From IMG/VR virus record IMGVR_UViG_3300020044_004940, positions 1 through 25,429 of that record: a DNA stretch of 25,429 nucleotides. One strand, written 5' to 3'. A program made the translations under genes and the position numbers. The number at the start of each line of letters is the position of its first letter. The first letter of the stretch is position 1. The notes beneath the pieces were generated by a model that searched no databases, was not told the origin of the DNA, and saw only the letters and a list, made by a program, of their open reading frames with translations. Shown here one piece after another: positions 1 to 25,429 of the stretch. Source of the DNA: a virus. Lineage: Duplodnaviria; Caudoviricetes.

Positions 1-116
1 TCAGGGGCCTGCGGCGGTGCCTTGAAGCCCTGCTCCTGGATGCTTTGCACCACTTGCATGAACTTCGCTTGCTCGGTTTGAAGGGCCTGATAAAGTTCCG
101 TCGCCTGTTTACGGGC
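1..116 (-). repeat. Exact 116-bp inverted duplicate of 5354-5469 (inside the scaffold gene); probable chimeric contig end
   Basis: The reverse complement of 5354-5469 (gcccgtaaacaggcgac...ggcccctga) matches bases 1-116; identity stops abruptly at 117. Confidence 0.95.
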
Positions 117-785
117 GGATTGCCTGCGGCTGATGCGCTGCGGATTGCGATGCAGCCTGCCGATCCGATGGCTGCGATTAATCTGGAAAAGGCGCGGTTG
201 GAACTTGAAAAACTGCGCGGGCCTCAACCGACACTGACTGGTGATCAGTTGACCGCGCTAAACACCATCCGCGACGATGTGCGGGCTGAACTGGCCCCGT
301 TTGATATTGTTAAGCAAGGCTACAACAACATTACGACCTTCTACGCCAACCCGAGCGGGACGAGCGATTATGCGCTGGCCGTGGCCTTTGCCAAAATCCT
401 TGACCCCGGATCGGTGGCACGTGAAGGCGAGGTTGCTGCGGTGCAGAATGCTGGCGCGCGCATCCCGGCGCTTGGCCAGGCTTTGAAGAACGCCATCACC
501 GGCGAGGGCGCATTGACGCCAGAAGTTCGGCAGCAAATCGCAGAACTCGCCACGCAGGTTTATTCCGAGCGCGCGACATCGGCCCAGACGACGCTGCAAA
601 GCTATGGCGAACTTGCGCGCCAGGCTGGGGTGCCAACTGAGTTCATCTATTCCGGCGAAATCCCAGCCCCGCAGGCTGTAATTCCTGCCGTTGTGCCTCA
701 GTCGGCCCTTGCAGTCGGCGTGACGCAGCAGGATTGGGATCTGATGACGCAAGACGAGCGCAAAGCATTCATGGGGACGCCATAA
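117..785 (+). CDS. 5'-truncated internal virion / DNA ejection-type protein (frame of ORF 45..785)
   Basis: Contains D-x-A-L-x-x-x-F-x-K-x-LDPGSVxREGE, a motif I recognise from podophage internal proteins. The first ~24 codons of the predicted ORF are foreign antisense scaffold sequence. Its TAA overlaps the next ATG. Confidence 0.6.
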   Translation, partial: GLPAADALRIAMQPADPMAAINLEKARLELEKLRGPQPTLTGDQLTALNTIRDDVRAELAPFDIVKQGYNNITTFYANPSGTSDYALAVAFAKILDPGSVAREGEVAAVQNAGARIPALGQALKNAITGEGALTPEVRQQIAELATQVYSERATSAQTTLQSYGELARQAGVPTEFIYSGEIPAPQAVIPAVVPQSALAVGVTQQDWDLMTQDERKAFMGTP

Positions 786-2698
786 TGGCCGAAATGACCG
801 AAGCCCAACGCAAAGCCCTTGCAGCAGCCCGCGCCCGCGCTCAGGAGCAGCAAGCCAAGGTGGAGGCTGCGCCGCGCGAAAGAACCCGCGCAGCGGCTCA
901 GGGCCTTACGCTTGGCGCTGCGGATGAGATTGAAGCAGGCGTGCGGTCCCTTTTCGGCGGTCGGCCTTATGAAGACGTGCTGAACGAAATTCGCGGCAGT
1001 CTGAAGGCATATCAAGAAGCCCGCCCGATTGAGGCGATGGCGTCAGAAGCAGGCGGCGCGGTCGTCCCGGCTGTCGGAGCCGCTTTGCTGGCCCCCTTTA
1101 CCGGCGGCGCGTCAACAGCAGCAGTTGCGCCCACGCTTGGCCGGCTTGCAGGCATGGCGGCGCTTGAGGGCGGCGCATATGCATTCAACACTGGCGAAGG
1201 CGGCTTTGCCGAACGTGCGGCCCGCGTGCCTGGTGGCGCTGTCACAGGCGCAATCGGCGGCACAGTTGCTGGTGGCGTTACCCGCGCTGCTGGCGGTGCA
1301 ATCAACGCACTAACCGACGCCACGCGGCGCATTATCGGAAATCGAGGTTCCAGCGTTGTGGAAAACGAAATCCAGCGATTGGCGCAGCAAACCGGAAAAA
1401 CAGCCGACGAAATCGCTGACGACATCCTGAACGGGCGCATTCTTGCAGAGAATGAAACCATCAAGGCCGCCGTGCGCGCCTATCGCGCAGGTGGCGGTGA
1501 AGCGTCAACGGTTATCACGCAGGCCATGACGCCCCGCCCTGCCGCCACGCGGGCGCAGGCGATGGACGAAATGCGGCAGTATCTGTCAGACATCGCGCAG
1601 CCGAGCGCACTGCAGGGCCAGCGCCGCAGCGAAGAGGCGGCAAAGATTGCAGAGCGCGCAGCTTATGCGCCATTCAAGGATATCGCTGCGCCTGAGCCTG
1701 TTTCGCGTGAGGTGCTTTCCGCGCTGGAAGTGGTGCCGGAAGCCATCACCGAAGTAAACAAAATGTTCCGTGGGCTTGTGGCGGTGACGCCGCCTGCAAA
1801 CGGCATTGGTCCCGCAAACGTCACATTCACGCGGCCCATCACGCTTGACGAAGCCGAGCGGGTGCGTCGTGCAATCGGCAACGCCGCATCGTCGGAATAT
1901 CGTGGCGGGTTTGGCGGCGCTGGAGAAACATTCGCAGAGGCAGAACAAAGCCTGCGTGGGCTTCTTGATGCAGCATCGCCAGAACTTGGTGCAGCCCGCG
2001 CAACTGCGGCTGGCGTCCGCGCCCAGCGTGATGCCTTTGAGGCAGGCCAGACGGCCCTTGCCGGCGACGTAAACGAAACGCTTTTCAACTTCTCCAAAAT
2101 CACAGACCCGCAAAAGGTTGAGGCGTATCGCGCTGGCCTTATGGCTGCGCTGGAAGCGCGGGCGGCAACTGGATCGCGTCAAAGCCTCATTCGCAACTTG
2201 ACCAACGAGGAAACCAAAGAGGGCAAAATCTTGCGCGCAGTGCTGCCGCAGGACGCCCTTGATGACGTGCTGCGCCGCCTTGAAACAGCCCGCGCATCGC
2301 AGGTGACAACTGATTACGTCCTTGGCGGCAGCCCGACTGCTGACACGATGATGGAAGCCGGTCGGCGCGGCATGGATGTTTCCTTTGCCGATGTGACTGG
2401 CGTGCTGTCAGGCAGCCCAGACGCCATGATCAACGTCGCATCCAATATCGCCGCACGCTTCACCCGCGACCTCACCGACGCAGAGCGCGCCCGCGTGGCC
2501 CGCATCTTGGTTTCGGAAGACCCAGACCTTGTGCGCCGCGCAATCAGCGACGAGGGCGCAATGGCTGCACTGCAGCAGCGCGTCCAGCAACTGACTGCTG
2601 GCGCCGCACGCGGGGCTGGGCGGGCTGGCGCAGTGACGGGCGCTGAACCAGGTGCTACACTGTCGCAGCAGACAATTCGCGGCCTTCTGGCGCAATGA
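785..2698 (+). CDS. Large Ala/Gly-rich internal virion (ejection/DNA transfer) protein
   Basis: ATG at 785 is coupled to the upstream TAA (TAATG). N-terminal 'AAAQGLTLGAADEIEAG' motif, Gly/Ala-rich hydrophobic stretches and a helical body fit podophage ejection proteins. Confidence 0.65.
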   Translation: MAEMTEAQRKALAAARARAQEQQAKVEAAPRERTRAAAQGLTLGAADEIEAGVRSLFGGRPYEDVLNEIRGSLKAYQEARPIEAMASEAGGAVVPAVGAALLAPFTGGASTAAVAPTLGRLAGMAALEGGAYAFNTGEGGFAERAARVPGGAVTGAIGGTVAGGVTRAAGGAINALTDATRRIIGNRGSSVVENEIQRLAQQTGKTADEIADDILNGRILAENETIKAAVRAYRAGGGEASTVITQAMTPRPAATRAQAMDEMRQYLSDIAQPSALQGQRRSEEAAKIAERAAYAPFKDIAAPEPVSREVLSALEVVPEAITEVNKMFRGLVAVTPPANGIGPANVTFTRPITLDEAERVRRAIGNAASSEYRGGFGGAGETFAEAEQSLRGLLDAASPELGAARATAAGVRAQRDAFEAGQTALAGDVNETLFNFSKITDPQKVEAYRAGLMAALEARAATGSRQSLIRNLTNEETKEGKILRAVLPQDALDDVLRRLETARASQVTTDYVLGGSPTADTMMEAGRRGMDVSFADVTGVLSGSPDAMINVASNIAARFTRDLTDAERARVARILVSEDPDLVRRAISDEGAMAALQQRVQQLTAGAARGAGRAGAVTGAEPGATLSQQTIRGLLAQ

Positions 2699-2705
2699 GG
2701 TAAAG

Positions 2706-4799
2706 ATGAAACCGAAAAAGCTGACCCGCGACCAGATCCAGAACACGATCAAGAACGCCATCACCGAGGCGGTTGATTTTGTAGAGGCTGAAATCGCACC
2801 CGAGCGCATCAAGGCGCAGAAGTATTTTGACGGGCAGGTTGATCTGGCATCGGAAGATGGCCGGTCATCCGTTGTCGCCACGAAGTGCCGGGACACCGTG
2901 CGGGCCGTCAAGCCGTCGCTGATGCGGGTTTTCCTGCAGTCTGGGCGGCCGGTTGAATTCGTGCCGCGCAAGCCGCAGGCCGTGCAGGAAGCCGAGCAGA
3001 AGACCAACTACGCGGCCTACGTGTTCGAGCGCAACAACGGCTTCCAGATCCTGTCTGACGCCATTGATGACGCGCTGAAGAAGAAGGTCGGCATCTGGAA
3101 GGTCTACGTCGACGAGCCTGCCACGGTTGAAATCGACGAATACAGCGACCTGATGGAAGATCAGGTGCAATTGCTGCGGATGGACCCCGAGATCGAAATC
3201 TTGGAGGAAGAGGTCACGCAGGAAGCCATCATTGACGAGATGGACATGATGATCATGCCGGCGATCTATGACCTGAAGGTTGCCAAGGAAACTCGCAGCA
3301 AGGAAATCCGCATCGACGCGGTGGCGCCCGAGGATTTCTTTATTGATCGCAATGCGTCCAGCATTCACGACGCCTATGTCTGCGGACACAGCGCCGAAAT
3401 GCGCGTGGGCGACGTTGTGGCGATGGGGTTTGACTTTGAGACCGTCTACAATATGGGCGGGACCACTGACGGGCGCGTTGACGAGGAAGAAACCCTGCAG
3501 CGCCTGGGCTGGGATGCGACCGACACGGACGAGGACGCGAATGACCCGTCCATGCGGAAAATCACCCTGACCGAAGCCTATATGAAGATGGACATCGAAG
3601 GCACGGGCATCCCGCGCCTTTACAAGTTCCTTTGCGGCGGCGGCAATTACGAACTGCTGGAATATGAACTTTGCGACCAGATGCCGTTCGCGGTGTTTGA
3701 GGTTGACCCCGAGGCTCACGCGTTCTTCGGTCGGTCGCTGGTGGAGATCATTCAGGACGATCAGGACGCCGCCACGGCCCTCCTGCGCGGCCTGCTGGAC
3801 AACATGGCGCTGATCAACAACCCGCGCATGGTGGTCAATTCCCAGCTTGTGAACATGGACGACGTTCTGAACAACGAAATCGGCGCGGTCATCCGCACGA
3901 AGGACGTGTCGGCGCTGCGGGAGATCACCATCGGCGGCATGGCTCAGGGCCTGCTGCCTGCGATCACCTACTATGACGAGGCAATCCGGGCCAAGACGGG
4001 CGTGTCTGGCGCTGGTATGGGCCTCGATGCCAACGTGCTGCAGTCGCAGACCGCTCAGGGCGTGAATGCCGCCGTGCAGGCCGCCAATCAGGTGTCTGAA
4101 CTCATCGCGCGGCACTTGGCCGAGGGCGGGTTTAAGCAGGCGTTCAAGATCATCGTCAAGCTGGCCAAGCAGCACATCGGCGGTGAAGAGATGATGCGCG
4201 TCAACGGCGAGTTTGTGCCGGTTGATCCGCGTTCTTGGTCGGCTGACACGGATATGACCGTCAACGTCGGCATCGGCACCAACAAGCACGAAGAGCGTGC
4301 GATGGTGCTGCGTGAGACGCTGCAGACGCAGATGGGCATCTGGCAGGCATACGGGCCGCAGAACGGCGTTGTGACCATGACCAACATCCGCAACACCCTA
4401 GCCGACATTCTGCGCCACGGCGGCCTGCACAATGCGGAGCGGTATTACCAGCCGATGAACCCGCAGATGGAGCAGATGCTGATGATGCAGGCCGCACAGG
4501 CCGCACAGGGCCAGCAGCAGGCCAGCGATCCGAATGCGGCATTCCTGCAGGCCGAGCAGATGAAGACCTCGGCGCGCGTGCAGGCTGACATGCAAAAGAC
4601 GCAGATGGACTTTGTGAAGGCCCAAATGCAGGACGACCGCGAGCGTGACAAGATGATCCAGGACCTTGCCATCGAGGCGGCTAAAATCCTTGCCAACAGC
4701 GGCATTCGCCTGAATGAGCAGCAGATCCGCGCGCAGCAGGCAATGACGCAGCCGATGGGGATGCCGATGGGCGCGCCGGGGATGATGCCGAATGCTTGA
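2706..4799 (+). CDS. Portal protein (P22-like)
   Basis: GAGG RBS then ATG at 2706; ~697 aa. Motifs 'PEDFFID', 'PFAVFEVDPEAHAFFGRS' and 'LLRGLLDN...NNPR', plus a Gln-rich C-terminal coiled coil. Lies upstream of scaffold and capsid. Confidence 0.9.
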   Translation: MKPKKLTRDQIQNTIKNAITEAVDFVEAEIAPERIKAQKYFDGQVDLASEDGRSSVVATKCRDTVRAVKPSLMRVFLQSGRPVEFVPRKPQAVQEAEQKTNYAAYVFERNNGFQILSDAIDDALKKKVGIWKVYVDEPATVEIDEYSDLMEDQVQLLRMDPEIEILEEEVTQEAIIDEMDMMIMPAIYDLKVAKETRSKEIRIDAVAPEDFFIDRNASSIHDAYVCGHSAEMRVGDVVAMGFDFETVYNMGGTTDGRVDEEETLQRLGWDATDTDEDANDPSMRKITLTEAYMKMDIEGTGIPRLYKFLCGGGNYELLEYELCDQMPFAVFEVDPEAHAFFGRSLVEIIQDDQDAATALLRGLLDNMALINNPRMVVNSQLVNMDDVLNNEIGAVIRTKDVSALREITIGGMAQGLLPAITYYDEAIRAKTGVSGAGMGLDANVLQSQTAQGVNAAVQAANQVSELIARHLAEGGFKQAFKIIVKLAKQHIGGEEMMRVNGEFVPVDPRSWSADTDMTVNVGIGTNKHEERAMVLRETLQTQMGIWQAYGPQNGVVTMTNIRNTLADILRHGGLHNAERYYQPMNPQMEQMLMMQAAQAAQGQQQASDPNAAFLQAEQMKTSARVQADMQKTQMDFVKAQMQDDRERDKMIQDLAIEAAKILANSGIRLNEQQIRAQQAMTQPMGMPMGAPGMMPNA

Positions 4800-5040
4800 T
4801 GTGTATCAGCGCGCGATACAGGCACGTCAGCTTGAGGGCTATGAGCCGTTCAAGGAAATCTGCAATGAAATCCGCGATGAAGCGGTGCAATTGTTTTTAA
4901 ACCCCGCATCTGATATAACGTCAATTGCGCGGGCGCATGAGGCGATCCGGGCAGTGGAAACGTTCATTGCGGCAATTCAGACGCGCATAGACGCCGAGAA
5001 GGTCGCGGATAAAAAGGCTCAGGACCGTGAAAGCGACTGA
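4792..5040 (+). CDS. Small helical protein between portal and scaffold
   Basis: 82 aa; overlaps both neighbours, a position usual for this head module. Confidence 0.75.
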   Translation: MLDVYQRAIQARQLEGYEPFKEICNEIRDEAVQLFLNPASDITSIARAHEAIRAVETFIAAIQTRIDAEKVADKKAQDRESD

Positions 5041-5971
5041 ACAAATGGAAGCGGCGGTGAATTCGCTGCTGATTATGGACGAACCATCCGAGCCGGATGA
5101 GGCACCGCAGGAAGCCCCTGCGACCGAACCGGAATTGGAAGCGCAAGAGACGGAAGCGCAGGAATATGAGGCCGATGAGGCCGAGCATTCTGAAGAAGTC
5201 GAAGCTGAAGCGAATGATACTGCTGAGGACGAAGAAACCAAGCTATACACCGTCAAAGCCGACGGGACGGAAAGCCAGGTCACTCTTGAGGAACTGAAGC
5301 GTTCATGGTCTGCCGAGGCCCATAGACAGAAGGGAATGAGGGAAGCAGCCGAAGCCCGTAAACAGGCGACGGAACTTTATCAGGCCCTTCAAACCGAGCA
5401 AGCGAAGTTCATGCAAGTGGTGCAAAGCATCCAGGAGCAGGGCTTCAAGGCACCGCCGCAGGCCCCTGACATCGCCATGATGGACAAAGATCCGATTGGC
5501 TACATGCAGGCCGAGGCGCGTTACCGCAAGGACATGGCTGAATTCCAAGGCCAGCAACAGCAGATCCAGCAGACGGCAGCCGCACAGCGCCAGATGCAGG
5601 AAAAGGCTCTCGCTGAGTTTGTCGCGGAACAAGGCAAGGTTTTGCAGTCGCGCATTCCAGAGTTTGCCGATCCGAACAAAGCCCGCGAAATCACGGGCAA
5701 GATCAGATCGACGGCTTCTGAGGCTTACGGCTTTTCTGACCAAGAACTCGGCGGCATCGTTGATGCTCGTCACGTCTTGGTCCTGCACGACGCTATGAAG
5801 TGGCGCGAATTGCAGGCCGCACGGACCAAACAGGCACCCGCTGCGCCCAAGTCAATCAAGCCCGCCATGCGCCGTTCTGAGCCGCAGCAAATTGTTCGGA
5901 AAAAGCAGATCGACGCAGCGCGGAAGACTGGTGGCAAGCCCGAGGCTTTCATCGATCTTCTGTTCAAATGA
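5027..5971 (+). CDS. Capsid scaffolding protein
   Basis: Acidic N-terminus, 'YTVKADG...VTLEEL' motif, coiled coil with 'DPIGY', 'D.RHVLVL.DAMKW', basic C-terminus; directly upstream of the major capsid gene. Confidence 0.85.
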   Translation: MKATEQMEAAVNSLLIMDEPSEPDEAPQEAPATEPELEAQETEAQEYEADEAEHSEEVEAEANDTAEDEETKLYTVKADGTESQVTLEELKRSWSAEAHRQKGMREAAEARKQATELYQALQTEQAKFMQVVQSIQEQGFKAPPQAPDIAMMDKDPIGYMQAEARYRKDMAEFQGQQQQIQQTAAAQRQMQEKALAEFVAEQGKVLQSRIPEFADPNKAREITGKIRSTASEAYGFSDQELGGIVDARHVLVLHDAMKWRELQAARTKQAPAAPKSIKPAMRRSEPQQIVRKKQIDAARKTGGKPEAFIDLLFK

Positions 5972-5991
5972 ACCTTTAGAGGATTTGGATC

Positions 5992-6948
5992 ATGGCACAG
6001 CCGACCAACACTCTGGACAGCTACGACGTTCGTGGCATCCGTGAAGACCTGCAGGATATCATCTATGATATCTCGCCCGAGGAAACGCCCTTCTACACTC
6101 GCTGTGGCAAGGCAAAAGCGACCAACACGCTGCACGAATGGCAGACCGACGCTCTGCGATCGTCGGCTGACAACGCGCACATCGAAGGCGGCGACACCGC
6201 CCCGGAAGCGCGTTCGGTCACGACCCGTCTGGGCAACTACACCCAGATCTTCAAAAACGCCGTTGCCATCCCCGGCACGGACGATGGCCTGAACAAAGCC
6301 GGTCGCGCACGCGAAATGGCCTACCAGGTGCTGAAGATCGCCAAAGAGCAGAAGCTGGACATCGAGAAAGCCCTGTTTGCGAACCAAGCCCGCTCGGCTG
6401 GTTCGTCGGTCGCCCCCCGCCGCTTGGCTGGTGCGCCCGCTTGGCTGACCACGAACACCGTGTTCAACTCGGGCAACGGCGGCGCTGATCCCACCGGCGA
6501 CGGCACCAACGCCCGCACCGACGACGGCACCCCGACGGCCTTCGACCAGACCAAGTTTGACAGCGTGATGCAGCAGATTTGGCAGGCTGGCGGCAAGCCC
6601 GATACCGTGTATCTGTCGGCCTTCCAGATGAACAAGGCTCTTACCTTCACCGGCAACAACAACCAGCGTTCGAACGTGACCGCTGAGGCCGAGAAGGTCA
6701 TCAAGCACATGTCCGTCTACGTGACGCCGTGGGGCACTGTGGAATTCATGCCGACGCGTGAAAACCGCAGCCGCGACGTTTTCGTGATGCAGGATGATAT
6801 GTGGGCTGTCGGCGTTCTGCGCCCGACCCGCAACACCGAACTCGCGAAGACCGGCGACAGCGAAAAGCGCCAGATCATCACCGAACTGACCCTCATCTGC
6901 AAGAATGAGAAGTCGTCCGGCGGTGTGTTCGACAACACTGTTTCGTAA
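5992..6948 (+). CDS. Major capsid protein (DUF5309/SU10-like family)
   Basis: 'REDLQDIIYDISPEETPF', 'HEWQTD', 'NYTQIF' and 'ELAKTGDSEK' motifs; AGAGGA RBS; strongly biased codon use. Confidence 0.92.
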   Translation: MAQPTNTLDSYDVRGIREDLQDIIYDISPEETPFYTRCGKAKATNTLHEWQTDALRSSADNAHIEGGDTAPEARSVTTRLGNYTQIFKNAVAIPGTDDGLNKAGRAREMAYQVLKIAKEQKLDIEKALFANQARSAGSSVAPRRLAGAPAWLTTNTVFNSGNGGADPTGDGTNARTDDGTPTAFDQTKFDSVMQQIWQAGGKPDTVYLSAFQMNKALTFTGNNNQRSNVTAEAEKVIKHMSVYVTPWGTVEFMPTRENRSRDVFVMQDDMWAVGVLRPTRNTELAKTGDSEKRQIITELTLICKNEKSSGGVFDNTVS

Positions 6949-6960
6949 GGAGCGAAAACA

Positions 6961-7398
6961 ATGGCTTCTGAATACAAACCGAACCTTGGCGTGATTGCGA
7001 TCACTGCCGCCACCACGCTCGATGATGATGCCTACGCGGGCCGCACCATCAACCTGAACTCTGCGACGGGCCGGATCGTCACCCTGCCTGCGGCCACGGG
7101 TTCGGGCGCAACTTACACGATCTTCGTGGGCGCCACTGTGTCCTCGGGTTCGCACGTCATCCGTGTGGCTTCGGCTTCCGACGTGATCCAGGGTGTGGTT
7201 TCGATTGCGACTGACATCGCAGGCGTGACTTGCCCGACGGCCACGGACACCGACACCATCACCCTGAACGGCTCCACCACGGGCGGCATTCGCGGCTCGC
7301 TGGTTGAGCTGCAGGACGTGGCTTCGGGGATCTGGTCGGTGCGCGGTTCGCTGGTTTCGTCCAGCACCGAAGCAACGCCGTTCTCGGCTGCTGTCTGA
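6961..7398 (+). CDS. Capsid decoration / minor virion protein
   Basis: AAGGAG RBS; Thr/Ser/Gly-rich beta protein with 'TLPAATGSG' and 'TITLNGSTTGG'; follows the capsid gene and precedes a hairpin. Confidence 0.7.
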   Translation: MASEYKPNLGVIAITAATTLDDDAYAGRTINLNSATGRIVTLPAATGSGATYTIFVGATVSSGSHVIRVASASDVIQGVVSIATDIAGVTCPTATDTDTITLNGSTTGGIRGSLVELQDVASGIWSVRGSLVSSSTEATPFSAAV

Positions 7399-7404
7399 TA
7401 ACGC

Positions 7405-7436
7405 TGGGGGCGGGGAAAACCTGCCCCCATCACTTT
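7405..7436 (+). terminator. Hairpin, probably a partial intrinsic terminator after the capsid genes
   Basis: TGGGGGCGGG-GAAAA-CCTGCCCCCA forms a 10-bp stem with one G-U pair, followed by a weak tail (tcacttt). Confidence 0.6.
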
Positions 7437-7447
7437 GAGGGGATAGC

Positions 7448-7768
7448 ATGACGCAGGTCTGGGTTCGGACGAATAAAGGCGATATCATGCGCCTTGGTGA
7501 TGCGCAGAAGGCGCGCAAGGCAGACGAGGGGCTGACATATGAAATTGTCCGAGACAATGAAGCTAGAGGATGGCAAAGTGATCGTGCAGCAGACGCACGA
7601 CTTCACCCCGATAGCGGAAAAGTCGAAGGCGATGCAGTCGGCGGGGGCCTGGGATCTGGGCGAGAGCAGGCTGGTGGCGAACATTCCGATGAAGCTATGG
7701 GCGGAGTGGGCGAAAAAGCACGGCGTCCGCGCGGACGACCACGGCGCGATGAAGGAAATCGTGCATAA
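7448..7768 (+). CDS. Hypothetical protein overlapping the next gene by 230 nt
   Basis: Strong RBS (GAGGGGA) before ATG 7448; fills the gap after the hairpin. The C-terminal two-thirds are encoded in another frame of 7539..7841. Confidence 0.5.
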   Translation: MTQVWVRTNKGDIMRLGDAQKARKADEGLTYEIVRDNEARGWQSDRAADARLHPDSGKVEGDAVGGGLGSGREQAGGEHSDEAMGGVGEKARRPRGRPRRDEGNRA

Positions 7769-7841
7769 GGAATTGATGGACCCGGATAACGCACATTTCC
7801 GGGTTTGGAATGGCAACCTAGGCCGCTACAAGGCCAAGTAA
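7539..7841 (+). CDS. Phage head-region hypothetical protein
   Basis: GAGGGG RBS; 'VANIP...W...HGV' and 'L.DPDNAHFRVW' resemble a small protein commonly found after capsid genes. Confidence 0.8.
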   Translation: MKLSETMKLEDGKVIVQQTHDFTPIAEKSKAMQSAGAWDLGESRLVANIPMKLWAEWAKKHGVRADDHGAMKEIVHKELMDPDNAHFRVWNGNLGRYKAK

Positions 7842-7853
7842 AGGATCGAGAAG

Positions 7854-8198
7854 ATGGCGACGATTATCCCGACCACTGTTGAGGAGCAGGTCCGCGCTGC
7901 TGCTTATCGTTGGACGAACTACAGCACGGCAGATATGGCAACGCCTGTGAAAATCCAGAACATGCAGGGCTTAGCCGGATCGGTGCAGGTTACTGGCACG
8001 TTTGGCGGCGCCACGATTGCGCTGCAGGTGTCGAACGACGGCACGAATTTCGCGACGCTGAAAGACGGAACGGGCACTGCGATCACCTTTACGGCTGCCG
8101 GCACTGCTGAGTTTTCGACGGCTGCGCTGTTTATCAAGCCAACGTCTTCGGGTGGCACGTCCGACGATGTGACCGTGACCGTAGTCCTGCGGGGGTGA
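7854..8198 (+). CDS. Small beta-rich virion protein
   Basis: 114 aa, Thr/Gly-rich, with a 'VQVTGTFGGATIALQVSNDGTNF' jelly-roll-like motif. Confidence 0.7.
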   Translation: MATIIPTTVEEQVRAAAYRWTNYSTADMATPVKIQNMQGLAGSVQVTGTFGGATIALQVSNDGTNFATLKDGTGTAITFTAAGTAEFSTAALFIKPTSSGGTSDDVTVTVVLRG

Positions 8199-8202
8199 TC
8201 CT

Positions 8203-8334
8203 ATGAACATGCCGCTTGTCCTATTAAACCTGAGACGTAGGGCCGGCGCGCTGTTGAGCTATGTCCTATTCATTCCCTCTGGTTCTGACAGCCTGATTAC
8301 GGCGGACAGTCTCACATTCAAGGTCAGGGAGTAA
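8203..8334 (+). CDS. 43-aa hypothetical protein (not in the ORF track)
   Basis: MNMPLVLLNLRRRAGALLSYVLFIPSGSDSLITADSLTFKVRE; fills the gap exactly and has a GGGGGTG RBS-like sequence upstream. Confidence 0.55.
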   Translation: MNMPLVLLNLRRRAGALLSYVLFIPSGSDSLITADSLTFKVRE

Positions 8335-8338
8335 CACA

Positions 8339-9505
8339 ATGGCCGACTTCAATTCAGCCTATACTGGCGCTCAGATCGATGCAGCTATTGCCGAGGCCCA
8401 GACAGCAGTTCAGCCGGGAGATCTTGGCACAGCAGCCGCAGCAGACACAACGGATTTTGCCACGGCGGCACAGGGTGCGCTCGCAGATAGCGCAGTTCAG
8501 CCCGGAGACGACGCCGCAAACCTCGGTTCTGGCACCGCCACGGACGGATGGGTGCTAACCGCTGATGGTTCTGGCGGTGCAGCTTGGGAAGCGGCATCGG
8601 GCGGTGGTGGAACACCAGGCGGGTCTGACACGCAAGTGCAATTCAACGATGGCGGCGCGTTCGGTGGTGACAGCGGGTTCACGTTCAACAAGACAGCAAA
8701 AACGCTGACCCTTGGCGGTGCGACCATTACGACGAGCAGCCCCGTCATTGCGATGGCTCAAACATGGAACGCTGGCGCGGTCACATTTACTGGGTTGCGC
8801 CTTAACGTCACCGACACCGCCTCTGCCGCTGGCTCCCTGCTGATGGACTTGCAGGTGGGTGGCACAAGCCAGTTCAGCGTAAGCAAGGCCGGCATCGCTG
8901 CCGTAATCAGTGGGGGCGGATATGCATTTTCCACTGATGTCTTTCTCCGCCGCGACGCAGCCAACACCCTCGCCCAGCGCAACGGCGTGAACGCCCAAGC
9001 CTTCAACCTCTACAACACCTACACCGACGCCTCGAACTATGAGCGTGGGTTTATGCGGTGGTCGTCGAACGTCTTGCAGATTGGCAGCGACAAGCTGGGG
9101 ACGGGGACTGCGCGAGATATAGATTTTTTGACCAACGGTCTAGCAAGAGCGCGTATTACATCAGACGGTACGTTCCGATCTCTAACTGGCTATATCTACA
9201 ACATAACCACAGTGACCGGGATATGGTCTAGTGTTTCTGGTAATTCGTATTTTGGCACTGAGAGCAACCACCCCATTAGCTTTAGGACCAACAACGTAAA
9301 CCGCGTCACGTTGGACACAGTGGGTTCTATTCAGATTGTCACTGCCCTCACGGTAGCAACCCTTCCTAGCACCCCGCTGACTGGCATGATGGCCCGCGTC
9401 ACGGATGCCACAACCCCGGTTGTAGGCTCGACCGTAACTGGGGGTGGCGCTGCTGCTGCACTGTGCTGGTATAACGGCATTAACTGGACTGTCATTGGAG
9501 TATAA
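8339..9505 (+). CDS. Tail/head fibre (receptor-binding) protein
   Basis: N-terminal 'YTGAQIDAAI', repeated AVQPGD, 'GWVLTADGSGGAAW' and 'PGGSDTQVQFNDGGAFGG' fibre modules, and repeated 'F.TN...R.(I/T)' beta motifs. Confidence 0.8.
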   Translation: MADFNSAYTGAQIDAAIAEAQTAVQPGDLGTAAAADTTDFATAAQGALADSAVQPGDDAANLGSGTATDGWVLTADGSGGAAWEAASGGGGTPGGSDTQVQFNDGGAFGGDSGFTFNKTAKTLTLGGATITTSSPVIAMAQTWNAGAVTFTGLRLNVTDTASAAGSLLMDLQVGGTSQFSVSKAGIAAVISGGGYAFSTDVFLRRDAANTLAQRNGVNAQAFNLYNTYTDASNYERGFMRWSSNVLQIGSDKLGTGTARDIDFLTNGLARARITSDGTFRSLTGYIYNITTVTGIWSSVSGNSYFGTESNHPISFRTNNVNRVTLDTVGSIQIVTALTVATLPSTPLTGMMARVTDATTPVVGSTVTGGGAAAALCWYNGINWTVIGV

Positions 9506-9512
9506 CCCCGAT

Positions 9513-9671
9513 ATGATCACCCTCAACCTCACTGACCAAGAACTCCAAGCCCTCGCTGGGCTGCTGGACGCTGGTGTGAAGGCCCTTGGCCTCCGCGCCG
9601 TGAAGGATGCCGCAACGCTTCTCGACAAGCTCGAAGAAGCCACCAAGCCAAAGGATCAGACCGATGACTGA
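9513..9671 (+). CDS. Small fibre-associated protein
   Basis: MITLNLTDQELQALAGLLDAGVK..., 52 aa, immediately after the fibre gene with GGAG upstream. Confidence 0.7.
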   Translation: MITLNLTDQELQALAGLLDAGVKALGLRAVKDAATLLDKLEEATKPKDQTDD

Positions 9672-9867
9672 TTACACCGTCCAGATCGTTGCCAACTACG
9701 TGCAGCCGACCACCGAGATTGCCACTGACGAAGGTTATGTGGACATGGTGATGAACATGGCGGCGCTGTCCTACATGGCTCAGTACGGCGTGGCTACCCC
9801 GGAAGAGGGCATTGCTGCTGCCCGTGCTGCCTATAACGCTGGCCTTGCTCCTGTAGCCTCTGAGTAA
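9664..9867 (+). CDS. Small hypothetical protein (possible fibre chaperone)
   Basis: AAGGA RBS, ATG 9664 overlapping the previous gene; good codon use. Confidence 0.7.
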   Translation: MTDYTVQIVANYVQPTTEIATDEGYVDMVMNMAALSYMAQYGVATPEEGIAAARAAYNAGLAPVASE

Positions 9868-9871
9868 GCCC

Positions 9872-10246
9872 ATGAGGATCACCTGCGCCGCCCCCGAAGC
9901 CCTCGTCTATGCCAGCAATCAGCTTGCCATGTGCCTCGCCTATGGCCCAGCAGATGGGGAAACCTATGTCGGCCTGAACTGGGTGGACGCTGACGGCAAC
10001 CTCTACGCTGCCACGTCCTTCGAGGCGCGTGATGAGTGGATCATCGCGGCACAGGCACCCCTTGTGCGGCCTGCGTGGGATACAGACGAGATCATCGACA
10101 TGGTGGCCGCAGAAAGCGCGCAAGATGTCTTGGTATTTAGCACTGAGGCTGTGCTAGCGATCCCCGGTCAACTGACGGCTATCGGTGGACCGAACGGGCC
10201 GGATGCTCTAGCTTTGATGGAACTAACGGCGGTTGCGGAGGCTTAA
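9872..10246 (+). CDS. Hypothetical protein
   Basis: 124-aa ORF tiling the operon between fibre-associated and lysis genes. Confidence 0.75.
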   Translation: MRITCAAPEALVYASNQLAMCLAYGPADGETYVGLNWVDADGNLYAATSFEARDEWIIAAQAPLVRPAWDTDEIIDMVAAESAQDVLVFSTEAVLAIPGQLTAIGGPNGPDALALMELTAVAEA

Positions 10247-10247
10247 C

Positions 10248-10493
10248 GTGCAAGGTGATTTGACGTTGTTGGAAGTGGGCAAGGCCCTGATGCAGTGGGT
10301 GATCATCCCTGTTGGCGGCTTTGTCTGGCTGATGTATCGGACGCAGCAGGATCATGCCACCAAGCTGGCCGTGCTGGCCGCCGTGCATGATGCCAACAAG
10401 GAAGCGCATGACCGCGAATTCAAGGAGATGCGTGAGAACTTCAAGGCAGTCTTTGCCAAGCTGGACAACATCGAGCAGGCGCTGAGAAAATGA
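10248..10493 (+). CDS. Membrane-anchored coiled-coil protein (holin/antiholin-like)
   Basis: GGAGG RBS then GTG at 10248; one hydrophobic segment (WVIIPVGGFVWLM) plus a coiled coil; ATGA overlap with the endolysin. Confidence 0.65.
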   Translation: MQGDLTLLEVGKALMQWVIIPVGGFVWLMYRTQQDHATKLAVLAAVHDANKEAHDREFKEMRENFKAVFAKLDNIEQALRK

Positions 10494-10930
10494 GGCCACT
10501 GTCTGAGATCATCATTCACTGCACGGCAACGCGCCCTGATTGGTGGTCGAAGAAAAGCACTGCGCAGAAGGTGGCCGAGGTGCGGCGCTGGCATATGGTT
10601 GATCGCGGATGGGCCGACATAGGATACCACCTGCTTATTGACCGCAACGGCGTTACCGTAGAAGGCCGGCCGATTGAAAAGGTCGGCGCCCACACGCAGG
10701 GGCGCAACACCGGCACGATTGGCGTGGCCTTGTTTGGCGGGCATGGATCGGCTGCAACGGATCGCTTCCGTGACCACTTCACGCCGCAGCAGGACATGAG
10801 CCTGCGCATTCTCATCACGGCTCTGCGGGCCAAATATGGCGCTCTGGCGCTGTCTGGCCATAACCAATGGGCGGCGAAGGCTTGCCCAGGCTTCAATGTG
10901 CCGAACTGGCACGCCCAAAAGGAGACCTGA
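10490..10930 (+). CDS. Endolysin, N-acetylmuramoyl-L-alanine amidase (Amidase_2, T7 lysozyme-like)
   Basis: 'IIIHCTAT', 'RGWADIGYH', 'GAHTQGRN' and 'GHN...KACPGF' provide the His/His/Cys Zn ligands. Confidence 0.95.
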   Translation: MRPLSEIIIHCTATRPDWWSKKSTAQKVAEVRRWHMVDRGWADIGYHLLIDRNGVTVEGRPIEKVGAHTQGRNTGTIGVALFGGHGSAATDRFRDHFTPQQDMSLRILITALRAKYGALALSGHNQWAAKACPGFNVPNWHAQKET

Positions 10931-10931
10931 C

Positions 10932-11099
10932 ATGGATTCTGCACAGATCGGCGGCATTGTCCGCGCACTGGTTGCCGCTGTCGGCGGCTATTTCGTCGGC
11001 CAGGGGTTGGTTGACGCTGAGACTGTCACCACCATTGGCGGCGCCGTTGCCACTCTGGCAGTGGCTGTCTGGTCGATCTACGCCAAGCGCAAGGGATGA
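10932..11099 (+). CDS. Holin (55 aa, two transmembrane segments)
   Basis: AAGGAG RBS; two hydrophobic helices and a basic tail (KRKG); adjacent to the endolysin. Confidence 0.8.
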   Translation: MDSAQIGGIVRALVAAVGGYFVGQGLVDAETVTTIGGAVATLAVAVWSIYAKRKG

Positions 11100-11302
11100 G
11101 GGCTGCGGTTGCGGTCATCAGCCAGATCGTCTGGAAGTTTCTGACGCTGTGGCTTGTTCGCGCGGATGCGGTGGCGGATGCCAAGCGCAAGTCTGAGGTG
11201 AAGGCGCATGACAGGATCAACGATGCGGATCTGGGGATCGGTGCTGCTGATTTGGACAACCAGCGCTGGCTGCGTGACTTCCACGACAGACACCGCAATT
11301 GA
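11096..11302 (+). CDS. Putative inner-membrane spanin (Rz-like)
   Basis: ATGA overlap with the holin, N-terminal hydrophobic stretch and charged helical C-terminus; overlapped by a lipoprotein ORF. Confidence 0.6.
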   Translation: MRAAVAVISQIVWKFLTLWLVRADAVADAKRKSEVKAHDRINDADLGIGAADLDNQRWLRDFHDRHRN

Positions 11303-11420
11303 CCGGCTACGCGTCCCGGCAGCGGCCCATGCAGAGGCTTTGGCTGGTGATGACATGACCAAGGCGAGAGCCACTGGCAGGGCGCTCCTAGCCTCTCTGG
11401 CGGCCTATGCTCAATGGTAA
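11223..11420 (+). CDS. Putative outer-membrane lipoprotein spanin (Rz1-like)
   Basis: MRIWGSVLLIWTTSAG-C is a signal peptide with a lipobox-like SAGC; starts in the +1 frame inside the Rz-like gene. Confidence 0.6.
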   Translation: MRIWGSVLLIWTTSAGCVTSTTDTAIDRLRVPAAAHAEALAGDDMTKARATGRALLASLAAYAQW

Positions 11421-11542
11421 CCTTCGCGCGGCATGAAGGCGGGATCGGCGTCTGGCGGAATGGCAAGCTGGTCGCTGTCATTCCGCGCGATAAGCTGCAC
11501 GAATTGATCTACCTGGCGGCAAGCGAATTGCGGGGATCGTGA
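11414..11542 (+). CDS. 42-aa hypothetical protein (not in the ORF track)
   Basis: MVTFARHEGGIGVWRNGKLVAVIPRDKLHELIYLAASELRGS; overlaps the o-spanin stop. Confidence 0.5.
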   Translation: MVTFARHEGGIGVWRNGKLVAVIPRDKLHELIYLAASELRGS

Positions 11543-11551
11543 GAAGTCGTT

Positions 11552-11641
11552 GAGGGGCCAAAGGTTTCCATTAACCAGGCCGTGGCGAACAAGATTAGTT
11601 TCGACCAGACACCGAACCGTTTGGGTCAGATGCGGCCCCTC
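11552..11641 (-). ncRNA. Candidate ~90-nt structured small RNA
   Basis: Ends pair as an 8-bp stem (GAGGGGCC/GGCCCCTC) enclosing internal hairpins; begins ~7 nt downstream of a sigma70-like -10 element. Confidence 0.5.
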
Positions 11642-11648
11642 GTCTGTG

Positions 11649-11677
11649 TTTTTAGCGGGTGGTTGTGGTGGGGGCAA
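11649..11677 (-). promoter_or_regulatory. Sigma70-like promoter for the candidate sRNA
   Basis: Minus strand TTGCCC (11677-11672), 17-nt spacer, then (GC)TAAAAA (11654-11649). Confidence 0.55.
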
Positions 11678-11680
11678 GGG

Positions 11681-11869
11681 TCATTCCCGCCCCCCTTCGC
11701 GCTGATCGGTGTCACGGCGATACGCATAATCGATATGTTCCTCTACCGCGTCCCAAGCGTCTTGAACGGCGGGCGTGCCTTCGGCGCGGATGGCCTTTCG
11801 CAGCACCTCAACCTCCGCGATCATCTTCGGCACGTTGCGGTTGCCGTATTTTGCGGGCGTGCGGTCCAT
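11681..11869 (-). CDS. Hypothetical protein
   Basis: MDRTPAKYGNRN...; GAGGGGGAG RBS; coupled to the upstream stop. Confidence 0.7.
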   Translation of the reverse strand: MDRTPAKYGNRNVPKMIAEVEVLRKAIRAEGTPAVQDAWDAVEEHIDYAYRRDTDQREGGRE

Positions 11870-12108
11870 CACTCCCCCTCCCCGCGCTCGTCCAGCGCGC
11901 GCAGGATGGCGGCGTAACACTTGGCGGTTCCAGACCAAAACAGCCAAAAACCGACTATCTGAAAGCAGGCGTCAAAAATTGCGCCGCCAGTGTCGCCCGT
12001 TGCCATGTATCGCTCATAACCTGCCGCACCTTGAACCATCATCCAAAGGCCCCAGCACATTGAGGCAACGTCATACATCTGGCGACCTATCAGCCCCCGC
12101 AGCGTCAT
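11869..12108 (-). CDS. Hypothetical membrane protein
   Basis: MTLRGLIG...; GGAG RBS, ATGA overlap, two hydrophobic Trp-rich segments. Confidence 0.6.
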   Translation of the reverse strand: MTLRGLIGRQMYDVASMCWGLWMMVQGAAGYERYMATGDTGGAIFDACFQIVGFWLFWSGTAKCYAAILRALDERGEGE

Positions 12109-12344
12109 GGCTGTTTCTCCGTGATCAGGGCAGCGTCTAACCGCGCCACAGCTTCCCAATGGGCAACCGTGGTGTTTGCCGCCTTGTAAGCTGCCCAAGC
12201 GTCACCCGCATCTCTCAGCGCCTCGGCCCGCGCGTCGGCGGCGGGGATGGCGCGGATGGATGCTTGCGCGTTGCGACCGTAAATGTCACCCCAATCAAGG
12301 GCCTTCAGCGCATCCCCGCGCCGGATCAGATCGTCGTCACCCAT
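12105..12344 (-). CDS. Hypothetical protein
   Basis: 'DDLIRRGDAL' N-terminus, a pattern common in phage accessory genes; GGAGG RBS. Confidence 0.75.
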   Translation of the reverse strand: MGDDDLIRRGDALKALDWGDIYGRNAQASIRAIPAADARAEALRDAGDAWAAYKAANTTVAHWEAVARLDAALITEKQP

Positions 12345-12837
12345 CCTTGCCTCCTTCGCTGATGGCGGCGTTCACCGCTGTTTGCACCGATTTTGCGCAC
12401 GCTTCCAAGGCGGCAAGCCACACACCGGGCCTGTCGTCCGGCCACTGAGGGCCTTGGCAAACGGTTGTGCGCAGAACAGCCTTTGGCATGTCCGCCAGCG
12501 CCTCTTCCAACCGCGCCACCTTCCGTTCCAGTGCCGCGTAGTTTTCAGACCAGACGGCGATCTCCTTCTCGTGGGCCTTGGCGTCTTTGAGTGCCTTGGC
12601 CTCGGCGGCTTCGGCGCGGAGGATGTTTGTTGCGTTTTCTTGCAAATTCAGAAGCGCCAAGGCCTCATATTTGTCCCGCTCCGCCTCCAACTCACGGATG
12701 GCGGCGGCGGCTTGTTCCAGACGCTCGGCATTGGCTTCATGCAGCCGCTTTGCCAGTCGGGAAATGGCTTGGGTCGCGCCGTCCCGGTCGCGTCTGGCCA
12801 TGCGCTCAAGGTGTTCGCACATGTCGGCGTATTTCAT
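12337..12837 (-). CDS. Coiled-coil hypothetical protein
   Basis: AAGGAG RBS, ATGA overlap, heptad-rich sequence. Confidence 0.75.
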   Translation of the reverse strand: MKYADMCEHLERMARRDRDGATQAISRLAKRLHEANAERLEQAAAAIRELEAERDKYEALALLNLQENATNILRAEAAEAKALKDAKAHEKEIAVWSENYAALERKVARLEEALADMPKAVLRTTVCQGPQWPDDRPGVWLAALEACAKSVQTAVNAAISEGGKDG

Positions 12838-13589
12838 GGCGTCGGCTCCTTAATCTTTGCGAGGGCGGCGTCCAGTTCCTGCCACGCGGTATCAGCATAG
12901 TCCGGCATGTGGCGCATAACGCCCTTCGCCGCCTCAACCAGTTCCGCCATCACGTCAGGGGCGGGTTCATGACCAGACTCTCGCACAATTGCAGGAGCCA
13001 GCGCCCTGCACAGCGCATCCACGCCATACAAGTGGATGATCTGCTCCACGGTTGGCTTGGCGATTGTCCCGCGAAGCATGTTCTGGTGAACTGCAACTGG
13101 ATCAGCAAGGCCAAACTCAACGTTTAGCAGTTCGGATTTAGCGGCTTTGAGTTGCCTGATTGTTTCGTTGGACAAAGCCATCGCGTCATCACGTTCCTGC
13201 TTGGCCTCCACCAGTTCCGCTACCTTGGCTTCGGCGGCTTCAAGATTGGCTGACACGCCGCGCAGGGTGGCAAGCGTTACTTCGCGCAGTTTGTCCTGCT
13301 GACTGGCAGCAGACAGCGCCGCATCCCGTTCCTCCACCAGTTCCGCCACATCGACCACATCGATAGCGGCCATGATGCGGGCGGCGTAGTCGGCTTGCGC
13401 GGCGGCTTTGGCGGCTTCAAGGGTGGGGTAGGTTTTGCAATCTACGTTCAACCACCACCCATCATGCTTTTTGTGCGCGGCAATGGGCGCAAAACTGACG
13501 GGGCTTCGGGTTGAAAAGCATTCGCCTTTCCTGCGGTTCCCATCATTGGTTTCTCGCCACACCAGCGGCTTCACACGCGCATCACTCAT
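12834..13589 (-). CDS. Modular hypothetical protein
   Basis: 'VKPLVW...TLEAAKAAAQADYAARI' module followed by a coiled coil with three AELVE repeats. Confidence 0.75.
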   Translation of the reverse strand: MSDARVKPLVWRETNDGNRRKGECFSTRSPVSFAPIAAHKKHDGWWLNVDCKTYPTLEAAKAAAQADYAARIMAAIDVVDVAELVEERDAALSAASQQDKLREVTLATLRGVSANLEAAEAKVAELVEAKQERDDAMALSNETIRQLKAAKSELLNVEFGLADPVAVHQNMLRGTIAKPTVEQIIHLYGVDALCRALAPAIVRESGHEPAPDVMAELVEAAKGVMRHMPDYADTAWQELDAALAKIKEPTP

Positions 13590-13794
13590 CGCTGCCATCC
13601 CCATTGCTGTCGTCGCTCATGGAGTCAGAAGAAGCAGACCCCGAACCGTTGTGTCCACCATCAACTGCTCCGTCAGGATGATGAACCAAGAGAGAAGAAT
13701 GATCAGAGCGATCCATCTGCACATGGTGGTTTTCCTTTACGTAGATATGCGGGGCGCAGGCGGCGAGGGGGAGGATCAGGAGCAGGTGTTTCAT
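13582..13794 (-). CDS. Small lipoprotein
   Basis: MKHLLLILPLAA-C carries a canonical LAAC lipobox; His-rich then Ser/Gly/Asp-rich tail. Confidence 0.7.
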   Translation of the reverse strand: MKHLLLILPLAACAPHIYVKENHHVQMDRSDHSSLLVHHPDGAVDGGHNGSGSASSDSMSDDSNGDGSDE

Positions 13795-14006
13795 TCTGTC
13801 AATCCTTCGGGTCTGGGTTGCGGTCTGATGCTGCTCGACGGCACGTCTGTCTCCTCGCAGTTAATGCTGTGGTCATAGTCCAGCGTCTCGCTGACGGGGT
13901 TCAGCGCGGCCTCGCAGGATGCCAACGACTGATAGGCTATGGCGGTGGTTTCGGCATCCAGGTCAGTGCCGAGGATGGTGATCCACATTATGGTCCACCA
14001 AGTCAT
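13791..14006 (-). CDS. Hypothetical protein
   Basis: MTWWTIMWITILG..., 'Y.S...CEAA' plus a second Cys, ending 'SIRPQPRPEG'; GGAG RBS. Confidence 0.7.
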   Translation of the reverse strand: MTWWTIMWITILGTDLDAETTAIAYQSLASCEAALNPVSETLDYDHSINCEETDVPSSSIRPQPRPEGLTE

Positions 14007-14224
14007 CACGCATCTCCGCTCAAAAACGTGTTGAAGTCCTCGTCCTGCACGGTCGCACCCCGGCAGGTCGCCTTGCTGCGGACATTCGCTGAAAACAAAG
14101 CGTCGTCTTGGTGAAACTGACCACCCCAAGAAGACACTGCATCAGCAACATGCATGGCAATGTCATGCTGGTCTACGTGATCCAAGGTTTTGACCGATAC
14201 GGTCACTCGATAGACTGGCATCAC
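14006..14224 (-). CDS. Hypothetical protein
   Basis: 72-aa ORF coupled to both neighbours. Confidence 0.7.
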   Translation of the reverse strand: MMPVYRVTVSVKTLDHVDQHDIAMHVADAVSSWGGQFHQDDALFSANVRSKATCRGATVQDEDFNTFLSGDA

Positions 14225-14307
14225 ATCCCCCCCGGCGAAAGCATGATGTAGACCATGCTGGACATGGCGGCGGCGAAGATGATGCAGGCGAGGATTTCGC
14301 GGATCAT
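14221..14307 (-). CDS. 28-aa hydrophobic peptide (not in the ORF track)
   Basis: MIREILACIIFAAAMSSMVYIMLSPGGM; AAGGA RBS, with ATGA and GTGA overlaps at the two ends. Confidence 0.6.
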   Translation of the reverse strand: MIREILACIIFAAAMSSMVYIMLSPGGM

Positions 14308-14477
14308 TTATTCATTTCCTTCAGTGCGCGCTCTAGGATGATTTCCGCGCGGTTACGTCCAAAGCGCTCGGCCAAGATGCTGGCCAGCAATTCAGATATT
14401 TCGCTCGGCTCAAACTTGGCCAGAGCCATGCTTAACAGGCGCCGGTCTGCTGCTGCTGCGATTGCGCCACGGTTCAT
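14304..14477 (-). CDS. 57-aa hypothetical protein (not in the ORF track)
   Basis: MNRGAIAAAADRRLLSMALAKF...LKEMNK; AAGGAG RBS and ATGA overlaps at both ends. Confidence 0.7.
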   Translation of the reverse strand: MNRGAIAAAADRRLLSMALAKFEPSEISELLASILAERFGRNRAEIILERALKEMNK

Positions 14478-14725
14478 GCTTGTTGCTCCTTGATCTTGGC
14501 GAGGGCGGCACGACGATTCCAGAACTCAACCGCCTGCGCCTTTGTTCTATGGCCCATATGGCCCGACATATTCGTGATGCCGCAGCGTGGGCAATTGCAG
14601 AAGAATGCTTCGGTTATTGGCGATCCGTCATCCCAGGCAGTTTCTGCGCATGGCTTGGGATAGAAGACGTATCCCGTATCGCTGGCCTCGCCCCCGCAGA
14701 ACGGGCACGGCAGAAGATCACTCAT
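14474..14725 (-). CDS. Lar-family restriction alleviation-like Zn-finger protein
   Basis: 'LLPCPFCGGEA...CPRCG...AVEFWNRRA' family signature. Confidence 0.85.
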   Translation of the reverse strand: MSDLLPCPFCGGEASDTGYVFYPKPCAETAWDDGSPITEAFFCNCPRCGITNMSGHMGHRTKAQAVEFWNRRAALAKIKEQQA

Positions 14726-14913
14726 ACCGCACCTATCGCGGCTGTGATGGCTGCCGCAACGGCTGCGCCCGTGCCGCCTGGCAGGAACAGCGTGACGGTG
14801 TTGCCGTCTTTGTCTGACACCCTCACCGCGCTGAATGGGTTGCTGTAATCACCAGCGTCATGCTCAATGACAGATGCAGTGGCAGGTTTGTGCAGGTTTA
14901 CGCTGACGGTCAT
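14722..14913 (-). CDS. Hypothetical protein
   Basis: GAGGTGG RBS; ATGA overlaps. Confidence 0.7.
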   Translation of the reverse strand: MTVSVNLHKPATASVIEHDAGDYSNPFSAVRVSDKDGNTVTLFLPGGTGAAVAAAITAAIGAV

Positions 14914-15110
14914 GCGACCACCTCATACTCTGCCGGCAGGCGGCGGGTGATGTGGATCTCGTTGGCCTCATCGCGGCTGTGGGCGGTGATGATGCTCTGC
15001 GGGCCTGCGAAGTTGCGCGCCAGCACGATGGAATTCATCACGGCCATCGTGCGCCAGTAGCCGGCCCCGCGCGTGTCGGTCGAGTAGTCGGAGACAATGT
15101 AGTGGGTCAT
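14910..15110 (-). CDS. Hypothetical protein, first gene of the leftward accessory operon
   Basis: 66 aa, downstream of the leftward promoter candidate. Confidence 0.65.
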   Translation of the reverse strand: MTHYIVSDYSTDTRGAGYWRTMAVMNSIVLARNFAGPQSIITAHSRDEANEIHITRRLPAEYEVVA

Positions 15111-15144
15111 TGTGTTTCTCGGTGGTTAGCGTTTCTATGCCCCA

Positions 15145-15172
15145 ACCATACCACCCCCGCCGCATCGTGCAA
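15145..15172 (-). promoter_or_regulatory. Leftward sigma70-like promoter
   Basis: Minus strand TTGCAC-N16-TATGGT. Confidence 0.5.
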
Positions 15173-15186
15173 CACAAATATGTGGA

Positions 15187-15215
15187 TTGACCGCAGAAAA
15201 ATGCATGGTCATCAT
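15187..15215 (+). promoter_or_regulatory. Rightward sigma70-like promoter preceding an ORF-less structured region
   Basis: TTGACC (15187-92)-N17-CATCAT (15210-15). Confidence 0.5.
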
Positions 15216-15221
15216 CCGGCG

Positions 15222-15356
15222 AATTGGTGGCGCATTTCTGCGGTAGGTATCACGGCCCTTCGTCACAACAAGCTTGCATCCGTGCGCCACGGGCGGGGTA
15301 GCCTTCTTAGTAGCGGATGCCGGAAACGTGGGAGCGCCCCCTGCCAGAGTGGGGGC
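15222..15356 (+). ncRNA. Candidate structured RNA or long leader
   Basis: Stems GTGGCGCA/TGCGCCAC, GCATCCG/CGGATGC and GCCCCC/GGGGGC; no credible ORF. Confidence 0.4.
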
Positions 15357-15357
15357 A

Positions 15358-15386
15358 TTGCCCTTTCCCCAGCGCATGGATATTGT
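15358..15386 (+). promoter_or_regulatory. Sigma70-like promoter for the RHH gene
   Basis: TTGCCC-N17-TATTGT, 20 nt upstream of ATG 15407. Confidence 0.55.
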
Positions 15387-15406
15387 GTGGCAAAATGGGG
15401 AAACAC

Positions 15407-15562
15407 ATGGCCACCTACCGCAAAGACCCGTCTGGAAATATCAGCAAAACCATCCACTGCCGCCTGACCGAAGAAGAACACGCCGCCATCGTGGCGAAAG
15501 CCGACGCCGCCGGGCTGTCCATCACCAAATACGTCGTCCGGGCGTTGCTGGCTGCTGAGTGA
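15407..15562 (+). CDS. Ribbon-helix-helix DNA-binding protein (CopG/MobC-like)
   Basis: 'TIHCRLTEEEHAAIVAKADAAGLSITKYV' fits the RHH strand-helix-G-x-S-helix pattern. Confidence 0.8.
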   Translation: MATYRKDPSGNISKTIHCRLTEEEHAAIVAKADAAGLSITKYVVRALLAAE

Positions 15563-15783
15563 TGATTGTCCGATCTAAGCCGGAAAAAGAATGCCTGCGG
15601 ATCGGAGCAAGCGGCGCAGAGCCTTCGCACAAGCAAAAGCTGGCCACGATCATCGACGTGCATGAACTCAAGGGATACATGCTCCACCTTCACCGGGAAG
15701 GCATGCTAGACGATGCCGCACGGGCAGACATAGCCAGCCGCCTAGCTGATCTTGAAGCGTTCTATGGCCGCAAGTTTGCCTGA
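15559..15783 (+). CDS. Hypothetical protein
   Basis: GTGA overlap with the RHH gene; 74 aa; converges on the VRR-NUC gene. Confidence 0.65.
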   Translation: MMIVRSKPEKECLRIGASGAEPSHKQKLATIIDVHELKGYMLHLHREGMLDDAARADIASRLADLEAFYGRKFA

Positions 15784-16217
15784 TCGCTAGACGCCAGCCA
15801 CGCGCCAAGAGCCTGCCAAGCGGCGTCACAGCCAAGAGCCACGCAGGCAAAGGCACCAACCCCAGCAGCAGCCTCAAGATACTCGCGCTGCCCGTCCTGC
15901 CATCGCCCCTGCGTAGGATCGCGGCGCTTCAATTCACAGACAAACGTCACCCGCCCAGGGATGATGATGTCGGCGGCCCCCGGCGTCATGCCTTCGGCCT
16001 TGTGCCTAGCAACGGCACGAAGCTGGCCGCCTGCCCGCAGGCCCTCGTTGCGCGGATGAATGGCAAGCGCGCCCCATGTGCTGGGATATTCTCGGCGCAG
16101 GCGATTAAAGAACGTGATCTGCTCTTGGCTTTCGGCGGCGCATTGCCCGCGAAAACCTATGTCGCCAAATGTCACCACGCCACGCTCGGCCAGTTCTTGG
16201 AAGTCACTCAGCCGCAT
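15762..16217 (-). CDS. VRR-NUC domain nuclease
   Basis: 'HPRNEG...KAEGMTPGAADIII...FVCELKR...QREYL' PD-(D/E)XK pattern; GGAG RBS before ATG 16217. Confidence 0.85.
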   Translation of the reverse strand: MRLSDFQELAERGVVTFGDIGFRGQCAAESQEQITFFNRLRREYPSTWGALAIHPRNEGLRAGGQLRAVARHKAEGMTPGAADIIIPGRVTFVCELKRRDPTQGRWQDGQREYLEAAAGVGAFACVALGCDAAWQALGAWLASSDQANLRP

Positions 16218-18069
16218 GTTTCTCTCCATCATCAAACGGGTCCCATTCAGGCTCCGGCTTATCGTCTGGACCCTCATCAGCGGCGCGATTATAGGCCCTG
16301 ATGTCAAAGAAGCCTGACCCGGCATCCTTGATATATGTCACAGTGCGCGGCGCAACCTTGCCGCCATCTGTCACCGCATCAAAGGCCTGCCAGGCAACCT
16401 GCCCCTTGACGTGTGGCGCTTCTGGCAGAAACCATGTCGCAAACTGGCGATGCGGCGTCACCCATTCCACGCGCATCGTGCGGTTGCCGGATCTGCTAAC
16501 GCTAGGCGCGCAGGACATGCTCACAACCTTGTCGGTTTGCAGCCGCGTTGGGTCTTTCTTCAGCGCCTTGAAGTCCGCCACCAGCTTATCATTCGGGTTT
16601 ACGATCTCGCCCTTGCAGGTAATGCAATATCGCGCGGCGATGTCGTTTGGCCCTTGGCAGTGGGGGCATTCCTTAAACGTCCAGCGATAGTCGCACCGCT
16701 CGTATTCGCCGCGCTTGCCTGATTGCACCAGCCCCAAGCACCGCCGACCGAAATGCGCCGAAATTGGCCCGAAGTCGGACATGACCTGATGTCCGTCCAG
16801 ATCGAGAATATATCCAGCCTCATCTTTGCGATAGGCCAGATATAGCGGGTTGGCCGTGAAGCTGTTTTCATAGGTGCAGGATGGGCAGACGCATGTCATG
16901 CCACCCTCGCCAGCGGCTGCCTTGCCAGCCTTAACTACTGGCGCGAACAGATCTCCATCTGGGCAATGGTCATCGAGGTTGGTGGTATAGTCCAGCACCA
17001 AGCAATCAGCCTTGCCGGGATGCAGGCGAAGCCCGCGCCCGATGATCTGCTGCAACAGCCCCACGCTTTCAGTCTTGCGAAGGATGGCTATCAGGTCAAC
17101 GTGGCTGGCGTCAAAGCCCGTCGTCAGCACGGAGACGTTGACCAGATATTTGATCTGCTGCGCCTTGAACCGTGTCAGGATGCTGTCGCGCTTTGCCTTC
17201 GGCGTTTCGCCTGTGACGATCTCGGACAGTTCTGGCGGCAGGCTCGCCATTATTTCGTCAGCGTGCTTCAGCGTTGCCGCAAAGAACATGACGCCCCTGC
17301 GGTTCTGCGCCTGCGCCACCACGTCGCCCACGATGGCAGCCGTCTTGCGCCCGTGGCCGTGATACGCGCGATCAATCGCCGCCGTGTCGAATTGCCCCCG
17401 GCTGTTCAGCGTCAGGCTGCTGGTGTCGTATCCTTTGGCGTTGATCTGGCCAATCACCGGCGGCGTTAGAAAGCCCATTTCGATCAGCGCCCGCGCATCT
17501 ATTTTATAGACGCACTTTGCAAAGTATGGCTCGCGTGCCGTGTCTTCGCCGTTGATCCTGCCGTTGTCATGCTCTCGGAATATCCACCCAGACCCCAATC
17601 GGTAAGGCGTGGCTGTCAGCCCGCAGACGCGCAGGTTGGGGTTGCCCATCCGCATAGCGTCAATGATGCCTCGCACCGTTGGCGTGATGCCGTGCGCCTC
17701 GTCCAGAATGACCAGCGCATAACCTTCCGGGCCTTCCTTTTGAAACCGGCTGATCTTGTTTTTGACGGTCAGCGGCGACCCAAAAACCACGGGATGCCGC
17801 AATTCCTTGCCGCCAGCGCTGGCCGAAAACACGCTTGCGCGGTTGCCGGTGGCTAAGAACTTCTCTCGGTTCTGCACCACCAACTCCGCGCTTGGCGCAA
17901 GGCACAGCACGCGCTTGCCCGTCATTTGGTGGATCACGCGGGCGATCTCTGCGATGATGTGCGACTTGCCCGCGCCCGTGGCCGCGTCGATGATAAAAGG
18001 CGCAGTGCTGCCCTTCATCCAGTCCAGCGCGGCTTGAGTGGCATCTGCTTGGTATGGGCGCAGGGTCAT
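16204..18069 (-). CDS. Superfamily 2 DNA helicase (RadD/YejH-like) with C-terminal Cys clusters
   Basis: LRPYQ (Q motif), ATGAGKS (I), DEAH (II), TATP (III), LTTGFD (V), QIIGRGLR (VI); CPSC, CPHC and CITC. Confidence 0.95.
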   Translation of the reverse strand: MTLRPYQADATQAALDWMKGSTAPFIIDAATGAGKSHIIAEIARVIHQMTGKRVLCLAPSAELVVQNREKFLATGNRASVFSASAGGKELRHPVVFGSPLTVKNKISRFQKEGPEGYALVILDEAHGITPTVRGIIDAMRMGNPNLRVCGLTATPYRLGSGWIFREHDNGRINGEDTAREPYFAKCVYKIDARALIEMGFLTPPVIGQINAKGYDTSSLTLNSRGQFDTAAIDRAYHGHGRKTAAIVGDVVAQAQNRRGVMFFAATLKHADEIMASLPPELSEIVTGETPKAKRDSILTRFKAQQIKYLVNVSVLTTGFDASHVDLIAILRKTESVGLLQQIIGRGLRLHPGKADCLVLDYTTNLDDHCPDGDLFAPVVKAGKAAAGEGGMTCVCPSCTYENSFTANPLYLAYRKDEAGYILDLDGHQVMSDFGPISAHFGRRCLGLVQSGKRGEYERCDYRWTFKECPHCQGPNDIAARYCITCKGEIVNPNDKLVADFKALKKDPTRLQTDKVVSMSCAPSVSRSGNRTMRVEWVTPHRQFATWFLPEAPHVKGQVAWQAFDAVTDGGKVAPRTVTYIKDAGSGFFDIRAYNRAADEGPDDKPEPEWDPFDDGEKHAAE

Positions 18070-18629
18070 CTTGGCGTCTCCCCATGCTCAAATCTTGCGC
18101 TTAACGCCTTCCTGACTGGGCAATATTCTTCCCTGTAAGAGCGCCCTATAAATACAGTTGCTTCAAAATAATCGCTTGCATCCCAGAACGATGGCCTTCC
18201 CCTGTAAAGAGGTTCCATAACCCACTGCCTTCCTCCGTCCCCGTTATATGGAAGCGTTCCATTGTATAGTTTGTAGTCTGGTGGTCCATCCAAGATGATG
18301 AAATCGCCATACCCTTTCAGGATTTTGTTTTCCCAGTCGTCTCGGTCATTGTCCTGCAACAACGCATCTTGGAAAGCTTTTACCTTTGAGTCATTAAGGC
18401 TGTCTTCGCTTGGCTTAACTTCAATCAGAAAAAGATATTCATCTCCATTTCCGTCTGTGCCAAACAGCTTGAAGTCTGGAAGATAATGTGTTCCGCATGG
18501 CAAAACGTATCCTTCTGGCTCGTATTCCCATTTATAGCCACATGCGTCGAAGAACACCGCCCACCGCGCTTCAAGGCGGCTGCGGAAGCGGTATCCTTTG
18601 TATCGGGTTTCAATAGCTTTGATGGTCAT
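18066..18629 (-). CDS. PD-(D/E)XK-family endonuclease-like protein, low GC
   Basis: 'YKGYRFRSRLEARWAVFFD...WEYEPEG...YLPDF...IEVKP'; visibly AT-richer than its neighbours; ATGA overlaps at both ends. Confidence 0.8.
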   Translation of the reverse strand: MTIKAIETRYKGYRFRSRLEARWAVFFDACGYKWEYEPEGYVLPCGTHYLPDFKLFGTDGNGDEYLFLIEVKPSEDSLNDSKVKAFQDALLQDNDRDDWENKILKGYGDFIILDGPPDYKLYNGTLPYNGDGGRQWVMEPLYRGRPSFWDASDYFEATVFIGRSYREEYCPVRKALSARFEHGETPR

Positions 18630-19489
18630 TTCACACCCCAATAGCTGGACGCCTTCCCGCGATACTTTTCGAGGTCAGCATCTGGAAGCAGCGCCTTGAC
18701 CGCCTTGGCATAGGCAATCGCGCCAGCCTTTTCCGTCTTGGTCAGCTTGCGCCCTGCGAAGATGCTGTTTTTCTCGCCAGCGATCCGCACCATATCGGCC
18801 AGCAGTTCCTTCTTGCGTTCCTCTGCACGGTCCAGCGCCTCGCAAATCTGGTCATATTCGGCCATGATGCGGTGCGCCTCTGGCGTGTCGATGATCTGCC
18901 GCTTTGGCTCAAGATGGATCGAAGGATCTTCTCGCTCGGCCAGATATTCGGCATAGAACTGTCGCAGGCGCGGCAGGTTTTCATCCTGCCATGCAGTGTT
19001 GACCTTAACGCGATCCAAGGCAGAGCCGCGCGGCGACCATTGGTAAAAGTCCCACCAAGGCCTGCCGGTGACCCACATAGAAAACTGGATCTGGTCGTAA
19101 TAATGCGGCTGCTCTTCAAGCGTCTTGAATGCCGGCACCTCGTCTTTCCGCAGGCCAAACGGGCATTTGATCTCCAACCCGTAATTGTCGCTCACAAACC
19201 CGTCAGGGCTGCACCCAGCCCAATCCTCGCGCGTGACAAAGCCCACCGCTTGGACCGCGTTGCCCGTCTCCATCTGATATTCGGTCAGCGCGCCTGCCTC
19301 GTTGCGCGTGCCGTATTCGGTGGCGATGTTGCCCTCAAACTCCGTCGGCGCTCCGACCCACTCCCGGACCATGCGGCGCATCACATCATCGCGCGTGGCA
19401 TATGGCGCGCGCCCAAGGATCGCCCCGACGCTCGATGCCGTGATCCGACCCCGGCGCGCTGCAAACCATTCGTCTGTTCTTTGTTCCAT
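18626..19489 (-). CDS. YqaJ / lambda-exonuclease family protein
   Basis: 'EQRTDEWFAARRGRITAS', 'GTRNE', 'CSPDG', 'LEIKCP', 'YYDQIQ'; GGAG RBS before ATG 19489. Confidence 0.93.
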   Translation of the reverse strand: MEQRTDEWFAARRGRITASSVGAILGRAPYATRDDVMRRMVREWVGAPTEFEGNIATEYGTRNEAGALTEYQMETGNAVQAVGFVTREDWAGCSPDGFVSDNYGLEIKCPFGLRKDEVPAFKTLEEQPHYYDQIQFSMWVTGRPWWDFYQWSPRGSALDRVKVNTAWQDENLPRLRQFYAEYLAEREDPSIHLEPKRQIIDTPEAHRIMAEYDQICEALDRAEERKKELLADMVRIAGEKNSIFAGRKLTKTEKAGAIAYAKAVKALLPDADLEKYRGKASSYWGVK

Positions 19490-19593
19490 TTTCGGCTCCA
19501 ACCGTTTATTGTGAAGTTGCCAGCGCCGCGCCTCTGAATGCTCAGGGTAATCGGCTCCAACCTTCGTGGCGCTGGCGATCCGTTTGCTTTCGC
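19490..19593 (-). promoter_or_regulatory. Structured intercistronic element with a duplicated RBS 12-mer
   Basis: GGTTGGAGCCGA occurs twice (19551-62 and 19492-503); 9-bp stem 19519-27/19568-76. Confidence 0.55.
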
Positions 19594-20244
19594 TTAGATG
19601 CGCCACTCCGGGGCAAACGGTATTTCATCATCCATCATTGCGGGCTTGGCATACCCACCAGCCGCAGGCGCTGCGCCGAAGTCATCACGGCTGCGCTGCG
19701 GTGCAGATCCACCCGCCGAGGCAGGCTTGGGATCGGCAATGTGAATGTCTTTGCTGTTCTTGGACGCCACAGCCGAAACCCAGTTGCCGCGCATGGTGCC
19801 GCCGTTGCGCGTGTCTGGCATTTCCCATTCCATCATGGTGCAGACCATCGGCTTATTGGCGAGGTGCAGCAGGTCATCGCTGCTCGGGATGCCAGGCTTT
19901 TGCGTCAGCTTGCCGCCTGCGTTGGCATCAATCGCGGCCAGCATCTTCCGTGCCTTGTCCCGCTTTTTGACCGCCGCCGATTGATCCTTGGTGCTGGGAT
20001 CAAAGTCAGTCACCCACAGCTTGTGAAAGACTTTGCGGTTTTTGTATTCATCCGGCGCCAGCACCGTCCAGCGCGCGGAAATGAATTCCTCGCCGGTCTG
20101 CTTCCGCTCCCACTTGATATCATCAATCAAGGCCAGGACGGACGACCCTGCCGGGATCGGGTCCATGTTGCCAGTCGGCACCTCATATTCTGTGCCGGTG
20201 TTCTTGGCGGTATCGCCGTCGCTCAGATCCCAGAAAGACATCAT
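19594..20244 (-). CDS. Single-stranded DNA-binding-like protein (DUF669-type)
   Basis: 'PIPAG', 'YKNRKVF', flexible Gly/Ala/Pro linker and acidic 'DDEIPF' tail; lies between the AAA ATPase and the exonuclease. Confidence 0.75.
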   Translation of the reverse strand: MMSFWDLSDGDTAKNTGTEYEVPTGNMDPIPAGSSVLALIDDIKWERKQTGEEFISARWTVLAPDEYKNRKVFHKLWVTDFDPSTKDQSAAVKKRDKARKMLAAIDANAGGKLTQKPGIPSSDDLLHLANKPMVCTMMEWEMPDTRNGGTMRGNWVSAVASKNSKDIHIADPKPASAGGSAPQRSRDDFGAAPAAGGYAKPAMMDDEIPFAPEWRI

Positions 20245-21041
20245 TCAGCCCCTTCGTCGGTGGTGTTGGTTTGTGCCGGTGCATTGCCGCCCAGCGATGG
20301 AATGACCGCTGCAAGCGGGTTTTGGCCGAGGTTGTATTCCAGCGGCTCGGTGATGCCGTAGCGGTTCTTGGAGACGTTGGCCGCCGTGGCATGGACAACC
20401 ATTTCCAGATCGCCCGTGCTGATCGCCTTCTTGCGGTCTCCGTCTTCGCCCTTAGTGAATGTCACCAGCCGCAGGAACCCAACCACATCCACGTCGTCGG
20501 TATAGGGCGGCTGAGACTTCGGCGGCAGGCGCAGGGTCCAGCGCATGTAGTCGTCAACGTCGGGCAGCTTCAGCGTCTCAACATCTGCGTGCGCCACGAA
20601 GACGACATGCATTCCGCGCTTTTCATTTGCCAGCCCAGCGCCCTTGCGAACACGCTGATGCATGGCCGAAACCGCAGCCGTGCCAGCGCCGTATCCGCCG
20701 AGGGCTTGGTTGATGCTCTTGGCCTTCGGATCTTGCGCCATGACATCAGCCACAAACAGCCGCTCCAGCGCGGTCACGCTGTCAATCACCAGCGTCTGGT
20801 AATCGTGCGGCTCGTGGATCACAGCCGTGATCTGCTCCCAAAGCTGATTGGCATTTTGCAGCAGCGGAAAAGCGTCTGGCCGCTTATGCGCCGGAATTGC
20901 CTGCATCCCATCCTCGGCGCGGATAAAGATCGGCTTGGGAAAAGCCGCCGCAAGGCTCGTTTTGCCCCGCCCAGCATCGCCGCAAATAGTCACGATCACA
21001 GGCCGATCGATCGGCTTGCGGGCTAGTTCCATGATGGACAT
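20241..21041 (-). CDS. AAA_24 / Sak4-like P-loop ATPase (recombination)
   Basis: Walker A GDAGRGKT, Walker B 'TLVIDS', 'GGYGAG', 'AH', 'KNRY'; AAAGGA RBS before ATG 21041. Confidence 0.88.
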   Translation of the reverse strand: MSIMELARKPIDRPVIVTICGDAGRGKTSLAAAFPKPIFIRAEDGMQAIPAHKRPDAFPLLQNANQLWEQITAVIHEPHDYQTLVIDSVTALERLFVADVMAQDPKAKSINQALGGYGAGTAAVSAMHQRVRKGAGLANEKRGMHVVFVAHADVETLKLPDVDDYMRWTLRLPPKSQPPYTDDVDVVGFLRLVTFTKGEDGDRKKAISTGDLEMVVHATAANVSKNRYGITEPLEYNLGQNPLAAVIPSLGGNAPAQTNTTDEGAE

Positions 21042-21111
21042 GGAATGGTTCCTTTCATATTCGGCACCCTGTGCCTTGCGTGGCGGGTCACGCTCCAAAT
21101 CCCGCAACGCC

Positions 21112-21154
21112 ACATTGCATCTTGCATTGTCTTATGTCAATAGGGCAAGATGCA
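21112..21154. promoter_or_regulatory. Divergent promoter/operator region
   Basis: Leftward TTGACA (21140-35)-N17-CAATGT (21117-12); perfect 10-bp inverted repeat TGCATCTTGC (21116-25)/GCAAGATGCA (21145-54). Confidence 0.7.
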
Positions 21155-21175
21155 CAAATATAGGAGGAAATCAAA

Positions 21176-21364
21176 ATGCTTACACTGGGCCAAATACGGT
21201 CATTTCTTGCAGACCGCCGACTAGATGTTGTGTCGGAGAAGACTGGGCTGCATCGCAACACGCTCGCCGCGATCCGCGACGGTATCAACGAAAACCCGAC
21301 GCTCAAGACCATAGAAGCGCTGTCGGATTATTTCGCGGGCCAGTGCGAAAGGGTCGCGCGATGA
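21176..21364 (+). CDS. Cro/XRE-family HTH regulator
   Basis: AGGAGG RBS; 'VSEKTGLHRNTLAAIRDG..ENPTLKTIEALSDYF'. Confidence 0.88.
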   Translation: MLTLGQIRSFLADRRLDVVSEKTGLHRNTLAAIRDGINENPTLKTIEALSDYFAGQCERVAR

Positions 21365-21756
21365 TTGCCGATGACTTCGCGGCATGGCGCGCAACCTATG
21401 TCGCGCAGCGTGCCGTTGCAGATCTGGACGCCTGGGCATCGCACGACCCGGAGGGCGCGGCGTGGGGCGCCTATGACTGGCTGCACATGAACGAGGCGGG
21501 CTTGCCTGTCGTGGCGCTGGTTGACGGCAGGGCGCGGGAGGATGCAAGGTTCTGGGCCGAGACAGCGCACCCGGCGGAGTTGGAATGCTACGCCCTGGCG
21601 GCTGTTGATCGGCTTGGCGGGATCAGCGGTGGCCACGCGCTCTTTGCTTCAAGGCAGATCAAGCGCTTGGCTGGCGCGTTATTCAAGCGCATGTCACCCG
21701 CAGAGCAAGCCGCATTTGCGAAATGGATAAAGGATCAAGTTGATGAGCGCGGATGA
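21361..21756 (+). CDS. Hypothetical protein
   Basis: ATGA overlap with the HTH gene; 131 aa, MIADDFAAW... Confidence 0.75.
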   Translation: MIADDFAAWRATYVAQRAVADLDAWASHDPEGAAWGAYDWLHMNEAGLPVVALVDGRAREDARFWAETAHPAELECYALAAVDRLGGISGGHALFASRQIKRLAGALFKRMSPAEQAAFAKWIKDQVDERG

Positions 21757-23245
21757 TTTCGCAGATTTTCAGGCGGGCTATAACGGCGCAAAATTCGGCG
21801 CGCAGCCATCGCAGTCCTATGCCGACGACTTCAGCGCCGAAGACTTCGCGCCACCCGCCCCGGAAAAGCCTGAGAGCAACGACCGCTTTCCCCCGCCGTT
21901 CTCGCTGGACGGCATCGATCTGCTGACCCCGCCAGGCTTTGTCGGTGACGTTGCCGCGTGGATCGACAGCCAATGCCGCTACCCGCGCCGTAGGCTGGCC
22001 GTGGCGTCGGCTCTAACCGCCATTGGCAACATAGGTGGCCTGCGCCACGAAGACGCGCGTGACGGCGTTACAGCGAACCTGCTGGCCTTCTGTGTGGCGG
22101 CATCAGCCACCGGCAAGGAGGCCGTGATGCAGGCGACGACTGATCTGCACATCGCCGCTGGGGTGCATTACGCGCTGCAAGGCGGGATCAAGTCAGAGCA
22201 GGAAATCATCCGCAACCTGATTGAGCATCAGCCCGCATATTACATCATCGACGAGATCGGGATTTTCCTGATCAAGGTCCGCAACGCCCAGCGCCGTGGC
22301 GGTGCCGCATATCTGGAAAGCGTCTTCGGCGCGATCATGTCGGGCTATTCCAAGGCGAACAGCCGGCTGATGCTGAACGGCGACACGAAGCGGGAACTCC
22401 GCAAGATATACGGGGCAATCGCTGCCAAGTCTGAGGATGATGGCCGAGAGGATCAGGCCGCCCGCGCAAAGCGGATGCTCAAGATGGTGGATGAGGGGCT
22501 GGACCGCCCGTTTCTGTCGGTGGTTGGGTTTACGACGCCAGGCACGTTTGACCAGATCATGGACGGCGAGACAGCCACGCAGGGCTTCGTGGGGCGCGCG
22601 ATTATCGTGGCCGAGACGGACAATAACCCGGAAGAGCGCAGCAAATTCCGCAAGCGACCCATGCCCGAGGGTTTGGCGATGAAGCTGGCGCAGATCTTTC
22701 ACGGCGGCAACTTTGACATCATGGAGGCGCAGGGCGCGCGGGTTGAATATGCGGGCGACCGAGAGTTGGTGCTGACTGATGATGACGCCAGCAACATGCT
22801 GGAGAGCATTTCCAAGTGGCTGCATTCATATGCCGAGGAAATGGGCGAGAACACCGGCGAGGCGTCCGTGGCGATGATCCGGCGCGCCTATGAGTTGATT
22901 GCAAAGATCAGCTTTATTCTGGCCATCCCAACGGCGCGCAGAACCGCAGAGCATGTGCGCTGGGCCTTCGCTTATGTGCGCGCTGAACTTGATGCCAAGA
23001 TCAAGCTGGTGTTCGCTAACGACAACGGCAAGGACCGCCCCGAAGAGGCGATTGCGGCGAGGGTGATCAATTACATTGACCCGGAAAAGGGCGCGTCAAC
23101 GCGGGTGCTGGCGAACAGAATGAAGGTGAAGACCGAGGTCATCGAGCCGATCCTGGCCAAGATGGAAGCCCACGCGATGATCCGCAGGCAAGATGGCCAG
23201 AGAAAAAGGGCTGGGAAGATACCAGACATATGGATGATCGTCTGA
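21743..23245 (+). CDS. Replication P-loop NTPase/helicase (DUF3987-like) with a probable C-terminal winged helix
   Basis: Walker A-like 'AASATGKE', Walker B 'YYIIDEIG', 'PFLSVVGFTTP', 'GFVGR'; followed by a terminator and an origin-like region. Confidence 0.75.
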   Translation: MSADDFADFQAGYNGAKFGAQPSQSYADDFSAEDFAPPAPEKPESNDRFPPPFSLDGIDLLTPPGFVGDVAAWIDSQCRYPRRRLAVASALTAIGNIGGLRHEDARDGVTANLLAFCVAASATGKEAVMQATTDLHIAAGVHYALQGGIKSEQEIIRNLIEHQPAYYIIDEIGIFLIKVRNAQRRGGAAYLESVFGAIMSGYSKANSRLMLNGDTKRELRKIYGAIAAKSEDDGREDQAARAKRMLKMVDEGLDRPFLSVVGFTTPGTFDQIMDGETATQGFVGRAIIVAETDNNPEERSKFRKRPMPEGLAMKLAQIFHGGNFDIMEAQGARVEYAGDRELVLTDDDASNMLESISKWLHSYAEEMGENTGEASVAMIRRAYELIAKISFILAIPTARRTAEHVRWAFAYVRAELDAKIKLVFANDNGKDRPEEAIAARVINYIDPEKGASTRVLANRMKVKTEVIEPILAKMEAHAMIRRQDGQRKRAGKIPDIWMIV

Positions 23246-23252
23246 CTTTTGG

Positions 23253-23277
23253 AAAGCGCGCCTTCGGGCGCGTTTTT
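23253..23277 (+). terminator. Intrinsic terminator, possibly bidirectional
   Basis: AAA-GCGCGCC-TTCG-GGCGCGT-TTTT, with a cUUCGg tetraloop. Confidence 0.85.
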
Positions 23278-23290
23278 CGTCTGCTGGCGG

Positions 23291-23565
23291 CCTTAAGTAG
23301 ATACGTATCGCGGTAAATATCGGCAAATCTAAGTTGCAAGTCTTTGATTTTGTTTAGAAAAATGGCTATTTATGATAAGTAGAAAATTTGGCCTGTATAA
23401 GACATATTCATACCCATAGGAGAGGGTCCCTATAGGGGGTATAGGACATATGATAATATATTATATATATATATCTACTTTCTACTTATAACTCTTTTCC
23501 TTTTCAGATCATGGGCTTACAAGTTAGAAACGTCCGATATATTGGCGATACATTACTACTTAAGG
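23291..23565. other. Putative replication origin: AT-rich region with nested inverted repeats
   Basis: Outer imperfect ~58-bp arms, inner perfect 11-bp arms, central palindrome CCCTATAGGG and a (TA)n tract; immediately downstream of the replication gene. Confidence 0.65.
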
Positions 23566-23582
23566 TTTTTGGTTTTTCCCGC

Positions 23583-23612
23583 TTGACCCCACCCTCTTTT
23601 GTGTTGCATGAT
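23583..23612 (+). promoter_or_regulatory. Sigma70-like promoter
   Basis: TTGACC-N18-CATGAT upstream of the AGGGAG RBS and ATG 23637. Confidence 0.45.
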
Positions 23613-23636
23613 ACAGCAACGAACAGGGAGACTGAC

Positions 23637-23834
23637 ATGACCGTGGCCAAGACAATCGAACTCGCAAACGCTCACGCCAAGAACGGCAACGTCGAGGGTG
23701 CGTGCCGCATCCTCGTTAGCGCTATGCGCGCGGCAAAATCCAATCGCTCACAGTGGGCCTTTGATATCGCCAAGGCCCGCATCCTCGACGCAGCCGTTGA
23801 CGCCACCGTGGCGCGCTCGCAGGCCCGCGCATGA
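23637..23834 (+). CDS. Hypothetical protein
   Basis: AGGGAG RBS; MTVAKTIELAN... Confidence 0.7.
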   Translation: MTVAKTIELANAHAKNGNVEGACRILVSAMRAAKSNRSQWAFDIAKARILDAAVDATVARSQARA

Positions 23835-24139
23835 CCGCCGCCCTTCACAACCCGCACGGGACAGCCTTTGGGCTGATGGACAAGGTGTATGGCCCCGGAA
23901 CCGCCGCCGCGCTGCGGGATAGCGGCGGGCCGTGGGAGGTGTTCTACCATGACGGTCTTTGGACATTGGCCACCGCCCCGACTTGGCATGCTGCCGCTGC
24001 ATATCGCCTCAAGCCGCAGCCCCCGAAGCCGAGGGAGTGGTGGGTTGTTGGCGGCTGCGAGGCTTGGGACAACGAAGAAGAGGCGCGGAACTATGCCCTA
24101 AGCCGCGATGTTGTCCACGTTCGGGAGGTCATCGAATGA
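23831..24139 (+). CDS. Hypothetical protein
   Basis: ATGA overlaps; 'PTW.....YRLKPQPPKPREWW...HVREVIE' phage accessory-type motif. Confidence 0.75.
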   Translation: MTAALHNPHGTAFGLMDKVYGPGTAAALRDSGGPWEVFYHDGLWTLATAPTWHAAAAYRLKPQPPKPREWWVVGGCEAWDNEEEARNYALSRDVVHVREVIE

Positions 24140-24300
24140 CCGCCGAGGAAATGAAAAACCTGCACGCAGCCGAAAACGCAGCGCGCCGTGCAGGTGAACG
24201 CCTCAACGTCCGCTTCGGGGATGTCTGGGGACACGCAGACCTGCTGGAACTCATCGAAGACCTCAAGCGCCGCGTTGATGAATTGGAAGCCAGAGCATGA
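24136..24300 (+). CDS. Small coiled-coil hypothetical protein
   Basis: GGAGG RBS; ATGA overlaps at both ends. Confidence 0.7.
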   Translation: MTAEEMKNLHAAENAARRAGERLNVRFGDVWGHADLLELIEDLKRRVDELEARA

Positions 24301-24635
24301 CCCCACAAGCCGCCATCCTTAAAGCCCTGAAGGCAGGTCCGAAGCTTCCTGCCGAACTCCGCGCAGCCGTGGGCATCGAACGCCAAAAGCTGGCCAACGA
24401 AATCAAAACACTCCTGCGCACCGGCAAGATCAGCCGCCAAGCCATCAGCGCAGGCCGGTGGAAATACTTCTACGGCAAGACCGCGCCAGAGTGGACAGGC
24501 TACAAGCCTGAAACCCGCAAGCCACCAGCAACCACCGCCCACGCCATGCCCGTCAAGCGCATCGAATTCGCAGCAGACTGCGGGCGCATGAATAGGGTCA
24601 CGCTTCCCATGCTGCCTTGGGAGGTCAGGACGTGA
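24297..24635 (+). CDS. Basic protein with a probable winged-helix N-terminus
   Basis: 'ILKALKAGPK..AELRAAVGI......EIKTLLRTGKI'; C-terminal 'VTLPMLPWE'. Confidence 0.65.
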   Translation: MTPQAAILKALKAGPKLPAELRAAVGIERQKLANEIKTLLRTGKISRQAISAGRWKYFYGKTAPEWTGYKPETRKPPATTAHAMPVKRIEFAADCGRMNRVTLPMLPWEVRT

Positions 24636-25195
24636 CTTGGCTCATAGCCTGCGAATACTCTGGCCGCGTCCGCGATGCCATGCTGGCCATCGGAATTGAC
24701 GCCGTGTCATGCGATCTGCTGCCGTCCGAGGCAGACGGCCCGCACATCCAAGGCGACGTGACAGAGCAACTGCACCGCCGCTGGGATGGCGTCATTGCCC
24801 ACCCGCCATGCACGCGCCTCTGCAACAGCGGCGTCCGGTGGCTTCATGAGCGCGACCTGTGGCAAGACATGGCAGAGGCAGCCGCATTCTTCCGGGCATG
24901 TCTCAACGCAAACGCGCCGCGCGTGGCCGTGGAAAACCCGGTCATGCACCGTTATGGGCTGCAAGCCGTTGGGCATCGCCCAGACTTCACCATCCAGCCG
25001 TGGCAATTCGGAGATCCGTTCACCAAGCGCACATGCTTCTGGACGCGCAACCTTCCACCGTTGCACCCCACAAACATCGTCACCGAGCGCAAAGCCGCTT
25101 GCCACCTCGCAAGCCCCGGACCAGATCGCTGGAAAGAGCGCAGCCGCACCTATCCCGGAATTGCAGCCGCAATCGCAAGCCAATGGACGCAATGA
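24632..25195 (+). CDS. Short phage DNA (cytosine-5) methyltransferase-like protein
   Basis: 'LIACEYSG.VRDA', 'SCD', 'IQGDV', 'AHPPCT' (catalytic PC), 'ENPV', 'QPWQFG', 'RSRTYPGIAAAIASQW'; GGAGG RBS before GTG 24632. Confidence 0.75.
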   Translation: MTWLIACEYSGRVRDAMLAIGIDAVSCDLLPSEADGPHIQGDVTEQLHRRWDGVIAHPPCTRLCNSGVRWLHERDLWQDMAEAAAFFRACLNANAPRVAVENPVMHRYGLQAVGHRPDFTIQPWQFGDPFTKRTCFWTRNLPPLHPTNIVTERKAACHLASPGPDRWKERSRTYPGIAAAIASQWTQ

Positions 25196-25196
25196 A

Positions 25197-25429
25197 ATGA
25201 ACCCCGCTCTCGTTAAATCTTTCTGGCATCGCACCCGCAACAAGCCGCTCCCCTGGACGTCGCAGGAAATCGCCAACCGCCTCGGCATCCCGCTTGCCGA
25301 CGCCATCGACGCGCTATGCGTCCACGCCCAACTCGGCATCACCAAAGCCGAGAGAAAGAACAGAAAAGAGGGGGCCTCAATCTGGGCGCTTACCAAGATG
25401 GGTGAAAAGACAGTCGCGCATATGATCCG
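25197..25429 (+). CDS. 3'-truncated HTH-like protein (not in the ORF track)
   Basis: MNPALVKSFWHRTRNKPLPWTSQEIANRLGIPLADAIDAL...; open to the window end. Confidence 0.6.
   Translation, partial: MNPALVKSFWHRTRNKPLPWTSQEIANRLGIPLADAIDALCVHAQLGITKAERKNRKEGASIWALTKMGEKTVAHMI

Follow-up and report, generated by a model that had tools for sequence, protein, structure and literature searches.

The region at positions 11552 to 11677 of a 25,429-nt viral sequence (the window; IMG/VR record IMGVR_UViG_3300020044_004940, 61 % completeness) raises the question of whether a free-standing small RNA gene lies between two phage operons and, if so, to which family it belongs and on what it acts. The window derives from a podophage of alphaproteobacteria, with annotated portal, capsid, amidase, holin, helicase, primase and recombination genes, and a capsid protein sharing 71 % identity with its counterpart in Octadecabacter Antarctic DB virus 2 points to a probable host among the Rhodobacteraceae. 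The late operon (+) terminates with the spanins followed by an unannotated 42-aa ORF (11414–11542, +), the accessory operon (−) terminates at 11681, and the RNA element lies between them. The first-pass annotation, which placed the element between the lysis cassette and the accessory operon, was thus correct in the location, with the amendment that this unlisted ORF intervenes. The ORF overlaps the spanin stop, lies outside the RNA unit and occurs in eleven variants (88–98 % identity). It could be assigned to no Pfam, PHROG or Atlas family, no longer form was found and no Atlas match exceeded 0.78; it is missing beside the RNA in other phages, and missing from the close relative L010. The last accessory gene (11681–11872, −), with its stop codon 4 nt before the -35 element, is replaced by other genes in relatives. 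Accessory genes at 11676–12340 are exchanged as modules in natural populations, with Logan contigs joining positions 11676, 11680, 11709–11713, 11911–11914 and 12108–12128 to sites further on; in contigs from freshwater, aquatic and soil runs, these genes are swapped at 11676–11711 and positions 11634–11678 are kept. A GC-rich hairpin (11670–11695) covers the -35 element together with the stop codon that ends the accessory operon, and is retained with small deletions in the metagenome contig L214 and not in other members of the family described below.

Within the window, a predicted 90-nt RNA (11552–11641, −), matched by covariance models, is preceded by a predicted -35 element (TTGCCC, 11672–11677, −) and a predicted -10 element (TAAAAA, without the final T, 11649–11654, −), with a 17-nt spacer between the two and 7 nt from the -10 element to the first stem. 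This closing stem, P1, comprises 8 bp (11634–11641 with 11552–11559), with the predicted start at or near 11641 and no U-tract after its 3' strand. Taken alone the sequence is suggestive only, since the folding z-scores of the 90 nt are equal on both strands (−2.43 on the minus and −2.42 on the plus strand, a modest gain over shuffled sequences), there is no Rfam match, and the promoter fails a strict scan with the E. coli consensus. A hidden ORF was rejected because single-base indels between homologs change the frame, which agrees with the earlier statement that no credible ORF is present. An intrinsic terminator was also rejected, with the single plus strand candidate (11627–11646) broken by two changes in L214 and 1.7 candidates expected by chance in the region. 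No RNA run is listed among the public runs holding the element; one run labelled as RNA, probably DNA, contains a single contig over 11637–11678 and has no bearing on expression either way.

Comparison among phages yielded a family of seventeen loci, comprising sixteen distinct sequences of 72 to 102 nt with 58–97 % identity to the window copy. Members occur in 13/80 capsid relatives, whose capsids are 83–96 % identical to that of the window, in two metagenome contigs and in one unrelated HTVC023P-type phage. The RNA was absent from the stretches searched, many of them fragments, of 53/53 relatives with capsids 73–79 % identical. A search with the 42-aa ORF led to the metagenome contigs L214 (RNA 97 % identical) and L215 (68 %), while a pattern drawn from blocks common to the sequences found gave 62 viral matches, of which one, L251, is a true homolog. 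The latter shares nothing besides the RNA with window positions 9000–16000, has a portal of the HTVC023P/CRP-901 type and carries the RNA between terminase and portal. With a covariance model that drew only on L251 and L215, the window element was retrieved at 55 bits (E 1.5e-9), and rebuilt models were used to search the 80 capsid relatives. Amidase and spanin relatives were without the element, blastn against INPHARED (five members) and PLSDB (one member) gave chance matches only, with one match inspected, and other exact-pattern scans gave chance matches or none. There was no match in 401 alphaproteobacterial genomes searched with the pattern or in 150 searched with the model under strict filters, an absence that applies to the genomes covered. 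A different element of ~100 nt, unrelated to the family by blastn, is found in L034, L074 and L094 (601–706), the three copies having an identical 8-bp closing stem and a common internal core. The window element is very probably a real small RNA gene. The first-pass proposal of a stand-alone ~90-nt minus strand phage RNA with its own sigma70-type promoter is supported by the seventeen-locus comparison, with transcription inferred from it, and the promoter letters, spacings and 8-bp stem quoted there were confirmed in the sequence, with promoter and closing stem recurring in 17/17 loci.

In the podophage loci the RNA sits where the late (+) and accessory (−) operons converge, with both neighbouring genes varying, and in most of those inspected it lies 4–13 nt from the last late stop codon. 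This position, together with the missing U-tract after P1, would suit a cis-acting device at the operon junction, with a promoter directed against the late operon's end and a folded 5' end that makes an antisense transcript more stable or prevents read-through. Such a device is unlikely in view of the opposed genes, which differ between loci (the 42-aa ORF, a ~380-aa gene, a head gene and a tail-region gene), the HTVC023P-type phage, where the RNA runs in the same direction as the next gene, and the close relative L010 (75 % identical over the lysis cassette), in which the spanin stop abuts the accessory operon and no RNA is present; furthermore, interference needs no invariant loop letters. 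A role tied to the lysis genes, as had been suggested, is likewise unsupported because the genes next to the RNA differ from phage to phage. No gene accompanies the RNA across loci as a partner. Action in trans may be expected, given that the unit is retained next to genes that are unrelated between phages and whichever way it is oriented to the following gene. Several observations concern the surrounding genes. The ~380-aa gene (L138, 6600–7742; L315, 2262–3419), which has a weak metallophosphoesterase match, comes after the spanins in several relatives, in place of the 42-aa ORF of the window. In L136 (10001–11212) the capsid gene match extends over 1212 nt vs 954, suggesting that ~260 nt, perhaps a small intron, have been inserted. 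L139 has an additional ORF (13917–14699, −) downstream of the RNA and co-directional with it; its beginning is rich in Cys and His, and it may represent an insertion of the homing-endonuclease type.

The strand of the RNA is indicated by the promoter. The motif TTGC..-N17/18-TA.... occurs on the minus strand 6–9 nt upstream of the stem in 17/17 loci, and on the other strand in 0/17; the final T of the -10 element is present in none. Although the pattern was defined after inspection of the initial set (12/12 on the RNA strand and 0/12 opposite, with a background of 0.15–0.4 % of positions), it recurred in the loci found later (5/5 vs 0/5), four of which represent a new lineage. The spacers are unrelated across six lineages, with 2–8 of 17 letters in common between lineages. 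According to the available portions of the studies consulted, more than 60 % of alphaproteobacterial sigma70 promoters are without the final -10 T and retain the TTG (PMC8407463; features also cited to PMC7703639), and the absent T seen here fits promoters of this type. Initially the RNA had been read on the plus strand, on the basis of G-U patterns in four sequences, and two models were built accordingly. The score of this reading was reached by 39/500 shuffles, and it was dropped because eleven sequences broke its fold and the promoter pointed to the minus strand. Hairpin P2 folds better on the promoter strand in 17/17 loci, through G-U pairs, and whole-sequence energy favours this strand in 9/11 members and in only 2/5 of those found later. 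These features bear on the proposal that the locus is an untranscribed inverted repeat acting at the DNA level (MITE-like, or an operator), for which the paired ends, the changing neighbours and the so far only predicted transcription could be cited. It is very improbable given the strand preference of P2, a cUUCGg loop in L215 and a strand-specific promoter motif which has been rebuilt from unrelated flanking DNA.

The RNA is modelled as a three-way junction of P1, a variable 5' hairpin (P2) and a long 3' arm (P3) with a CGCYA loop. In all members P1 is paired (7–9 bp) and has two-sided changes. In the window, P2 occupies 11609–11633 in the minimum free energy fold, and has a variable length and 5' strand and a semi-conserved 3' strand. 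The long, interrupted P3 arm has (U)GGU/ACC(A) at its base, the window's UGGUCG block lying at 11602–11607 and the ACC, predicted internal partner of GGU and present in 17/17 loci, at 11563–11565; its upper part (UAAUC/GGUUA, 11572–11597) carries the apical CGCCA loop (11587–11583). Among the loci, GGUC and CGCYAC are invariant (17/17 each), UGGUCG is found in 12/17, UGGU in 14/17 and CGGU in 3/17, with the loop containing CCA in 8/17 and CUA in 9/17. Five members (L138, L313, L140, L142 and L149) fold alike on the promoter strand (z −3.0 to −5.5), and the five later members fold likewise. In an unguided alignment of eleven sequences the named pairs were 91 % paired, compared to 35–51 % in slid controls, and four pairs showed two-sided change, a count reached by 0/500 shuffles, a control that related sequences can beat. 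Unguided consensus folding of sixteen sequences recovered P1 and the apical helix, with compensatory changes including G-C to C-G, two G-C to A-U and C-G to A-U. Instead of P2 and the base of P3, this consensus gave a G-U-rich helix between the 3' strand of P2 and GGUC, an alternative possible in all sixteen sequences. The ACC/GGU pairing has a probability above 0.9 in 6/11 members and 0.00 in the window, the base and apex of P3 have probabilities near zero in the window, L214 and L251, and in the window the family fold is 4.1 kcal/mol less stable than the minimum energy fold.

The family folds and compensatory changes support the three-way junction postulated from the window alone, and the homolog gathering and covariation check proposed with it produced the seventeen loci and the four two-sided pairs. 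The two internal hairpins described at that stage are amended, with the first now pairing GCAUC.GACC with GGUU.GGUGU (11633–11609). The GGUC that had been assigned to this first hairpin belongs to the base of the second, and the UAAUC/GGUUA helix taken for the second hairpin is the middle of a longer conserved arm. The paired GAAAC tracts do not survive as a feature, as GAAAC is present in 8/17 loci and only 3/17 have two. The compactness of the three-way junction, its invariant letters and its position in intergenic DNA of phages could also bring to mind a new class of self-cleaving ribozyme. This is highly improbable, with no Rfam ribozyme match and with a promoter of its own at the first paired base, which would not be expected. 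Hammerhead cores consist of CUGANGA and GAAA, and the former is missing from the window element.

The two invariant blocks, GGUC and CGCYAC, are the complements of the 3' end and of nucleotides 7–12 of alphaproteobacterial tRNA-Pro. The sequence CGTRGCGCAGTCTG, the reverse complement of the majority form of the apex, occurs in 38/151 alphaproteobacterial genomes (five for the reversed control), and 22/24 of the matches fetched correspond to tRNA-Pro nucleotides 6–19. At the other block, tRNA-Pro ends in CGACCA, the complement of UGGUCG, and only the three Pro tRNAs among the forty of one genome end in GACCA. The variable loop base (Y) faces position 9 of tRNA-Pro, which is A in sixteen and G in fourteen of thirty loci, matching loop U or C. 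Fourteen contiguous perfect pairs are possible in 6/11 members, a number reached by 0–1/200 shuffles; the 14-mer is carried by 8/17 loci and is largely one inherited event. The match to tRNA-Pro was recognised post hoc. When motif pairs of the invariant lengths were drawn at random, 28 % hit one tRNA, 1.0 % did so with the first motif at the 3' end and 0.07 % fitted both loop variants as well, the figure being 0.005 % for the majority lengths. A Pro tRNA was the top cofold partner among forty tRNAs in 11/14 members, including 5/5 of those found later, in a tRNA set from a single genome chosen for having the 14-mer and with the Pro-UGG rank helped by the resemblance of P1 to that acceptor stem. 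The window copy is the weakest match (seven plus six pairs with tRNA-Pro); its longest complement, of 10 nt, is to tRNA-Leu (27/200 shuffles), and Pro ranks fifth among its cofold partners (−3.2 kcal/mol). The most diverged lineage has eight plus six pairs, and three members have C where the last A of the tRNA needs U. Nucleotides 8–12 are buried in the folded tRNA. The order of the two blocks differs from that of a simple inversion of tRNA-Pro. The codons CCA, CCC and CCU make up 140 of the 260 Pro codons in nineteen window genes, and neither the window nor one complete relative yielded a tRNA gene. Blocking tRNA-Pro would thus be costly to the phage, as these tRNAs read many of its Pro codons and no phage tRNA gene was found.

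The reading tentatively ranked first is that the RNA binds host tRNA-Pro and withdraws its uncharged or immature form. In the mechanism envisaged, host RNA polymerase would transcribe the ~90-nt RNA, likely early, from the first G of P1, and the 3' end would be trimmed back to the stem, as no terminator follows. At the weak base of P3, the ACC(A) of the RNA itself would be displaced by the ACCA end that is free in uncharged or immature tRNA-Pro, so that the arm could open and its loop and 5' strand invade the D-arm. Uncharged tRNA-Pro(UGG/GGG) might then be withdrawn from ProRS, Rel or a tRNA-sensing defence. The fuller claim, that the RNA is a phage-encoded anti-tRNA clamping the CCA end and D-arm of tRNA-Pro through a T-box-like contact in trans, and that promoter and RNA have moved together as a unit between unrelated phages of alphaproteobacteria, is more tentative still. 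A doubtful though possible alternative is a protein-binding decoy or scaffold, in which a defence or regulatory protein of the host binds the RNA through its invariant loop and junction letters, with the match to tRNA-Pro being coincidental or reflecting an origin from an inverted tRNA-Pro fragment. An anti-defence decoy, like the antisense reading considered below, was among the first-pass proposals, and both are kept as rivals. This would be consistent with the invariance of only short blocks on arms whose lengths vary (72 to 102 nt), with the window copy and four diverged members keeping the fold with 7–8 nt of tRNA complement, and with the sharing of the RNA by two unrelated phage types. 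It offers no partner gene accompanying the RNA, however, and does not account for the fit of a single tRNA to the two invariant blocks as well as to the variable loop base.

Phages cut, replace or supplement host tRNAs by means of proteins and tRNA genes. No phage RNA binding one host tRNA species by base pairing was found in the available portions of the literature searched. If the tRNA-Pro reading is true, base pairing of an RNA with one host tRNA would be a new way to steer translation, and such an RNA could silence sensors of uncharged tRNA and serve as a compact programmable tool. Even without this mechanism, the locus provides an uncatalogued structured RNA family with a mapped promoter and a size suited to probing and pull-down. 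The comparative evidence argues that this phage small-RNA family is real, with a well-supported promoter and fold, while the tRNA-Pro target is attractive and unproven.

As regards known RNA families, the element belongs to a structured RNA family without a catalogue entry, behind its own predicted promoter. Rfam gave no match on the element at the gathering thresholds or at E ≤ 10 in the window region and eight member loci, or at E ≤ 5 in three more, in agreement with the first-pass annotation, which could assign no known family. ARAGORN or Rfam detected no tRNA or tmRNA genes in the window and eighteen member loci or stretches. The TIGR, retron, attC and Y RNA classes were considered and do not fit, as judged from their general features. 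The family is not described in the available part of the results of a 2026 intergenic survey, and it may equal an unnamed cluster in the COMPASS cluster database (10.64898/2026.10.21.760802). The vrRNAs, in the accessible text of the reports, contain nine to sixteen YNNGG repeats with hypervariable NN and a fixed 3' tail (10.64898/2026.04.26.720920; 10.64898/2026.10.15.759431). Like the orphan VIPR RNAs described there, the present RNA is a ~100-nt stand-alone phage RNA with no adjoining protein gene and with GGY words, but by inspection it has at most three such words, inside stems. A neighbouring vipr gene is not required of orphans; family annotation of 36 and 30 window ORFs revealed no RAMP-like family. 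SorX and SorY of Rhodobacter are similarly sigma70-type, trans-acting small RNAs of the likely host group, and differ in having an intrinsic terminator and a C/U-rich seed, of which the present RNA has neither. In the HTVC023P-type phage sequence L311 (1398–1461, +), a SorX/SorY-like seed and terminator lie directly upstream of the RNA's promoter; the match (31.9 bits, E 4.7e-4) is below the gathering score of 46.6, and the phage may carry here a copy of a stress sRNA from Rhodobacter.

The C4/CI RNAs (RF01695), with which kinship had been suggested, act by base pairing on targets in the leader of the same phage, upstream of the antirepressor, and are cut from a precursor by RNase P. They resemble the present RNA as phage RNAs of 80–90 nt with paired ends and two internal hairpins, but their closing stem has 17 bp, their two hairpins have 5 bp each and their 3' junction is unpaired. 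The present RNA has a 7–9 bp stem, a long interrupted 3' arm, no adjoining antirepressor and a promoter of its own located at the first paired base; with the predicted start at P1, RNase P processing would be unnecessary. C4 is tabulated as non-cis-regulatory in the accessible part of PMC2864571. The suggested kinship was not borne out, as RF01695 (gathering threshold 45 bits) had no match at E ≤ 10 in the window region and eight member loci, or at E ≤ 5 in three more, and the P4 positive control scored 74.9 bits. An antisense RNA that acts in trans on mRNA in the style of P1 C4 or P4 CI, and takes its seed from the CGCYA loop or the GU-rich P2 strand, would share this size class and paired ends and would account for the conserved exposed loop. 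It ranks below the cis device and is likewise unlikely, considering the differing architecture and the lack of a common 10-nt target word in nine phage records, most of them incomplete and two of 32–38 kb.

Among known systems the T-box bears directly on the tRNA-Pro reading. T-box RNAs carry UGGN, complementary to the NCCA end of the tRNA. A T-box-like sensor, in which UGGU reads the uncharged tRNA end, a loop CCA serves as proline specifier and alternative helices act as the switch, would draw on the UGGU of most loci, the CCA loops and the alternative helix open to every sequence. It is nonetheless improbable, as the majority loop triplet is CUA, specifying Leu, there is no Rfam T-box match and no terminator, and most loci have no same-strand gene directly downstream: what follows the RNA in most is the antisense strand of the late operon, with no terminator or ribosome-binding-site switch before a regulated gene. 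The present RNA also differs from T-boxes in having no Stem I and no regulated gene, in a second contact that would be with the D-arm and not the anticodon, and in being a stand-alone phage gene in an alphaproteobacterial setting. What it shares with the T-box antiterminator is the UGGN/NCCA complementarity, N here being U, which fits A73 of tRNA-Pro.
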